DNA of 64,000 bases from the IMG/VR virus record IMGVR_UViG_3300029955_000004, positions 1 through 64,000 of that record; one strand, written 5' to 3'. The DNA comes from an uncultured virus (IMG/VR IMGVR_UViG_3300029955_000004). Lineage: Duplodnaviria > Heunggongvirae > Uroviricota > Caudoviricetes. The translations under genes were made by a program, and so were the position numbers. Positions 1-64,000 of this stretch are shown piece after piece. Every line of letters begins with the position of its first letter. Position 1 is the stretch's first letter. The notes beneath the pieces were generated by a model that saw nothing but the letters and a program-made list of their open reading frames with translations, ran no database searches and was not told the DNA's origin.

Positions 1-2
1 GT

Positions 3-821
3 AGTGCACTATCTAATACGTTGTCTAGTTATGCTACTAACAGTGCACTATCTACTACATTGTCATCTGCATTAGCTAACTATGTTACCAGTAGTGCACT
101 ATCTAATACGTTATCCGCTTATGTAACTAATAGTGCATTAACGACTGCATTAGAGAACATTAATCTTTCTAACTATGTTACAACAACAGCGTTGAATACT
201 GCTTTATCAAATATTGATCTTTCACAGTATGCTACAAAAGCATTTACAACAAATAGTTATATTAATAAAACCGGCGGTGTTATGACTGGTCCGCTGGTTA
301 ATTATTTTACTGAAGTTAATAATGGACTGCATCAAAACTCAGCTATAAATTTAAATCAAAATAGTAGTTATGTAAAATGGAGTTCTATGTATGGTAACAA
401 TACAAATGGTGATAATTTATTTGGTATAAATAATGCCGGATCATTTGTCTGGATGACATATTTAAATAATACATGGGTTCAGAATCTTACTCTAGATTCT
501 AGTGGTAATTTAACAGCATTAAGTAATATTACTGGATATTCTGATATTAAATTAAAGAAGGATATAAAATATATCGATAATGCATTATCTAAAGTTATGA
601 GTGTAAATGGATATACATATACTCGTATAGATACAGACGAAAAACAAACAGGTGTTATAGCACAAGAGATATTAACTATATTACCAGAAGCAGTTAAAGA
701 TAATGACGGTACTCTTAGTGTTGCTTATGGAAATCTTGTTGGATTATTGATTGAAGCTATTAAAGAGCTTAAGAAAGAACTAGATGATCATGTTCTTAAA
801 GATACTGATGATTTAAAATAA
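3..821 (+). CDS. Tail fibre protein, 3' part (truncated by window start), with C-terminal intramolecular chaperone/peptidase S74 domain
   Basis: Frame is open from base 3. N-terminal ~13-aa LSxYVTxSAL repeats, YINKTGGVMTG fibre motif, then YSDIKLKKDI...GVIAQE...LSVAYGNLVGLLIEAIKEL, typical of S74 chaperones. Confidence 0.9.
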   Translation, partial: SALSNTLSSYATNSALSTTLSSALANYVTSSALSNTLSAYVTNSALTTALENINLSNYVTTTALNTALSNIDLSQYATKAFTTNSYINKTGGVMTGPLVNYFTEVNNGLHQNSAINLNQNSSYVKWSSMYGNNTNGDNLFGINNAGSFVWMTYLNNTWVQNLTLDSSGNLTALSNITGYSDIKLKKDIKYIDNALSKVMSVNGYTYTRIDTDEKQTGVIAQEILTILPEAVKDNDGTLSVAYGNLVGLLIEAIKELKKELDDHVLKDTDDLK

Positions 822-870
822 AATACTATATTTATTTTATGTCTATAACCCTCCAGAACGGAGATCGAAA

Positions 871-1107
871 GTGTCTGAAAAAGATCAACAACCGACTGTT
901 GCAGACCCTGCATCAATTCTGAACATGCTCATGCAGCGCAACATGGACCATGTCAATGGTATTCTTGGGAAGCGTATTGCTGAACTTTCAGTTGAAAATG
1001 CTCAGCTCTTGGCTTCCAACGATATGCTGAATCAGCAGATCAAGTCTCTGACAGACATGATCAATAAGATGCGAGAAGAAGCATCTTCAAAACCTGAATC
1101 TACGTAA
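871..1107 (+). CDS. Hypothetical coiled-coil protein
   Basis: GTG start with GGAG RBS; heptad-rich 78 aa. Confidence 0.7.
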   Translation: MSEKDQQPTVADPASILNMLMQRNMDHVNGILGKRIAELSVENAQLLASNDMLNQQIKSLTDMINKMREEASSKPEST

Positions 1108-1111
1108 TATC

Positions 1112-1744
1112 ATGAATATTAAAGATCCTTTCTTATCTTTTATTGCTACTGTAAAATCTATTTTTAATATTAATGATAAGTTCGAACAATATGAACTGAT
1201 GATAAATAATAAACTTAATGAACATAATGAAATGGTTGGACGTATTACTAATTTTATAAATAAAGATTGGGCCGTTACTATTGATAAAATTAAAAGGACC
1301 GAAGAACAAATCAAAAGTCTAGTTGAATGTTTAGAAGTAGTTAAAGAAAATCATACTGAAATTATTAAATCTATTGAAACTATTGAAAAGAACAAACCCA
1401 ATAAGACAGATTTTGATGAAGCTGTTAAAACAATCAGTTATGGTATTGAAACTCGGTTAGAAGAAGTTGTTCAAATCCAAGGAAGTAAATTAGCCGAACA
1501 AACTGCTATTATTGATGAAATGTCAAAGGTTGTTGATAGTTTTAATAAAGGCGTTTCTGATATTTCAATTGCTTTTAATGAACTTACTAAATCCATAGCA
1601 ATTGATAATGAGATCATAACTCAACGATTTGTTGATATTGCTGATCAGATTAAGAAACTTGAGAAAGTAGATATTAAAACTGAATCACCTGCCCCTGTAG
1701 CCAACCATACACGGGGTCGACAGCGAACTAAGAAAACAACGTAA
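1112..1744 (+). CDS. Hypothetical coiled-coil protein
   Basis: 210-aa ORF 4 nt after the previous gene, followed by a palindromic hairpin. Confidence 0.75.
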   Translation: MNIKDPFLSFIATVKSIFNINDKFEQYELMINNKLNEHNEMVGRITNFINKDWAVTIDKIKRTEEQIKSLVECLEVVKENHTEIIKSIETIEKNKPNKTDFDEAVKTISYGIETRLEEVVQIQGSKLAEQTAIIDEMSKVVDSFNKGVSDISIAFNELTKSIAIDNEIITQRFVDIADQIKKLEKVDIKTESPAPVANHTRGRQRTKKTT

Positions 1745-1759
1745 TATCCCATCTTTTCG

Positions 1760-1795
1760 ATACAAGACGAGGAGCATATGCTCCTCGTCTTGTAT
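1760..1795. terminator. Perfect 36-bp palindrome (CATATG centre), probable terminator
   Basis: ATACAAGACGAGGAGCATATGCTCCTCGTCTTGTAT after a stop codon, followed by T-rich sequence. Confidence 0.75.
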
Positions 1796-1845
1796 ATTTT
1801 AATTTTTTACTATGATATGAATATATACTTCAAAGGAGTAAAATA

Positions 1846-2505
1846 GTGTTAGAATCGATCATAACTCAAAGATTATTAGATGTTGCATTTCCAGAACATG
1901 AAGATGATACAAATGATTTAGTTCCAAGTTTTATTGAAACGTGTGAAAAGTTTGAAATTAATACACCAGTTAGATTGTGTATGTTTCTAGGGCAGATTGC
2001 AGTCGAATCTGGCGATATGAATGAGTTAGAAGAGAATCTAAATTATAGAGCCGCTACATTAACAAAATTATGGCCTAAACGATTTCCTGCATCAATTGCC
2101 AAATCATATGAACATAAAGCATCTGCTATTGCCAATAGAGCTTATGCTAGTAGAATGGGAAATGGTCCAGAATCATCTGGCGATGGTTTTAAATATAGAG
2201 GAAGATGTCCTATTCAATGTACTGGTAAAGATAATTATGAACAATTAACCAAAGATTTTGGTAAAGACATAGGTGTCGATTTTGTTGAAGATCCTGATTT
2301 GTTAGGTGATCCTAAATATGGTATTTTGGCTACTGGTAGCTGGTGGGAAAAACACAAATTAAATGAAGTTGCCGATACTTGTAATATTGGAAAAGTAACT
2401 CAAATTATTAATGGTGGACAAATCGGTATCGACGAGCGCACTAAACGAACTATGGAATTATTTAAATATTTTAATATTGATCCTGATTCAATGGGAGATG
2501 AATAA
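1846..2505 (+). CDS. Endolysin, glycoside hydrolase family 19
   Basis: FLGQIAVESG, LEENLNY, GDGFKYRGRCPIQCTGKDNY and TQIINGGQIGIDER are GH19 phage lysozyme motifs; AAGGAG RBS. Confidence 0.92.
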   Translation: MLESIITQRLLDVAFPEHEDDTNDLVPSFIETCEKFEINTPVRLCMFLGQIAVESGDMNELEENLNYRAATLTKLWPKRFPASIAKSYEHKASAIANRAYASRMGNGPESSGDGFKYRGRCPIQCTGKDNYEQLTKDFGKDIGVDFVEDPDLLGDPKYGILATGSWWEKHKLNEVADTCNIGKVTQIINGGQIGIDERTKRTMELFKYFNIDPDSMGDE

Positions 2506-3447
2506 ATGATTACAAATATTGATATTGATAACCCAGACAATCCATTACATATGCTGGAGATAGTATCTCCGCATATTTATGATGCTTTACATTGTTCTTT
2601 TAGAAATACTGCATTAGCTTATGTTAAGAAAGGATTAAATTTAGAAGGCGACGCTTCATTGGATAATGTCTATGAAGCATTAGATGTTTTAGATACTAAT
2701 GAATTAAAAGGGCTAAGAGAACAGGATAAAGAATTCGAAACAGATCTAAAAGCCACTGGTGCCAATATTAAGAAATTGGTAAAACAAAGAAATGCTTATT
2801 TAAAGAAAAAAGAGAAAGAAGATCGTAAGAAAGAAGATGAAGAAATCAAACGTACGAATCATCTTGAACGATTAAAGCATGATAGTAGAGGTGTCTCTCC
2901 TAAGAATATGATAAGATTGGGATTTAGTATCGTTATAGGTTATTTTGCTGTTGTTATTACTATTATGGTTTTTGATACTAACATGTCTGTTGCTATGTCG
3001 CACGTATTATCAGTAACACTAGGATCTATCGGATCACTAGCTGGTGTTGTAGTTACTTATTTCTTTGGTGGTTCTGCGAGTGGCGATCATGCAATGAAAC
3101 AATTCTCTAGTAATACATCTACTGAAGCCGATAGTGCTGATGCATTGGCTAAACTTATGAGTGCTCAATCGAATAATCTAATGAATGTGGTGAACTCAAA
3201 TGCCCAATCAAATTCAACATCGACCATTGCGGCGGCGTCAGCGACAACGGCGAATATTGGCCAAGCTGCCGTTTCCAGTCAGACTAATAATCAAAGCGAT
3301 CAAGATAAAACTTCTATTTTTGATATTGCTTTGGAAGATATAGAAAACTATGTTGAAGAAGAATTATCTGAATTATTACCAAATGGTATTAAACGAAGAC
3401 TGGCAAAAGAACCTGATGAAAATAATAGAAATGCACATGATGAATAA
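2506..3447 (+). CDS. Holin-like membrane protein (GTA/3TM-holin-like) with long low-complexity C-terminal extension
   Basis: Abuts the endolysin. Two hydrophobic segments ending VVTYFFGGS, preceded by a charged helical region, as in GTA-type holins. Confidence 0.6.
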   Translation: MITNIDIDNPDNPLHMLEIVSPHIYDALHCSFRNTALAYVKKGLNLEGDASLDNVYEALDVLDTNELKGLREQDKEFETDLKATGANIKKLVKQRNAYLKKKEKEDRKKEDEEIKRTNHLERLKHDSRGVSPKNMIRLGFSIVIGYFAVVITIMVFDTNMSVAMSHVLSVTLGSIGSLAGVVVTYFFGGSASGDHAMKQFSSNTSTEADSADALAKLMSAQSNNLMNVVNSNAQSNSTSTIAAASATTANIGQAAVSSQTNNQSDQDKTSIFDIALEDIENYVEEELSELLPNGIKRRLAKEPDENNRNAHDE

Positions 3448-3456
3448 TATATAAAG

Positions 3457-3490
3457 TATGAAGGGATGGGCATATGCCCATCCCTTCATA
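3457..3490. terminator. Perfect 34-bp palindrome (CATATG centre), bidirectional terminator between convergent genes
   Basis: TATGAAGGGATGGGCATATGCCCATCCCTTCATA between stops at 3447(+) and 3499(-). Confidence 0.8.
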
Positions 3491-3498
3491 TTCATTAT

Positions 3499-5364
3499 TT
3501 AAACTTTAATTTTAATAGAATTAATAATCATCTGAGACATATAGAAAGTAGAACTATCGGCGGTAATATTAAGACCAATACCAGAATTAGCAGATACCAT
3601 ATTAACTGAAAATCCTTCAATAGTATTTGTAGAACTATTCATATAAACGGCAGATCCGTTGGTTACTGAAGAATTGCCAGACATTGGAATCGAAACAATT
3701 GTGGGAATATTGTTATTTACAGCGATCATATTAATTTCAATCTCTTTAATATCAGCAATATTTAAAGAAGGATCTATATTTGTCAAAGGAACAGAATAAG
3801 AAGTTCCTAAAGGAATAGCAGAGGCAGCAATCGATGTTGTAGAAATAACATAACCAGCTTTATTGGGGAGTGTGTGTTTAATAGACTCAGATGACGAATT
3901 TGATGATGACCACAATGTTGAATTATCAGGAAGCAAGAAATTATCATCATTGGCAGAAAGACTAGAGACAGAAGTAGGAGGTAGAATCCAACAAGATTCA
4001 CTACCACTTAAATCCTGAATAGCAAGAGTTTCTATTAATGAAGTAGATTTAAAGCCAATCTGTAAATAGATACCACTTTCTTCTTCATTATCATAAACAA
4101 TTCTAAACTGAGGAACATTGGAAATAGGTGATTTAGAAATATCATTATTCATGTTTGTAGCAATAGATTCAATAACCATAGGATTTGTTGAAGAAAGATT
4201 AACATTAACAAATATATCTGTAGAAACAGCAGCATTCAACATCTGTAAACGATAATGAAGTCTATCAGAAATAACAATATCAGAAGCACCAGTAGCCTTA
4301 TACAAACTACCGATATTAAACCAATGAAAATTTGTATCAATTAAAGCAAGCTTATAAACCCGACTCATACCGGATGTAAAATCACCATATGTCGGGACAC
4401 CGTTCGTTAAAAGACACCGCATTCTTGTCTCCAGATCTCTTAGACGTGTTGTGAGGTCATTCATGATAGGAGTCGTAGGAAGATTAAATGTTGTTAAGAA
4501 AGACATACTTCCTAAAAATGCTTCCATATTCTCAGCAACTTTATAAATAGCAGAAACATCACTTTGAGTAACACGACCACCAAAGGCTTGATATTCAATA
4601 GTAACAGGACCGGCATATGGTTCTGTTATAACTAAGAAATCAAACACACCACCAATATTAGAAGACAACTTAGTTTTTGTTAAATTACAATCACCTAATG
4701 TAAATCCATTCCCTATGGTTAATGATTTATTCGTATCTACTAACTTAACAATAAGATCATTTTGATAGAATGAACCCTGTAATGGTTTTATCTTATTTAA
4801 TCCATTAAATGTATTAATAGTTTGTGTTTCGCCAATGATATAATTCTCACTCGATAATCCAGTAAGATCTATCTCCAATAACTTTGGAGTTAAAGAAGAA
4901 ACACTAAAAGAATTATTAACAGGAGAAATAAGATTTTGAATATTAGCAATTTGTTGTGCTAATTCAACAATTAGTTCTGGACTAAAATCAACTGTTCCAA
5001 CTTGACTAATACTACTTTTTAATGTATCTGGATATAGTGCTTGATAGTCAATAGAGATAGTATAATTATTTGTAAAAGAAGCATTGATCTTAATACTTTT
5101 TACAAGAGTAGCATCAAATTCACTACTAGCAAAAGTGGCTTCCGAAATGGCAGTATAATCAATATCATCTGCTTCAATAATCCAATCCATTGACTGGTTC
5201 ATCGAAACATTAATGGTTCCTATTCTAGTAACAGATAATGAACTTAAGTAAACAGGTCTGTAAAATTCTATTCTTTGATTTGCAGTAAAAATAACATAGT
5301 TCTTATTTGTTACTTTATAATCAGGATTTTGACCTGTAAGGTCTGGGCCATAAATCGATGCCAT
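3499..5364 (-). CDS. Probable virion structural protein (phiKZ-like tail/baseplate)
   Basis: Two DLTG-N-type motifs (PDLTGQNPD, IDLTGLSSEN), as recalled from phiKZ-like virion proteins; S/T/N-rich beta composition. Confidence 0.65.
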   Translation of the reverse strand: MASIYGPDLTGQNPDYKVTNKNYVIFTANQRIEFYRPVYLSSLSVTRIGTINVSMNQSMDWIIEADDIDYTAISEATFASSEFDATLVKSIKINASFTNNYTISIDYQALYPDTLKSSISQVGTVDFSPELIVELAQQIANIQNLISPVNNSFSVSSLTPKLLEIDLTGLSSENYIIGETQTINTFNGLNKIKPLQGSFYQNDLIVKLVDTNKSLTIGNGFTLGDCNLTKTKLSSNIGGVFDFLVITEPYAGPVTIEYQAFGGRVTQSDVSAIYKVAENMEAFLGSMSFLTTFNLPTTPIMNDLTTRLRDLETRMRCLLTNGVPTYGDFTSGMSRVYKLALIDTNFHWFNIGSLYKATGASDIVISDRLHYRLQMLNAAVSTDIFVNVNLSSTNPMVIESIATNMNNDISKSPISNVPQFRIVYDNEEESGIYLQIGFKSTSLIETLAIQDLSGSESCWILPPTSVSSLSANDDNFLLPDNSTLWSSSNSSSESIKHTLPNKAGYVISTTSIAASAIPLGTSYSVPLTNIDPSLNIADIKEIEINMIAVNNNIPTIVSIPMSGNSSVTNGSAVYMNSSTNTIEGFSVNMVSANSGIGLNITADSSTFYMSQMIINSIKIKV

Positions 5365-5378
5365 ATGACTTTATCCCT

Positions 5379-6002
5379 TTATGATGTTGATGAAGTAGTT
5401 GTTAAATCAACTATAATTTTTTGTAATTCAGTGATAAGTGTTTTTTGAGATTGTATAGTTTTATTTTGGTCAACAATTTGTTGGTATAATGGATTATAAG
5501 CTATAGCATTTGCTTTACGTTCTTCTTTAAGTGTATCATATTGGTTCTGAGTAAGATACTGTGTATCCAAGGATACCATAACAGCAGGATTTTCAGTACC
5601 TGTTATTTTTGTAACAATTCCATTAATCTCATTTAAAATCCAAGATGGAATATCTGAATCTTTATAAGTACCAACTTGAATAACAATAGCGATATCGTCA
5701 TATGCAGATACTGTAGGATCTGGGACAGTATCCATAAGAGTCGATGGTATATAATAAGTCGTAGAACTATCAGTTACACTCATAAGACCCATAATAATGT
5801 CATCTTGGTAATTAGCCCAATCATTTTCATAGTCATTTGATGTTAGACCAGCAGGAATATAACAACTATTAACTAAATCAATACTATTTGAAACAGCATC
5901 GTCGAATGTCATAACTTCTACTAACTGATAAATACCAGTTAATGCAGAAAATCTAGACTGGAATGTATAATAACAAACTGAATTAAGAGCTGGTGTTTGC
6001 AT
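5379..6002 (-). CDS. Conserved jumbo-phage hypothetical protein, probably virion-associated
   Basis: 207 aa, co-oriented between two structural-type genes; C-terminal coiled coil. Confidence 0.6.
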   Translation of the reverse strand: MQTPALNSVCYYTFQSRFSALTGIYQLVEVMTFDDAVSNSIDLVNSCYIPAGLTSNDYENDWANYQDDIIMGLMSVTDSSTTYYIPSTLMDTVPDPTVSAYDDIAIVIQVGTYKDSDIPSWILNEINGIVTKITGTENPAVMVSLDTQYLTQNQYDTLKEERKANAIAYNPLYQQIVDQNKTIQSQKTLITELQKIIVDLTTTSSTS

Positions 6003-6006
6003 ATTT

Positions 6007-7371
6007 TTAAGATCCAGCAGAATATGAAGAATTCACCATAACATAAAATTCTATATTAAGAACACTAAAGCTGATGAAATCAACATTGTTAACAGTCTGC
6101 ATCTGATATGGTCCATTACTTTGATTATTAATAATCAATGAAAGAATAGTACTTAATGTTTTGGAAAATTTCTGAGTATATGTATTCATTAATGCAAAAT
6201 TTGTATCAGTTGTTGCATAAGACTGATATGTAGGATGTTGTTCAACAAGACTCATATAGTTGCTATCATTAGCACTATCTGGAATACCAACAACATAAAT
6301 ATCATCATACGAAGACTGTAATAACTGCATATTTGATTCAATAAACGTAGAAGTTAAACCAGGAAGGTTTTCAATAAGATATGAAGTAATATTTTGTAAA
6401 GGAATAATACCTTGATAAATAGTCGAAGTAGATGATTTATATGTGTTGTTGTATAAAGGAATAAGATAGAAAGTTTCATCAACGAAAAGTTCTGGACATC
6501 TTGTTTCCCAAACAGTCAAGCTACCAATACCAGATGCCACAATGTAGTTTTTAATAGCTGCTCTCTGAGAAGAAAAAAGAGGGGTTTTACCTTTATATAT
6601 TAATGTAAATAATACACTTGTACTATTATTAGCATCGTCATAAAAAGTAGCTTTATAACCCACGACACCGGATTGTGTATATGGTTGTGTAGAAGATCCA
6701 TTTAAACTATTGATATCATTAATAGCAGTTTGATAAGACGTTGTAAAAATATTTCCAGTTGTTGTGATAAGATCAGCATTATAGAGGGTTGTTAAATCTA
6801 ATTGTGGAATGATAATATCAATAGTAAATATAGGATACGTATTCTGGAAGAAAATATCATCCAAGTAAATAGTAAATTGATTTTCATTTTCAAATGAATC
6901 GATAAATGAGAATGTTACTGATTTAGGAAGAGCAACTACTTGCCCATTACTTGTTGTAACCGAAGACGAATATTCTGTACTATATGTAATAGAATTTCCA
7001 ACATAGCCAACATTAGAAGACATGTAGCTCTCAATATAATTAGATTCTAAATTATTAGCATATAAGAAACAAGCAGCATCTATGACATTAAAGAAATTTG
7101 AGAAATCAGTAGCGGTCCATGTTCCAATAGTTGTAATGAAATCAGAAGATTGTGCAGAATCAAGAATAAGGTGTAGTTTTGTTGTATATATCTCTGAATT
7201 TAGTTGTACATTTCTTGATGTTCTGGTATCATTTAAATAATAAGCAGTATTGAAATATGTTAAGCTTTTCTGAGAAATCTGACAAGCACCACCAACACCA
7301 TAGTTTCCTTCTTTTGATATTAAGAAGGTGTTATCGACTAGAAACATATAAATCATTTTGTATGCTCCCAT
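6007..7371 (-). CDS. Probable virion structural protein
   Basis: 454 aa, T/S/N/Y-rich, WETRCPELF-type motif; first gene of the minus-strand structural operon. Confidence 0.6.
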   Translation of the reverse strand: MGAYKMIYMFLVDNTFLISKEGNYGVGGACQISQKSLTYFNTAYYLNDTRTSRNVQLNSEIYTTKLHLILDSAQSSDFITTIGTWTATDFSNFFNVIDAACFLYANNLESNYIESYMSSNVGYVGNSITYSTEYSSSVTTSNGQVVALPKSVTFSFIDSFENENQFTIYLDDIFFQNTYPIFTIDIIIPQLDLTTLYNADLITTTGNIFTTSYQTAINDINSLNGSSTQPYTQSGVVGYKATFYDDANNSTSVLFTLIYKGKTPLFSSQRAAIKNYIVASGIGSLTVWETRCPELFVDETFYLIPLYNNTYKSSTSTIYQGIIPLQNITSYLIENLPGLTSTFIESNMQLLQSSYDDIYVVGIPDSANDSNYMSLVEQHPTYQSYATTDTNFALMNTYTQKFSKTLSTILSLIINNQSNGPYQMQTVNNVDFISFSVLNIEFYVMVNSSYSAGS

Positions 7372-7474
7372 AAGAGTAATATGGTTAAACTATAATATCG
7401 TTTCTTCATACTTATTAAATATTATACTTTAGAACCATAATTTGAAATTACTCTCTATAAGACAGGGGTTCACA

Positions 7475-8107
7475 ATGAAATGCTTTAAAGGTATTTTGAA
7501 CGATAAACAAATTGAAGAATTATGTAATAAAGATAATGAAAAACCTATGATTGTTCCATTTTGTGAAAAGATGGTATCTTCTTCTATTGTTTCTTATGGT
7601 GTTGGATCATTTGGATATGACATTCGATTAGCTCCTATTTTTCATGTTTTCAAGAAACCTTCTCTCTTAGATAATATCTTAACTTATCTAGATTTTAAGA
7701 AGAAAGTTATTATCGATCCTAAGACTATTTCTAATGAAGATAAAATGAAGTTGTGTTATGAAATTGAAGCAGATGAAGTTATTATCCCTCCTCACGGTTT
7801 TGTTCTCGGCCATACGGTTGAAAAGTTTGATATGCCTAGAAATATTTTAGGAATTGCTGTTGGTAAAAGCACATTGGCTAGATGCGGTGTTCAAGTTCTT
7901 GTTACTCCTTTAGAGCCAGGATGGCGTGGTGATCTTGTCATTGAGATTTTTAATAGTACTCATTTTCCTGTTCGTATTAAAGCCAATGAAGGAATATGTC
8001 AGCTGATATTCTTAGGTGGTAATATACCAAATACGACATATGACGATAGAAATGGTAAATATCAAGATCAAGTAGGCATTACGCACGCTAAGATAAAAGA
8101 GGACTAA
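7475..8107 (+). CDS. dcd: dCTP deaminase
   Basis: SYGVGSFGYDIRL, GKSTLARCG, TPLEPGWRG, ANEGICQLIF and YDDRNGKYQDQ motifs; ATG at 7475 with GGGG RBS. Confidence 0.95.
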   Translation: MKCFKGILNDKQIEELCNKDNEKPMIVPFCEKMVSSSIVSYGVGSFGYDIRLAPIFHVFKKPSLLDNILTYLDFKKKVIIDPKTISNEDKMKLCYEIEADEVIIPPHGFVLGHTVEKFDMPRNILGIAVGKSTLARCGVQVLVTPLEPGWRGDLVIEIFNSTHFPVRIKANEGICQLIFLGGNIPNTTYDDRNGKYQDQVGITHAKIKED

Positions 8108-8162
8108 TTTAAGTAAAAAATTATCTTATAGCACTGGCTATTTAACAGAGGGATTTATTGAT

Positions 8163-9005
8163 ATGTTTAATAGATCTAAAATACTAACAAATTCTCAGAG
8201 ATTAAATAATCTTATTAATTATGATAATATCCTTCCTAGAGAAAAACTTGTTGCTGCTACAGAATTCTTTGGAATTTTTAAATCAGATCCTAATGCACAT
8301 ATTGAAAAATACATAAAACATTTTAATGCACTTAAGACCGATATCATGTCTTCTAGAGACTATATGAAAGATGTTATTAGTAATCGTGAAAATGAATGTA
8401 AAGATCTTAAGCTAATGGTTTCTGGTAAGAAAATAAATGTTTCTAAATTTAAAGAATTAAAACCCGAGAAATACTGTTTTTCATATAAAGTATTTACACA
8501 ATTTGAAGAAGACCTTCCGCATATCGATAATTTTATTAAAGTTGTTGTTGCTGCTAAAACGGCTACAGATGATAATACAATGAATGATTTCTTTAATATC
8601 ATTAATACTAATATTAGACGTTGCGAATCATTAAGTATCGTCAATGATAAATATAAAGAGCCTGTTGTTGTCATATCAGATTGGGCATGTCGTCAGTTAG
8701 ATAAAGATAGAACGTATGAAGAGCTCGGATATCCTCGTAACTTTGTTGATATTGCTATACGTAGATTTACTGAAGATGAAAAATTTATTAGAGATCTTTT
8801 TAATATTTATGAATCTCTCAGTCATAGATCCGAGAATCTTATTGATAAAATTAAACAGAATAAACCAAATGTCACAACCTGTTGTATTATATGTTGGCAA
8901 TTGTTCTTCATTGTAAAAATATTAAATACTACGATTGGTGCATTCTCTACAATTCATACTTTTTCTTTAATGGCCGCTAAAAAGATTGCTCATTCATATG
9001 AATAG
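8163..9005 (+). CDS. Hypothetical protein, possibly an internal head protein
   Basis: 280 aa; AATE|FFG motif resembles phiKZ prohead-protease sites; late-type promoter motif upstream. Confidence 0.6.
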   Translation: MFNRSKILTNSQRLNNLINYDNILPREKLVAATEFFGIFKSDPNAHIEKYIKHFNALKTDIMSSRDYMKDVISNRENECKDLKLMVSGKKINVSKFKELKPEKYCFSYKVFTQFEEDLPHIDNFIKVVVAAKTATDDNTMNDFFNIINTNIRRCESLSIVNDKYKEPVVVISDWACRQLDKDRTYEELGYPRNFVDIAIRRFTEDEKFIRDLFNIYESLSHRSENLIDKIKQNKPNVTTCCIICWQLFFIVKILNTTIGAFSTIHTFSLMAAKKIAHSYE

Positions 9006-9012
9006 AAAATAG

Positions 9013-9046
9013 TAGATGAGGAGTGGCATATGCCACTCCTCATCTA
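9013..9046. terminator. Perfect 34-bp palindrome (CATATG centre)
   Basis: TAGATGAGGAGTGGCATATGCCACTCCTCATCTA, 7 nt after the stop at 9005. Confidence 0.75.
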
Positions 9047-9068
9047 ACTCCCAATCAGTTATTAAGTA

Positions 9069-9076
9069 TATATTAC
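9069..9076 (+). promoter_or_regulatory. Early promoter motif TATATTAC (virion RNAP type)
   Basis: Matches the phiKZ early promoter consensus; lies between a terminator and the next gene. Confidence 0.7.
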
Positions 9077-9118
9077 TAAAATGTTATATCTATATTTTAA
9101 AAGAGGAAACAAGAAGAA

Positions 9119-9691
9119 ATGTCGCATATGAAAAAACTTATTATTCTTGTATTTATGTTCGTTGGATGTTGTATCAGTATTAAATATATTTATGATCGAC
9201 GCGACTATGATGAATATAATAATATTAATCACGAATCTACTAAAGTAGAAAAAGAATATTATTTAAATCAATGGAATAATTGTTTAAATCTTATAAACAA
9301 AAATAAAATCATGCATTGTGCTATTCCTGTCTTAACAGAACTCCAACGACACGATTTAGAAAATCCTGTGTTTGCATACTACTTTGGTATGACATATGAG
9401 TTATCAGATGAATCTGAATATGCTTATATGTATTATAAAGCTGCTGTTAAACAAGACCCAACTTTATCATTTGTTAAAGATAATGATGATTTTGAAAATA
9501 AATTTAATAAATTGGCTATTGAACATAATGATAAACAAGTAAGTGATTACATTACTTCATTTAAATTACAGAAAGAGAAAGATACTACACTTAAATCAAA
9601 ACGAGATACTGATGAACAATCTATTCTATCAGCTTATGTAGTTTCTATGTCATTAATTTGTATTGTAATTGTATTATTTATTGTAATTTAA
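9119..9691 (+). CDS. Hypothetical membrane protein with TPR-like helix pair
   Basis: N- and C-terminal hydrophobic segments; FAYYFGMTY...AYMYYKAAVKQDP is TPR-like. Confidence 0.7.
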   Translation: MSHMKKLIILVFMFVGCCISIKYIYDRRDYDEYNNINHESTKVEKEYYLNQWNNCLNLINKNKIMHCAIPVLTELQRHDLENPVFAYYFGMTYELSDESEYAYMYYKAAVKQDPTLSFVKDNDDFENKFNKLAIEHNDKQVSDYITSFKLQKEKDTTLKSKRDTDEQSILSAYVVSMSLICIVIVLFIVI

Positions 9692-9727
9692 TACTTCGAT
9701 TTTTAAATAAATATATATTATACATTT

Positions 9728-10013
9728 GCTAGGTAGATGAGTATGTAATAAAAGCTACCAAGGAGAGAGTTTAACCTTTCTGGTTTTTCCAGTTGTGTTA
9801 AACTTCCCTTGTCAAACTTCTTCTTGTTGGTAATAAAAATCCATCTGCCTTGGATCACTGGGGAGTGATCTGCATAGGGCGTTGCCGAAGGAAATGGGAC
9901 GATGATCAAGAGAGAGTCGGGGCTCTTATTATCTCGTATTTTAATTTCTAAACAAAGAAAAAATTATTTTCTTAAAACAATAATTTCACGAAGAAGGGGG
10001 AATCCCCCTTCTT
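9728..10013 (+). ncRNA. Candidate structured non-coding RNA
   Basis: Lies between a TATATTAT promoter variant (9714-9721) and a hairpin terminator (9991-10013). GC-richer than its flanks, with nested stems and no credible plus-strand ORF. Confidence 0.45.
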
Positions 10014-10020
10014 TTCTTCT
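9991..10020 (+). terminator. Intrinsic terminator
   Basis: AAGAAGGGGG-AAT-CCCCCTTCTT followed by TTCTTCT. Confidence 0.7.
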
Positions 10021-10091
10021 CAAAAACAAAAAATAATTTATATTAAAAATAATATGACTAATGCTTTTTGGCTTGATAGGGGCCTTGTTAA

Positions 10092-10529
10092 ATGAATAAC
10101 CGAACTAGAGTCTTTTTAAAGAATAAAAATAATGAAATCTTATTTATTATAAGAAAACCATCGCGAGAAAGACAACAGTTTAAAATCTTATTTCCTGGTG
10201 GTGGTAAGAAGTTTAATGAAGATGAAGCAGATTGTGGAATTAGAGAAATAAAAGAAGAATTAAAATTGAAACTTAAAAAGAATAAATTAAAATATTTATT
10301 TCATATTTATGATGAGAAATATGATTTTACCTTTTATGAATACGAAGATATACTTTTAAATGAAGAAGTCATTAATAATGAACCTGAGAATTTTTCAGAA
10401 GTCGTATGGTTAAAATTAGAGAATGTTAATAAATATATTTCTGATAATAACTTAGAAAGATCTACTAAATTTGATAATGCTTTAATGTTGTATTCTATGC
10501 TAGATGAAAATAAGGAATTAAAAAGATAG
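10092..10529 (+). CDS. NUDIX hydrolase
   Basis: FPGGGKKFNEDEADCGIREIKEELKL matches the Nudix box. Confidence 0.9.
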   Translation: MNNRTRVFLKNKNNEILFIIRKPSRERQQFKILFPGGGKKFNEDEADCGIREIKEELKLKLKKNKLKYLFHIYDEKYDFTFYEYEDILLNEEVINNEPENFSEVVWLKLENVNKYISDNNLERSTKFDNALMLYSMLDENKELKR

Positions 10530-10548
10530 AATAAGAGGAAGTCTACAA

Positions 10549-11421
10549 ATGCCTAAACGGAATATAAGTAATATGAAAGTATTTCAAAAGATGTTATTTA
10601 GTAAATATCTCACCGTTGATGAAAATGATGTTATTCGTAATACACAAACTGGAAATATTGTTGGTAAAAGTAGTTCTAAGGTATATCCATTAGTTCAGAT
10701 TAAATATGAAGGAACTACATATAACATTGGGTGTCATTACATTATCTGGATGCATCATAATAACTTAAAGCTTCCTAATAGTGATTACATCATGTCTTTT
10801 GCAGATAAGAATCCTTCTAATTATAAATATGATAATATTGTTTATATTCCACGTGTCGATTTTATGAAAAAGATTAAAGGACGACAGAATAAAATAAATG
10901 ATAATAGATCTATGACTACAGAACAAGTTATCAGATGCAGAACAAACTATGCTAATGGTACACAATCTTTAAATGAAATAAAAAATGAATTACAAAAAGA
11001 GGGTGTTTGTATTTCAAGACCTTCTGTAATCTCTATGTTACATAATAAAACATATAAAGATATCCCCGCTGTTGAAAAAACTGTCACATTAACTGCTGGT
11101 GATAGAATTAAATCAAAACCAAAAGTTATTAGACCTAAAGTGGTAAAGGTAAAAGTTATTAAAGAAAAGATGCCAAGAATTAAGAAGGTAGTTGAAAAAC
11201 AAAATACAAATACTCTTCGTAGTTTCATATGTTATCATCTTAAACATATTAAACAACAGTCAGATGAATTTATCTGTTCTCTCTTTAATGACCTAACGCC
11301 AGAAACTATTGAAACAAATATCAATAACTATGATTTTAAATTGTATTATAAGAATAGAATACATTGTATTGAAAAGTTTAAAGATAAACCAAAACTTCTT
11401 AAGAAACTTATGCTTATTTAA
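10549..11421 (+). CDS. HNH-endonuclease-like DNA-binding protein (degenerate active site)
   Basis: HYIIW...P...IMSFADKNPSNYKYDNI resembles the phage HNH_3 motif; followed by an HTH-like segment and a Lys-rich linker. Confidence 0.7.
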   Translation: MPKRNISNMKVFQKMLFSKYLTVDENDVIRNTQTGNIVGKSSSKVYPLVQIKYEGTTYNIGCHYIIWMHHNNLKLPNSDYIMSFADKNPSNYKYDNIVYIPRVDFMKKIKGRQNKINDNRSMTTEQVIRCRTNYANGTQSLNEIKNELQKEGVCISRPSVISMLHNKTYKDIPAVEKTVTLTAGDRIKSKPKVIRPKVVKVKVIKEKMPRIKKVVEKQNTNTLRSFICYHLKHIKQQSDEFICSLFNDLTPETIETNINNYDFKLYYKNRIHCIEKFKDKPKLLKKLMLI

Positions 11422-11479
11422 ATAATATTAATGAACTAAGGATCATATATTCACATTCTACCTGGGGGGTAGTTCAAAC

Positions 11480-11854
11480 ATGGGTAAGCGTAATCGTACT
11501 CAGTCGGATGATAACAATAGATCCAAGAAGAAAAAGAAAGTCATTGTTGGTTATGACGAAGTTATTACCCTAGCTAAGAAAAACGTAACAGATCCTACTC
11601 ATGGTAAATTTCTTACTGAACTGCTAAATAGAATAAAATTAAATAATAATAAATGTCTTTCATTTAAAGGATCTCACAATGAAACAATAAATGATATCTT
11701 TGATGAAAATAGAAATATTCAGAATATAAATATCGATTTTGCTAATAAAACATTCGCTAATATAATTGATTGTGTTAATACAAATTTCCTTCTTTTGCGA
11801 ATAATTGGTAATACCCTGAATGAAATGGGTCATGATCTTAGTTTCTCTTTTTGA
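11480..11854 (+). CDS. Hypothetical protein with basic N-terminus
   Basis: 124 aa, GGGGG RBS. Confidence 0.7.
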   Translation: MGKRNRTQSDDNNRSKKKKKVIVGYDEVITLAKKNVTDPTHGKFLTELLNRIKLNNNKCLSFKGSHNETINDIFDENRNIQNINIDFANKTFANIIDCVNTNFLLLRIIGNTLNEMGHDLSFSF

Positions 11855-11864
11855 TACATTCTGA

Positions 11865-11897
11865 CTATCCATAGGGCTCTTGGAGCCCTATGGATAG
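11865..11897. terminator. Hairpin, probable terminator
   Basis: CTATCCATAGGGCTC-TTG-GAGCCCTATGGATAG. Confidence 0.7.
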
Positions 11898-11933
11898 CTG
11901 TCTCACAACTCTAAACAAAGGAGATGTTCTCTT

Positions 11934-12302
11934 ATGAATGATGCAGCTAAAAATAATTTCGATATCATTAAAAAAATGGATAAGTTTAAACTTCCTATTC
12001 ATGTAATTTATAATTGTGATATATCTAATACCAAAAAGTTTGTTGGCGTCAGTACAACGGGACTTCTAAGTTCTATGGGTGGCGCTTTACATATTTGCAA
12101 TATTCTCGGAAGAGATAATGTCAATGTCGGATGTTGGTTGACTCCTATAAAATTCAAGTGTAGTATTGAAGAACTTGAGATTGTTAAACAACTGCTTGAA
12201 GAAACTTTACAAATACCAGAACCACTATTCGATAGAGACAAATCATCTCTTGTTGTATTTTCAGTTAAAGACAATATCAACGATGTAAACATTTATATAT
12301 AA
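11934..12302 (+). CDS. Hypothetical protein
   Basis: 122 aa, AAGGAG RBS. Confidence 0.75.
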   Translation: MNDAAKNNFDIIKKMDKFKLPIHVIYNCDISNTKKFVGVSTTGLLSSMGGALHICNILGRDNVNVGCWLTPIKFKCSIEELEIVKQLLEETLQIPEPLFDRDKSSLVVFSVKDNINDVNIYI

Positions 12303-12326
12303 CTCTAACAAATAAGGGATGCAATC

Positions 12327-12536
12327 ATGGAATCGCTCTTAGTATGTATACTCATTTATACTTGGATCGGATTAACAATTTGTATTGTCCAGAAAAAACA
12401 GTGGAAGGGAGCTTTGCACACTCCTACACTATTTGATTATTTATTATGGTTCCTTGGATGGTATATGATTTTACCCATAGAAATCTATACCAAATATAAA
12501 AATTATGAAATCATACATTACAGTAAAAAAGGCTAG
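12327..12536 (+). CDS. Small membrane protein
   Basis: 69 aa, two hydrophobic stretches, AAGGGA RBS. Confidence 0.7.
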   Translation: MESLLVCILIYTWIGLTICIVQKKQWKGALHTPTLFDYLLWFLGWYMILPIEIYTKYKNYEIIHYSKKG

Positions 12537-12548
12537 AAATTAATTGAG

Positions 12549-12576
12549 AGATGGAGGGTCAAATGACCCTCCATCT
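12549..12576 (+). terminator. Hairpin terminator
   Basis: AGATGGAGGGTCA-AA-TGACCCTCCATCT, then a T-rich tract. Confidence 0.75.
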
Positions 12577-12764
12577 TATCTCTATTTTTTTAATAATATT
12601 AACATACGTACAGTAGTACTTGTATGTTTATCTTATAATATCTCATATTAATAGTATCCAACACCAAAGAGATATATCCTTATTAAAATCACATTAAATA
12701 TATTTTTGCTATTTTATTTAAATATATATTATTCATTTGATTATACTCTTTTGGGGATAACGAT

Positions 12765-13319
12765 ATGAAAGTATGGAGCATCTTACCAGAATCAGTATAT
12801 TTGAAACTTATGGAAAATGATATTCTTATTTGCGATCGTTTAGAATATACAGATATTGAATTTAGACGAGCTTATCACTGGATGCGTAATCAAATGAATA
12901 AAAGATTAGAAACAGCATATCGTGACAGATTTCCTTTATGGGTGTGGATACACCATGGTACGAAATCAGGAAAACCCGATCTACGAGAAAGTCATCTTGG
13001 TATTAAAGGGTCTATTAATTATTGTGTTGAATTCGATATACCGGAAAAAGATATACTACAGTCAGATTTTTCATTATGGCACTGTGTACTTGGTGACTGG
13101 TATCTTGCTTCATCTGAAGAAGAAAGTACTGAGTATGATACACAACTTAAACTATATGGCAATACTCCAGAATTAGAGCATAAGAAGATACAATCATGGG
13201 AATGCATTTTCGATATAGGTATCACGAATGACTGGATTGGTACTGGTACGACTCAAGGATGTGTATGGGAATTTAAGAAATCTGAAATTAAAAACTCTCA
13301 AAGATTTATAGCTAGATAG
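12765..13319 (+). CDS. DUF3841-like protein
   Basis: AYHWMRNQM, PLWVW, KPDLR, SDFSLWHCVL, SWECIF and QGCVWE pattern; TATATTAT promoter variant at 12725. Confidence 0.75.
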   Translation: MKVWSILPESVYLKLMENDILICDRLEYTDIEFRRAYHWMRNQMNKRLETAYRDRFPLWVWIHHGTKSGKPDLRESHLGIKGSINYCVEFDIPEKDILQSDFSLWHCVLGDWYLASSEEESTEYDTQLKLYGNTPELEHKKIQSWECIFDIGITNDWIGTGTTQGCVWEFKKSEIKNSQRFIAR

Positions 13320-13332
13320 GAGGACTGTTAAA

Positions 13333-13563
13333 ATGACATCAGATAGACCAATATATCTTTCTGAATCTGATAATATTACTTTGGATGATGTTACATTATT
13401 TAGTATTATTAATCTTATGGAAATATTTGGAGTGCCTCAAAATACTATTGAACAGTGGATAAGCAAATCTGAGAAATATAAATTTCCTAAAGCTATTATG
13501 GTTGGCGATAGCCCTAGATGGTTTAAAGAAGATATTTCAACTTGGATACGCTGTGGAAAATAA
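13333..13563 (+). CDS. AlpA/excisionase-like helix-turn-helix protein
   Basis: IFGVPQNTIEQWI...FPKAIMVGDSPRWFKEDISTWI matches the AlpA pattern; GGAGG RBS. Confidence 0.75.
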   Translation: MTSDRPIYLSESDNITLDDVTLFSIINLMEIFGVPQNTIEQWISKSEKYKFPKAIMVGDSPRWFKEDISTWIRCGK

Positions 13564-13599
13564 AGAATTTTTAAACACCTCTCTGAAAGGAAACAAGCT

Positions 13600-13935
13600 A
13601 TGGATGAATCTAGAATAGCTTCGCGCATTGCATTAGAACATATATTCATAATGACAATGACAAGTAAGCACTATAAGTATTGTTCTAATGATCTTTCAAA
13701 TATTATCATTAAACTTATTATTGAATATTTATCAAATTTTGATAAGAATGCCAAAGAAGTTAACATCGATCTTGCCACAATTCTTCACAGACTTGGTGTT
13801 GATAAAGATCGTCCAGATGCTGAAGATGTTACTGATATTCTTATAGCATTGATGGAGTATATTCAGAATAGATGGAATAATATTGTTATCAGTTATGACA
13901 AAACCAACTTGTCTACTATTCGTATATCTTGTTAA
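13600..13935 (+). CDS. Hypothetical protein
   Basis: 111 aa, AAGGA RBS, followed by a terminator. Confidence 0.7.
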   Translation: MDESRIASRIALEHIFIMTMTSKHYKYCSNDLSNIIIKLIIEYLSNFDKNAKEVNIDLATILHRLGVDKDRPDAEDVTDILIALMEYIQNRWNNIVISYDKTNLSTIRISC

Positions 13936-13936
13936 T

Positions 13937-13972
13937 AGAGAGGGAAGGGGAAATCCCCTTCCCTCTCTTTTT
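13937..13972 (+). terminator. Intrinsic terminator
   Basis: AGAGAGGGAAGGGGA-AA-TCCCCTTCCCTCTCT plus TTTT. Confidence 0.8.
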
Positions 13973-13998
13973 AAATGTATTTCATATTATTTCAAATA

Positions 13999-14006
13999 TA
14001 TATTAC
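13999..14006 (+). promoter_or_regulatory. Early promoter motif TATATTAC
   Basis: Exact consensus 6 nt upstream of the tRNA-like gene. Confidence 0.75.
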
Positions 14007-14012
14007 TATATT

Positions 14013-14084
14013 GAGTTTATAGCTCAGTCGGTAGAGCGCGAGTATTTATATTCGATGTCGTTGGTTCGAGTCCAACTAAACTTT
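14013..14084 (+). tRNA. tRNA-like gene with non-canonical 6-nt anticodon loop (isotype undetermined/pseudo)
   Basis: Acceptor GAGTTTA/TAAACTT, D-arm GCTC-AGTCGGTA-GAGC, anticodon stem CGAGT/ATTCG with loop ATTTAT, variable ATGTC, T-arm GTTGG-TTCGAGT-CCAAC; no encoded CCA. Confidence 0.8.
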
Positions 14085-14088
14085 TTAT

Positions 14089-15540
14089 TTATTTTTTACC
14101 GAAATAGATATTTATCATCTCTTGTTCAGAAGCTTTCATAAGTCTAGCCATAGTACCCATTTTGAATGGGCTTGTAACGATACGTTTATTAACACCACGA
14201 GCAGAGAATAGCATATCTAAATGAACACCAGATTCAGTCTTACATTGTTCTTCCATGATTGATGCAGTTGTTGACTTCAACTGATTACCAACAACCAATT
14301 TAGATCCACATTCATGATTTAGTTTTTCAACAATAGTAAATGATAATAAAACAGTATCAACATCAAATTCAGTTCCAAGATATTTAGTACCGATAGGAAC
14401 TAATCCTGGTTCTGGATAATCTATATTTTTTCTAGTACCTTTAGTAACATCATGTAATTTAACATGTTTACGTTCTATCTTCTTAACAATATTAGCCAAT
14501 GTAGGAGTCATATCTTCTATAGGACAACTATACATAACATCGATATTTCTAATAATTCCATGATATTTAGCTTTTGGTGATTTCTTATTTAATTCTTGTA
14601 AAACATCGTCACTATTATCACCACCTAAGAAATCTAAATCACTATCTTCAATAATACATAATCTATCTGTAATTTCAACAGTATCTCCAATACCCAACAT
14701 TTCATGAACAATTGTTTTATTATTTATTCTAATAGTACGAACATGAGCGGGTTCAATTTGCATAGTCTGAGAGAAATCTTTTGAAATAAGATTAGAATCT
14801 TCCCAGGTTTGATCGTGTTCTAATAAAGCAACTGTAGCAGTAACACCATGTTTCCAACCAACTTGTTTACTATAAGGATCTGCTTCAAAGAATCCACTAT
14901 TATAAGCAATAACATCACCTTCTTTAACCTTATCACCTTTATTAAAATTCAATTTAATATTTTGACTAATGAATGAACCAGAAACACTTGTATACTTTGT
15001 TTCAAAACTAAAAATATCTATATCATTATTTTTACTATAGTTAAAGACATCTAATCTAATATACAGATTTGATTTACTAGATCTATAGTCTTCAGTAGTT
15101 TTATTATTATAGAAATCAGGTAGATTATTCGATAAGCTTTTAATAGGTCCAATAGCACTTACTCTAAAGAGATAATCATCAATACGATAGATATCATTTA
15201 ATTTTAGATCTGTATTTTTATCTTGATAAATAAAAAGAGGTTCTTCCATCTTAATTGTTTCTTTCATATAGTTTTTAAAATTAACCTTTGTGGTATAGTC
15301 TTTAGAAATAATATTTAAATCAAGTACTTTAAAAACAGGTTCATTGTAAGTTACTTTAATGAGTTTTAATTGTTCATCAATATCGGTAACAACACCATCT
15401 CTTTTGGCTATACAAGCAAATGTCTCATTTGTTCTGTGAGCAATAGTATTTTCAAAACCAGTTCTGACTCTATAAATTTCAGCATTTTCACAAGGGAGTT
15501 GATGAACCAACTGAATGTTAATAAAATTTGCGCGTTTGGC
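14089..15540 (-). CDS. Virion RNA polymerase beta subunit (phiKZ gp178-like), exon 2
   Basis: AKRANF...RVRTGFE, GDKVKEGDVIA, TWEDSNLIS, GSKLVVGNQLKS and SARGVNKR correspond to RpoB motifs; no RBS of its own; joins exon 1 in frame after intron removal. Confidence 0.9.
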   Translation of the reverse strand, partial: AKRANFINIQLVHQLPCENAEIYRVRTGFENTIAHRTNETFACIAKRDGVVTDIDEQLKLIKVTYNEPVFKVLDLNIISKDYTTKVNFKNYMKETIKMEEPLFIYQDKNTDLKLNDIYRIDDYLFRVSAIGPIKSLSNNLPDFYNNKTTEDYRSSKSNLYIRLDVFNYSKNNDIDIFSFETKYTSVSGSFISQNIKLNFNKGDKVKEGDVIAYNSGFFEADPYSKQVGWKHGVTATVALLEHDQTWEDSNLISKDFSQTMQIEPAHVRTIRINNKTIVHEMLGIGDTVEITDRLCIIEDSDLDFLGGDNSDDVLQELNKKSPKAKYHGIIRNIDVMYSCPIEDMTPTLANIVKKIERKHVKLHDVTKGTRKNIDYPEPGLVPIGTKYLGTEFDVDTVLLSFTIVEKLNHECGSKLVVGNQLKSTTASIMEEQCKTESGVHLDMLFSARGVNKRIVTSPFKMGTMARLMKASEQEMINIYFGKK

Positions 15541-15984
15541 CGATATCTTCAATAGGAGTCGTTACTTCCTACCCGTCTCTTTTGGAAGGAGACAGCTCTA
15601 TGTTTCCATAGATGTCGAGACTATATCTTCATCCTGCTCATACGAGGGAGGATGTCTCTCATTTCCATCTCACTTAAGATGTACAGATTGAAAAGATCTT
15701 AGTCGTTGAACGTTCTCCATGGCACATCATCCGATGTTCTGTAGGAGCTTCGCTGCTAATGAGGATCTTTGATCCTACGGTTGCCCATTTCCTATCCCAG
15801 TATGACTCTGGGGTCATCCGTCTCGTTTTCAGACCATCACGATTGTCGTTACCAACTGCGTTGTGGTGAGACAGCTTTAGGGGTTTCCAGCAATTAGAGA
15901 GAATTCTATCTCAAGATTTCACTTGAGTAGGACAGCTGTTCTGAATGATCTTACACGGATAGTATCCGTTTCATTCAGTTTTCT
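15541..15984 (-). ncRNA. Group I self-splicing intron (444 nt, no homing endonuclease ORF)
   Basis: Minus-strand core elements: P AATTGCTGGAAA (15884-15895), Q CATTAGCAGC (15752-15761), R GTTCAACGACTA (15700-15711), S AAGATATAGTCT (15618-15629). P3 TCTCTC/GAGAGA; P9 with GAAA loop. The 5' exon ends in U, the intron ends in G, and splicing restores ...PCAINED|AKRANF. Confidence 0.93.
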
Positions 15985-18900
15985 ATCTTCGTTGATTGCA
16001 CACGGCATCAGCATAGATGTCAATGATAATACCTGAGTTGCTTTAATCTTTTTAAGATCAACACTATCAAGATCGTAAGTTCCACGAATATCATTAATAA
16101 CAGGATCTACTGATAAATAAGATTTAATAGCAACCTTACCAGAATCAGGAGTACATTCAGATAATACACCAACGCCGTCTTCTGGATATGTTCTATCATC
16201 GACCATAAATGATTGAGCAGTTCTACCACCCTGCCCGGCATAAGTAACCGTTAACTTATCTTGAATTTCATGAATAGGATTAATTTCATCAAATAACTGA
16301 ACAGACTGATCATTAAGAATTTCATAAAAAACAGCATCTGGATTAATAGAGAATGATTTTTTATTAACTCGTTGATTTCTATAAGTAGCATAACTACGAG
16401 CCATATGGTTATAAAGAACAGTTACCAATCTCTCATATCCACGAGTTCTTAGATTTCTCATAGAAGATGTCTGAATAGCATAATCGTAAGATAACATTTC
16501 AGTTGCTTTAACCAATAAATTAAAGAAGTCTGTAGGCATATTCATCTTCTTTAAAGTATCTCTTGTAATAGTATCAATAAAGAAATCAAAGTTATCAGTA
16601 ATACCTTTTAGATAGTTAACCTTTTCTCCATTATCTAACAACATAACGTAATAGGCATCTTTCTCATTTAAGTCTTTTAATTCAAAGTTAGAAGTATTGT
16701 ATTTTAAGAGTCCTGAAACAATTAAAGACTTTTCAATAGGATATCGATCAAACACTAAATATCCATCACTAAAGGGAACAATAATAGATGATAACTTATC
16801 TTTAGGAATATCTCTCTTTTCAGTATAAAAAGTATAGTCTATTTTAAGTTGTTTAAGAACTTGTGTAAGTCCATACTGAAAGCCCATAATAAAAATAATA
16901 GGAAAGTTCTTATCTAGGATCTTTAATTCAGTCCACTCATGTACTACTTTAGGTAATGGCATTTTTCCTTTAAATTCTGATACTAATATGTCAAGTATAC
17001 AAGAGGAGTTTACTTCTGTATTTGTCTTCAAATCTATTTCATGAATAACATTATCAAAACCAAAGAATAATAAATTCTTATTTTTCATGCCGCAACAAAC
17101 ACCATACTTTTTCTCTAATGGAATGACTTTGTCTTTCTCTAGAATCTTTTTAACAAAATCAAATCTTTCTGTAAGATCAAAGAATAACTGATAATTTGTT
17201 GTGATGAGTTGACTAAACTTATCAGCAACACATGTATATTCATACGGAAGTTTAGTAGGTGATTTCAATGCACCATAAACAATAGTTAGTCCTATTTTAC
17301 TCTTATAAATATTGGCAATATAATTCTGAATAAATATTCTAAAACTATGAACCTTATGTTTATTTCTTTCAACAATAGTTTTGTTATAGTTAGAAGCTAG
17401 TGAAACTCTATTAGGAGCCACTTTACATATAGGAACATTAACTTCTTGTTTAATCATTCTCGACTTAATACCATTTGCTAACATAATACCATCATCACTT
17501 ACTATTGGAAGTTTAAAGACAACTTTGTGTTTCTTACCTTCCATATCTTCATATGTAAACTTAAATCTCTTTACTCTATTGATTCTAGAGATTTCTTCAC
17601 TCTCTTCGATATCAGTTAAGAACAACCCAACACTATGAAAATGTAATGCAACATTAGCAATATCTTTATATAAATTTTCATTTATGTAATGTTCATCTAA
17701 TTTAATAGCAGATGAAGATAACATAGATTCATCAAGTACATGATCCTTTAAGAAATTTAATTTATTTTTACTTATAGCAACATCTGGAGTTGCATCAATA
17801 TGTTCAGATAATGATTTATTATTTAGTTTAACACCTTTATAAATCTGAGCAACTCTTTTTAATCTCTTTTGCTGAGCTTCAGAAAGATTAGGATAATTAT
17901 TAATATAATCAACTGCTTGATTGTCGATGATAGAAGAAGGAATATTATCACTTAATTCTTGAACTTCAATATCTTTACCTTGTACTTTAATAGCATTACG
18001 AATAATAACAAGATAGTGATTATACTTAATAGTTTTTTCTTTGTCTTTTGAAACAGGTATAAGCCAGGTATACCAGCGTTCTAGCGCATGTAAGTTTAAA
18101 TATCTAATTCCAGTTTCTGATGTTAGGACATCATCTTCGCTATTCAGAATAATCTTCTTTATAGTCTTTTCACCAAAGAAAATTTCAAACCGATTTGCTT
18201 TAATAAAAGTATCTTTAGAAAGTGAATTATTTGATCTCTTCTCTTTTAATAAATGTTCTATAAACTTAATAAATTTTTCACTTTCATCACTGGAATGAAT
18301 ATCAAGATCGTTTGTAGTATCGATAAGGTTATGCATAACCATAGCACCACTAGAGCATATTACTAGCTTCTCTAAACTATCTTTATTAAATATTTTCATC
18401 TTCTTAATAATATCTACTCTTGTCATAGGTTTATTTGTTAATAAATCTAATTCATCATCGTCTTCAATATCAATTATTTGTTGTTCGTCTTGATTTTCTT
18501 CTTTTAATGTTTCTAATTCAGTCAAGTTATCAATATCTATCAATTTAATAAGTTTGTTAGTATTTGCTTTTAAACTACTAACATTTTGATCTTTAGGAAT
18601 ATCATTTTTATCTTCATCTGTTATTTCTGTATGTTCTGTAATATCATTATCTTCAGTATCGTCATCTTCTCTACCTTGAGTTTCAACAATCTTATCGTAG
18701 CCATGTTCGTCTAAGTTATCAGTATCTATATTCATATGTCCGGCTAATTGTAGATTTGTAATATGTTTCATAACACTTAGCATCATTGATGTATCTTTAA
18801 CTTTATCAAACATATGTCTCATATCACCAAGATTATAAATAATGGCTTTATCACCAGCTGTTAAAATAATATTTGTTCTGTCTAATTCTGGTACTGTCAA

Positions 18901-19671
18901 TTCATTAAATAAAGAAGTAGCATTAACAAATTCATCTTTTTCTTTTACTCTAGAAACAAAGTTAAATAAGTGGATTAAGAAGTAATAGGTAAAGTCTTTA
19001 CAATTCTTGAATTTAAGATTTTGATAATTAATTTCTTTCATAGTTGTTGTAAATGAAGATCTCTTATAAATGATAGAAGAAATCGGAATATGAATATAGT
19101 GAAGTTTGTGATCAATCTTAACAGTTGTATCTAAGATAGTTTTTAAAATAGCTTCAAATGTTCTATATCCTTGTAGTTTTCCACCAATAGGTTGTGCTGT
19201 TGTAATAGCATTATAATTAACAATAGGAAGAACATTACTTTTATTGAGCATAGATGCTAACATACTTGATCTTTTAACATTATGATGTTTCTTAAAGAAG
19301 TTTTGAATCTCTGATGTAAAAGATTGAGGTCTATACTTTAAGTTATCATCAATAAAGAATCTAGACTCTTTTTCTGGTAAAGCTAACTGATTCCATAAAT
19401 AAAGAGTAAATTTCTCATTTTTAATAAATGTATCATTTAGATCTGGAGATATGGTTAAGTGTTTATTCTGTAAAAATTGGTCAACGACATGATAAACTGA
19501 ATTATTAGGAAGTTGTAAGTTTTCAACTCTAACTAATAAGTTAGGAATATTAGATCTTTTCCATGTTGTATATTTAGTTTTAAACTGTTGAAAAACAAAT
19601 TTTTCAAGAGCAGCTTCTTCATTGAAAGTTACAATACCACCATCCTCTGTTTGAAATGTATATGGCTCCAT
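15985..19671 (-). CDS. Virion RNA polymerase beta subunit (phiKZ gp178-like), exon 1; spliced product ~1712 aa
   Basis: NGIKSRMIKQ, LASNYNK, TYAGQGGR, VLSECTPDSGKV (RpoB CPIETPEG equivalent) and LMPCAINED; 1229 codons up to the splice site. Confidence 0.9.
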
Positions 19672-19807
19672 TACAACATCCTATTTTGTAGTTCTAAATT
19701 ATGGTAAATTTTATTAAATCAAAATTTCTTTAATATAAGTTAAAAATCTTTAAAGATTATATATTTTATGGTTTACTTTAGGCCTTTTCTACTGAAAGGA
19801 TCTAGAT

Positions 19808-19948
19808 ATGGATACTTTTGATATTCTATTTATAATTAGTTTTATTATATGTTTTATAATCTTTTTATCTTTTGTCTTTAAACTACCAAAAGAAAAATCA
19901 TTGTCAACAAAATATACTCAAATTAAAAATGTTAAATACTTTTTCTGA
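19808..19948 (+). CDS. Small single-TM protein (46 aa), not in the ORF track
   Basis: MDTFDILFIISFIICFIIFLSFVFKLPKEK...; AAAGGA RBS; terminator follows immediately. Confidence 0.6.
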   Translation: MDTFDILFIISFIICFIIFLSFVFKLPKEKSLSTKYTQIKNVKYFF

Positions 19949-19952
19949 TCAT

Positions 19953-19984
19953 AACTACAGTAGGGCATATGCCCTACTGTAGTT
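19953..19984. terminator. Perfect 32-bp palindrome (CATATG centre)
   Basis: AACTACAGTAGGGCATATGCCCTACTGTAGTT. Confidence 0.75.
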
Positions 19985-20000
19985 TAAATCTATTGAAATA

Positions 20001-20008
20001 TATATTAC
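20001..20008 (+). promoter_or_regulatory. Early promoter motif TATATTAC
   Basis: AAATATATATTACTATATTGA context, nearly identical to the copy at 13999. Confidence 0.75.
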
Positions 20009-20061
20009 TATATTGACTTAAGGATGCATTAAGTATCCATTCTCTTTTGCTGAGGTTTACC

Positions 20062-20427
20062 ATGACTTATTTTCCTCTTGTTGTTGCTAGATTCTTTACG
20101 ATCACTCTTGACAAGGATGTTCTCGAACATACCAAGACTTACGAACATGAAAAAGAGACATACGAGTTCATCGTGAAGTGGACTGGCCTGACTCCGACCT
20201 GGAAAGTCGTCGCGCAGTTTAACTGCTTGATCAGAAATCTTGGAGGTTGGGCTCCCCTGACTTTCCTGTCGCTGATCGGCTTATCAGTCGAATATGGGTT
20301 TAACTCCAAGCTGTTCCTGGCGGCCCCCGTGGCGCTTAGTTTCGATCTGGTGGTGCTTCTTACCAGCATTATCCAGAAACTGAGCAATCCCATTTTTGGG
20401 CTTCTTTATAAGGAGGAACATATCTGA
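20062..20427 (+). CDS. Early hypothetical membrane protein
   Basis: ATG at 20062 with GAGG RBS; two hydrophobic segments; GC-richer codons. Confidence 0.7.
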   Translation: MTYFPLVVARFFTITLDKDVLEHTKTYEHEKETYEFIVKWTGLTPTWKVVAQFNCLIRNLGGWAPLTFLSLIGLSVEYGFNSKLFLAAPVALSFDLVVLLTSIIQKLSNPIFGLLYKEEHI

Positions 20428-20434
20428 AAGGGAT

Positions 20435-20716
20435 ATGAACATGGACGAAAGCAATCTTGTTCCAAAACTGAGGTTCGAGTTCAATCTACTGATCCTGATG
20501 AGAGATAAAGATATACATGAAAATCAGGAACGGATGATCGGACTTCAGAACATTCTCATGAAATCTACTGCTTTTCCGAATAGCAGTGATGGCATCGTCT
20601 TCAAGGAGAACATCATTTCGGAAAACGAGCGCGAGTTCATTCTTGATATCATCGTCAAGAACACGCAGTTCAAGCTATATAGAAAGATGGGACTAGTTTC
20701 TGTTGTGTTTATATAA
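20435..20716 (+). CDS. Early hypothetical protein
   Basis: ATG at 20435/20441 after AAGGGA; ends before a hairpin. Confidence 0.7.
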   Translation: MNMDESNLVPKLRFEFNLLILMRDKDIHENQERMIGLQNILMKSTAFPNSSDGIVFKENIISENEREFILDIIVKNTQFKLYRKMGLVSVVFI

Positions 20717-20727
20717 GTGGAAACTAT

Positions 20728-20752
20728 GGGGGAGAGCATCATGCTCTCCCCC
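20728..20752 (+). terminator. Hairpin terminator
   Basis: GGGGGAGAGCAT-C-ATGCTCTCCCCC, then T-rich sequence. Confidence 0.75.
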
Positions 20753-20781
20753 TTAATATCTTTTCTTTTTTATTTGAGATA

Positions 20782-20789
20782 TATATTAC
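20782..20789 (+). promoter_or_regulatory. Early promoter motif TATATTAC
   Basis: Consensus upstream of the small ORF at 20837. Confidence 0.7.
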
Positions 20790-20836
20790 TTATTTGAAAG
20801 TTTTAACCCTATCTAATGTATGATTAGGAGAGAGAA

Positions 20837-20938
20837 ATGAAGGCCGATAAAGCAAATCTCGAAGGTGTTGTTTATCTCGCCTTCGCTATGTTCGGAATGA
20901 TAGTAATCATGGTGCTCGCATATACTCCGGCACAATGA
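20837..20938 (+). CDS. 33-aa single-TM peptide, not in the ORF track
   Basis: MKADKANLEGVVYLAFAMFGMIVIMVLAYTPAQ; AGGAG RBS; own promoter and terminator. Confidence 0.65.
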   Translation: MKADKANLEGVVYLAFAMFGMIVIMVLAYTPAQ

Positions 20939-20947
20939 TCATTAACT

Positions 20948-20977
20948 CTAGGGTGAGTTCATATGAACTCACCCTAG
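20948..20977. terminator. Perfect 30-bp palindrome (CATATG centre)
   Basis: CTAGGGTGAGTTCATATGAACTCACCCTAG. Confidence 0.7.
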
Positions 20978-20995
20978 TATGTGGAGAATAATCAC

Positions 20996-21121
20996 GTGGC
21001 AAAAATATTTCTTTGTAAGAAACATGGATGTGGGCACGAACTAACCAGTATTAAAGATAACGAAGTCTGTGACTGGTGTGGCTCGCCCATGGAGAAAATT
21101 GCTGCAATATTCGGCGTGTGA
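20996..21121 (+). CDS. 41-aa zinc-ribbon peptide, not in the ORF track
   Basis: GTG start, GGAG RBS; CKKHGCG...CDWCG four-Cys pattern. Confidence 0.65.
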   Translation: MAKIFLCKKHGCGHELTSIKDNEVCDWCGSPMEKIAAIFGV

Positions 21122-21124
21122 ATA

Positions 21125-21156
21125 AGAGAGGGAGTGGCATATGCCACTCCCTCTCT
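21125..21156. terminator. Perfect 32-bp palindrome (CATATG centre), bidirectional terminator
   Basis: AGAGAGGGAGTGGCATATGCCACTCCCTCTCT between convergent genes. Confidence 0.8.
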
Positions 21157-21171
21157 CACCTTTTATTTTTT

Positions 21172-21447
21172 CTATAAATCAAGATGTTCTGATAGAGTAC
21201 AATATCCAATACTTTCATTAGTAACATTTCTTCTAATATTAACAAGTTCGCAACAATTATTATTTATAACAGTTTGTCCATCATACATAATAATTTCATC
21301 ATTACAATATTTTTTAATATTTGTAATAATCACCATAGCATTAGGGACGTGATTTTTAAAAATAGGATCATTGATCTGACACATTGTAACGTCACCAATT
21401 TTCAAAGACTTTGAAAAAGTTTGTATTTGTGACATTTCAAATGACAT
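21172..21447 (-). CDS. Hypothetical protein (last gene of the rSAM operon)
   Basis: 91 aa; starts 6 nt after the rSAM stop, AGGA RBS. Confidence 0.65.
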   Translation of the reverse strand: MSFEMSQIQTFSKSLKIGDVTMCQINDPIFKNHVPNAMVIITNIKKYCNDEIIMYDGQTVINNNCCELVNIRRNVTNESIGYCTLSEHLDL

Positions 21448-21453
21448 CCTATT

Positions 21454-22749
21454 TTAGACTGGGAGTTTAAATTTATCTACAGAAAGGCCAAAAATGTTTT
21501 TTCTACTTTCTGGCAAAGTATCAGAACATATATAAAGAGGTACATAACCAGTTTGTGATTCAAATGCAACAGCAAATAAAGGAATAAGATTTGTATAAGA
21601 CATTTCGCAGGATGAAGCAAATAACTCATCTTGAATAAAGAAACAACTTCCTCTACATGTAGATAACACAGGACAATCTTTACAATTCTCTCGTCTAGAC
21701 CAATGTGTACCAGTATTTAATTTTACTTCATCGAGTTTTGTAATATCACCGATTTTATGAGATTCACCATTCTGAGCTATGGTATTAGCAGATGTATTTT
21801 GACATGTCAATATATCCCCATTCATATTAACAACGAGAACATTTTCTGCATCTAAACCACAACCTTGTGGATCATTAACATGACTTTCAACATTAAAATG
21901 GGAAGTCATAACATTTTTTTGATTTGGTAATCTATCAAATAAACCAGGATTTTGTTTAAACTCTAACCAGTTATATAGACGTAAACTTTGCATTTCTTCA
22001 TGAGTGAAATTAATCGAATCTTTACTATCATCAGAATAAGCAACAACATATCCCATTTCCGAGAAATTGATGATATCTCTCTTAGGAAATTTATTCATAA
22101 AGAATTCAATAATTTTTGATCTAGAGTAATTTTGTTTATTAAGAACAGATCCGAAACAGAATCTACCTTTGAATTTTTCCAAAATATAGTCGATAACTTC
22201 ATAGTTAGTATCTAATGGATCATCACCACGGACGTGTTGTCCAGGGCCATCGTGAGACATAGACATGGTAAATCCATTATCAAATAGAAAGTCAGCAATT
22301 TCTTTTGTAAGAAGACTACCATTAGTAATAATACCAAAATTAGTTTTTGGCATAAGCGGTCTTAGTTTTTCAATAAGAGGTTTTAATTTTTTCCAATAAA
22401 CTAATGGTTCTCCGCCCCAAAACTGTAATTTCCTAATACCACTTAAATCTACATTATCTATTAATTTATTAACAAATTCATCAACATCGTACTTATCTTT
22501 TGTTTCAGAGTGCGCTAAGAATTTCTGAGAACAATAACTACAATTGAAATTACAAGAAATGCCGAGCTGAATTTTCATGAAATAAGGAGTTCTTGATTTC
22601 TTACACGGAGTTTCTTTAGATACACTAAACGGAACTATAACTTCTGTAGATTCAATTTCCTTAGCTGAAATTCTATTCGTAAGACTATCAAAATAAAAAT
22701 ACTTTTGTTCTTCAGTTTCCCAATCTTCACAAAGAATTTTATAAATCAT
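21454..22749 (-). CDS. Radical SAM/SPASM-domain protein (peptide/protein maturase type)
   Basis: CNFNCSYC, FWGGEPL, ITNGSLL and SHDG core motifs; SPASM Cys set GCG...GDILTC...CKDCPVLSTCRGSC...C; probable start at 22749 with GAGGAG RBS. Confidence 0.93.
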   Translation of the reverse strand: MIYKILCEDWETEEQKYFYFDSLTNRISAKEIESTEVIVPFSVSKETPCKKSRTPYFMKIQLGISCNFNCSYCSQKFLAHSETKDKYDVDEFVNKLIDNVDLSGIRKLQFWGGEPLVYWKKLKPLIEKLRPLMPKTNFGIITNGSLLTKEIADFLFDNGFTMSMSHDGPGQHVRGDDPLDTNYEVIDYILEKFKGRFCFGSVLNKQNYSRSKIIEFFMNKFPKRDIINFSEMGYVVAYSDDSKDSINFTHEEMQSLRLYNWLEFKQNPGLFDRLPNQKNVMTSHFNVESHVNDPQGCGLDAENVLVVNMNGDILTCQNTSANTIAQNGESHKIGDITKLDEVKLNTGTHWSRRENCKDCPVLSTCRGSCFFIQDELFASSCEMSYTNLIPLFAVAFESQTGYVPLYICSDTLPESRKNIFGLSVDKFKLPV

Positions 22750-22765
22750 TGTACTTTTCTCCTCA

Positions 22766-23293
22766 TCAGTCACCGGAACCGGCACCATTAGACAAGTCTA
22801 CGATCGAACAATTACAGTTACAATTGTATTGACAATTACAATTACAATTACAATCGGCTTGTATACCAGTTGTATGACTATAAGCACACTGGTTTGTACC
22901 CATTGGAGTACAAGCACAATTACATTGTACCATATCCTCATTATAAATCCAATTTAAACCATCATAACAAGCATCGTAAGTAATAACAATTCCGCATTGA
23001 GAACCATCAAGTTTATAATAATTAGGACTACTAAAATTACACACAGATTCTTGCACACACTGTCCAGTAGAAGCACAATTTGTTGTAGTAGAAGTCGCTG
23101 TTCTTGTAATACTATTTTGAGAAGAAACAGGAGTAAAATAATTATATCCTCTTAAAGATTGTAACCCGTTTGCCATTCCATAAGGAGTATTTGCTTTAAT
23201 AGTTGCCATACTCAATGTAGCATTAGAAGCGTTACCCATTAATACATCTATATCAGAAAAATTAATAGCACCAGATGTAGGAATATTTGTCAT
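22766..23293 (-). CDS. Cys-rich protein (16 Cys, CNCNCNC repeats), probable rSAM substrate and possible virion adhesin
   Basis: Cys-free N-terminal ~70 aa (IPTSGAINFSDI...LQSLRG); C-terminus QCNCAC...DCNCNCNCQYNCNCNC; immediately upstream of the rSAM gene. Confidence 0.8.
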   Translation of the reverse strand: MTNIPTSGAINFSDIDVLMGNASNATLSMATIKANTPYGMANGLQSLRGYNYFTPVSSQNSITRTATSTTTNCASTGQCVQESVCNFSSPNYYKLDGSQCGIVITYDACYDGLNWIYNEDMVQCNCACTPMGTNQCAYSHTTGIQADCNCNCNCQYNCNCNCSIVDLSNGAGSGD

Positions 23294-23586
23294 TGTTGAT
23301 TACTCGTCAAATAAAGTAACAGATCATTTATGTCTGTACTGCCAGTTTCTATTCTTAATTTAATAAGATCTATGATTTCTCCTGTTGTATCAGATTTAAT
23401 TTGTGTAGCAAGTTCTGTGGCATAAGTCGTTAACGTATCATTAAAAAATCCATAAATATCTTGTTCTGTTAATATAGTAGTTTCTATAGTACTTTTACCT
23501 GTTGTATCAGCAGCAACTAATTTAGTTTTATAGGCAGTAATAGCTGTTGTTATCTGATCATTTGTAAAACTGGACGCAATGGGCAT
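23290..23586 (-). CDS. Hypothetical Thr-rich protein (first gene of the rSAM operon)
   Basis: 98 aa; strong RBS; ATGA overlap with the Cys-rich gene. Confidence 0.75.
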   Translation of the reverse strand: MPIASSFTNDQITTAITAYKTKLVAADTTGKSTIETTILTEQDIYGFFNDTLTTYATELATQIKSDTTGEIIDLIKLRIETGSTDINDLLLYLTSNQQ

Positions 23587-23603
23587 TCCTTTTCTCTCCT
23601 ATA

Positions 23604-25271
23604 TTAGAAAGGTCTTGAGACAGCTAATGCAAAATAATCAATACCATTTGTCTGTGCACCAATTAATAGTTGTTTCTGACTATTAATAACGGAAGCAATA
23701 CTATTTAAATAATTTAAGTTTTCTATATTTGCTGTATCTGACATCATTATGTTTCCAGAAGTCATATCGCCATCATAATCAGCATCAAGACCGGGTGCTC
23801 TTAATGCCGCAATAGTACAAGAATTATTAATAGGATTATCTAGGACAGGATATTGATTATATATCTTTCTTAAATTACCAGAAATAGCTGATCTCAGTTT
23901 TATGATACGACCAGGTGTCGTTGAAACCAAATGTATTTTACTGGGATAACAGGATTCATTCTGAATAACAGGATATCTAGTATTAAACATTGTCTTTTCG
24001 ATACCGTTATGAATAGCACTGAATGTTGACAAATAGAAAAGTTCTAACCAGGTTAAAGGTCTAATATATTCTTTTTTGATCTGTCTATTAAAAACATTTT
24101 TAAAGTCATTCATACCACGGAATAATGTAATTTCATCTCCTGTATCATATACCATAAACAGATAATATTCTTTATTATTTTTATCTCTAATACTAACAGG
24201 ACGTTTAGCAAAGTGAGGATTTTTAAATTTAGAAATAAGATCGCCAATAGCTTCATTTGTATTAAACTTAGCAAGTTCCTGATCAGTTACTTCCGTATAT
24301 TCTAGATTTAATGTCGATTTATTTGTTAATAGAATTTTATTATTACCTCTTTGTCCAAATATAAAATCAAAGAATGCTACTCTAACCCAATGAACAACAG
24401 CCGGTTGTAAACCTTTAGCTGCTTGTAATACACCAATCTTCGTTTCATCTGGTTTTATAACTTGTAAATCATTTGGTGTCATACATTGATATGAAGCACC
24501 CGTAATAACATTACGAGTTCCCCATGTAATCTTACGTTGTGCCCAAACACCATTAATAAATCCTTTTTTACCATCAACGATATTGTAAATATATTCATAA
24601 ATTTCAACCATCTTCTTTTGTAAATTTAATCTTACTGTATCGAACACAGCAGATTGCGCATTTTCCAATGAAGATAATGCTAATCCTAAGGATAAAGCGG
24701 ATGAATAAATCTTATTAATATCATCTTGAGAAATACGCTGTTGATCTTCTTCGATATCTCGTAAACCGGCAGGAAGTACTAATAAATATTTTGTAAATAA
24801 ATTACCTTCTTTCTTATATTTTTCAATATCTTTAATGCGATCTTCTCTAGCTCTAGATTCAGTTAATTTAAATTCTATTTTAGGAAGATACTTCATAAAG
24901 AAAGAGTAACCAGTACCGGCATCTATTGTTGTTTCAGGAGTTGGACACTTTTTAAAATCATTGATAGTATTATCAAAGATTGCATATTCTGTACCATTAA
25001 TAATATTCTCATAAAGAGATCCTAATTTTATAATATTTTTATAAATGAGAGGTTGTAAAATATAAGTATGCATATCTATATACCCAAAACTAACTAATCT
25101 TTTTGTATCACCGATCATTCCAAAAATCTGTTCTGAGAAAAAACCTTCTGAGTGAAATGATGTACTCGACGGTTCATAAATGGCATGCGACGTTATTGGT
25201 AAACAACCATTTTCTTTAATATATTGCTCTGGATTAATAAGCCAAATATTTAATGCATTTTCGACTATCAT
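23604..25271 (-). CDS. Virion RNA polymerase beta' catalytic subunit (phiKZ gp180-like)
   Basis: EGFFSEQIFG, FGYIDM, LLVLPAGLRD, GKKGFI, RNVIT, TRYPV and catalytic DADYDGD motif; probable start at 25271 after a GAAAGGA RBS. Confidence 0.93.
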   Translation of the reverse strand: MIVENALNIWLINPEQYIKENGCLPITSHAIYEPSSTSFHSEGFFSEQIFGMIGDTKRLVSFGYIDMHTYILQPLIYKNIIKLGSLYENIINGTEYAIFDNTINDFKKCPTPETTIDAGTGYSFFMKYLPKIEFKLTESRAREDRIKDIEKYKKEGNLFTKYLLVLPAGLRDIEEDQQRISQDDINKIYSSALSLGLALSSLENAQSAVFDTVRLNLQKKMVEIYEYIYNIVDGKKGFINGVWAQRKITWGTRNVITGASYQCMTPNDLQVIKPDETKIGVLQAAKGLQPAVVHWVRVAFFDFIFGQRGNNKILLTNKSTLNLEYTEVTDQELAKFNTNEAIGDLISKFKNPHFAKRPVSIRDKNNKEYYLFMVYDTGDEITLFRGMNDFKNVFNRQIKKEYIRPLTWLELFYLSTFSAIHNGIEKTMFNTRYPVIQNESCYPSKIHLVSTTPGRIIKLRSAISGNLRKIYNQYPVLDNPINNSCTIAALRAPGLDADYDGDMTSGNIMMSDTANIENLNYLNSIASVINSQKQLLIGAQTNGIDYFALAVSRPF

Positions 25272-25386
25272 ATTTTTCCTTTCATTATATATATTAGGAT
25301 TCATAATATCGTGTAATAAGTTAAATATTATTTATATTAAAAAATCATCTTATGATTAATTCATACTGGGTAGAAGGACCTATCCG

Positions 25387-26262
25387 ATGGACCAGACAGT
25401 TAGGTATTCCGATGAATTGCGAGATAAGATTTTTAATAAATCATTTACTGATGAAGATATTGAAAAAATAAAAGCTATTAAACAAGATAAAGATGCATTA
25501 GATAAATTTTCAGAGAAGATGATTACTGGCGGATTGATTACTCCAGATAATATCTATATCGATTTACAATATTTTAAAGATTTAAAATTAGGATCATTGA
25601 TGTCTCTTTTGTATAAAGAGTCAAAGATAAACGACGTTTCTGAAAAGTTTAATAAAATTAAATTAAACATGCAAAAATATACTGAAAGAAAAACGGACGA
25701 TCTTTCTAAGTATTTTGATATTGGATATACTAATGATGATATTGATAATCACCTAAACGATCCTCAGTATTCTGATGAAATATTTATGTTATCTCCAGCT
25801 ACAGCATTTATTCATGTATTATCATGTCAGACTCAAGTTAATGTTAATCATTCTGCTGTTATAGGAAAAAGAGATGTTATTACATTTACTGTTAATACTT
25901 ATCCACTTAACTTGGGCAATACACCAAAACGTCTTCTTGGAGATTTTATCAATAGTGTCTATTATTGTAATTGTAATGTAATTTATAAATCCCCTTCTGA
26001 TATAGCTAAGACAATAAAAGATTATGATGAATTATACTTATTCAATCTTGATAAACTAAGTCAGATTGATTTATTTCAAAAACAATTTTCAGAATTAACT
26101 TTCTTAGGAAAACGTATTTTTGCTCCTGCATTATTTAAAGATGAACATTCTTATAAAATTGAAGAAAGTCAAGTAAATGGATGGTTGAATTTAGGATGTG
26201 ATTTTACATATGTTAGATCTGAACAGTTTTCTCCTGGTGTAGAAAAGGACAATAAGAAATGA
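25387..26262 (+). CDS. Conserved jumbo-phage hypothetical protein
   Basis: 291 aa, AAGGA RBS, ATGA overlap with the tape-measure gene. Confidence 0.75.
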   Translation: MDQTVRYSDELRDKIFNKSFTDEDIEKIKAIKQDKDALDKFSEKMITGGLITPDNIYIDLQYFKDLKLGSLMSLLYKESKINDVSEKFNKIKLNMQKYTERKTDDLSKYFDIGYTNDDIDNHLNDPQYSDEIFMLSPATAFIHVLSCQTQVNVNHSAVIGKRDVITFTVNTYPLNLGNTPKRLLGDFINSVYYCNCNVIYKSPSDIAKTIKDYDELYLFNLDKLSQIDLFQKQFSELTFLGKRIFAPALFKDEHSYKIEESQVNGWLNLGCDFTYVRSEQFSPGVEKDNKK

Positions 26263-29200
26263 CAGACAGTATTTTTAATGGATTAGGATTATCAGATTTA
26301 AAATCTATAGACAATTCATCTCCTCCTAGTATTCAGAAAGAACAAATTAAAGATATAAATACTCCAGTCAAATCTCCTACAACAAATATCATTGATGGAT
26401 TAGATTTAGAAAGCGATAAATTAGATAACGTTATGAGTAAGATCAATAATACTTTTAAAACAAAGAATAGAGTGAAAGAATTAAGTATAGATTTGCATTC
26501 TATAGATTCTAATGCTTCTTTACAAAATACATCAGATTTACATTCATATATTCTAGATCGTAAAAAGATCGCTACTAATTTAAATACAGCATTTAAAGGT
26601 TCTGTTAGTAAAGCTGTTTCTGGAGATAATGAAAAAACTAAAAATACTGGAGCTACTGTTAAAGGTGAGTTTGATCTTGCTATTAATACAATCATAAATG
26701 AAAAGATTTTACTAAATGGATTTACAACATTAAACAGAATTAATATAAATCAATTACAAGTCTTGAAGAACATAAATAAATTTAATACATCTATCTTTAC
26801 AAACTATCTCTCACAGAGCTTATCATTACAATACAAACAGACCGCATTGACCAAAGATTTATTAAATGTTACAAGAGCAGTTGGGGCTATCATTGAAGGT
26901 AAGTTAGATGCCATCAAAATAAATACTTCATTGTCTATACCTAAAAAAGAATCGATGATTGATCATATCAAAGGAAGTATCAAGAAATCTTTTTATGATA
27001 AAATAGGAAGGACTGTTATAGATACTGGATATGACCTTGGAAAAAAGCATCTATTTGATCCTACACTAACAGCAGTTAAAGATATTAGTTCTGGTAGAAA
27101 ATCTGTAAAACAAGTTAAAGATGAATTATCTGCACATATGAAAAAACAATATGATCATTATTCTAAAAAAACTATAGATCTTAAAAGACACAGCTTTGAT
27201 GTAGCTAGAAGAAATGGTGGAAAAAGAACAGAGAACGTCCTTGATTTCTTAGATGATTCTGGTTCATATGTTAAAAATAAATCGATGGCAGCATACTCAT
27301 TCACTTTAGATAAATTACATGAATTTAATGAAAGTGATTTTAAGAAAGATATCATAAATAAATATGATACGACATCTAGACGTATTGGTGTAAATGCTAG
27401 AAATTATAAACGCAAATTTGACCATCTTCATCTTAAAGATCATATTGAAGAATTCATGTCAGATATGACTCCAGATATGATTAAGAGATTGGCGAATGAT
27501 AAGAAATTAAGAGATAGATATTTTAGAGCTAAAAAGAAACATATTCAAGATTTTATTAATAAGAATAAAACTGATTTAGGTGCTCATTATAGAGAAGTTG
27601 AAAAATCTTTAAAAGACAAAGTTACATGTTTTGAACAGTATGTAGATTCAAATGAATTTGTACATAAAAATCAAGTTAGATATAAAGCTTTAAAGCGCAA
27701 GATAAAAAGAACTGATTTCAAGAAAGAAATTACAAATAGTAAAAAATCAATTGGAAATAGATTAACAAATATTAAAAATAGTATTTTTGATGATAATGAT
27801 ATTCATGATGATATTACTGAAGATTATGTTAATTCTTCACATTCTAATAAATCTCATATCGCCAATGACGATATTGAAATTCTTAAGTTATATATTAATG
27901 AAATTAATAACTACAATAGAACAGGATCTGGTAAGATTCCGAGTGATGTTAAGAAACTAGCTAATGAATTAGGACTCATAAAGAAACAGTCTGTTAAGAA
28001 TAAGGTTAGAAATCTTTCAAGTAGATATATTCCAAAAGCAGCTTCTAAATCAGAGTTTACAAGAATTACTAAAAATGTTAGATCTACAACTACGAATAGT
28101 TATAACACAGCAAAAGATAAAGTACGAGATACATACAACTCTATTACTGAAGATGGTGTTTTAAATAAGATTAGTAAATTAAAATCTGGAATAGGAAATA
28201 AGATTCCATTATCTGAAGAAACACGAGATAAGATTTTAAGTTATCTTCCTGAAATTAATGCGCTTGCTGCTGGTAAGAAAATAGCCGGTGTTCCATTAGA
28301 TGTTTTAGAGATTTGTGGAGAAGCTGGTATTCTCCCAAGCAAAATTGTTTCGGTCGCTAGATTGGCTGATAAAGCAGTTGATAAAGGATACTTGCATCAT
28401 AGTGCTAAAGGTGTCACAAAGAGAGTTCTCAAAGGACAACTTGCTTATGGTACTGGTGGTTTGGGTGGTAGTTCTGAAGGAAATGGAATATATGGTGGTG
28501 GAGTCAATATAGATTTAAATCCGCTTAAAGAATCTATTGATAGTTTTCACCAATCATTTAGAACATTCAGTGCCGCATCGTTAAAAGTTTTTAAATCTAT
28601 GCAGACTGGTAGTGGTGCCACAGGGAATGGTTCTGGTAGCATAAATACTGTTCAAGAAAAAACTCGTATGCAAAAAATTATGGGTAAACTTAAATTCTGG
28701 AAAAAAGATAATACACCCAATAATAAACCTGAAGAGATTGGAGATATTCATAAATTATTTAAAGCTGCTACTACGGTTGTTGGCGGGTCTGCTTCTGTCT
28801 ATGGAAAATATTTAAAGTTTATGGGACATATTCCTGCCTTTGGTACAAAGGTATTGTTTGGAAAACATGAAAATGATCCATTTGTTGATGTTTATAGGAA
28901 AGATCAGAGAGATGCAGGACATCCTCTTGTTACCAAAAAACAATTAGAAAAAGGATGCTATTTTAAAGATGGTAATCCTGTTAGAAATGTCTCTTATATT
29001 AAAGAACCTATTTTTGATAAGAAAGGTAATATGCTTGTTAGTGAAGAAGATATTAAAGCTGGATTAGTGGATATTAGAGGAAAGAATATAGCGAATCGTA
29101 AATTTACAATATCTCGATTTGGTAAAATGGCGGATATTACTGGTATGCTAGGAAGTAAAGCATTAGGTATTACTGGATCTTTAGCTAAAGTTTATGGTCA

Positions 29201-32200
29201 TACTTTACTTGGTTTAGGAAAGGCTGGTTTTGGTGCTGCTAAATTCTTAGGTGGAAAAGCTGTTGATTTATTAAACGGAGATGCTGTCAAGACATTAACA
29301 AAAGGCGGTGTTGGTTTAGCTGGTGTTCTTGGTAAGATGTATGGTGGTATGTTTGGTATGGGTTTAAAAGGATTGGGTGGTGCCGGTAAATTTGGAACTG
29401 GGTTATTGGGAAATATGTTAGGATTTAATAAAGGTGGTGGAAATAAGAAGGATCTTGAAGAAATAGTTGGTAGAAGACTAGATACTATTATTGGTATTCT
29501 ACATGGTAGTCATATACCAGTTCCTCCAAATTCTGGAAGAAATAGATTTAATAGAGTTGTTGGTGGAATGCATAATGTTGCTAATTTAAATAAAACAGTT
29601 AGAAATAAACTCAATGCAGTTATGAGAACAACTAGTCAATTAAGACCTAGAGCAGAATCACATATAGAACAGAATGCTGATAGACATCCAGCTCTTATGA
29701 ATATTGTTAGTGCTAATAGTCTTAATCACTATGCTAATATGCAACATACTCCCGCTAATAATGTTGATCATGATAATAATGATGAGCATCACGATAGTAC
29801 AGCAGAGACACTTATCGAATTGGCTATTGGAAATTATTTAAAAGATAAAGCTATAAAAGGTGGTAAATATGTATTTGGTAAAACTGCTACTGGTGCAAAG
29901 TTTATTGGAAAAGGAGTTGGTAAAGGCGTAAGCCTTGCTGCAAAAGGAGTTGGTGCTTCTGCTAAAGTTGCCGGTAAAGGAGCTATGATTGTTGGTAAAG
30001 GTGCTGCAAAAGGAACATCTGCTGTGGTAAAAGGTGTTATTAATGTATTAGGAAAAACTAAGTATGGTAGGATGGTATCAGCTGCTGCATTAACGGCAGG
30101 TGCTGGCTATGCTGCTTATAAAGGTATGAATAGAGCTGATACGAGAGCCAAAGAAGATCAGCGTAGTCTTTATGGATCTGCTGGCGGTGCAGCACGAAAT
30201 GCTGTTGCTACAGATGCTGCGGTTTATGGTGCTGCTGCTGTTGGTAGTAAACTTATTTCTAAAGCTGCTGGCAAACTCGGTATTGACATTGGTGCAAAAT
30301 TAGCTGCTAGAGCTGGTGCTAAGCTTATTCCTGGTGTTGGTCTTGTACTAGGGACGGCTTCTGCTGTCATGCGGGCACGGCGAGGCGATTATCTTGGTTC
30401 TGTATTAGAATTTGCAAGCGGTCTTGTTTCAACTGTTCCTTTCGTTGGTACTGCTATATCGGTTGGTATTGATGGTTATTTAGCATATAGAGATTATAAT
30501 AATTCTTATAAAGTTGCTGATCATTCACAGAAGTTTATTACAAAAGATCGTGTTACTGCATATGGCTTTGATGTGAGATATAAAGAGGATGTTTTACAAC
30601 TAGAACACGATGTTCATGTTGCTATGTCTGAAAAAGGAGCTAAAGTAACTAAAAGTAGATTAAGTTCTTTTGCTAAACTGTTTGGACTACCTGATCTATC
30701 GAAAGATCCTATTGCATATAAATATTTCTTACTGTGGTATAATAATAGATTTGTTAATATCTTTTCAAGATACTGTGCTATTCTAAAATCATTTGGTTTA
30801 CAGTATTCAGTACAAGACGAAGTAGATAAAAACACTATGAATAAAGTTATACCTGAGTTTCAAAAACAAACTGCTAATATTGTTAATCAACATAAATCAC
30901 TTGTATTATCTAAATCTGCGTTTGATAAATATAAAGCCGACTATGAAAAAAGTGAAAAAGATAAACAACAAAAAGATAAAGATAAATTACATCCTAAAAC
31001 TGTACCAAATACTACAACAGATAATAAAGATAATAGTAATTTAAAAGTATTAACGGCTCTAGAAGTTAGTAAACTTAAAACAACACAAGTAAATAAGATA
31101 TCACCAGAACATTTTCCTGATAAAAATAGTAATAGTAATAGTAATAGTAATAAGTCTACTAAAAAAGTCGTAGCTAGTCATGTCATGACACCAGCCGAAG
31201 TTATTGCAAATAGATCAAATAAACTTCATGAAGATTCTCCAAGAGGATTCGATAGAGCAACTAAAACTGTTAAAGAAAATAATCCTAGAGATATTGCTAA
31301 GTTTAATAAGAAAGTTGTTGAAACTTCTGTTGATCAATCTAGTACGGTTTCTAAATATGTAAAAGCTAAAGATGATGAATATGGTCCTCATATGCCTTCT
31401 GGTCCTGCAAATGACAATTCAAAAACTGTTGTTGGTAATGATAATACTGCATTAATAAGTAAAGCCAAAACAGCAGTTGCTGCTCCTTCTACTCCGTCAA
31501 GTCCGGACAGTCTTGGTTCATTAAGTGCTAAATTTGAATCTTCTGCAAAAGGGTCTTCTGCTGTTGGTTATGATAAAGTTGGTGGAACGTCATATGGTAA
31601 GTATCAGATAGCGTCTGCGGTTGGTACATTTAGTGCGTTTATTAAGTTCTTAAAATCTCAACCTGGTAATGGTCCTATTGTTGCACAGCGATTAGAATCT
31701 GCTGGTCGTGCTAATACTGGATCTAAATCCGGTACTGTTCCTGACGAATGGAAAAAAATTGTTAGTGAAGGATTAATGAGTGATTATGAGCATGCATTCA
31801 TTAAGAAAACTATATATGATAAAGCTCTTGATAAAATAAAAGGAAAAGCTAGAGAATACGTCGATAAATTTAAAGCAGTACAACAAGTATTGTGGTCAAC
31901 TGCTGTTGGTAGTGGTGCCGGTGGCGCAGCAAATATATTTAATTCTGTTGGTGAAAAAGCACAAAATGTTTCAGAATTTATTAAAGCTGTTTATGAAAAA
32001 CGTAGTACTAAATATGGTAGTTCTACTGCTGGTGTACAAGCAAGTATGGTAAATAGATTTAAGGATGAATCTAAACTAGCACTTGGTATGATTGGTGGAG
32101 AGGGTGATAGTACTATGCAAGTTGCTAGTGCATCGACTCCTTCTGCTCCTACGACAGATACAAAACAGGCACCCGCTAGTTCTGGTGGTACACAACCGGT

Positions 32201-32735
32201 ACAGACGGCATCTGCTTCTAGCGATTCTTCTGGTATCGCAGGGTCTGGTCCTAGCGTTGGCGAAACACAAGCTAGTCAGTCTATTGCAAAACAATCAATG
32301 CCGAGTTCAAGTGGTGGTAATTCATTAGCTATGAATGCTTTTAATGGTATGGATAATACGGTATCAACATCAAATACTGTTGCACAGAGAAGAGGTGCAG
32401 TTGCTTCAACTGCTGCTAGAAACAGTACGATGTCTGCTAATTCTACTGCCAGAGATATTACAACAACTGCTAATACTGTTGCTGATACTGCAAAAAGTAT
32501 TGCTTCATTGACAAACGTTATGAAAACTGCATTTGGCGTTAAACAAGATGGTACAAGCATAATGCATGATATGCATAAAACATTAGCTACTAATACTAAA
32601 CAACCTCCGATGGTCAATATGCCCATTTCTACACATCAGGATAATCGTACTCAGGTTAGTCATAATGAAGAAAGTGGTAATAAAGATGCTTATGATGGTT
32701 TTGGTATAAACATTCAAAAACAGATGGTGGGGTAA
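26259..32735 (+). CDS. Tape measure / tail-associated lysin (phiKZ gp181-like) with C-terminal peptidoglycan hydrolase domain
   Basis: 2158 aa next to the gp180-like RNAP gene; SLSLQYKQ and FVDVYRKD motifs, Gly/Ala-rich helical repeats, LGSLSAKFES...DKVGGTSYGKYQI lysozyme-like module. Confidence 0.85.
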   Translation: MTDSIFNGLGLSDLKSIDNSSPPSIQKEQIKDINTPVKSPTTNIIDGLDLESDKLDNVMSKINNTFKTKNRVKELSIDLHSIDSNASLQNTSDLHSYILDRKKIATNLNTAFKGSVSKAVSGDNEKTKNTGATVKGEFDLAINTIINEKILLNGFTTLNRININQLQVLKNINKFNTSIFTNYLSQSLSLQYKQTALTKDLLNVTRAVGAIIEGKLDAIKINTSLSIPKKESMIDHIKGSIKKSFYDKIGRTVIDTGYDLGKKHLFDPTLTAVKDISSGRKSVKQVKDELSAHMKKQYDHYSKKTIDLKRHSFDVARRNGGKRTENVLDFLDDSGSYVKNKSMAAYSFTLDKLHEFNESDFKKDIINKYDTTSRRIGVNARNYKRKFDHLHLKDHIEEFMSDMTPDMIKRLANDKKLRDRYFRAKKKHIQDFINKNKTDLGAHYREVEKSLKDKVTCFEQYVDSNEFVHKNQVRYKALKRKIKRTDFKKEITNSKKSIGNRLTNIKNSIFDDNDIHDDITEDYVNSSHSNKSHIANDDIEILKLYINEINNYNRTGSGKIPSDVKKLANELGLIKKQSVKNKVRNLSSRYIPKAASKSEFTRITKNVRSTTTNSYNTAKDKVRDTYNSITEDGVLNKISKLKSGIGNKIPLSEETRDKILSYLPEINALAAGKKIAGVPLDVLEICGEAGILPSKIVSVARLADKAVDKGYLHHSAKGVTKRVLKGQLAYGTGGLGGSSEGNGIYGGGVNIDLNPLKESIDSFHQSFRTFSAASLKVFKSMQTGSGATGNGSGSINTVQEKTRMQKIMGKLKFWKKDNTPNNKPEEIGDIHKLFKAATTVVGGSASVYGKYLKFMGHIPAFGTKVLFGKHENDPFVDVYRKDQRDAGHPLVTKKQLEKGCYFKDGNPVRNVSYIKEPIFDKKGNMLVSEEDIKAGLVDIRGKNIANRKFTISRFGKMADITGMLGSKALGITGSLAKVYGHTLLGLGKAGFGAAKFLGGKAVDLLNGDAVKTLTKGGVGLAGVLGKMYGGMFGMGLKGLGGAGKFGTGLLGNMLGFNKGGGNKKDLEEIVGRRLDTIIGILHGSHIPVPPNSGRNRFNRVVGGMHNVANLNKTVRNKLNAVMRTTSQLRPRAESHIEQNADRHPALMNIVSANSLNHYANMQHTPANNVDHDNNDEHHDSTAETLIELAIGNYLKDKAIKGGKYVFGKTATGAKFIGKGVGKGVSLAAKGVGASAKVAGKGAMIVGKGAAKGTSAVVKGVINVLGKTKYGRMVSAAALTAGAGYAAYKGMNRADTRAKEDQRSLYGSAGGAARNAVATDAAVYGAAAVGSKLISKAAGKLGIDIGAKLAARAGAKLIPGVGLVLGTASAVMRARRGDYLGSVLEFASGLVSTVPFVGTAISVGIDGYLAYRDYNNSYKVADHSQKFITKDRVTAYGFDVRYKEDVLQLEHDVHVAMSEKGAKVTKSRLSSFAKLFGLPDLSKDPIAYKYFLLWYNNRFVNIFSRYCAILKSFGLQYSVQDEVDKNTMNKVIPEFQKQTANIVNQHKSLVLSKSAFDKYKADYEKSEKDKQQKDKDKLHPKTVPNTTTDNKDNSNLKVLTALEVSKLKTTQVNKISPEHFPDKNSNSNSNSNKSTKKVVASHVMTPAEVIANRSNKLHEDSPRGFDRATKTVKENNPRDIAKFNKKVVETSVDQSSTVSKYVKAKDDEYGPHMPSGPANDNSKTVVGNDNTALISKAKTAVAAPSTPSSPDSLGSLSAKFESSAKGSSAVGYDKVGGTSYGKYQIASAVGTFSAFIKFLKSQPGNGPIVAQRLESAGRANTGSKSGTVPDEWKKIVSEGLMSDYEHAFIKKTIYDKALDKIKGKAREYVDKFKAVQQVLWSTAVGSGAGGAANIFNSVGEKAQNVSEFIKAVYEKRSTKYGSSTAGVQASMVNRFKDESKLALGMIGGEGDSTMQVASASTPSAPTTDTKQAPASSGGTQPVQTASASSDSSGIAGSGPSVGETQASQSIAKQSMPSSSGGNSLAMNAFNGMDNTVSTSNTVAQRRGAVASTAARNSTMSANSTARDITTTANTVADTAKSIASLTNVMKTAFGVKQDGTSIMHDMHKTLATNTKQPPMVNMPISTHQDNRTQVSHNEESGNKDAYDGFGINIQKQMVG
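31125..31151 (+). repeat. (AATAGT)x4.5 microsatellite encoding poly-NS
   Basis: AATAGTAATAGTAATAGTAATAGTAAT in a linker of the tape measure gene. Confidence 0.8.
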
Positions 32736-32738
32736 TTC

Positions 32739-34748
32739 ATGACAAGCATAGCCGATAATAATGAAACACTTGTTAGAAATGCATTTATTGTATCATTTTC
32801 AGAAACTGGTGATTTTAATAACTACATAGAAGTTCTTGGTTATGAACTTCAGTCTGATTTAGGAACTGATGGTAGTGGTACGGTTGATAATCCATCAACA
32901 CCTACTGCTGTACAGTCTATGTTAGATTCTCCAAGTGCTGATGGTGCTATTCCTGTATATTTTACAAAGAGAAAATGTAGAGATACTTCTATTGGTGGAA
33001 ATGATGCTATTAACTGTTTACCACAATTTTGTAATAACGATGATATTCCATATGATTTAACATCGAGTAATGCAACTGGTGGTTATTTAGATGGAAATAA
33101 TTCTAGTGGTATAGGTCAAATGGGCAGAGTTTATAGTCAGATGTATGATGATACAAAACGGATTGCATATTTTACATTTGGTGTTCCTAAATTTAATAAC
33201 GTTGCTGATTTCTATTCAAAAGCAGTTAGTGATAAATTACTTAATTTAATGAATAACGGCGAGTCTAGTGTTACTATTGGTAATCTTGTTGGTACAGTTA
33301 TTGGTACAATTATTAAACTTCCTGCTCTTCCGCTTATCTGGATTTATAATGCTGTCCAAGGCGCTACAAAAACACCTATTACAAAGTACTATGATTTTAA
33401 ATCAACTATGCCTCTGTATTACAGATGTGTCAATTCGTTTCTTATTTCATTAGCAATTAATATGGGTTTGTGTAATGATGGATATTTTACACAAGGAAAT
33501 GCTAAATTAAATTTAGATCAAAATGGTTCACAAACAGAACCGACAAGTACAGCACAAGAAGCTATTGCAGACTCTGTTGCAAGTAGTCTTTCTCCAGGTT
33601 CTGCTACTGATATGCCAGATCTATTTAGAGATTATGGATTTGATATTTTTCAGATCATGTTAAGAAAACATAAGTATGAAGATGTTAATTTTAATATTGG
33701 TAGCATGTCTACAGATCAAGCGTTGCAGAACTTAATGAGTGGTTCGGTTACAACCGAAGATACTAGCGGAACTATCACAGATGATACAAGTACTAGTACT
33801 ACTTCTATTATTGAAGAATTTACAGACGATTTTATTACACAATTCGGATCACAGGTTGTTGGTACTCTTTATGATGCCGCATTATTTGTTGGGTTTAGAG
33901 TAGAAAAAGGCACTGATACATCTGAATCATTTGGTAATCAAACTGGTAAATCAGCTATGGAAGAAAGTGTTAACAGTAGAATAAGTCAAAATAGAGGAAA
34001 TATTTTTAATACCATGGCTGGAAAATTATCTGGTACCGCTTTAGATGGTTTTGTTAAAGCTGGTATTGATGTTGCTAAAGGTGTTGTAGAAGGCGCTGGT
34101 CTTCAGGGTATTGAAAATGTTGTAGCCGGAACTGCTTATATAGACTTTCCTGAAGTTTGGATGAATAGTGATTTTAGCAGAAGTTATAGTTTAAATCTGT
34201 CATTAAGATCTCCTTATGGAGATCCTTACTCACTGATGCAGAATCTTTATATTCCATATGCTATGTTGTTTTGTGCTGCTGTTCCTAGGTCGGCTGGTCA
34301 GGCTGCATATACATCACCTTTCTTATGTCGTGTTTATTGTCGTGGTATGTTTTCTATTCCATTGGGTATTATATCTTCTATGCATGTAAAACGCGGTGCT
34401 GATCAATATGGATGGACATATGGTGGATTACCAACATGTCTTGATATTAGTATGGATTTAAAAGATCTATCTCCCGCTCTGTATGTTGCTATTGGTGGTG
34501 ATGCAGATGGTATCCCTGATATCTTTGGTGCTAACTCATCATTCCAAGAATATATGGCTACGTTATCTGGTATTGGTTTGAAAGAACGCATGTCTTTCTT
34601 TATTAATATTAGAAAGAAAGCTGAATATATACTAAAGTTACAATCTGCTACTAAGTTATCTCCTTTCTATTGGGGTATGGTCGCTGGTGATTCATTACCA
34701 GGAAGATTGATATCTCGTTTTATTCCATCTCGACTTAATACAAACTAA
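32739..34748 (+). CDS. Virion structural protein (phiKZ gp182-like baseplate hub/tail protein)
   Basis: Follows the gp181-like gene; DTSIGGNDAIN, MGRVYS, FPEVW and LRSPYGD motifs. Confidence 0.75.
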   Translation: MTSIADNNETLVRNAFIVSFSETGDFNNYIEVLGYELQSDLGTDGSGTVDNPSTPTAVQSMLDSPSADGAIPVYFTKRKCRDTSIGGNDAINCLPQFCNNDDIPYDLTSSNATGGYLDGNNSSGIGQMGRVYSQMYDDTKRIAYFTFGVPKFNNVADFYSKAVSDKLLNLMNNGESSVTIGNLVGTVIGTIIKLPALPLIWIYNAVQGATKTPITKYYDFKSTMPLYYRCVNSFLISLAINMGLCNDGYFTQGNAKLNLDQNGSQTEPTSTAQEAIADSVASSLSPGSATDMPDLFRDYGFDIFQIMLRKHKYEDVNFNIGSMSTDQALQNLMSGSVTTEDTSGTITDDTSTSTTSIIEEFTDDFITQFGSQVVGTLYDAALFVGFRVEKGTDTSESFGNQTGKSAMEESVNSRISQNRGNIFNTMAGKLSGTALDGFVKAGIDVAKGVVEGAGLQGIENVVAGTAYIDFPEVWMNSDFSRSYSLNLSLRSPYGDPYSLMQNLYIPYAMLFCAAVPRSAGQAAYTSPFLCRVYCRGMFSIPLGIISSMHVKRGADQYGWTYGGLPTCLDISMDLKDLSPALYVAIGGDADGIPDIFGANSSFQEYMATLSGIGLKERMSFFINIRKKAEYILKLQSATKLSPFYWGMVAGDSLPGRLISRFIPSRLNTN

Positions 34749-34757
34749 GTTTAAATG

Positions 34758-34787
34758 ACATAGAGGGACCACGAGGTCCCTCTATGT
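34758..34787. terminator. Hairpin terminator
   Basis: ACATAGAGGGACC-ACGA-GGTCCCTCTATGT. Confidence 0.75.
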
Positions 34788-34845
34788 TGTTAATCATGTT
34801 TTAAAATTATAGTATAGATTTGGCCCATTTTAAGGGATATCCATC

Positions 34846-36231
34846 ATGGATTTCAAAGAGGCAACAGATTCAGTTTTGTCATATCTATTAGACGTTTGTT
34901 TTAGTAAATTATCAAGTCTTCCTACTTTGGGAAAAGAAGATATTAAAAAGATCATCGATACTCTAATTATTGAAAAGAAAGCTACTATTGCTGTAAATAC
35001 AGATCTTGGTATTTGTGTTACTAGACTTGTTGATTTCGGCAATTGGGATGATTATTGCTATGGTATCGTTGATACGGTTGCTAAAGATATTGCTAAATAT
35101 ATTAGTACTAATTTACATTTCATCAGAAATGATGCTGTTGATATTGCTACTCATATTTCCAATAAAATTGAAAGCAATTTACCAAATGTTGAAGACCCGA
35201 TTATATATGAAAAGAATATTATTGATTGGGGTCGCTTAAATGATGAAAATTTGATGTCTAATGTTTCATTGATTTTAAATAATAGATTCAATATGGAATC
35301 TATTGCCTCCACTGTCGGTTCTTCTGTAATTGCTATTAATAGAATTAAAAATTCTAAGATCAAAACAATCCATACTGATTATATTACTAAAGTTCTTAAA
35401 TCGACAGAGTGTAATGAATTTACCAGTATTCTTACTGATAATATTTCTTTTGCTAGATTTGTCATTGACTTAGCAGATAAGTTAGCACACGCCTTTTATA
35501 GAACTAATCTAAAATCAATTATTGAAAAAATTGATTACTATGAAGATAAAATTATTCATCTTGGTGCCGACAATGAATTTGGGGAATCTGCTCCCGCTCT
35601 CGATGAAAATATTGAAGTCTTAAAAGTTGTTATTATGTTAACTCGTTATGTTCTCAATTACTATCGTAATATCAATAAAGATGTTTTATTCTTTGATAAG
35701 ACCACGATCAATTCTGATGCTTTACATGATGTTGACCACGATGCTGTTGATTTATATTCTATCTTTATCAATAGTAGTAAGTATAATGGACGAGATGTTC
35801 GTTTTGGTGTCACGAAAGATTATGTTAATTCTTCTAAAGAGAATCTTAAAGATATTGTTGAAGCTACACAGAATGAGCGCAATAATAATTTTAAAATCAT
35901 CTATGAGAATAAACAACGTGAATTGTTAATTTATGAGATGAATATGTATTATAAAGACTTGATTGAAAAAGATCCTAGAGCTAATATTCTTATTGATAAA
36001 TTGAATGATTCTATTGGTTTATCGATCAGTCTTTTGAATACAAATTCTCTGGTTGATATTTTGGTCAAATTTGTTATTGAAATGGAAGATAATAAACTTA
36101 TGAAATTGTTATATACTGCCATTAATTATTATATCAACAAATTAGTTGATGTTAAAGAAATCTCTTCTGAAGACATCGCAACAACTTTATATTTGGGAAC
36201 TGGTGATACTATCTTGACTGTTATCGAATAA
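34846..36231 (+). CDS. Hypothetical protein
   Basis: 461-aa helical protein, AAGGGA RBS. Confidence 0.75.
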   Translation: MDFKEATDSVLSYLLDVCFSKLSSLPTLGKEDIKKIIDTLIIEKKATIAVNTDLGICVTRLVDFGNWDDYCYGIVDTVAKDIAKYISTNLHFIRNDAVDIATHISNKIESNLPNVEDPIIYEKNIIDWGRLNDENLMSNVSLILNNRFNMESIASTVGSSVIAINRIKNSKIKTIHTDYITKVLKSTECNEFTSILTDNISFARFVIDLADKLAHAFYRTNLKSIIEKIDYYEDKIIHLGADNEFGESAPALDENIEVLKVVIMLTRYVLNYYRNINKDVLFFDKTTINSDALHDVDHDAVDLYSIFINSSKYNGRDVRFGVTKDYVNSSKENLKDIVEATQNERNNNFKIIYENKQRELLIYEMNMYYKDLIEKDPRANILIDKLNDSIGLSISLLNTNSLVDILVKFVIEMEDNKLMKLLYTAINYYINKLVDVKEISSEDIATTLYLGTGDTILTVIE

Positions 36232-36246
36232 TCTATTTATGACTTG

Positions 36247-36278
36247 ATCACGGGAAGGGCGTAGGCCCTTCCCGTGAT
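36247..36278. terminator. Bidirectional hairpin terminator
   Basis: ATCACGGGAAGGGC-GTAG-GCCCTTCCCGTGAT between convergent genes. Confidence 0.8.
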
Positions 36279-36287
36279 AAGTACATC

Positions 36288-39197
36288 TCAATTTGATAAT
36301 TTAAATGTAATATTAATATTAGGCTCTAACGACAATGTATTTGCAATAGGATCACAAACAAGTTGTAATGGGATAACTGGAATCATATTTGTATTCTGAT
36401 TAAACAAAGTTTGTAGTGAAGTATCGCCGTTGATACCATTAACATCAGCAGATGTAATCTGATCGGGGAATGCATTTTCAATTAATGATTCAATATATGT
36501 CATTGATATAGTTTCTTCTGTAAGAACAACATTTATAATATCGATAACTTTATTCTTAATAACATTCTGACTGGATTCACTATCTATAACAGACATTGTC
36601 ACATAGAGAGTCATATCAAATATCAAGCCAATATCAACAGTTGTTGTTTTACCATTTCCAATATATAAAGTAATATTTCCAATTGAGTTATTAGGAACAA
36701 AGTACAACTCTGTTCTTTCTAACAAACTATTTTGCATAGTTGTAATAGTAGTAAGGTACGAATTGACAACAGAAGATAAATTCGATACAAAGGATATATC
36801 TGTTGTATTATCACTATAAAACAGTCTAATATCAAATAACATTGAAGTGATGTAATATACTAATGTTCTATCGGCCATAACAATAGGATTGCCAAACTCA
36901 TCTAATACTAAATCATTGATATTGTGTTCAATTATTTTATTTCCTGTAGCATCTAGAACAAAGTCTCCACTATTATGAATAATTGTTAATTCAGGAACTC
37001 CATTATTAATTGTATATGTAGGAACCCCAGTACTATCAGTTGCATATACATCATTCTGATAGGTATGATAAACAGTACTGATATATTTTTTATATGTTTG
37101 TGAACTATAAGAAGCATCTGTAATATTAAAGATTGTATTTGATAAATTAGTACCAAAAATAATATCAATAGATTGTTTACTAATACCAATATATTTAGTA
37201 TAAGGACTTATTAATGATCCAGTAATCGTAGAGTCAATAGCTGCTCCAGTGATAACACCAGGAGCTACTAAAAAATAAACTTCAAATGTAGTTTCTAAAT
37301 CTATATAACAATCTGTAGTATCTGTTTGTGTTTGATACAATGTTGTTTCAAAAGTATCGTCATTTTTAATAAGGTATGTTGTTGGAATAGACACTTCATA
37401 AACATACATGGAAGAACCATTTGTAGCAGTCTGTATTCCGCCATATGTTGCATAAGCATACATGCTACTACTATCAGAAGCAACTGTTTTTAAAAGAACA
37501 ACAACATTAGATTGATCAATAGCTGTCATATCTGATGTAGGAATACACCCTAATGTAATATTAAAACCACCAGTACCATTATCTAAATGATTAACGATCA
37601 CATCGACAATAGAGATCTGTGCACTCACATTTGAATTTTCAGCAATGAAATTGATATTATTACATTTAGGAGAAGTAAGATCATAAGAAACTGAAACGGG
37701 ATAATCTTCTGATAAATATGTTACAATATGGAAAGGACATTTTAAAATAGTTTCGTTGTTTAATAATGTTGCCAGGTCAGTTTTTGATAATTTATCTAAA
37801 CCAGAAACATATGTATCTGTTAGTGGGGTTGCGACCATACTTATTTTAGAATATGTATAATACATTGTTGGTAGTATAGTTATTGTATTACTATTAAAGT
37901 TAAGAATAGATTTAATGTCTGAAGTATTTGTTGTATCTATTTGAATATTACCATTAACTAAAGGAACATATGAATTGGCACCACCAGAAATAGTAGCACT
38001 ACCATTAAGAATACGAGATGTGATATTATCAACATATCGTGTTAATGTAAATCCATTCTTAGCAAAGAATGTTTCTAATTCTTCTTCTGTCACAGGGACT
38101 GAATCATCCAGAGCATCTGCATTAATAGCTGCTTTTAACTGATCAAATGTTAATGCACTAGAACCTCCTGTAATAACAGTATCTAATGGAGTTAAACTCA
38201 ATGTTGATAAATTCTTTAAAATAGAAGAATATGAAGTCACATCATAGAAATCTAAGTTAAGATCGATATTACCAGTAGAAGACTCTACTGATGTAATAAC
38301 ATAGTCTAATGATCCTTGTGTTGTATATGTTTCAATTAATATCTTGTTTCCCATAAGTCCACTAGAAAAATAAACTGATGGAATAGTTACAACATAAGAC
38401 GATATGTCTGAATAAATATCAAGCTTAGCTGTAGGAACAGTAACATCATAAACATCTTTTGTTAATGTATATTCAATTTCTTCCCATGCATTATTTGTTC
38501 CAGTATTTGTATAAATCCTAGCAGCATAAAACTGATCAGTATAAGGAATAGACATATTAAAACCTTCAGTATCCGTAATCGTTTTTTGACTGACGGATAC
38601 ATCAAATTGAAAAACAGGGATGTCTATACTAATTAGACTTAATAATGAAAATGAATATGGTCCAATTGTTGTCAAAACATTAGATGATAATGTATAAAGA
38701 GGATTTATAACTGAAGTATCCCAATAAATATTAAATGTGTTTGTAACACTATTGATATCTATATTGATAGGATAATAAATACCAAATGTTAAATTTCCAA
38801 TTGTAAAAATAGTTCCTCTCGGTATAACAACTCTATTGTACTGAGAATTATATTTAATAGCATTACTAATGAGGTAATTTGCATCTAGAGTAACACGTAC
38901 TGTTGTATTAGCAGGTCCTGCTGTAATTTTTACGAAATCGAAGTTACTAACATGATAGAGCAGTTCTTTCATAGTTGTAGCTCTTTGAGCATAATAAACA
39001 TTATTAGCACTTTTGAATAGATTAACTGATTGTGAACACATAGAAGACCCAGCTTCTAATAAATTACAAAAAGCATTATTAGGATCAGCGATATCATATA
39101 TTCCATTTTGTCTATTGGAAATTTCATCTAGAATTTTATAAACCATAGTTCCCGGATTTGCTAATATTTCACTTCCTAATGTAATATCATCAAACAT
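36288..39197 (-). CDS. Virion structural protein, baseplate wedge-like (phiKZ gp87-like)
   Basis: 969 aa; DPNNAFCNLLE, YAQRATT, IPRGTIF, YTTQG and ITGGS...DQLK echo gp6/baseplate-J-type wedge proteins; synteny. Confidence 0.75.
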   Translation of the reverse strand: MFDDITLGSEILANPGTMVYKILDEISNRQNGIYDIADPNNAFCNLLEAGSSMCSQSVNLFKSANNVYYAQRATTMKELLYHVSNFDFVKITAGPANTTVRVTLDANYLISNAIKYNSQYNRVVIPRGTIFTIGNLTFGIYYPINIDINSVTNTFNIYWDTSVINPLYTLSSNVLTTIGPYSFSLLSLISIDIPVFQFDVSVSQKTITDTEGFNMSIPYTDQFYAARIYTNTGTNNAWEEIEYTLTKDVYDVTVPTAKLDIYSDISSYVVTIPSVYFSSGLMGNKILIETYTTQGSLDYVITSVESSTGNIDLNLDFYDVTSYSSILKNLSTLSLTPLDTVITGGSSALTFDQLKAAINADALDDSVPVTEEELETFFAKNGFTLTRYVDNITSRILNGSATISGGANSYVPLVNGNIQIDTTNTSDIKSILNFNSNTITILPTMYYTYSKISMVATPLTDTYVSGLDKLSKTDLATLLNNETILKCPFHIVTYLSEDYPVSVSYDLTSPKCNNINFIAENSNVSAQISIVDVIVNHLDNGTGGFNITLGCIPTSDMTAIDQSNVVVLLKTVASDSSSMYAYATYGGIQTATNGSSMYVYEVSIPTTYLIKNDDTFETTLYQTQTDTTDCYIDLETTFEVYFLVAPGVITGAAIDSTITGSLISPYTKYIGISKQSIDIIFGTNLSNTIFNITDASYSSQTYKKYISTVYHTYQNDVYATDSTGVPTYTINNGVPELTIIHNSGDFVLDATGNKIIEHNINDLVLDEFGNPIVMADRTLVYYITSMLFDIRLFYSDNTTDISFVSNLSSVVNSYLTTITTMQNSLLERTELYFVPNNSIGNITLYIGNGKTTTVDIGLIFDMTLYVTMSVIDSESSQNVIKNKVIDIINVVLTEETISMTYIESLIENAFPDQITSADVNGINGDTSLQTLFNQNTNMIPVIPLQLVCDPIANTLSLEPNINITFKLSN

Positions 39198-39211
39198 CGA
39201 TCTTGTCTCCT

Positions 39212-40396
39212 TTAGACACCCATAGTCTCTTTCATAGCTTCAACAGATTTTGATGGTAACGTTGAATTTACTGTAATGTCTTCAAACATTGATTCTATTT
39301 TACTTTTATATGGGTTGTCTAATGATTTATCTGTTAAGAACACCATTTCATTCATACCCACTTTCTTACTATTAAATAAACCATAAGTATCAACATATGG
39401 AAATCCGATATAGTTATAATTTGAAGAGACTGGAACTTTTGTATAACTTTGTATATCAGAAATAGTTTTATCTCCGCTGAACTTCATAGTAACTCTATTA
39501 AAATCTTGAAATATCATAGGATTCATATATTCTATTTTATTACAGAAGAAGTTTACGCTTAAATTAATATTCTCATGTAAGAATGCTTGTTTTTCACTAT
39601 GATTAAATGACTGACCAATAGGGTGTGATTTGAACATACATCCAGTTGCTTTAGCCCATTTTGTAATATACTGTCTTGAAGGATCTAAAATAAATCTATA
39701 AATAGAACATGTATAATTCATTCTTCTTAAGAAGATATCGTCCTGATAAGCAACAGTTAAACCAGTTGGTAATAGTTCAACATAATGCAACCAGTAATAT
39801 AACAAAGCACTGATAAAACTACCTTGAATATCTCTGAATGTTAAATTTAAATCATATGTTCTATTCAACATATCTGAACCACGAACAAATGTAAAATCTT
39901 CACAGAAGAATCCTTCTGCAATTGTTTCAGTATCGAGTGTAGGATCTGGCCAACCAGTCTGACTCATTAATGTATTAGATAATGGGATAAGAAAAGGAGA
40001 ATTATTATCAATAAATGGACACTGGTCCGCTAATGGTTTAAATACTCCAGAATCTGCTAAATATGTATCCAGCATCATTCTGACTGCAAAATTAATACTT
40101 GTAGTATCAATGGTATCTAACATAGCCATTACGTTATCTCGTCTTAAAGAAGGCATAGATAAATTAAGTCTAGGTCTTGTTATAAAAGTAAGACCTGGTG
40201 TATCAGTAACAGGCAACATAACATTTCTATTAAATCGATCATACGATGCCAAAATGTTTTCATATTGATACTCAGAACTGCCGAAACCCGAATACATAAA
40301 AGATTGTTTTGTAAGAAGATCCATTATTTCTTGGTGTTCGCCATCATAAAGACTTATATTTCCAGTACTAGCTTTTTGTATTTCATAGTCGCCCAT
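39212..40396 (-). CDS. Virion structural protein (phiKZ gp88-like)
   Basis: GLTFITRPRLNLS, FLIPLSN, GWPD and NYTCSIYRFILD motifs; start at 40396 after GGAGG. Confidence 0.75.
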   Translation of the reverse strand: MGDYEIQKASTGNISLYDGEHQEIMDLLTKQSFMYSGFGSSEYQYENILASYDRFNRNVMLPVTDTPGLTFITRPRLNLSMPSLRRDNVMAMLDTIDTTSINFAVRMMLDTYLADSGVFKPLADQCPFIDNNSPFLIPLSNTLMSQTGWPDPTLDTETIAEGFFCEDFTFVRGSDMLNRTYDLNLTFRDIQGSFISALLYYWLHYVELLPTGLTVAYQDDIFLRRMNYTCSIYRFILDPSRQYITKWAKATGCMFKSHPIGQSFNHSEKQAFLHENINLSVNFFCNKIEYMNPMIFQDFNRVTMKFSGDKTISDIQSYTKVPVSSNYNYIGFPYVDTYGLFNSKKVGMNEMVFLTDKSLDNPYKSKIESMFEDITVNSTLPSKSVEAMKETMGV

Positions 40397-40482
40397 ATGG
40401 AATTCGCCTCCATAAAGTGTACAAATCATAGTATATTTTAAAAAGATATTTTATAGATTGTGGAATTATAAGGATTTCCAAA

Positions 40483-41862
40483 ATGGCTATTCCTGCCGTG
40501 CTTACTGCCGTCTCTGGCGTTTCGTCTATGCTTAATGCTGTAAAGTCATTAGGTGTTAAAACTCCAGAAGGTGAGGTTACTGTTGGTGATGTTATTAATG
40601 CCACTAAAGATATTAAAGATAGTGCTAATGTAAGTCTTTTTTCATTTGCTAAAAAGAGCATGATCATAAGCCGTATTTACATCGACGAAACTGTTGCTTC
40701 TGAACCTATCATGACAGATGTCGTTAAAACAACACACAACTTATTTGCTGCTCTTGTCCTTAATGCTCTCCAGATGAACAATTATGTTACCGGTGGTAAG
40801 ACTATTGAAAGCATGATTAAGGTTGTCGCTACTGAATCTCTGACAAAAGAACATGTTTCTTCTATTGCCGCTTTCGAAGCTATGAATACAACATATAAAA
40901 CAAAAATTAAATTAAACAGAAATGTCTTTAGTTTAGAAGATTTAAAGGAAGATGAATTTAAATATAAGCAGCAAAAAGATGCTGTTGATTACATCATCGA
41001 CCATAGTAAAGATGCTTATAAAAGAAATAAAGATGAACAAGATCGTACTCATCAGGACAATCGTGATAAGACACAAGATGAGAAAGATCGTTTGGCTCAG
41101 AAGAGCAGACAACAAGATACAATGCTTAAAATTATGGATCTTGAAAATAAGAATAAGCAGACTCCTTATGGTACAAAAGGCCAGGTTGTCTCATTAGCTG
41201 GTGACAATCATATTCCTGCTGGTAAAGTTATTGAAGTTACTCTACAGAACCCTGATAATCATCACGCCAATGTCACTATTAATTTATTAGTTCAGATGTC
41301 TCCCTACATCATGCCGATCCGTGTTGCTATTGAAGCTATTAAACTGAATGTTGTTCATACATTTATGCAGCGCTACTTACAGTGGAAGACTGGTGAGATT
41401 TCTTTCTGGGGCGATCTTGTGTTTAATATGGATGTTATTCGTGATCGTAATAAAGCTATGCGTCAGGATAGCACTGGTATTCTATCTGAGATGGCTAAAC
41501 AGCAGACTAAAAATCGTGGTAAAGCATATGCTAATATTGCTTATAAGCAAGCAGACCGTTCTCGCAATTTAGCAAATGCTGTCATGGTATTTAGCGGCGA
41601 TGCTGCTAAATTGGCTCAGGCAGAATCTGGTTTTACATTTGAAAATAAAGAAATGCGCGATGACTTCTTTGCTAAGTCTTTTACCATGATGATTATCATT
41701 GTTGATACGATGTACAATACTGTCACTATGTATTACAATGGTTTAGATACTGTTTCTACATTTACATTTGATCAAATGAAAACATCTGCTAAGGGTGGTG
41801 GGAACTTAGATATTGTCTCTGTTCTTAATGCTTTAAACCAGGGCAAGGCTCCTAAGTTCTAA
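40483..41862 (+). CDS. Internal head protein (phiKZ gp89-like)
   Basis: Divergent from the gp88-like gene; WKTGEISFWGDLVF motif; several S/A-x-E protease-type sites. Confidence 0.7.
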   Translation: MAIPAVLTAVSGVSSMLNAVKSLGVKTPEGEVTVGDVINATKDIKDSANVSLFSFAKKSMIISRIYIDETVASEPIMTDVVKTTHNLFAALVLNALQMNNYVTGGKTIESMIKVVATESLTKEHVSSIAAFEAMNTTYKTKIKLNRNVFSLEDLKEDEFKYKQQKDAVDYIIDHSKDAYKRNKDEQDRTHQDNRDKTQDEKDRLAQKSRQQDTMLKIMDLENKNKQTPYGTKGQVVSLAGDNHIPAGKVIEVTLQNPDNHHANVTINLLVQMSPYIMPIRVAIEAIKLNVVHTFMQRYLQWKTGEISFWGDLVFNMDVIRDRNKAMRQDSTGILSEMAKQQTKNRGKAYANIAYKQADRSRNLANAVMVFSGDAAKLAQAESGFTFENKEMRDDFFAKSFTMMIIIVDTMYNTVTMYYNGLDTVSTFTFDQMKTSAKGGGNLDIVSVLNALNQGKAPKF

Positions 41863-41876
41863 GAAAGGTTCTTTCC

Positions 41877-42860
41877 ATGAAATTTATGTTAGGTGGGTTC
41901 TTCTCCCGCATCTTCAAGTCTAAGAAGAATTCTATTCGTAAGTCTGATTTATTAGATATTATTGATATCAATCTTGAAAATGTTGACGATATGATCGATA
42001 TCACTTCTAAGAGTATTGATGTCTTAAAATCTTTAACGGTTATTATTAGAAATAAGAAACAGAACCATAACATTTCTGATTTTTATAATCATTATAGTAA
42101 TTTCTTGAAGTTGACAAATACTACAGTTGCTGGTTTAGAATCTAAAGCTATGTTGAGTTCTTTTATTACTCTATTTAAGATCATGGAAAACGATTTGACA
42201 ATTATTAGAAATGAATTTAATACTGTTTTTAGTGCGGGAACAGACCCTACTGAGATTACTATTGAACAGATGAAGATGTCTCATGCTTCTTGTATCGGTT
42301 ATATTCAGTTCATTCCTAAAGTTATCAACTTTTATACTTACATGTTTGATTACATGATGGCAGATGCTACAAATACAGTCGATACTGTTCCTCGGTATCG
42401 TATTGAAGAAATTATTGCAAATACGAATGCTGTTGCTTCATTCTTTGATATTCTATTCAATCGTAGATCTGGTCAGACTATTTTAACTGAAATTGAAATG
42501 ATGCGTAAGAATAATAATGACTTCTTTATTCAGACGGATAAAGTCGTTATTGATGATACTGTTAATTTCAATGATTATAGCATTGCTATTAAAGGGTTAT
42601 TGAATACTGGATTTGCTGTATTCTCTCCTATTTTGTTTGTTATGGATTCTATTGAAAGTGTCAAGCGTCGTATTAATGAAGAACGTAAATATAGAAAAGA
42701 TTGGTTATTGGCTAAGATTTCATTATATCGCCAGATGATGCAGAAGTTGGATACTGAATCTGCCGATTATAGAAAACTCGAAGAATTGGTTAATAAATTG
42801 AATGACGAAGTTACAAAATGCGATAAGGCTATCCATGATTTCGAGGTAGGCCATGGCTAA
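41877..42860 (+). CDS. Internal head protein (phiKZ gp90-like)
   Basis: 327 aa, helical with C-terminal coiled coil, directly after the gp89-like gene. Confidence 0.6.
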   Translation: MKFMLGGFFSRIFKSKKNSIRKSDLLDIIDINLENVDDMIDITSKSIDVLKSLTVIIRNKKQNHNISDFYNHYSNFLKLTNTTVAGLESKAMLSSFITLFKIMENDLTIIRNEFNTVFSAGTDPTEITIEQMKMSHASCIGYIQFIPKVINFYTYMFDYMMADATNTVDTVPRYRIEEIIANTNAVASFFDILFNRRSGQTILTEIEMMRKNNNDFFIQTDKVVIDDTVNFNDYSIAIKGLLNTGFAVFSPILFVMDSIESVKRRINEERKYRKDWLLAKISLYRQMMQKLDTESADYRKLEELVNKLNDEVTKCDKAIHDFEVGHG

Positions 42861-43809
42861 TTCAAGACTCGATAGACAGGCTGATATTAAGAAATTCAAG
42901 TTACTGAGTAGTGATTCTGATATTGCTTATTTTATGATTATGGTTCTTAAGTATACCAATCTACTAAGACGGTTTAATGATAAAAATTATGTATTTGAAA
43001 AAGGTATTCATTATCTACATGAATTCAAACAGTTCTCATTGACACCAATGCCAACTGAATTAGATTATGATGAGCAGTTTGGTGTCTATGGTAATAAAAC
43101 TAAAAATATTCAGAATACGGTTTTACAGAAATTTATTTCATCTTCCATTAATACAAATATTATGACAATGTATGCTGGTCTATTTAAATGTATTGATAGA
43201 ATGACAACTGGTAGATCATTATCAGTAAATATTGATACATTAGATCCCATTTCTTTAGAATATGTTAAATCTATATTGAAGCTAACTAATTTCAATAATA
43301 CGAAAACTATAAGTGGCGATAACAATATTCTTTATAATTTGGAAACAACACTTTATAGTACAATGATTGGCTCTTTAAATGGTGTTGCAAAATCCATTTC
43401 TTATATCAGCCCTTTTATTGACAAGATAAGAACTATCACAACATCTGAAGTATTAGAGTTTAAAGATCATGTAAGTATTTTAAGAATTTTTATCTATATC
43501 ATTTGCAGAATGACAAATACAAGTATAAATGAAATTGAATGTAATTTTAAACATGTTCATCATAGAAGATTAGATTTTAAAATATCTAATAGCACACTAT
43601 TGTGTGCTCCTATTTCTCTTCCTGTTATCAAATCTATTCCAGAAGAAAATTATCAAATTTCGAATGATGGTAGTGAATACCTTATTGCTATGGAAGATTA
43701 TTTCTCTAGATTAGCAGGCTTGTATACACGATTCAATGAAGACAATGTTTCAGTCATTAATAAGAAGTTAAAATCTCCGTTATATACTACGAATGCTATT
43801 TGGGGCTAG
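42853..43809 (+). CDS. Probable virion protein
   Basis: 318 aa, overlaps the previous gene, in the head-protein operon. Confidence 0.55.
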   Translation: MANSRLDRQADIKKFKLLSSDSDIAYFMIMVLKYTNLLRRFNDKNYVFEKGIHYLHEFKQFSLTPMPTELDYDEQFGVYGNKTKNIQNTVLQKFISSSINTNIMTMYAGLFKCIDRMTTGRSLSVNIDTLDPISLEYVKSILKLTNFNNTKTISGDNNILYNLETTLYSTMIGSLNGVAKSISYISPFIDKIRTITTSEVLEFKDHVSILRIFIYIICRMTNTSINEIECNFKHVHHRRLDFKISNSTLLCAPISLPVIKSIPEENYQISNDGSEYLIAMEDYFSRLAGLYTRFNEDNVSVINKKLKSPLYTTNAIWG

Positions 43810-43843
43810 TATTTTTCACAGACACAAGAACGAGTCAAAAATC

Positions 43844-45286
43844 ATGGCAAATACAAAAAAGCGTATTTCACTATCGAATGTCATTTCGATTGTGTCTCAG
43901 TTCAAGGATGCGATCAATGGTGTTCGTAGTGGCCTTGAGAATATGCAGCATATTAGCTGCGAATTGAAAGAATCTCGTCATATCGCTAATGTTCTCAGAC
44001 ACGGTGGTATGAACAAATCTATTATCTCTATTATTAATCCTGGTAATATTCACACTGGTTCTATTAAATCTATGCCTGCTCAAGAATCCCTTGATGATGT
44101 TGATGTCGATCCTACAGATCGCCGTGTTGAAAGTTTAACTTCTGAAATAGATGATATTAATGATTCCAATAATACTCGTATAAAGGATTGGTTGGGTAAT
44201 GTCAGAGATAACCTTGGTGAAGTCTTCTCGAAACTCGAAGACAATGTTGCTCTGCTTGATGCGCAATTGGATAAAACTTCTGCTCGCCTTTCCACGAATA
44301 GTGTTGAAAATACTGAAGTCAATAATACTGCTCTTGTTGCGATCAATTCTTCGGCCTTGTTAGAAAAATTAAATGTACTTAAAAATCTGATTAAAGATAT
44401 CGATATTAAACACATTGATCCTCTGGATAATGATAGTATTAATGCTGTTGCTGAACATCTGAAATCTTTTGTTGAAGCTCTCAATCCTATTACTGGTGCT
44501 CAATATGATCAGTCTTCAAATACAATTATTCATTTAAAAGATAATATCAAAGAAAATTATATTGAATCGAAGGGTACTGTCAATAATCTCGGTTACAGTT
44601 ACCAGAATGTTCTGGAAATCATTACCGCTGCTGATGAACTCTGTGATGAACTTGAAGTGCTCATCGGTCGCGCTGAAGGCATTTTGACCAATGTCTCTGA
44701 CATGGTCAACTATGCTCATGGTGTCGACAATGATGTTCCGCCTCAGGTTGAAAATGCTATTGGTAATGAGGATGATATCGAGACACCGTCAAACGTGTCA
44801 CAAATCGACATCATTCATGATAATATAGCTCATCACGTATCGCTGTTTATCGAAACTATTGATGCTGCGTTATCGTGCATTTCTTGTGTTCTGCATGTTG
44901 CAGATCCGTTTACAAAGAAAGAGGACATCATGCCTGATATAGATGAAAACTTGGACATCGTCACCGACGCCGAAGACATTCTGGATGCCGATCCTGCCAA
45001 TCTGGTGGTCGAAGACGAGGAAGTCGAAGTTCCCGCCGACCTCGAATTCGGTGCTGTCGAAGATGCTGAGCTGGCTGGCGAAGGCAATGGCGCCGAGAAC
45101 ACCTTCGAAGATCCTATCGATCTGCCGGAAAAGACCGAGGACAAGCTGGAAGGTGAAGGGTTCGAGGACCCCGAGAACGACGGCCAGCATCATGAGATCA
45201 ACAACGACGATCCCGAAAATGCCGGCAATGGCGAACGCCATGAAGAAGACTCGGCCGGCGCCGAAGTCGATCCTGAAAACCTGTAA
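43844..45286 (+). CDS. Probable internal head protein with very acidic C-terminal tail
   Basis: MPAQESLD protease-type site; last ~115 aa are D/E-rich; position in the head cluster. Confidence 0.6.
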   Translation: MANTKKRISLSNVISIVSQFKDAINGVRSGLENMQHISCELKESRHIANVLRHGGMNKSIISIINPGNIHTGSIKSMPAQESLDDVDVDPTDRRVESLTSEIDDINDSNNTRIKDWLGNVRDNLGEVFSKLEDNVALLDAQLDKTSARLSTNSVENTEVNNTALVAINSSALLEKLNVLKNLIKDIDIKHIDPLDNDSINAVAEHLKSFVEALNPITGAQYDQSSNTIIHLKDNIKENYIESKGTVNNLGYSYQNVLEIITAADELCDELEVLIGRAEGILTNVSDMVNYAHGVDNDVPPQVENAIGNEDDIETPSNVSQIDIIHDNIAHHVSLFIETIDAALSCISCVLHVADPFTKKEDIMPDIDENLDIVTDAEDILDADPANLVVEDEEVEVPADLEFGAVEDAELAGEGNGAENTFEDPIDLPEKTEDKLEGEGFEDPENDGQHHEINNDDPENAGNGERHEEDSAGAEVDPENL

Positions 45287-45302
45287 TTTTTCAGGCTGAT
45301 CA

Positions 45303-45335
45303 TATACCAGGTGGAGCATTGCTCCACCTGGTATA
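45303..45335 (+). terminator. Hairpin terminator
   Basis: TATACCAGGTGGAGCA-T-TGCTCCACCTGGTATA, then T-rich sequence. Confidence 0.8.
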
Positions 45336-45396
45336 GATTTTCTTATTATTTTAGACCACTTTATAGATCATTTCTTTTTTATACGAAAGGACAAAA

Positions 45397-46821
45397 ATGT
45401 TAACATATGGCTTTGAACGCATTTCTTTTCAAAATAATAGTAAATTAGCTAAACGTATTTTTACTTGTGTTAATGATACAATGATTAAGTTAGAGGATAA
45501 ATATAATGAAGTTAAAACATTTACGATAGGAACTGTACATCCATATACTGAAATAACTGATAAGTTTAAGAAAGAGTTAGAGACTATTGTTTTTGAAGAA
45601 ACCGGAGTAAACAATCAAGTTTTTGTAGATCCTTCTTTAACTTATTTTAATGGGGCTATGTTAACACTATTTGATCCTATCATTGAAAAAGATGATTTAA
45701 ATTCTCATATTTATATTACTGATGCTATGCAAGGAACACATAACGATATAGAACATAATAAATCTAATTATAATTCATATAAACAAACATTAGAAATAAT
45801 TTCAAATAATTTAGATCTAAATACTTCAAGATTAAAGTCTAATGTTTCAAAGATAAGATCAAAGTTATTTTTATATTTATCAGTATTAATGAGTAAGTGC
45901 TTATATCCTGTTCATATTACACCAGAAGAAGTGACTGCAATGATCTTACATGAAATTGGTCACACTATGACATATATTGAATTATGTACAGCTATGTATC
46001 ATAGATGTGATATTATTTCAAATTCTGTAAAACTATTACAATTAGAAAAAGATGATGAAATTTTAAATAAATACGGAACTGATCTTATTGAAATCATTAA
46101 GAATAATAAAGACCTAACAACTATAGAAAAAGAAAACTTAATTAAATTGATAACTGACGATAATAAGAATAAAGCATATAATTTAGGAATAGCAACCATC
46201 ATTACTGCTATATCCGATAAGAAACTTATTTCAGATAAAAACTTTCAGAATGCTAAAGTAAGTGATATCGTATTAACTAAATTAAACTTTGCTTATATAG
46301 AAAGAATAGCTGACGAATTTTGTGTTAGGCATGGATATGGTCATCATCTCATCTCTGGGCTTGAAAAATCTAGAAAATATCAGTTAGGAGATTTCGATAC
46401 TAAGTATGTACCGTATGTAAGAACTGTCTCTACTTTAACATTATTAATGAAATATTTCTTTGGTCCTATTACAAACGGATTCATAAGTGGATACGATGAT
46501 GATATCTTAAGATGCGAAGAAGTTTATTTTAATACATTAGTTCGATTTAAAGATAGTAATTTACCAAAGGATGTTTCACTAGATTTTATTAATTCTATTA
46601 AATCATTGAAGAATACTATCAATGAGATTAAGGAAAGAGATATTCATAAGTTTAGAAATTTGATATTCAGTACTATCCTACGTATATCAAATTCTGGATC
46701 ATTATCAGATATGTTAGCATCTGCAAATATGATTAGAGATTATGAGATTTTACAGAAGATGACAAACAATCTTATTCGTAATCCTTTTTACTATCAATCA
46801 GAACGACTAAAACATTTTTAA
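45397..46821 (+). CDS. Virion-associated zinc metallopeptidase-like protein (M48-like zincin)
   Basis: ILHEIGH (HExxH) plus ERIADEFCVRHGYG (ExxAD); N-terminal GFE|RISFQ resembles processed phiKZ head proteins. Confidence 0.75.
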   Translation: MLTYGFERISFQNNSKLAKRIFTCVNDTMIKLEDKYNEVKTFTIGTVHPYTEITDKFKKELETIVFEETGVNNQVFVDPSLTYFNGAMLTLFDPIIEKDDLNSHIYITDAMQGTHNDIEHNKSNYNSYKQTLEIISNNLDLNTSRLKSNVSKIRSKLFLYLSVLMSKCLYPVHITPEEVTAMILHEIGHTMTYIELCTAMYHRCDIISNSVKLLQLEKDDEILNKYGTDLIEIIKNNKDLTTIEKENLIKLITDDNKNKAYNLGIATIITAISDKKLISDKNFQNAKVSDIVLTKLNFAYIERIADEFCVRHGYGHHLISGLEKSRKYQLGDFDTKYVPYVRTVSTLTLLMKYFFGPITNGFISGYDDDILRCEEVYFNTLVRFKDSNLPKDVSLDFINSIKSLKNTINEIKERDIHKFRNLIFSTILRISNSGSLSDMLASANMIRDYEILQKMTNNLIRNPFYYQSERLKHF

Positions 46822-46826
46822 TACAG

Positions 46827-46860
46827 TAGTCTGAGAAGGCCTCTCGGCCTTCTCAGACTA
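46827..46860. terminator. Hairpin terminator
   Basis: TAGTCTGAGAAGGCC-TCTC-GGCCTTCTCAGACTA. Confidence 0.8.
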
Positions 46861-46899
46861 GGATATCTATATAAATTGTAATTCGTTTTATTTCAGATA

Positions 46900-46907
46900 T
46901 ATATTAC
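46900..46907 (+). promoter_or_regulatory. Early promoter motif TATATTAC
   Basis: TTTCAGATATATATTACTATTTTG between a terminator and a GC-rich gene. Confidence 0.75.
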
Positions 46908-46987
46908 TATTTTGCATAGATAGATATAGAAGTCTCGTTTGTGCTAGATACGGCAAGGTATCTATAAGTAACTTGAGGAGAGCCATC

Positions 46988-47665
46988 ATGTCACTTAATC
47001 CCGAAGATGAACAGTTCGGCGATGATGGCGAGCAAGGAACTCCTAAGTTCGCCCTTCCTCCGAGAGAGCTTAAAGCTGTCCCGTTGGAGGCGACACCCGA
47101 ACGAGTTGCGGAGCTTAATCGTCGAGGAACGGTTGTTGCCAATATCCTCAACGAACTTGTTCGGCAGGATGAGCTCGCAGGCTTTACGCCGGAACAAATC
47201 AAGATCCGACATAAAGCTCAGTACTACCAAGCTTTAGCATTACAGACGCTCAATCCGAACGCCTGCATCACAATTATCGATCCTTTGGAGAATCTCGAAA
47301 TGCCCAAGAACAACGAAACCCTCGTCGACATCGCCAATTCCCAGGCCGTCAACCTCGAAACCATCGAAGTGAAGCCCGAGATCATTCGACTCGAATCAGG
47401 CGAACTTGTGCAGGTCCTGCGTCTGTCGAACGGCCAGATCATTCCGCTCAATCAGCGTGGCGGCATCAACCAGACCACCGGCAATCCCCAGATCATTTCC
47501 GTTCCGGCGGAAAAGGAAGAAGAAGAAGGTTATTCCTGGAAGAAGATCGCGCTCGGCGTGGTCGGCCTCGCCATCGTCGGCGGCGCCCTCTATTACGGCT
47601 ACAAACAAATCAGCGGCAATTCCGAAGCTGTCGGCGATGTGGCCATGGCTCTGGCTGAAGTCTGA
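46988..47665 (+). CDS. Early tail-anchored membrane protein, GC-rich codon usage
   Basis: GAGGAG RBS; C-terminal TM WKKIALGVVGLAIVGGALYYGYK; 36/60 G+C at 47521-47580. Confidence 0.8.
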   Translation: MSLNPEDEQFGDDGEQGTPKFALPPRELKAVPLEATPERVAELNRRGTVVANILNELVRQDELAGFTPEQIKIRHKAQYYQALALQTLNPNACITIIDPLENLEMPKNNETLVDIANSQAVNLETIEVKPEIIRLESGELVQVLRLSNGQIIPLNQRGGINQTTGNPQIISVPAEKEEEEGYSWKKIALGVVGLAIVGGALYYGYKQISGNSEAVGDVAMALAEV

Positions 47666-47670
47666 TCGGC

Positions 47671-47707
47671 ATGGATGGGGGAGAGTAACATCTCCCCCTC
47701 CGTCCAT
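47671..47707 (+). terminator. Hairpin terminator
   Basis: ATGGATGGGGGAGA...TCTCCCCCTCCGTCCAT imperfect stem, then T-rich sequence. Confidence 0.65.
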
Positions 47708-47740
47708 ACAATTTTATTTTTCTTTATGTGGAGAAAAACT

Positions 47741-48163
47741 ATGGATGACCTCATTGAATGTTATTTGATAATCGATAGCATTCAATTTTATTATACTTCA
47801 AAACATGATGGAGTTTGTGTTATTCAGGTTGATAATTACTTTAAAGGAAATAGCTACAAGCCAGTAAAGAAAGTTTATGGAATTGGTAAACCCATTAATA
47901 GATTAGAAACTAAAATTTCTAATTTAGAAATGCCAATAAAGAATGGGTACTTATTTGAAAAAGTAGATAGTATCATATATTTTGTTGCTATTGAAGAACG
48001 AACAGATATTAAAATAATTTGGGATACCAGAAATACAATTTCATTAGTTGATTTTATCGAGAAGCGAGTACATGCTATTGATGCTATTGACAAGACTTTA
48101 AAAAGTAGAATTATTTGGAAACTGGAGAATGATCATGGGTACTGGCGAAACGCTGTAAATTGA
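47741..48163 (+). CDS. Hypothetical protein
   Basis: ATG at 47741 with GGAG RBS; 140 aa. Confidence 0.7.
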   Translation: MDDLIECYLIIDSIQFYYTSKHDGVCVIQVDNYFKGNSYKPVKKVYGIGKPINRLETKISNLEMPIKNGYLFEKVDSIIYFVAIEERTDIKIIWDTRNTISLVDFIEKRVHAIDAIDKTLKSRIIWKLENDHGYWRNAVN

Positions 48164-48193
48164 TGAAGGACGAGGCTATGCCTCGTCCTTCAT
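48163..48193. terminator. Bidirectional hairpin terminator
   Basis: ATGAAGGACGAGGC-TAT-GCCTCGTCCTTCAT between convergent genes. Confidence 0.8.
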
Positions 48194-48202
48194 TGATATT
48201 TT

Positions 48203-48616
48203 TTAAGAAGATGTGTTTGTCACAGTACATTTATATCCAGCATTGCTTAAAATAGTAATGATACTATCTTGTCCATTATTAGGAATATCATAAACATCTA
48301 TAGTGTAAATGGTCGTATCTTGAATAATACTAAAACTACCATTCTGAATCCATTCATTGGCAAATACAACCAATGTACCATCATCGAGTCTAATTAAGAA
48401 ATATGTTAATGTCTGATAAGCTGGGATAGCACTATTATTTTTTTGTGCATCTGTATTATACTGAACAATATCACGATACTGTTGAGCAATGTCATACTCA
48501 ACAATACCACGGATAGTACCAGAATAGCTGACACTATCTTTGTTATTAACTGATGTAAAAACTACTTTATCTCCACGAATACTATCTGTAACATATTGAG
48601 TCATTGTAGATGTCAT
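48203..48616 (-). CDS. Conserved jumbo-phage hypothetical protein (possible SH3-like virion protein)
   Basis: 137 aa, abuts the chaperonin stop; beta-rich. Confidence 0.65.
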   Translation of the reverse strand: MTSTMTQYVTDSIRGDKVVFTSVNNKDSVSYSGTIRGIVEYDIAQQYRDIVQYNTDAQKNNSAIPAYQTLTYFLIRLDDGTLVVFANEWIQNGSFSIIQDTTIYTIDVYDIPNNGQDSIITILSNAGYKCTVTNTSS

Positions 48617-50485
48617 TTATTTAATCTCCGTATTAACCGTATCTGGTATGATGATCTTGGAGGAATTAATGATCTTGGGAAGAACTTCCTTAAATCGTTT
48701 GATCATCTCAGAATACGTTTCAATTGGCTGTACCAATACAATATACTCAAGGTCTTCAACAGTAGGAGGAGTATCACTATAAGAAAATATAAGTGTTTTT
48801 AAAATAGTAGATTCGGAAAGATAATAAGTTTCTTTGTTATTATGAAGTCTATAGCTGAAAATTTCTTCATCAAAATTAACATCTATGAGATCTTTTCTAT
48901 CAATATCTGTATGGATAATTTCGAGAAGTTCTCTAAAGATGTGTGCGTATTGAGTAAATTTAGTACTGTATACACAGTTTAAATACATATTAGAAACACC
49001 ATCAAGAATAAATCCAGATTCAATACTAGAGAGAACAGCACCAAATGAATCTTTAATGATCTGAAAATCTGTTAAGCACTCATAACGAGCACCAGATATC
49101 GTAATAATTTTTGGTTTAACACAAACTAGCTTTCTATAGAAATTAATATATTCCCTTGCTAAGATATCATCATTGCCAGAATTAACTTGTTTATTACCAG
49201 AAGTGAGTTCTTCAATACGAGCTTTGAGTTCATCGACAAGTTCTGTATAGGGTCTAAACTTATTTCTGTTGAGATAAAATGGATGGAATCTATTGTTTGT
49301 CTTTTTATAAATATTATTGATTGTAATAAACTTGTCTTTATAATGAAACGAAGCATTCCGAATAATTGAATTCTCTAAAGGTTTATCATTCATATAGTTT
49401 TCAGCAACAGAATATTTACCAGAACAAGCAAGAATAGCTTTGAATAATAAAGCACCCTTTCCGGCCATAACATTACCCATAGCTGTAATAGGAATGATTT
49501 TGTTCTTATGTTTACGATTATAATTACGAGTAATATCATAAACTTGAGAATCAAAGTTGGGGCACATAAGAAGTAATGTATTTTTAAGTTCTTCTTCATT
49601 TGTAATTCTTGTCAAATATTCCATAACCAGTGTATAATCCATAGAACCTGGAATAAGAGCGTCTTCAATAACAAGAATATCGCATTTCTTATATATGCAC
49701 TGAGTATCTAGTTTATAGTTCATATAGTCTTGGTTAAGTGTACCGTTAAACATAAAATCATAATTTTGTTCTTCAACTGTAAATCTCTCAGAGGTTTCAA
49801 ATGGAATCTGATTAACTGTGAACATACCATTAAATTCTTCAGGTAGGGATTCGACAACATCACAGATAGCTCTAGCAATCTGATGATCGAACTTAGAAGA
49901 AATCATAGCTTGGTTATATGCAACAAAACGAATAGCTTCTTCTTTAGTAATATTAAAATGTTTAACAAGTGAAAATTCAGAATTGTCTATGGTAATGGCA
50001 CCATCTTCAATACACGATTCGATAAAATCAATAAAGGCATTTAATTCATTAATGATTTCTTTGGATGATTTAATATCATTAGAAATAATATTTAGAAATT
50101 TAAAATTCTCACGTTTAATTCTAAAGAAATGTTCAATGATACTTAGGAAAATATACATAGTCGATGTAGTACCATCTTTAGCTTTATCATCAATTCTATT
50201 TCCAATATACTTCAACAGATCAGAGATGTGATGCTGAACTCCATTAGCATATTCAATAGAACTAATAATCGTAATACCATCATTCGTAAATAAATTATTA
50301 TATTTTTCTCGATAGTTATTTCCATTAAATAAAACAATCATAGCATCAGATGCATCGGGGCCACAATGTTCTGACAAAAGATCTTTCATTTTAACACATG
50401 TATCAATAACAAAATCAACAAACTTCTTACCACTGATAATATTTAAACTATTCTTATCTCTATTCAGATTTGTTTTTTCTGACAT
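48617..50485 (-). CDS. Divergent GroEL/chaperonin-like protein
   Basis: SEHCGPDA (TLGP equivalent), FTNDGITII, KAKDGTTST (GDGTTT ATP motif), MISS and C-terminal VLVQP...; 622 aa. Confidence 0.8.
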   Translation of the reverse strand: MSEKTNLNRDKNSLNIISGKKFVDFVIDTCVKMKDLLSEHCGPDASDAMIVLFNGNNYREKYNNLFTNDGITIISSIEYANGVQHHISDLLKYIGNRIDDKAKDGTTSTMYIFLSIIEHFFRIKRENFKFLNIISNDIKSSKEIINELNAFIDFIESCIEDGAITIDNSEFSLVKHFNITKEEAIRFVAYNQAMISSKFDHQIARAICDVVESLPEEFNGMFTVNQIPFETSERFTVEEQNYDFMFNGTLNQDYMNYKLDTQCIYKKCDILVIEDALIPGSMDYTLVMEYLTRITNEEELKNTLLLMCPNFDSQVYDITRNYNRKHKNKIIPITAMGNVMAGKGALLFKAILACSGKYSVAENYMNDKPLENSIIRNASFHYKDKFITINNIYKKTNNRFHPFYLNRNKFRPYTELVDELKARIEELTSGNKQVNSGNDDILAREYINFYRKLVCVKPKIITISGARYECLTDFQIIKDSFGAVLSSIESGFILDGVSNMYLNCVYSTKFTQYAHIFRELLEIIHTDIDRKDLIDVNFDEEIFSYRLHNNKETYYLSESTILKTLIFSYSDTPPTVEDLEYIVLVQPIETYSEMIKRFKEVLPKIINSSKIIIPDTVNTEIK

Positions 50486-50912
50486 ACTTAATACCTTCCT
50501 TGTCTAATTTTTGTTTTCTTTGTTCTTCTTCATATTCTTTAATACGACGTTCATTATCTTCTATGATTATTTTTTCTAATACAGTAAATCTATGATACGT
50601 TAATTTCATAGTTTCTTTTAAGTTTAATCCAAACTTAGTATGCCATTCTGTATTGAATAAAATATTAGCTACCTTCTTATAAAGTTTATTAAACTCCCAA
50701 TGCTTAGATCTATTATGAAAACCAACATCTGACATATATGGTAATAGTGAATCAATATGAAGAGTTTCTTCATTAATAGCTTGTAATAGCGAAGTTCTTA
50801 CAATACCGTAAATACCTCTTAAATTTAATTCTCGAATAAGATTCTCTTTTTTATTAATACTTGCTTCTACTTCTTCTTGTGTAACATCATCAATCGAGTC
50901 TGCGACTGAATA
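50460..50912 (-). CDS. -1-frame extension of the 553-aa protein (annotated ORF 50460-50735 plus 59 start-less upstream codons)
   Basis: Frame stays open from the T7 slippery run (50912-50918) to the stop at 50460, with no ATG/GTG/TTG before 50735; FGLNLKETMKLT resembles tail-chaperone T extensions. Confidence 0.7.
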   Translation of the reverse strand, partial: YSVADSIDDVTQEEVEASINKKENLIRELNLRGIYGIVRTSLLQAINEETLHIDSLLPYMSDVGFHNRSKHWEFNKLYKKVANILFNTEWHTKFGLNLKETMKLTYHRFTVLEKIIIEDNERRIKEYEEEQRKQKLDKEGIKYVRKNKSE

Positions 50913-52528
50913 AAAAAAGTGGTTTCGGGGTCCACCGTATAAAACCCTTCAGAATAGGTTTCAGGAGTATGACCACAATGAGGGCAAGATTTAACCGGAT
51001 AGCAAATATGAGAAATCTCAGACTTACCAATAAACTTTTCAACATCTTGAGGAAGATTACATCCAGGATTACGCTTAAACAGAATAGATAAACCTTCATT
51101 AATAACAGATTCTTCAGTACTTTCTTTATTCACCTTACCATTCTTAACAATACGGATTTTACTAATATAGGGAACGTATGATTTAAATAAGGAATACTTC
51201 AAAGCAATATCAATTGAATCTCTACGCTCTTTATCATTATTACCATGTTCTTGTGCAATGATTTCAGAAACAAAACGACGGCCATATTCAAGATATTGTT
51301 TAATAGACGGAATACTGAATTCAAATTCAAACTGAACATTATCAGAAACAGTATAACGACCAGTGTCTTTGAACCCTAAGAGTTCTTGATACTTGGTATA
51401 CATATCAGGAGTAACAGTTTTCATGCTCTTAAGATTAAAGATATTATCAACCTTCATTTTACTAAAATCATTACGACGAAGTTTAATGATATTAATCAGT
51501 TCAGTGACAGAATTATTGCATGACGTACAAACATAAGTATAATTATAACCTTCGGGATGCATAAGCGCCGCAAGTGTCAACATAATAACAGGATAATCAG
51601 TAATCTTAATATTTGAAATAAGAGTGTCTTCGAGACGCCAATTACTCAGATTAGTCCCAACTGTAGAATCTAAGAACAGACGAGTACCTTCTTCTTTAAT
51701 AAAGAAATCATTAAACAAATAGAAAACAACACCAAGTTCACGACCATAAACATTAATAGATTCATAGGCATTATTAAAATATGCATTTAATTTATCCATA
51801 TCAGGATGTGCCAATTCAATATTAAAACCACTATTCATAAGAGGAATACGCATACAGTCACTAACTTCGAACCTGACTTCATTAAGACCGTCAATAGAAT
51901 CAATAATACGAATATCATTATGATCAGTAGGTTTAACAGTATAGCGATTACCAAGAATACCTTTACCCTTATCATCGATATATGTAGGAGCAAACATACT
52001 CTTATTTTCAATATCTTTAATAGCTAATTGTCGGCGAATAGCTTCTGTTTCAAAAGGAGTATTATTCTGAGTACCACGTACTGTATTAATAAATGCCTGA
52101 GCGACAGGATCGGTATCGATCTTATCTTCGGGAATATCACTGAAATAAGCATTCATTGCCTTAATAACATCTTCACTTTTCTGACCAATAAAATACCCTG
52201 TATTCTCAGCCATTAATTCAAAATTAGCTTTATCGACAATATCGTTTTCAGTTTCCACTGAACCATCTTCGGCGATTTCGTCGTAGAAAGGCTCAGCTTC
52301 AACATCGTCGATATCATCAGAAACAACAATAACTTTATTTTCTAAAGGAGTTTTATCAGAAGAATTATTAGTTTCATTATTTGATTCGAGTTCAGTAGTT
52401 AAAGATTCTTCATTACCACTAACGCTATTAACCACACCACCACTTCCACCATCCATGGTAAATGTTGGAGTTATTTTTAAAATATCTTTATCTAACAGAT
52501 TATCAGTTTTGTTAGGATCGTCGGACAT
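50867..52528 (-). CDS. Zn-ribbon protein (phiKZ gp77-like), candidate tail/baseplate assembly chaperone
   Basis: HPEGYNYTYVCTSC and CPHCG Cys pairs; ends DPETTFF at a slippery site; acidic N-terminus. Confidence 0.7.
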   Translation of the reverse strand: MSDDPNKTDNLLDKDILKITPTFTMDGGSGGVVNSVSGNEESLTTELESNNETNNSSDKTPLENKVIVVSDDIDDVEAEPFYDEIAEDGSVETENDIVDKANFELMAENTGYFIGQKSEDVIKAMNAYFSDIPEDKIDTDPVAQAFINTVRGTQNNTPFETEAIRRQLAIKDIENKSMFAPTYIDDKGKGILGNRYTVKPTDHNDIRIIDSIDGLNEVRFEVSDCMRIPLMNSGFNIELAHPDMDKLNAYFNNAYESINVYGRELGVVFYLFNDFFIKEEGTRLFLDSTVGTNLSNWRLEDTLISNIKITDYPVIMLTLAALMHPEGYNYTYVCTSCNNSVTELINIIKLRRNDFSKMKVDNIFNLKSMKTVTPDMYTKYQELLGFKDTGRYTVSDNVQFEFEFSIPSIKQYLEYGRRFVSEIIAQEHGNNDKERRDSIDIALKYSLFKSYVPYISKIRIVKNGKVNKESTEESVINEGLSILFKRNPGCNLPQDVEKFIGKSEISHICYPVKSCPHCGHTPETYSEGFYTVDPETTFFIQSQTRLMMLHKKK

Positions 52529-52529
52529 T

Positions 52530-53312
52530 TTACACAGTCCCTTTCTTTTTTGGGATGACGAATGATAGACACCTTACATCATACATTTCTACATAATTTT
52601 CTTCTCTTACATATGCACCATATCGAATACCAGATTCGTCTTTAACTTTATAATAAACTATATATATTTCAGTAGTGTCATTTAGTGGTTTTAAGATATT
52701 ATTACCAGCTACAAAAAGAAATGATAGCTGATTATATTCATTATTAAGATTGAGAATACTAAGCTCTTCTGGCTCTTGTTTATGAACAAAACTATTAGTA
52801 TTTTTTGGTATTGTTATTTTTACTTTAGGATTTAATGTGTTATCGAAGAATTCATTAATACTTTTTTCATATTCAGTTATAATGCTTGATATAATAAAGA
52901 ATTCGTCACATATACCACAGATACGTTTCTTAACATCATCTTTGTTAATATAAATGTTATTATCAATATGTTCAATAACAACGCCATCAAAATTCCACTT
53001 TAATTTATTCATAAAAGCTGTAAATTCATTAATATAAAAGACATAACATTTATTCTTTTTAAAATCGAATAATTTAAGGAATTCTGTGAAAATTGCTTTT
53101 TCTTCTTCATTTAATAAATTAACAACACCTATAGAAAATCGAATATCACCAAATTCAAACCTAGACGGTTTTGCATTAGATAAAAGAATATGATCATCCT
53201 TAACAAGATTAATATACATATATTGTAATTTTCTATTAAAAGGTCTTTGTAGATACTCTTGAAAAATATCTTGAAGTTTATATTTTTTTCGTTCTTTAGG
53301 TTTTTTCGTCAT
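52530..53312 (-). CDS. Hypothetical protein
   Basis: 260 aa, coupled to flanking genes. Confidence 0.7.
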   Translation of the reverse strand: MTKKPKERKKYKLQDIFQEYLQRPFNRKLQYMYINLVKDDHILLSNAKPSRFEFGDIRFSIGVVNLLNEEEKAIFTEFLKLFDFKKNKCYVFYINEFTAFMNKLKWNFDGVVIEHIDNNIYINKDDVKKRICGICDEFFIISSIITEYEKSINEFFDNTLNPKVKITIPKNTNSFVHKQEPEELSILNLNNEYNQLSFLFVAGNNILKPLNDTTEIYIVYYKVKDESGIRYGAYVREENYVEMYDVRCLSFVIPKKKGTV

Positions 53313-53589
53313 TTTTTGTAAGATTGAGTTCAGAAATTGTTTCTCTTAATTTAGCATCTACTGCATTAATACCATCATTAAGTTTAATAAGACTATCGGC
53401 AGATGTATGACTAGGTTCGGTAATCAGATTTTTCATACCATCAGAAGCAAGAGATAAAATAGTTAATGTGTCAGAGGTGGAATCAGTAACACCGAGCTTT
53501 GAAATACCATCGATAGTGTTATCGATAGTCTTCAGACGATCGGACTGATGATTGAGCTCTTTTGTGATATTTGGGCAAGTATCGACCAT
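53296..53589 (-). CDS. Hypothetical protein
   Basis: 97 aa, GAGGA RBS. Confidence 0.7.
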   Translation of the reverse strand: MVDTCPNITKELNHQSDRLKTIDNTIDGISKLGVTDSTSDTLTILSLASDGMKNLITEPSHTSADSLIKLNDGINAVDAKLRETISELNLTKNDEKT

Positions 53590-53747
53590 AGTGTCCTCTA
53601 ATTTTCAAGATGTTATTCCTCATTGGGTTCTTACGGAATCATTACCTTGGAGATTTCAGTCTTATAATGTAATATGAAAATTTATTAATATACTAATAAT
53701 TAACGAATTTATCTTATAAGAATTCTAGAATATATGCATAGGAGTTT

Positions 53748-56024
53748 GTGTTCATGCTAGAATATTTTAAACAACACGAATACAAAAAAAAGCGTACTAC
53801 ACTAGCAATTTCATATGTTCAAAATATTGTTTCGTATATTAAAACCATGAACCCTAATATGTCAGAAGACCTTATTAAAACATTTGTAACAAATTATATT
53901 AAAGAAAATATGCAAAGACCTACTATAGAAATTATTGATCATCCTTCATACGGAAATGCAGAATTAAAAACAGTTGATCTATACGACCATGTTAGAAAAC
54001 ATCAATATAAGCTTATTACTCCTTGTGGTACTATTTATCAGACTCCAGACATTAAAGAAAGTTTTCTAAAAGTAAAGATCAATAAGAATCTAGCCAAACG
54101 TAAAAAACTAAAAAACGAAATGTTAAGAGCAGGTGAAATTGGTGATGAGATTACAGCATCGAAAGCTAATTATGGACAATCACAAGTAAAGATTAATACA
54201 AATGCTATCCCAGGAGCTCATGGTTCTGAATTTAATTGTCTATCTGATGTTGCTAACTATAATGGTGTGACCTCTACTGCCAGACATGGTGTCATGTGTG
54301 GTTATGCACATACTGAGAAATTTATTAGTGGTAATTTCTATTTTCCTGATATAGAACACATTATTAATTATTGCATCTGTCTTAAAAGAATATTTAACAG
54401 AGAACAAGTAGAAAATGTTGTCAATAAATTTAATTTATATATTCCTACTGTTAAAGATATAGTTGATCATTTCTTACAAAGTACCCAATTCTATATCAGA
54501 AAAGAATTTATTGAAAGTGATATTTATGATCTTATCTCTAAGTTCGATAATATGGAAAGATGTTTTATCTTCTATGCATCGTGTTTAAAGAATATAGTTA
54601 TGTTTAATACAGAATTCTTTTTACCTTATTTAGACAAGTTCTTCGATAGGGATAATTTGATTATAGATAATGATGTTAATATTAAAAAGATTAATGACTT
54701 CAAAGGAGATCTTAAAAATGTTATTACTTCATTAAATTCTGATCTTATTGACAATTTACCATTAGAAGATGCTATCAAGGATAATCACCCTAATGTAAGA
54801 AATCTTATTACTATTGGTGATAGAATGCTTAACCATACAGATGAAATTCAAGATATTATTTCTACATTTATAACAATTGATATGGATGTTGCTGATGCTA
54901 TGGGTCATCCAAATATGATCAGGCGATGTGTCATTGCATCAGATACTGATAGTGTTATCTTTACAGTACAAGATTGGGTAAAGTGGTATACCGGACATTA
55001 TTTACAATTTAGTAAGAAAGCATTTAATATTAATGCATTTGTGGTCTTTATGTTAAGTATGTCTATTGAACATTTATTTGCAAGGTTGAGTACAAGTTTT
55101 GGTATCGTCGGAAAAGATGCTGAAAGAATTATTATGAAGAATGAATTTCTATATCCTATTATGCTCAATACCCCGTTACCAAAACATTATATCGGATTGA
55201 TTACAATTCAGGAAGGTAAGATTCTTGCTAAAATTAAACTTGATATTAAAGGTCTTACTTTAAGATCTAGTGCACATTGTTTAGAAACAAGAACCTCTAC
55301 AAATAAATTTATTGATTATGTATTAGATGGTGCAACTAAAACTGGTAGTTTGAGTGCCGAAGAAACATTTATGTTTGTTTATGAACACGAACAGACTGTT
55401 TATAAATCATTATTAAATGGTGATAAGACATTCCTAACAGTTACTCCTATTAATGAAAAAGAACAATATACAGATCCATTAGTTTCAAAATACTTTTATT
55501 ATTTATTTTGGTCTGAAGTATTTGCAGAAGAATATGGTGAGTTCTTATTACCTTCTAAAGGACACGTTGTTCATTTATTAAATAAAGGAAAGTCTATTAA
55601 ATCGGAAGCTTATTTAAATTATCTTAAAGAAAAGAATGAGAAGTTATACATCAAGCTTGTCAACTTCTTTGATAAATATCCAAACAAAAATATTAGTTTT
55701 ATTATTTTTCCATCATCTATTAAAAAGATTCCAGAAATATTTATACCATTAATTAATTATAGACGAATTGTATTTGATAATTCTACTCCTCATTATTTAA
55801 TTATTAGAAGTTTAGGTATTCCTTTTGGCGATAGTAAAGTTGGTACCATCATTAGTGATATTTATGGACAGGATCTTATTGCCGGTACGGTATCTGGAAA
55901 AAAGACTGAAGATGATAGCATGTTAGAAGATGAAGATATTACCAAATTATTAGAAGATGTTGAAGCAGAAGATAATGTTAATGATACAGAGAGTGGTGGT
56001 ACTGAAGATGATGACGAAGAGTAG
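53748..56024 (+). CDS. DNA polymerase family B, polymerase-domain subunit of a split enzyme (phiKZ gp82-like)
   Basis: QSQVKINTNAIPG (motif B), ASDTDSV (motif C), KNEF, KHY and DIKG; no exonuclease domain; acidic tail. Confidence 0.88.
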   Translation: MFMLEYFKQHEYKKKRTTLAISYVQNIVSYIKTMNPNMSEDLIKTFVTNYIKENMQRPTIEIIDHPSYGNAELKTVDLYDHVRKHQYKLITPCGTIYQTPDIKESFLKVKINKNLAKRKKLKNEMLRAGEIGDEITASKANYGQSQVKINTNAIPGAHGSEFNCLSDVANYNGVTSTARHGVMCGYAHTEKFISGNFYFPDIEHIINYCICLKRIFNREQVENVVNKFNLYIPTVKDIVDHFLQSTQFYIRKEFIESDIYDLISKFDNMERCFIFYASCLKNIVMFNTEFFLPYLDKFFDRDNLIIDNDVNIKKINDFKGDLKNVITSLNSDLIDNLPLEDAIKDNHPNVRNLITIGDRMLNHTDEIQDIISTFITIDMDVADAMGHPNMIRRCVIASDTDSVIFTVQDWVKWYTGHYLQFSKKAFNINAFVVFMLSMSIEHLFARLSTSFGIVGKDAERIIMKNEFLYPIMLNTPLPKHYIGLITIQEGKILAKIKLDIKGLTLRSSAHCLETRTSTNKFIDYVLDGATKTGSLSAEETFMFVYEHEQTVYKSLLNGDKTFLTVTPINEKEQYTDPLVSKYFYYLFWSEVFAEEYGEFLLPSKGHVVHLLNKGKSIKSEAYLNYLKEKNEKLYIKLVNFFDKYPNKNISFIIFPSSIKKIPEIFIPLINYRRIVFDNSTPHYLIIRSLGIPFGDSKVGTIISDIYGQDLIAGTVSGKKTEDDSMLEDEDITKLLEDVEAEDNVNDTESGGTEDDDEE

Positions 56025-56042
56025 GGCTTTTAGCCCTACTCT
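56018..56042 (+). terminator. Hairpin overlapping the polymerase stop codon
   Basis: AGAGTAGGGCT-TTT-AGCCCTACTCT. Confidence 0.7.
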
Positions 56043-56104
56043 CTTATTTCAATAATAGAAAAAAATATACTATGACATCCTCAAACATAAGAGGTATACC
56101 TTCT

Positions 56105-57208
56105 ATGATTCAGACTGAGACATATGAAAACTTTATATCTAGATTATGTACAGTTTCAAAAAATGTAAGAGATGCTATTGAAAGTCAGTCTTATTTATTA
56201 TCCCACGATCCAGATAGTGTTACCGATGATGATATTTTGTATTATGCATTAGATATTATTCTAGATGATTTTAATCAATTAGGTATTGAATTCAATTGTA
56301 ATAGAAATGATATGTTTTCTAACGCTTTACATATTGAATTATTTATTACATTAGCTGAAATTACAAATGCTACCACTTTATATTTATCTATGAAAGATAT
56401 GGATTTTAAAACAATTATACGATCCATTCTTACAGATGGTGGCCCCGAAACATCAACAGTTGGCGATCTATTACATTTTGTTGGTGTCGTAAATGAAAAG
56501 ACAAGAGAGACTTTATATAGTTGTTATGAATACCTTATTGATAAAGTATCATCATCTCAGATCTTTGATATGTATTTAGATGGTTTGTTAAAGATAGATG
56601 ATAGTTCGATTGAATTTGAAATCGATAATGAATATGTTACTAGATTTATGAGAAGGACATATTCTGTCTCTAGACTTTATAATAGTTTGATTTCTGCTTT
56701 TAATATTCAATTTAGAAATAAATTCGACATTGATATTCTCTATGTACTGGTCGAGATGCATATTAATTTTATAACATCAAAAGATAATGTTAATCAGTTT
56801 GCTTGGCTTGATGCGGTTACTATAGATAAAGTCGGTGGTAATACTATTCTTATCAACGCCCTTATTACCAAATATCAATATACGTTGAATACACTATCTC
56901 CTTTATGTATTGGGTATTATAAGGATAAACCTACATTTAATAAACAAACTATATGTCTCATTATTCTATTATCTTCTATTGTAAATACAATCTATGAATT
57001 TTCACATATAAATAAAGAAACTTCTAAAGATGTATATATTAAAAATATTTTAGACAACTATAAAGAAAGAATTACAGAAGCTACTGAAAATAACATATTT
57101 ACAAATGTATTAGAAATGTTGGATATGAAATATGTAAATCAGATCATGGATATTGTTAGATTATTTGACTTTAGTACATTCTTTAGTGCACAGGAAAACA
57201 TTAAATGA
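56105..57208 (+). CDS. Hypothetical protein
   Basis: Probable start at 56105 after AGAGGT; ATGA overlap with the next gene. Confidence 0.7.
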   Translation: MIQTETYENFISRLCTVSKNVRDAIESQSYLLSHDPDSVTDDDILYYALDIILDDFNQLGIEFNCNRNDMFSNALHIELFITLAEITNATTLYLSMKDMDFKTIIRSILTDGGPETSTVGDLLHFVGVVNEKTRETLYSCYEYLIDKVSSSQIFDMYLDGLLKIDDSSIEFEIDNEYVTRFMRRTYSVSRLYNSLISAFNIQFRNKFDIDILYVLVEMHINFITSKDNVNQFAWLDAVTIDKVGGNTILINALITKYQYTLNTLSPLCIGYYKDKPTFNKQTICLIILLSSIVNTIYEFSHINKETSKDVYIKNILDNYKERITEATENNIFTNVLEMLDMKYVNQIMDIVRLFDFSTFFSAQENIK

Positions 57209-58653
57209 TTAATACAGCCAAACATAATTTTATTTTAAACTATGTCAGAAACTTTCTTATATTAGATTTTCTTATTGATGTGTTTACGGAAAGTCAAAAG
57301 ACTAAAGCAATAGTTATAGAAAATGTTGGTTCTGATGGTAGTGTTAAAGTACAAGTAGAGGGAGACGATACATATCTGTATAAAGGAAAATTATTAAATG
57401 TATTAGGTCAACTTTATTATATATTTTCATTTACAGAAAATAATGATTTTGAATCATTAATCGACAATAATGAAACTGATATAACATACGATCCTTATTA
57501 CAATATGGGTATTTATAAGAATAAGAACATTAATAATATTATTTGCTATCCATTAAACATGACAGCGTCCGGTTTATTTTTTGGTTATGGTGATCATATT
57601 CTTATTACAAAAAATGATATTGTAAATGTACCAGATGGAGAACAAATAGAAACATCTATTGGTAGATTGCTTCTTAATTATGTATGGTTAGCAGATCCAT
57701 TTGGTGATATTATTCCTTACATGAATAACACTATTCGCCCTAAAAAAGATATCGATCCCCTTATTGTTACATTACTGATTGAAGGTAAAATTAAAGTTGA
57801 TCAGGCGTATGCTTACTCAAGAAATCTTTATTATTTACAAAGAACCGAATTAGCAGTTCCTGCTTTTACTAAAAAATCTATTTGTATTAATCCTGCTATT
57901 ATCAAGAGACGAGACGAACTCTTAATAGAATATGCCGAAGAGATTAAAAATGGTAATGCTATTGTTATGAATAAAATAGAAGAAGAACTTGTTAGAATGG
58001 ACAAAGAAGATATTAGTACTGACGTAAGTGCTGTCTTTTATGATCATGATAGTAAGTCATACGAAAATCACAGAAAAAATATGTTTATTACTGTTGGTGC
58101 TGTTAATAAGTTTGGTGATGAATCTAACTATAACTTTATTGATAATAATATCGATGAAGGTTGGGACTTTAAGAATTTTGCTACTATCTGTAATGAAATT
58201 AGACGCGGTTCTTTTGGCCGAGCAAAAGAAACAGCTAAGGGTGGTGAAGAATCTAAATTTCTTATTCGTATTTTTCAGAATACAAGAATTATTGAAGATA
58301 CCTGTGATTCTACTAGACACTTGACTCTTGAATTAACTAAGGATAATATTAAAGATTATTATTATAGAAATGTATTATCTCAAGATAATAAAACATACGA
58401 AACCATATATCCTGAAAATGTATCAAAGTTTGTTAATAGAACTATTAAGATGAGATCTCCCCAGACATGCTCTACTAAAAATGGTTATTGTTATTCTTGC
58501 TGTGGTGAAGACTTTAGACAGATGAATCAAGAAATTATGACTATGAATGCTATTACTGTCGGTACTGAATTCCTTAATCTATCAATGAAGGCTATGCATC
58601 AAGCATCGCTTGGATTATTTGAAGTAACATCTGTTAATAAATACCTATATTAG
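57205..58653 (+). CDS. Virion RNA polymerase beta' C-terminal subunit (phiKZ gp80-like)
   Basis: ETSIGRLLLN, bridge-helix-like RRGSFGRAKETAKGG, IIEDTC, Zn site MRSPQTC...CYSCCG and trigger-loop-like SMKAMH. Confidence 0.9.
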   Translation: MINTAKHNFILNYVRNFLILDFLIDVFTESQKTKAIVIENVGSDGSVKVQVEGDDTYLYKGKLLNVLGQLYYIFSFTENNDFESLIDNNETDITYDPYYNMGIYKNKNINNIICYPLNMTASGLFFGYGDHILITKNDIVNVPDGEQIETSIGRLLLNYVWLADPFGDIIPYMNNTIRPKKDIDPLIVTLLIEGKIKVDQAYAYSRNLYYLQRTELAVPAFTKKSICINPAIIKRRDELLIEYAEEIKNGNAIVMNKIEEELVRMDKEDISTDVSAVFYDHDSKSYENHRKNMFITVGAVNKFGDESNYNFIDNNIDEGWDFKNFATICNEIRRGSFGRAKETAKGGEESKFLIRIFQNTRIIEDTCDSTRHLTLELTKDNIKDYYYRNVLSQDNKTYETIYPENVSKFVNRTIKMRSPQTCSTKNGYCYSCCGEDFRQMNQEIMTMNAITVGTEFLNLSMKAMHQASLGLFEVTSVNKYLY

Positions 58654-58703
58654 AAAAATAATCTTATAGTAACACGAAACCAACAAAGAGAAAGATCAGA
58701 AAT

Positions 58704-59528
58704 ATGTCTAAATTTGCTACATATGACAAAAACTCCAACTCGTCATCTGCTGCTGCTGGTTTGACTACAACACAGGTCAGCACACTGACAACGACTCAAC
58801 TCGATTCTTTATCGACATCGCAGATAAATAATCTGACTACCACACAAGTTGTTGCTTTGGAATCTACACAGATTTCTGAGCTTATTTCAACAGATATTCA
58901 GTTATTAACTTCTACTGATATAAGCACTTTAACAACAACTCAGATTGATACTCTTGATACTACGCAGATCAATACATTGACTACAACACAGGTTGGTGAA
59001 TTAATAACAACCAACATTCAGCAGTTACAGACTTCTCAAATTGCTGCCATTGTTGATAATCAGGTTACTGCTATCATTGATGAAGTTCTTGACAATACCA
59101 GTACTATTAATACTATTGTTACTGATCCCAATGATACATCAGTTGCTATTATCAATCATTATCTTGAACTCTATGTTCCTATTGCTAAAGACGCTTTTGA
59201 TCCTACTGGCTCCAAAATGAGAAATGCTGTTACTAATTTATTGTATGCTATGAACGAAGCTCTTCGTGTCAATAATGATATTGTTTATAATGCTATTTTC
59301 AATTTCGTCAATGAACACAAAGATGGTATTATGGCACATGGTAGTTCAATGCGTGGTGTTCAGGGTCTTGGACGAACTGATATCGATCGTATTACTATTT
59401 TCTATGGTTTAATACATCGCATTGCTACTGATGGTAAGAATACTCCTAAGTTTAACGAACAGAATATTAAAAACATTCTTAAGACGGATTATTTTATTCG
59501 GTGGGCTAAGAAGAAAATTAATAAGTAA
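58704..59528 (+). CDS. Hypothetical protein with N-terminal 8-aa L-T-T-T-Q repeats
   Basis: 12 tandem octapeptides followed by a helical C-terminal domain. Confidence 0.8.
   Translation: MSKFATYDKNSNSSSAAAGLTTTQVSTLTTTQLDSLSTSQINNLTTTQVVALESTQISELISTDIQLLTSTDISTLTTTQIDTLDTTQINTLTTTQVGELITTNIQQLQTSQIAAIVDNQVTAIIDEVLDNTSTINTIVTDPNDTSVAIINHYLELYVPIAKDAFDPTGSKMRNAVTNLLYAMNEALRVNNDIVYNAIFNFVNEHKDGIMAHGSSMRGVQGLGRTDIDRITIFYGLIHRIATDGKNTPKFNEQNIKNILKTDYFIRWAKKKINK
58761..59048 (+). repeat. 12 x 24-nt degenerate coding repeat (LTTTQIxx)
   Basis: LTTTQVST LTTTQLDS LSTSQINN LTTTQVVA LESTQISE LISTDIQL LTSTDIST LTTTQIDT LDTTQINT LTTTQVGE LITTNIQQ LQTSQIAA. Confidence 0.85.
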
Positions 59529-59536
59529 TCATAAGG

Positions 59537-59570
59537 TCTACACGGTAGGGCATAAGCCCTACCGTGTAGA
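59537..59570. terminator. Bidirectional hairpin terminator (GGGCATAAGCCC centre)
   Basis: TCTACACGGTAGGGC-ATAA-GCCCTACCGTGTAGA between convergent genes. Confidence 0.8.
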
Positions 59571-59578
59571 TATTAAAA

Positions 59579-60052
59579 TTATGACATATCTTTTGAATCA
59601 GTTCTTTTTTCAAAATCTTTAATAGTACTTGCCATTTCTGCATTGTTATTTTTTAATTGATCCATAGATGCTGTTAACTCAGAGTCTTTACTAGCATTAT
59701 CAACACCGACACCATCGTGTAATGTAAAGTTTCCAAGTTGCATTTTATTGAGGACCTCCACAACAGCTGCACTGGCACTAGAAGTTGATTCTGAATCCTT
59801 CTGTTTAATTTTGGTACCAACTTTATCTTTAATAGCTTTTTCTTGAGATTCAACAACACCGACATATGTATTAACGAGAGAAATTTGAGCAGTTAATAAC
59901 TCCGAATTTCCATTAGGATTAATTTCTATTTTATCCATAGCTTTGTCTAAAATTTCTAATGCTTTACTTTTCTTTTTTTCACCACTATCATAAATTATAT
60001 CTAACTTAATAAGGTCTTCATCTACTGATCTAGACTTAATTTCTTCGGTCAT
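59579..60052 (-). CDS. Hypothetical helical protein
   Basis: 157 aa, GGGA RBS. Confidence 0.7.
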   Translation of the reverse strand: MTEEIKSRSVDEDLIKLDIIYDSGEKKKSKALEILDKAMDKIEINPNGNSELLTAQISLVNTYVGVVESQEKAIKDKVGTKIKQKDSESTSSASAAVVEVLNKMQLGNFTLHDGVGVDNASKDSELTASMDQLKNNNAEMASTIKDFEKRTDSKDMS

Positions 60053-60189
60053 GTACTATCCCCAGTGTAAATTGTTTAAAGTTAAAATTATACTTAATAG
60101 TATAAACTATCAAGGGTGGAACTATATAATATTTTTATATGGATTTTATCTATATATTATTAAAGAGAAGCACAAGGAAGATTAAGAGC

Positions 60190-62709
60190 ATGAGCGACAA
60201 CAAACCGGTACGTTCATATACTGCTAAAAATATTATTACAGCTGGCGGACTTCTCCCTGTTAGGTTAACACCGACTCAGTTTATTACACATCTTAATACA
60301 AAAGGACAATTGCATCTTATTGGTGAACTAACATCTAATGCATTCGATGAGCATTTCTTGAAGTTTATCGATCATGGCGAACGCCCGCCTCTTACTATTG
60401 TTCTTATTAAAGATATTAAGAATGAAACATATCAGATGATTATTAAAGACAATGGTCGTGGTATTCCTATCGAATCTTTGTTTGATAGTATTTGTGTTCT
60501 TCATACGTCTGGCAAATTCGATATCGAAGGTAATGCTACAACATATGCTTCTACTGGTGGTCAGTTCGGTATTGGTGCTAAAGCTGCTACTGGCGCTAGT
60601 AAAGATTTTAAAGGTATTACCATGACAGAAGATGGATATGCTTCTGTCTATGCACATCAAGGTAATCCTGATCAAATCATTATAGATAAATCTGTAAAGC
60701 CAAAAGAAAGTGGTTATTGTACTATCTTTGAATTTGATAAATTAATTTTAAGTGAAATTAATACTTTTAGTTCTACTGGTTATTTAGAACTGTTATTTAA
60801 GTTGAGAGCACTGGGATACTTTAAAACAAATAACATTATCTTTAAGAGTATTATTAATTCCGTCCCTAATAATTTCTGGAAAAAAGGTCCTGTCGAATCT
60901 ATGGCATATATTGATTCTATTATTAATAAAGCCACTACTGAATATTCATCACTCGATGACACAGATACCATTAGTTATTTAAGATCATATTTAAATATTA
61001 ATCGTCCTTTTGTTTGGGAACTAAAGTTAGATGCTAAGGATGGCGATTCTTATATGTTTAATATTGAAATGTATTATACTAAAATGAATGATAAAAGTAA
61101 GTTCTTATCATTTGTAAATAATATTCAAATCGATGATAATGAAAGCACACACAATTCTACTATAGAAAAAGTATTAAAGAAAATTATGGGACCGATGATA
61201 CTGGATGAAGCTATTAAGAAATTCTTTATGTCTAATATGTATACCATACCACTTTATTATGCTATCAATATGTTTGTTAAGTATGCTAAACTTGCCGGTA
61301 GTACTAAGCATGGTTACTATGATGATAACTTTGAAAAAGTATATACCAAAGTACTTCATGAACTATTTCAACAAAATATAGAAAAGGTTAATACATTATT
61401 CTCACTTATTAAAGACGATGTTGAACGCCTGTACAATATTAGTATTCTTGGTAAAACAGAACGTCCTAGAACATCTGCTCGATTTTATGAGAATCTAAAT
61501 TTTCCTAATAAGTTTGTGAACTGTATGGAACCAGGTCATCCTGATTCTGAATTAATTTTGGTTGAGGGCGATTCTGCTAAAAATGTCGAAGGTCGTAATA
61601 GTAAATACCAAGCTATTTATGCATTACGTGGCGTTCCTATGAATGCTTTAAAATTAATGCGAAATCAACCTGGCGATCCTAGTGCTTTTAGAAGTCCTGA
61701 GATTCTTAAGAAACTAAAAGCAAATGATATCTTTTATGACATTATGACTATTTTAAATATTGATCTTCATAACTTCGATGTTACAAAACTTAATTTTCGT
61801 AAAATTATTATTGCAACAGATGCTGATGAACATGGCTACCATATCGCTTCTTTGTTAATTGGTAACCTATATGCAATGTGTCCTAAACTCATTGAGACTG
61901 GTATGGTTCATGTGGCTATGCCTCCTCTTTATGGTTTGAAATATAAAGGTGATAAGTCTACTAAAGATAAAATTATTTATTTGCGAGACAGTGATGCTGT
62001 TACAGAATGGATGGCTAATGTTATTTATAGAGAAGCTCTTTCAATTTCATATGATTTCAAGGGAAAACGATATACATTTACTGATGTTGATTATATTGGA
62101 TCTATTAAGAAGATTATGGATATTGGAAACATGATGCAGAATATTTCTAATGAACTCAATATTGATCTACAGATCCTTGAAATGTTAACGCATGTTACAA
62201 AATATTTAGAATATGGTTGTGTCGATGTGAATAAAATTAAAGAAATATTATCAATCGATAATACGATGGAATCTATCAATATTCATTATCATGAAAAGAC
62301 ACATAATCTTATTTTTGAAATTGGTAGAGAAGATATCTCTATTCCTCTTTATAATGTCAGAGAACGTTTATATGAATCTATTCTTCCTGTTTTGAATGAA
62401 ATTGGTTGGAAAGAAGGTTTACAGTTTTATGTGACGACAAATCACAATCCTAATTATATCGATTATCCTGTTTCTATTATGCAACTTTATACTATTCTTA
62501 AATCATTTGATAAATATGTTGAATTAGAGAGATATAAAGGTCTTGGTAGTATGAATCCTTCTGACCTTGGTCGTATCTATAGTAATCCGAACAGTCGTCG
62601 TATTTTCCAAATAACATCTGTTGGAAGTATAAATGATATTTACAATATGTTAGGAGGTCAGAGTGATACACGTAAGGACATTTTTAACAAGCCTGAAGCT
62701 CAGTACTGA
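60190..62709 (+). CDS. gyrB: Type IIA DNA topoisomerase subunit B (GyrB/ParE-like)
   Basis: GHKL motifs ELTSNAFDE, DNGRGIP, LHTSGKF and GGQFGIG; TOPRIM motifs VEGDSA, ATDADEHG, PPLY and RYKGLG; start at 60190 after AAGGA, TATATTAT at 60153. Confidence 0.92.
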   Translation: MSDNKPVRSYTAKNIITAGGLLPVRLTPTQFITHLNTKGQLHLIGELTSNAFDEHFLKFIDHGERPPLTIVLIKDIKNETYQMIIKDNGRGIPIESLFDSICVLHTSGKFDIEGNATTYASTGGQFGIGAKAATGASKDFKGITMTEDGYASVYAHQGNPDQIIIDKSVKPKESGYCTIFEFDKLILSEINTFSSTGYLELLFKLRALGYFKTNNIIFKSIINSVPNNFWKKGPVESMAYIDSIINKATTEYSSLDDTDTISYLRSYLNINRPFVWELKLDAKDGDSYMFNIEMYYTKMNDKSKFLSFVNNIQIDDNESTHNSTIEKVLKKIMGPMILDEAIKKFFMSNMYTIPLYYAINMFVKYAKLAGSTKHGYYDDNFEKVYTKVLHELFQQNIEKVNTLFSLIKDDVERLYNISILGKTERPRTSARFYENLNFPNKFVNCMEPGHPDSELILVEGDSAKNVEGRNSKYQAIYALRGVPMNALKLMRNQPGDPSAFRSPEILKKLKANDIFYDIMTILNIDLHNFDVTKLNFRKIIIATDADEHGYHIASLLIGNLYAMCPKLIETGMVHVAMPPLYGLKYKGDKSTKDKIIYLRDSDAVTEWMANVIYREALSISYDFKGKRYTFTDVDYIGSIKKIMDIGNMMQNISNELNIDLQILEMLTHVTKYLEYGCVDVNKIKEILSIDNTMESINIHYHEKTHNLIFEIGREDISIPLYNVRERLYESILPVLNEIGWKEGLQFYVTTNHNPNYIDYPVSIMQLYTILKSFDKYVELERYKGLGSMNPSDLGRIYSNPNSRRIFQITSVGSINDIYNMLGGQSDTRKDIFNKPEAQY

Positions 62710-63673
62710 TAATAATTGTAATATTAATGAACAGGAATGTACAGAAATAATAGATAATGACATTACTGGTATTCTTAATAAACTGAATAATGGAAATTAT
62801 TTAAACATGGAAGCCAATGATAAAGAGATGTTGGATTGTATTCAACATCTCTTTAAAGATGATAAGTTCTTTAAAAAATATGATCTTAAATATGAAGAAT
62901 CACATTTAGAAAATTATGAATTTAATAAGAGTTTAAGATACAATTTACGATTAGAGAAACTTATAACTGAATTATATGTTGGAGAAACGCAACGAACTTC
63001 TTTAAGCCATATTGTTAGAGCTCTAGAGAAAAATAATAGTACTCGTACATCATTAATTAATATGATCTATGTTCTACGAGAAGCTAGTACTGTACTTCAT
63101 CAATATCCCGATATTGTTAATATTCCTAAGATAAGCGAAATCACTAGATTAGATAATGAGAATATTTTAATACGGAATAATTTTAGAAAAAGTAGACCAA
63201 CTGGAAAGATTAATGAAATCATTCATATTAAAAGATCTGATAGGCAATCAACTATTAAAGAAATATTAAATTGTTTGATTTTATTGTTCTATACATCTTC
63301 TAGATTTACTATTGAAGATTTTAGTTTAAATGTGAAAATACGAGCACTTATACTAGAATACATTTCTGTTATAAGAGCAAACAATTATAATAATGTCAAT
63401 ATACATGCACATCGATATATCGTAAGATTGTTAAATCTCATTAATGTTGAATATAAAGATAATGTAGAACAAGATAAAATGAGTTATGAAGATTTTGAAA
63501 AATATATATTTAATACTATTTTAATATCTACAAATATTATATATAAAACATTCTTAGTTTTCATATTTGGACAGTTTTATTTACATACGGATGAAGAAAC
63601 ATTTAGAAAAGATTGGTGTTTGTTAGATCAGTCACTAGTTGATTATAGTACTAGATATATATTACTTAAGTGA
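62663..63673 (+). CDS. Hypothetical protein
   Basis: 336 aa; GTG preceded by AGGAGG inside the gyrB 3' end (start uncertain). Confidence 0.7.
   Translation: MIHVRTFLTSLKLSTDNNCNINEQECTEIIDNDITGILNKLNNGNYLNMEANDKEMLDCIQHLFKDDKFFKKYDLKYEESHLENYEFNKSLRYNLRLEKLITELYVGETQRTSLSHIVRALEKNNSTRTSLINMIYVLREASTVLHQYPDIVNIPKISEITRLDNENILIRNNFRKSRPTGKINEIIHIKRSDRQSTIKEILNCLILLFYTSSRFTIEDFSLNVKIRALILEYISVIRANNYNNVNIHAHRYIVRLLNLINVEYKDNVEQDKMSYEDFEKYIFNTILISTNIIYKTFLVFIFGQFYLHTDEETFRKDWCLLDQSLVDYSTRYILLK
63658..63665 (+). promoter_or_regulatory. Early promoter motif TATATTAC
   Basis: AGATATATATTACT inside the 3' end of the previous gene, upstream of the last ORF. Confidence 0.55.
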
Positions 63674-63736
63674 AACAAGTTTACTTCTTAAGTAAACAAA
63701 CTTAAACTGACAGCAGATTCCGAAGGACCACACCGG

Positions 63737-64000
63737 ATGCGCCTTTTTATCCTGAAAAGAGAAGTGGTTGGTACTAGCCATTATCTCGGTCGCATAGTGC
63801 GACTACTCTTCTACTGCCTCCGTGTTTCTAATGAAGATTATGTCAAGTCTTATTTTAATTATGGTGAATCTCTTGGTTGGCAGAATGATGCTATTATTCA
63901 ACAGAAGAACAATCATGGAAAATGTCTAAAAAACCCGAATGGTCAAATTACCTTTCCGAAGGCTATTTTCACTATTGTTAGCATTTTAAATCTTCGTATC
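63737..64000 (+). CDS. Hypothetical protein, truncated by window end
   Basis: ATG at 63737 with GAAGGA RBS; open frame MRLFILKREVVG... to 64000. Confidence 0.7.
   Translation, partial: MRLFILKREVVGTSHYLGRIVRLLFYCLRVSNEDYVKSYFNYGESLGWQNDAIIQQKNNHGKCLKNPNGQITFPKAIFTIVSILNLRI

Follow-up and report, generated by a model that had tools for sequence, protein, structure and literature searches.

A recurrent pairing of a phage radical SAM/SPASM enzyme with an Asn-Cys ladder, and its possible link to tail fibres

To our knowledge, thioether crosslinks made by enzymes are confined to small antimicrobial peptides and very few proteins. PapB forms thioethers from Cys to Asp in repeated motifs (PapB/PapA, freyrasin), and the SPASM enzyme QhpD makes crosslinks from Cys to Asp or Glu carbons in a subunit (QhpC) that is retained in a larger assembly. 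A review names PapB as a beta-thioether former and describes NxxcB of streptococci, which bonds the sulfur of Cys to the Asn beta-carbon and accepts Ala, Gln, or Asp in place of Asn (PMC9389541). A whole protein can also be the target: CrpC places thioethers on an entire 29-kDa Cys-rich protein, CrpA, for which its authors suspect metal binding (Dieter et al. 2026, PMC13692751). Radical SAM cassettes have been recorded in the host-recognition clusters of pelagimyophages, without interpretation (PMC7029224). A full-text literature search, covering few subscription journals and no supplements, found no link between a radical SAM enzyme and a Cys-repeat phage fibre protein.

The window analysed here, 64,000 nt long, is the first part of a 125-kb record of an uncultured virus that is 54% complete; in a second record (208 kb, 91% complete) the enzyme gene is present in identical form. 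The cassette under study consists of four co-oriented, tightly packed minus-strand ORFs (98, 175, 444, and 91 aa) at positions 21172-23586, 3' of an RNA polymerase subunit gene and 5' of a perfect 14-bp hairpin. The features are the following.

3..818, plus strand: tail-fibre protein, C-terminal part, bearing a self-cleaving Peptidase_S74 chaperone domain and truncated at the record end.
20981..21121, plus strand: 46-aa ORF, convergent on the cassette.
21125..21156, no strand assigned: hairpin, perfect 14-bp palindrome, 16 nt past the last cassette stop codon.
21172..21447, minus strand: 91-aa ORF with 5 Cys, beginning 6 nt past the enzyme gene.
21454..22788, minus strand: radical SAM/SPASM enzyme, ORF of 444 aa.
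21607..21861, minus strand: SPASM region with seven Cys (C310-x13-G324-x4-C329, C369-x2-C372-x5-C378-x3-C382, C394).
22531..22554, minus strand: CxxxCxxC (C79-x3-C83-x2-C86) of the radical SAM [4Fe-4S] cluster, invariant in 26/26 homologues.
22766..23293, minus strand: 175-aa Asn-Cys ladder protein, the presumed substrate.
22808..22855, minus strand: C-terminal ladder DCNCNCNCQYNCNCNC, residues 147-162, with a 13-residue tail after it.
23114..23284, minus strand: N-terminal domain, residues 4-60, IPTSGAINFSDI...LRGYNYF, common to small ladder proteins.
23290..23586, minus strand: 98-aa ORF, the first cassette gene, without Cys and with an AGGAGAG ribosome-binding site.

The genomic setting is that of a polymerase region. 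A sequence-only reading of this DNA had placed the gene for the RNA polymerase beta' subunit directly before the cassette, and this is borne out: the 566-aa ORF upstream (25304-23604) has its match in phrog_2986, annotated 'RNA polymerase beta subunit' (5.9e-127), and its counterparts in phages RP12 and RP31 are annotated as beta prime (tblastn). Polymerase subunit genes lie on both sides of the cassette, no tail module is found there, and the sole fibre gene of the window is about 20 kb away. The same reading had described a four-gene operon. The layout is exactly as it claimed, with the stop of the 98-aa ORF overlapping the start of the 175-aa gene in an ATGA, but the outer two genes are not conserved in related loci. 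The 98-aa ORF gave nothing above noise in Pfam, PHROGs, and NCBIfam, and no tblastn match in loci L001-L003 and L006-L085 (E<=1) or in 50,697 phage records; the 91-aa ORF belongs to no family of these three collections and has no match in related loci or phage records. By these searches both are orphans outside the conserved system. A DNA search with the cassette against phage records gave no match. As had been noted before, the operon contains neither transporter nor leader peptidase: among the cassette ORFs, searches of Pfam, PHROGs, and NCBIfam found no peptidase, transporter, or immunity gene.

The palindrome had been read as the terminator that closes the operon. It is indeed a perfect 14-bp hairpin, but the T-run is flagged on the plus strand only, and the minus-strand side is followed by just TTATT. 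Since the T-run is on the plus strand and the convergent ORF ends at 21121, the hairpin at least terminates the opposite strand. No tRNA was found within 19600-21250, and the single Rfam match there, PrrB/RsmZ over the hairpin, was rejected as probably due to chance (25.6 bits against a threshold of 44). Contigs from four RNA libraries, 100% identical, span parts of all four cassette genes, and one of 301 nt joins the 91-aa ORF and the enzyme gene; the four metatranscriptome runs contain 7-13% of the sampled words, and the contigs leave 19600-21175 and several other parts uncovered. These contigs are uninformative on transcript ends, strand, or level, may stem from DNA carry-over, and give a weak hint that the cassette is expressed.

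The class of the enzyme is directly established. Its CxxxCxxC and SPASM Cys cluster, both recognised earlier, stand in full, the seven SPASM Cys and G324 being invariant, like the CxxxCxxC, in all 26 aligned homologues. The seven follow the SPASM pattern with its two auxiliary clusters (C-x9-15-G-x4-C ... C-x2-C-x5-C-x3-C ... C), and the fold agrees with those of anSME and CteB. The Pfam model Radical_SAM (PF04055) is matched at 51.4 bits, above its gathering cut-off of 29.5; the Pfam SPASM model is not matched, and at E<=0.1 only Radical_SAM and Fer4_12 appear. The start is most likely Met14 (position 22749), which gives 431 aa: GAGGAG lies 9 nt before this ATG, homologues begin there, and a database protein of 431 aa is identical. 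What looked like a 23-nt overlap with the gene of the 175-aa protein would then probably be a 16-nt spacer. A match to phrog_1802, the phage radical SAM proteins (E 4.2e-53, residues 38-399), assigns the enzyme to this large unnamed phage family. One search returned 600 matches at E<=0.001, and the relatives occupy over 300 loci in viruses and nearly 400 in bacteria. The best NCBIfam matches (PapB, the geopeptide maturase, CcpM, QhpD, the SCIFF maturase, CefB, and TIGR04463) all score far under their cut-offs; most of these families mature Cys-rich peptides or proteins. The alignments to PapB, QhpD, and anSME extend through the SPASM region to residue 383-384.

The AlphaFold2 model of the enzyme (pLDDT 87.7, pTM 0.87) matches anSME with the best E value in Foldseek (1.6e-11) and CteB at 3.3e-11, as well as TigE, SuiB, and ChlB. 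As anSME is level with CteB, the fold alone leaves the reaction undecided. The N-terminal segment YFYFDSLTN had been compared with RRE-type substrate-binding elements, a likeness that the model does not bear out: the segment is part of a bare three-stranded sheet (strands 15-21, 28-34, and 39-41) in which the helices of a full RRE, those of the winged helix, are missing, and Pfam and NCBIfam found no RRE or PqqD-like family on or beside the enzyme. The locus thus differs from a canonical RiPP cluster in that no RRE and no leader peptidase or exporter was found; its flanking genes encode polymerase subunits.

The 175-aa protein was described from the start as having a Cys-free N-terminus of about 70 aa and then 16 Cys, 12 of them after Asn or Gln, and our recount agrees: the first Cys is residue 73, and Asn precedes eight of the 16 and Gln four. 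The ladder is placed beyond chance by a degenerate DNA pattern for NCNCNC, which is confined to this one gene both in the 125-kb record and in the 208-kb record with the identical enzyme gene, against 0 occurrences of the reversed pattern. The protein has no Pfam, PHROGs, or NCBIfam family. It has the two features that define the unnamed small ladder family here: the N-terminal 'MTLPxSGxIxFSDI...' domain (hhalign, residues 4-60), and a C-terminal Q-x3-N-C ... N-C-x-C-x-C ladder beside a phrog_1802-type enzyme gene. Against a profile of 12 small ladder proteins from which the window sequence was left out, residues 4-60 align with an hhalign probability of 97.3% (E 1.8e-11), the match being limited to these residues, and the Cys-rich middle, 73-136, has no counterpart. 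In the alignment with the family, Q145, N149, C150, C154, C158, and C160 are invariant. The family has 157 representatives at E<=1e-3 in 1.84 billion sequences. The 175-aa protein is its most divergent member, with pairwise tblastn matches to others at merely E 0.04-0.9, and its only relative of nearly equal length in 5.8 billion proteins is 32% identical (P0007). Inspection of the sequence revealed no signal sequence.

What carries the argument is that the pairing of enzyme and ladder recurs in more than 100 phages and prophages. A same-strand ORF with at least three (N/D/A..)C units, our strict motif, is present in 107 of the 134 related loci that encode a full-length relative of the enzyme (65/80 viral, 42/54 bacterial) and in none of 26 control loci, whose radical SAM genes are unrelated. 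The earlier suggestion that the Cys-rich neighbour is the partner of the enzyme is thus upheld by conservation, in that homologous enzymes mostly have a ladder neighbour. The pairing is found across unrelated phage types and in prophages of several bacterial orders. The viral set has 65 ladder ORFs within 3.5 kb of the enzyme (281,076 residues scanned), against two farther off on the same strand (180,393 residues) and four on the opposite strand (381,901 residues). The strict motif is missing from 15/80 viral and 12/54 bacterial loci; 11 of the 15 viral ones have less than 2 kb upstream, L007 and L077 have room yet no ladder, and three additional loci carry ladders that are shorter or Ala-only. 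In Ralstonia phage RSP15 a homologue of the enzyme is encoded behind the tail genes, and a strict DNA pattern for an [ND]C x3 ladder gave no match anywhere in the genome. The C-terminal position of the ladder is a direct observation as well: in 83 of 110 carrier ORFs of the related loci it lies at most 16 residues from the C-terminus, and a Hint domain (7/110) or another domain (12/110) lies downstream of it in others. N, A, D, and Q occupy 570 of the 615 X positions of the XC units. Many related loci have 2OG-Fe(II) oxygenases in addition; none (PF13759) was found in the 125-kb record, itself 54% complete.

The carriers also connect the ladder with tail fibres. The ladder is found at the C-terminal end of tail-fibre proteins, just ahead of Hint domains, or in small homologues of the 175-aa protein. 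In the tail-fibre-type protein gp028 of Achromobacter phage JWF, NCNCDCNCNCSC stands directly ahead of a Hint domain, and the gene is two genes before that of JWF's homologous enzyme. PHROG tail-fibre families are matched by 6 of 21 carriers tested, one of the six also having Mtd_N. A fibre with Peptidase_S74 adjoins the cassette in 9 of 19 loci of the small or downstream type that were examined; in six it immediately precedes the ladder gene, in two the enzyme gene, and in one it is two genes off. The window's own S74 fibre, with matches to PF13884 (Pfam) at 4.8e-15 and to long-tail-fibre families of PHROG, is of the type that stands directly before the ladder gene or the cassette in related loci, and it may be a docking partner of the ladder protein. 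The N-terminal domain of the small ladder proteins is missing from the tail-fibre carriers and so cannot be a universal recognition element; in the 175-aa protein it may serve fibre docking or recognition by the enzyme. From synteny and homology in relatives we infer a virion location for this protein. The link to a virion fibre, part of the sequence-only reading, is accordingly mixed: in relatives the ladder ends tail-fibre proteins or follows an S74 fibre, but here the cassette is set among polymerase genes.

Phages of this kind probably modify a part of their fibres chemically. On balance we lean towards a joint reading in which 1) the enzyme acts on the product of the neighbouring upstream gene, the 175-aa protein, within its C-terminal Asn-Cys ladder; 2) the chemistry would most likely be crosslinking from Cys sulfur to carbon (thioether, ranthionine-type) of the adjacent Asn, Asp, or Ala; 3) the product would stay a structural, fibre-associated phage protein, with no peptide released; 4) the ladder would form its extreme C-terminal tip; and 5) the 57-residue N-terminal domain would dock the small protein, presumably on the self-cleaved tail fibre. 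The thioether is suggested by the enzyme's relatives among maturases of Cys-rich peptides, by the precedents of NxxcB and CrpC, and by the N/A/D/Q residues at the candidate acceptor positions.

The place of the window cassette among polymerase rather than tail genes would also suit a RiPP-like pathway with a non-virion product, a modified Cys-rich small protein whose N-terminal domain is a leader and which acts inside or outside the infected cell, e.g., in host takeover, metal handling, phage exclusion, or a bacteriocin-like role. Several small-ladder loci lie beside exonuclease, DNA polymerase, PhoH, and phosphoesterase genes. Some carriers, at 65-91 aa, are short enough to look like precursor peptides, one of them an unannotated 65-aa ORF upstream of three radical SAM genes in Ralstonia phage RP12. 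We nevertheless regard such a product as unlikely: the cassette has no peptidase, transporter, or immunity gene and the 175-aa protein no visible signal sequence, a like ladder sits within full tail-fibre proteins of relatives, and the small ladder gene comes right after a tail-fibre gene in 6 of 19 loci, a fibre adjoining the cassette in three more. That the neighbourhood is fortuitous, with an unrelated Cys-rich ORF and an enzyme directed at some other target (e.g., a host protein, cofactor, or nucleic acid), is highly improbable given 107/134 related loci against 0/26 controls in unrelated phage types and several bacterial orders, even if the 98-aa and 91-aa orphans mean that gene order here carries little weight.

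A different question is what the enzyme does to the ladder, which might be chiefly a metal-binding thiolate array with a role like that of the iron-binding His-x-His sites at the tip of the T4 long fibre, and the enzyme might do non-thioether chemistry, such as conversion of Cys to formylglycine (anSME-like), epimerisation, C-C bond formation, or the loading of a metal or cluster. Alternating Cys would share one face of a beta strand, and anSME is the top structural match of the enzyme and among its best sequence matches. The authors of the CrpA study suspect metal binding for their own Cys-rich protein (PMC13692751). We think this alternative quite improbable, because the ladder is strictly paired with an enzyme of the SPASM class that matches thioether maturases best, and because the X positions, mostly N, A, D, and Q, fit the acceptor tolerance reported for NxxcB (PMC9389541). 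Formylglycine chemistry is further opposed by the 175-aa protein itself, in which the sulfatase-type C/S-x-P-x-R is absent and the sole C-x-P is CTPMG.

Taken together, the sequence observation with which this work began is confirmed, and its interpretation is partly supported: the pairing and the fibre link in relatives speak for it, and the likeness to an RRE and, by sequence, to gp38 finds no support. More tentatively, the crosslinking of a fibre-associated ladder could be extended to many tailed phages, which would use RiPP chemistry on their own particles: Achromobacter siphophages, prophages of freshwater and marine Proteobacteria, and the window's phiKZ-like giant phage would each have a dedicated radical SAM enzyme that staples a ladder. 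This ladder would make up the outermost tip of either a trimeric fibre or a small protein docked there, the staples perhaps joining separate chains, and the receptor-binding tip would thereby be locked covalently. Exposing or preparing this tip would be the task of Hint or Peptidase_S74 domains, and ladder proteins would act as interchangeable heads on a docking module that they have in common. Thioether crosslinking of fibre tips by phages, if real, would add a new class of post-translational modification to virions. It would matter for particle stability, for the binding of receptors, and for host range, and it would provide an obvious substrate with which a large, so far unstudied enzyme family could be tested. 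It would account, too, for the radical SAM cassettes noted in host-recognition clusters of pelagimyophages (PMC7029224).

Among known adhesins, T-even gp38 and the 175-aa protein are alike in being small and in joining a short module at the N-terminus to a repetitive head at the C-terminus, and the gp38 gene follows the long-tail-fibre gene, as small ladder genes often do in relatives. Unlike the window protein, gp38 has Gly-rich heads that need no enzyme and carry no Cys ladder. Kinship with gp38 was rejected at the sequence level, there being no match to Pfam GP38 (PF05268), an hhalign probability of 0.07% for gp38 of Salmonella phage S16 against the small ladder family profile, and a BLASTP E of 52. 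The proposed resemblance of the N-terminus to the attachment domain of tail-fibre-tip proteins thus finds no support in sequence; a weak fold lead comes from an Atlas search that set residues 2-59 on a GP38 cluster (TM 0.55 over about 55 residues), with a poor model of the protein (pLDDT 0.41).

Among enzymes, anSME (TIGR03942; PDB 4k36-4k39) is the top Foldseek match (TM 0.51), has a profile match of 5e-13, and shares with the window enzyme the lack of a full RRE. The concern that the enzyme might fall with the sulfatase maturases is not realised, even though anSME is still first in Foldseek: membership was rejected at 54.8 against 349.45 bits, with no sulfatase nearby and a neighbour devoid of C/S-x-P-x-R. 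QhpD (TIGR03906) is the fourth-best NCBIfam match, at 61.8 bits against a cut-off of 453, and its substrate is a periplasmic enzyme subunit without a ladder. The best is PapB (NF047865; 1.5e-21, residues 73-384), at 76.9 bits against the 340 of membership; PapA is a short peptide that has a leader and CxxxD units, whereas here the Cys are adjacent to the candidate acceptors in a 175-aa protein. CrpC differs in having an RRE, none being detected in the window enzyme, which reaches 47.4 of the 525 bits of TIGR04463, and CrpA, from an archaeal host rather than a phage, has the motifs CAGM, CAVD, and CPLV and no alternating N-C ladder. Even so, CrpC/CrpA of Methanococcus voltae (TIGR04463) is alike in its seven-Cys SPASM enzyme, in the targeting of a whole Cys-rich neighbour protein, and in having no known protease or transporter and a product of likewise obscure function (PMC13692751). 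NxxcA carries its N-x-x-C motif in a short quorum-regulated peptide, unlike the phage ladder, and no NxxcB model is among the enzyme matches; yet the acceptor residues of NxxcB, Asn, Ala, Gln, and Asp, are the very four that fill nearly all X positions of the phage ladders.

The cassette consists of four co-oriented minus-strand genes, as the sequence-only reading had described, and the ORF listing places them as follows.

Genes of the cassette
23586-23290, minus strand, 98-aa ORF
23293-22766, minus strand, 175-aa ORF (presumed substrate)
22788-21454, minus strand, radical SAM/SPASM enzyme ORF, 444 aa
21447-21172, minus strand, 91-aa ORF

Their proposed position after an RNA polymerase beta' gene is supported by a 566-aa ORF ending 17 nt upstream, which matches phrog_2986 (RNA polymerase subunit, 5.9e-127) and has phage relatives annotated as beta prime; a 1250-aa polymerase beta-type gene (phrog_3148) lies on the same strand farther downstream. 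The remaining genes of the window represent phiKZ-like giant phage content. The source record, a virus contig of 125 kb, has an estimated completeness of 54%; the enzyme gene recurs unchanged in a 208-kb record (91% complete), which also has the same three matches to the ladder pattern, the ladder being an Asn-Cys repeat with NC, DC or AC units. The start of the 175-aa gene and the stop of the 98-aa gene overlap as ATGA, the enzyme ORF at its full nominal length shares 23 nt with the 175-aa gene, and 6 nt separate it from the 91-aa ORF. Three lines of evidence indicate that the enzyme most likely starts at Met14: a GAGGAG 9 nt before it, the starts of homologues and a 431-aa database copy. No counterpart of the 98-aa or the 91-aa protein was found in the related loci L001-L003 and L006-L085 or in phage records. 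All four cassette genes and the polymerase gene are partly covered by 100% identical contigs of 151-301 nt from four metatranscriptome runs; one contig spans the 91-aa/enzyme junction and another the 98-aa/polymerase junction, with DNA carry-over possible in these libraries.

The palindrome proposed as the terminator of the operon is real and perfect (14 bp, 21125-21156, beginning 16 nt beyond the 91-aa ORF), but its T-run is flagged on the plus strand, on which a 46-aa ORF runs towards it and stops at 21121; the minus strand past the palindrome has only TTATT. This convergent ORF (20981-21121, plus strand) has a CxxC...CxxC pattern. The 1.45 kb from the polymerase beta gene to the hairpin (19672-21124) contain only small plus-strand ORFs, with no tRNA and a sole Rfam match that is sub-threshold; the G+C of positions 20001-22000, which overlap this stretch, is 0.363 vs 0.26-0.29 in the surroundings.

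The enzyme matches Pfam Radical_SAM (51.4 bits, cut-off 29.5) and phrog_1802 (4.2e-53), and the predicted CxxxCxxC (C79, C83, C86) and SPASM Cys cluster (seven suitably spaced Cys) are both invariant in 26/26 aligned homologues, whereas the Pfam SPASM model gave no match at E<=0.1. Among NCBIfam models, PapB comes top (76.9 bits vs a cut-off of 340), with geopeptide maturase, CcpM, QhpD and anSME (54.8 bits vs 349) also leading, then SCIFF maturase, CefB and TIGR04463; since all scores are far below the cut-offs, the enzyme belongs to no named NCBIfam family. The profile of its family matched the solved structures of TigE (8vpo, 3.7e-20), anSME (5e-13) and CteB (2e-12). AlphaFold2 modelled the enzyme with good confidence (pLDDT 87.7, pTM 0.87), and against this model Foldseek ranked anSME (1.6e-11, TM 0.51), CteB (3.3e-11, TM 0.52), TigE, SuiB and ChlB; the modelled fold thus says SPASM peptide or protein modifier. 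At the N-terminus, where an RRE-type element had been suggested, the model has the short beta segment, as three strands (15-21, 28-34, 39-41), but lacks the RRE helices. The enzyme is best classed as a SPASM maturase of Cys-rich substrates, outside every named family by any curated cut-off. One search retrieved 600 related proteins at E<=0.001 among 2779 candidates.

The counts first reported for the 175-aa protein hold: its 16 Cys begin at residue 73, eight come after Asn and four after Gln, and the protein ends in DCNCNCNCQYNCNCNC plus 13 residues. It matches no family in Pfam, PHROG or NCBIfam. Its sequence places it in a class of small carriers, i.e., ORFs encoding a ladder near a relative of the enzyme gene: hhalign aligned its residues 4-60 to a profile made from 12 small carriers other than the window protein, at 97.3% probability (E 1.8e-11), and Q145, N149, C150, C154, C158 and C160 are invariant in the joint alignments. 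Pairwise tblastn matches to other ladder proteins are weak (E 0.04-0.9), and the only near-length relative in an index of 5.8 billion proteins is P0007 (32% identity, same ladder); of 1.84 billion representatives, 157 match the profile of the small-ladder family at E<=1e-3. The suggested likeness of the N-terminus to an attachment domain of gp38, the T-even tail-fibre-tip adhesin, fails by sequence in Pfam, hhalign and BLASTP comparisons; a weak fold lead (TM 0.55, residues 2-59) comes from a poor model.

The association of the enzyme with ladders is widespread. We took the best 80 of 317 viral relatives confirmed among 599 candidate stretches in an IMG/VR profile scan, and 80 of 397 confirmed relatives from one genome per prokaryote species, the latter comprising 54 full-length relatives and, as controls, 26 partial matches to unrelated radical SAM genes. 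Under a strict motif (an ORF on the same strand as the enzyme with at least three [NDAQSTVG]C units, NC or DC among them), carriers occur in 65/80 viral and 42/54 bacterial loci and in 0/26 controls, which bears out the expected co-occurrence. In the viral set, 65 carrier ORFs lie within 3.5 kb of the enzyme (281,076 residues scanned), two farther off on the same strand (180,393 residues) and four on the opposite strand (381,901 residues). Less than 2 kb is available upstream of the enzyme gene in 11 of the 15 carrier-less viral loci. Two loci (L072, L076) have a shorter-ladder carrier (YNCNCSKIIC) directly 3' of the enzyme, and a 67-aa ORF of the bacterial locus L144 contains an Ala-Cys run. 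At L007 and L077 there is enough room, yet no carrier was found around the enzyme.

Phage records include relatives of the enzyme that are ~38% identical (Ralstonia phage RSP15, Achromobacter phages JWF and 2-1) or 28% identical (RP12, RP31). The enzyme of JWF is encoded two genes after gp028, a tail-fibre-type protein in which ...RQNCNCDCNCNCSC directly precedes a Hint domain (CFPAGTMV...). The RSP15 enzyme comes after tail and side-tail-fibre genes; a search of the whole 167-kb genome with a strict DNA pattern returned no [ND]C x3 ladder. The substrate of this enzyme must differ. Ralstonia phage RP12 has an unannotated 65-aa ORF ending ...FYDNYGSNCNCNCACTRGSL between ORF074 and ORF075 (1345-1542 of locus L090, ~82888-83085 of the record), just 3' of two virion structural genes and ahead of a block that includes three radical SAM genes; this ORF has the look of a precursor or ladder gene that annotation overlooked.

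Carriers differ in what follows the ladder. The last ladder is at most 16 residues from the C-terminus in 83 of 110 carrier ORFs, a Hint-type start follows it in seven, and a ~170-residue domain beginning SKIIC in 12; among the remaining eight, four resemble the SKIIC type and one the Hint type. When 21 carriers were tested against Pfam and PHROGs, six matched PHROG tail-fibre families (one also with an Mtd N-terminal domain), five had Hint-family matches, all under Pfam cut-offs, and the small carriers matched nothing. The SKIIC class (L018 9437-10315, L033 9528-10424, L065 4636-5628 and others, 12 to 16 loci) shares a domain that begins SKIIC(A/T)KL...WAADQ.YG, and ends in a hydrophobic stretch. 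This domain, which matches no family in Pfam or PHROGs, may serve as a further module for self-removal or membrane anchoring. In 9/19 small or downstream-type loci examined, the cassette adjoins a tail fibre ended by Peptidase_S74, a self-cleaving chaperone (six directly before the ladder gene, two directly before the enzyme gene, one two genes away); others adjoin replication or auxiliary genes. In the window, the C-terminus of such a fibre (3-818; PF13884, 4.8e-15) is 20 kb from the cassette. The 208-kb record also has a Peptidase_S74 tail fibre (G001:C1:172354-172509, 399-aa open frame), outside the part common with the window as judged from coordinates; if this holds, at least two of the phage's fibres are self-cleaving.

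2OG-Fe(II) oxygenases are encoded in many related loci: one cluster has 51 ORFs across 35 loci, and its three best-scoring members exceed the PF13759 cut-off. One ORF tested matched Asp/Asn beta-hydroxylase (PF05118), and one locus has a B12-binding radical SAM enzyme.

Putative accessory modification genes (PF13759, PF05118-type or B12 radical SAM) in related loci
L010: 3816-4577, 5605-6390
L012: 7315-7989, 9314-9904
L023: 5425-6021, 5999-7525

These additions suggest that related cassettes further modify the Asn-rich ladder. Such genes are absent from the window's cassette, and its 125-kb record (54% complete) has no PF13759 gene.

All carriers share the ladder, in most cases with an aromatic or beta-strand-like stretch (SY, NF, RT) before it, and the N-terminal domain of the small proteins is absent from the tail-fibre carriers; recognition by the enzyme therefore most likely depends on the ladder region. 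Several readings of what the enzyme does there are possible. The fold cannot separate thioether formation from anSME-type oxidation, because anSME and CteB are both among the top Foldseek ranks, and an anSME-like oxidation is a possible alternative, as are metal binding by the ladder thiolates and cross-chain links in a trimer. We favour the installation of thioethers from Cys to a neighbouring carbon, given the composition of the ladder and known enzymes. Such links would give a rigid, reduction-proof C-terminal tip, which removal of a Hint or S74 domain would expose or prepare.

In full-text literature searches no report turned up of a radical SAM enzyme that acts on phage fibre proteins; one article (PMC7029224) mentions, without interpreting them, radical SAM cassettes within the host-recognition cluster of pelagimyophages. 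Two systems come closest to the thioether reading. CrpC, a SPASM enzyme, installs ranthionine crosslinks in an entire Cys-rich protein (PMC13692751), and NxxcB accepts N, A, D and Q as beta-thioether acceptors (PMC9389541), the same residues that dominate the X position of the 615 XC units in 105 distinct carriers (N 363, A 119, D 74, Q 14).
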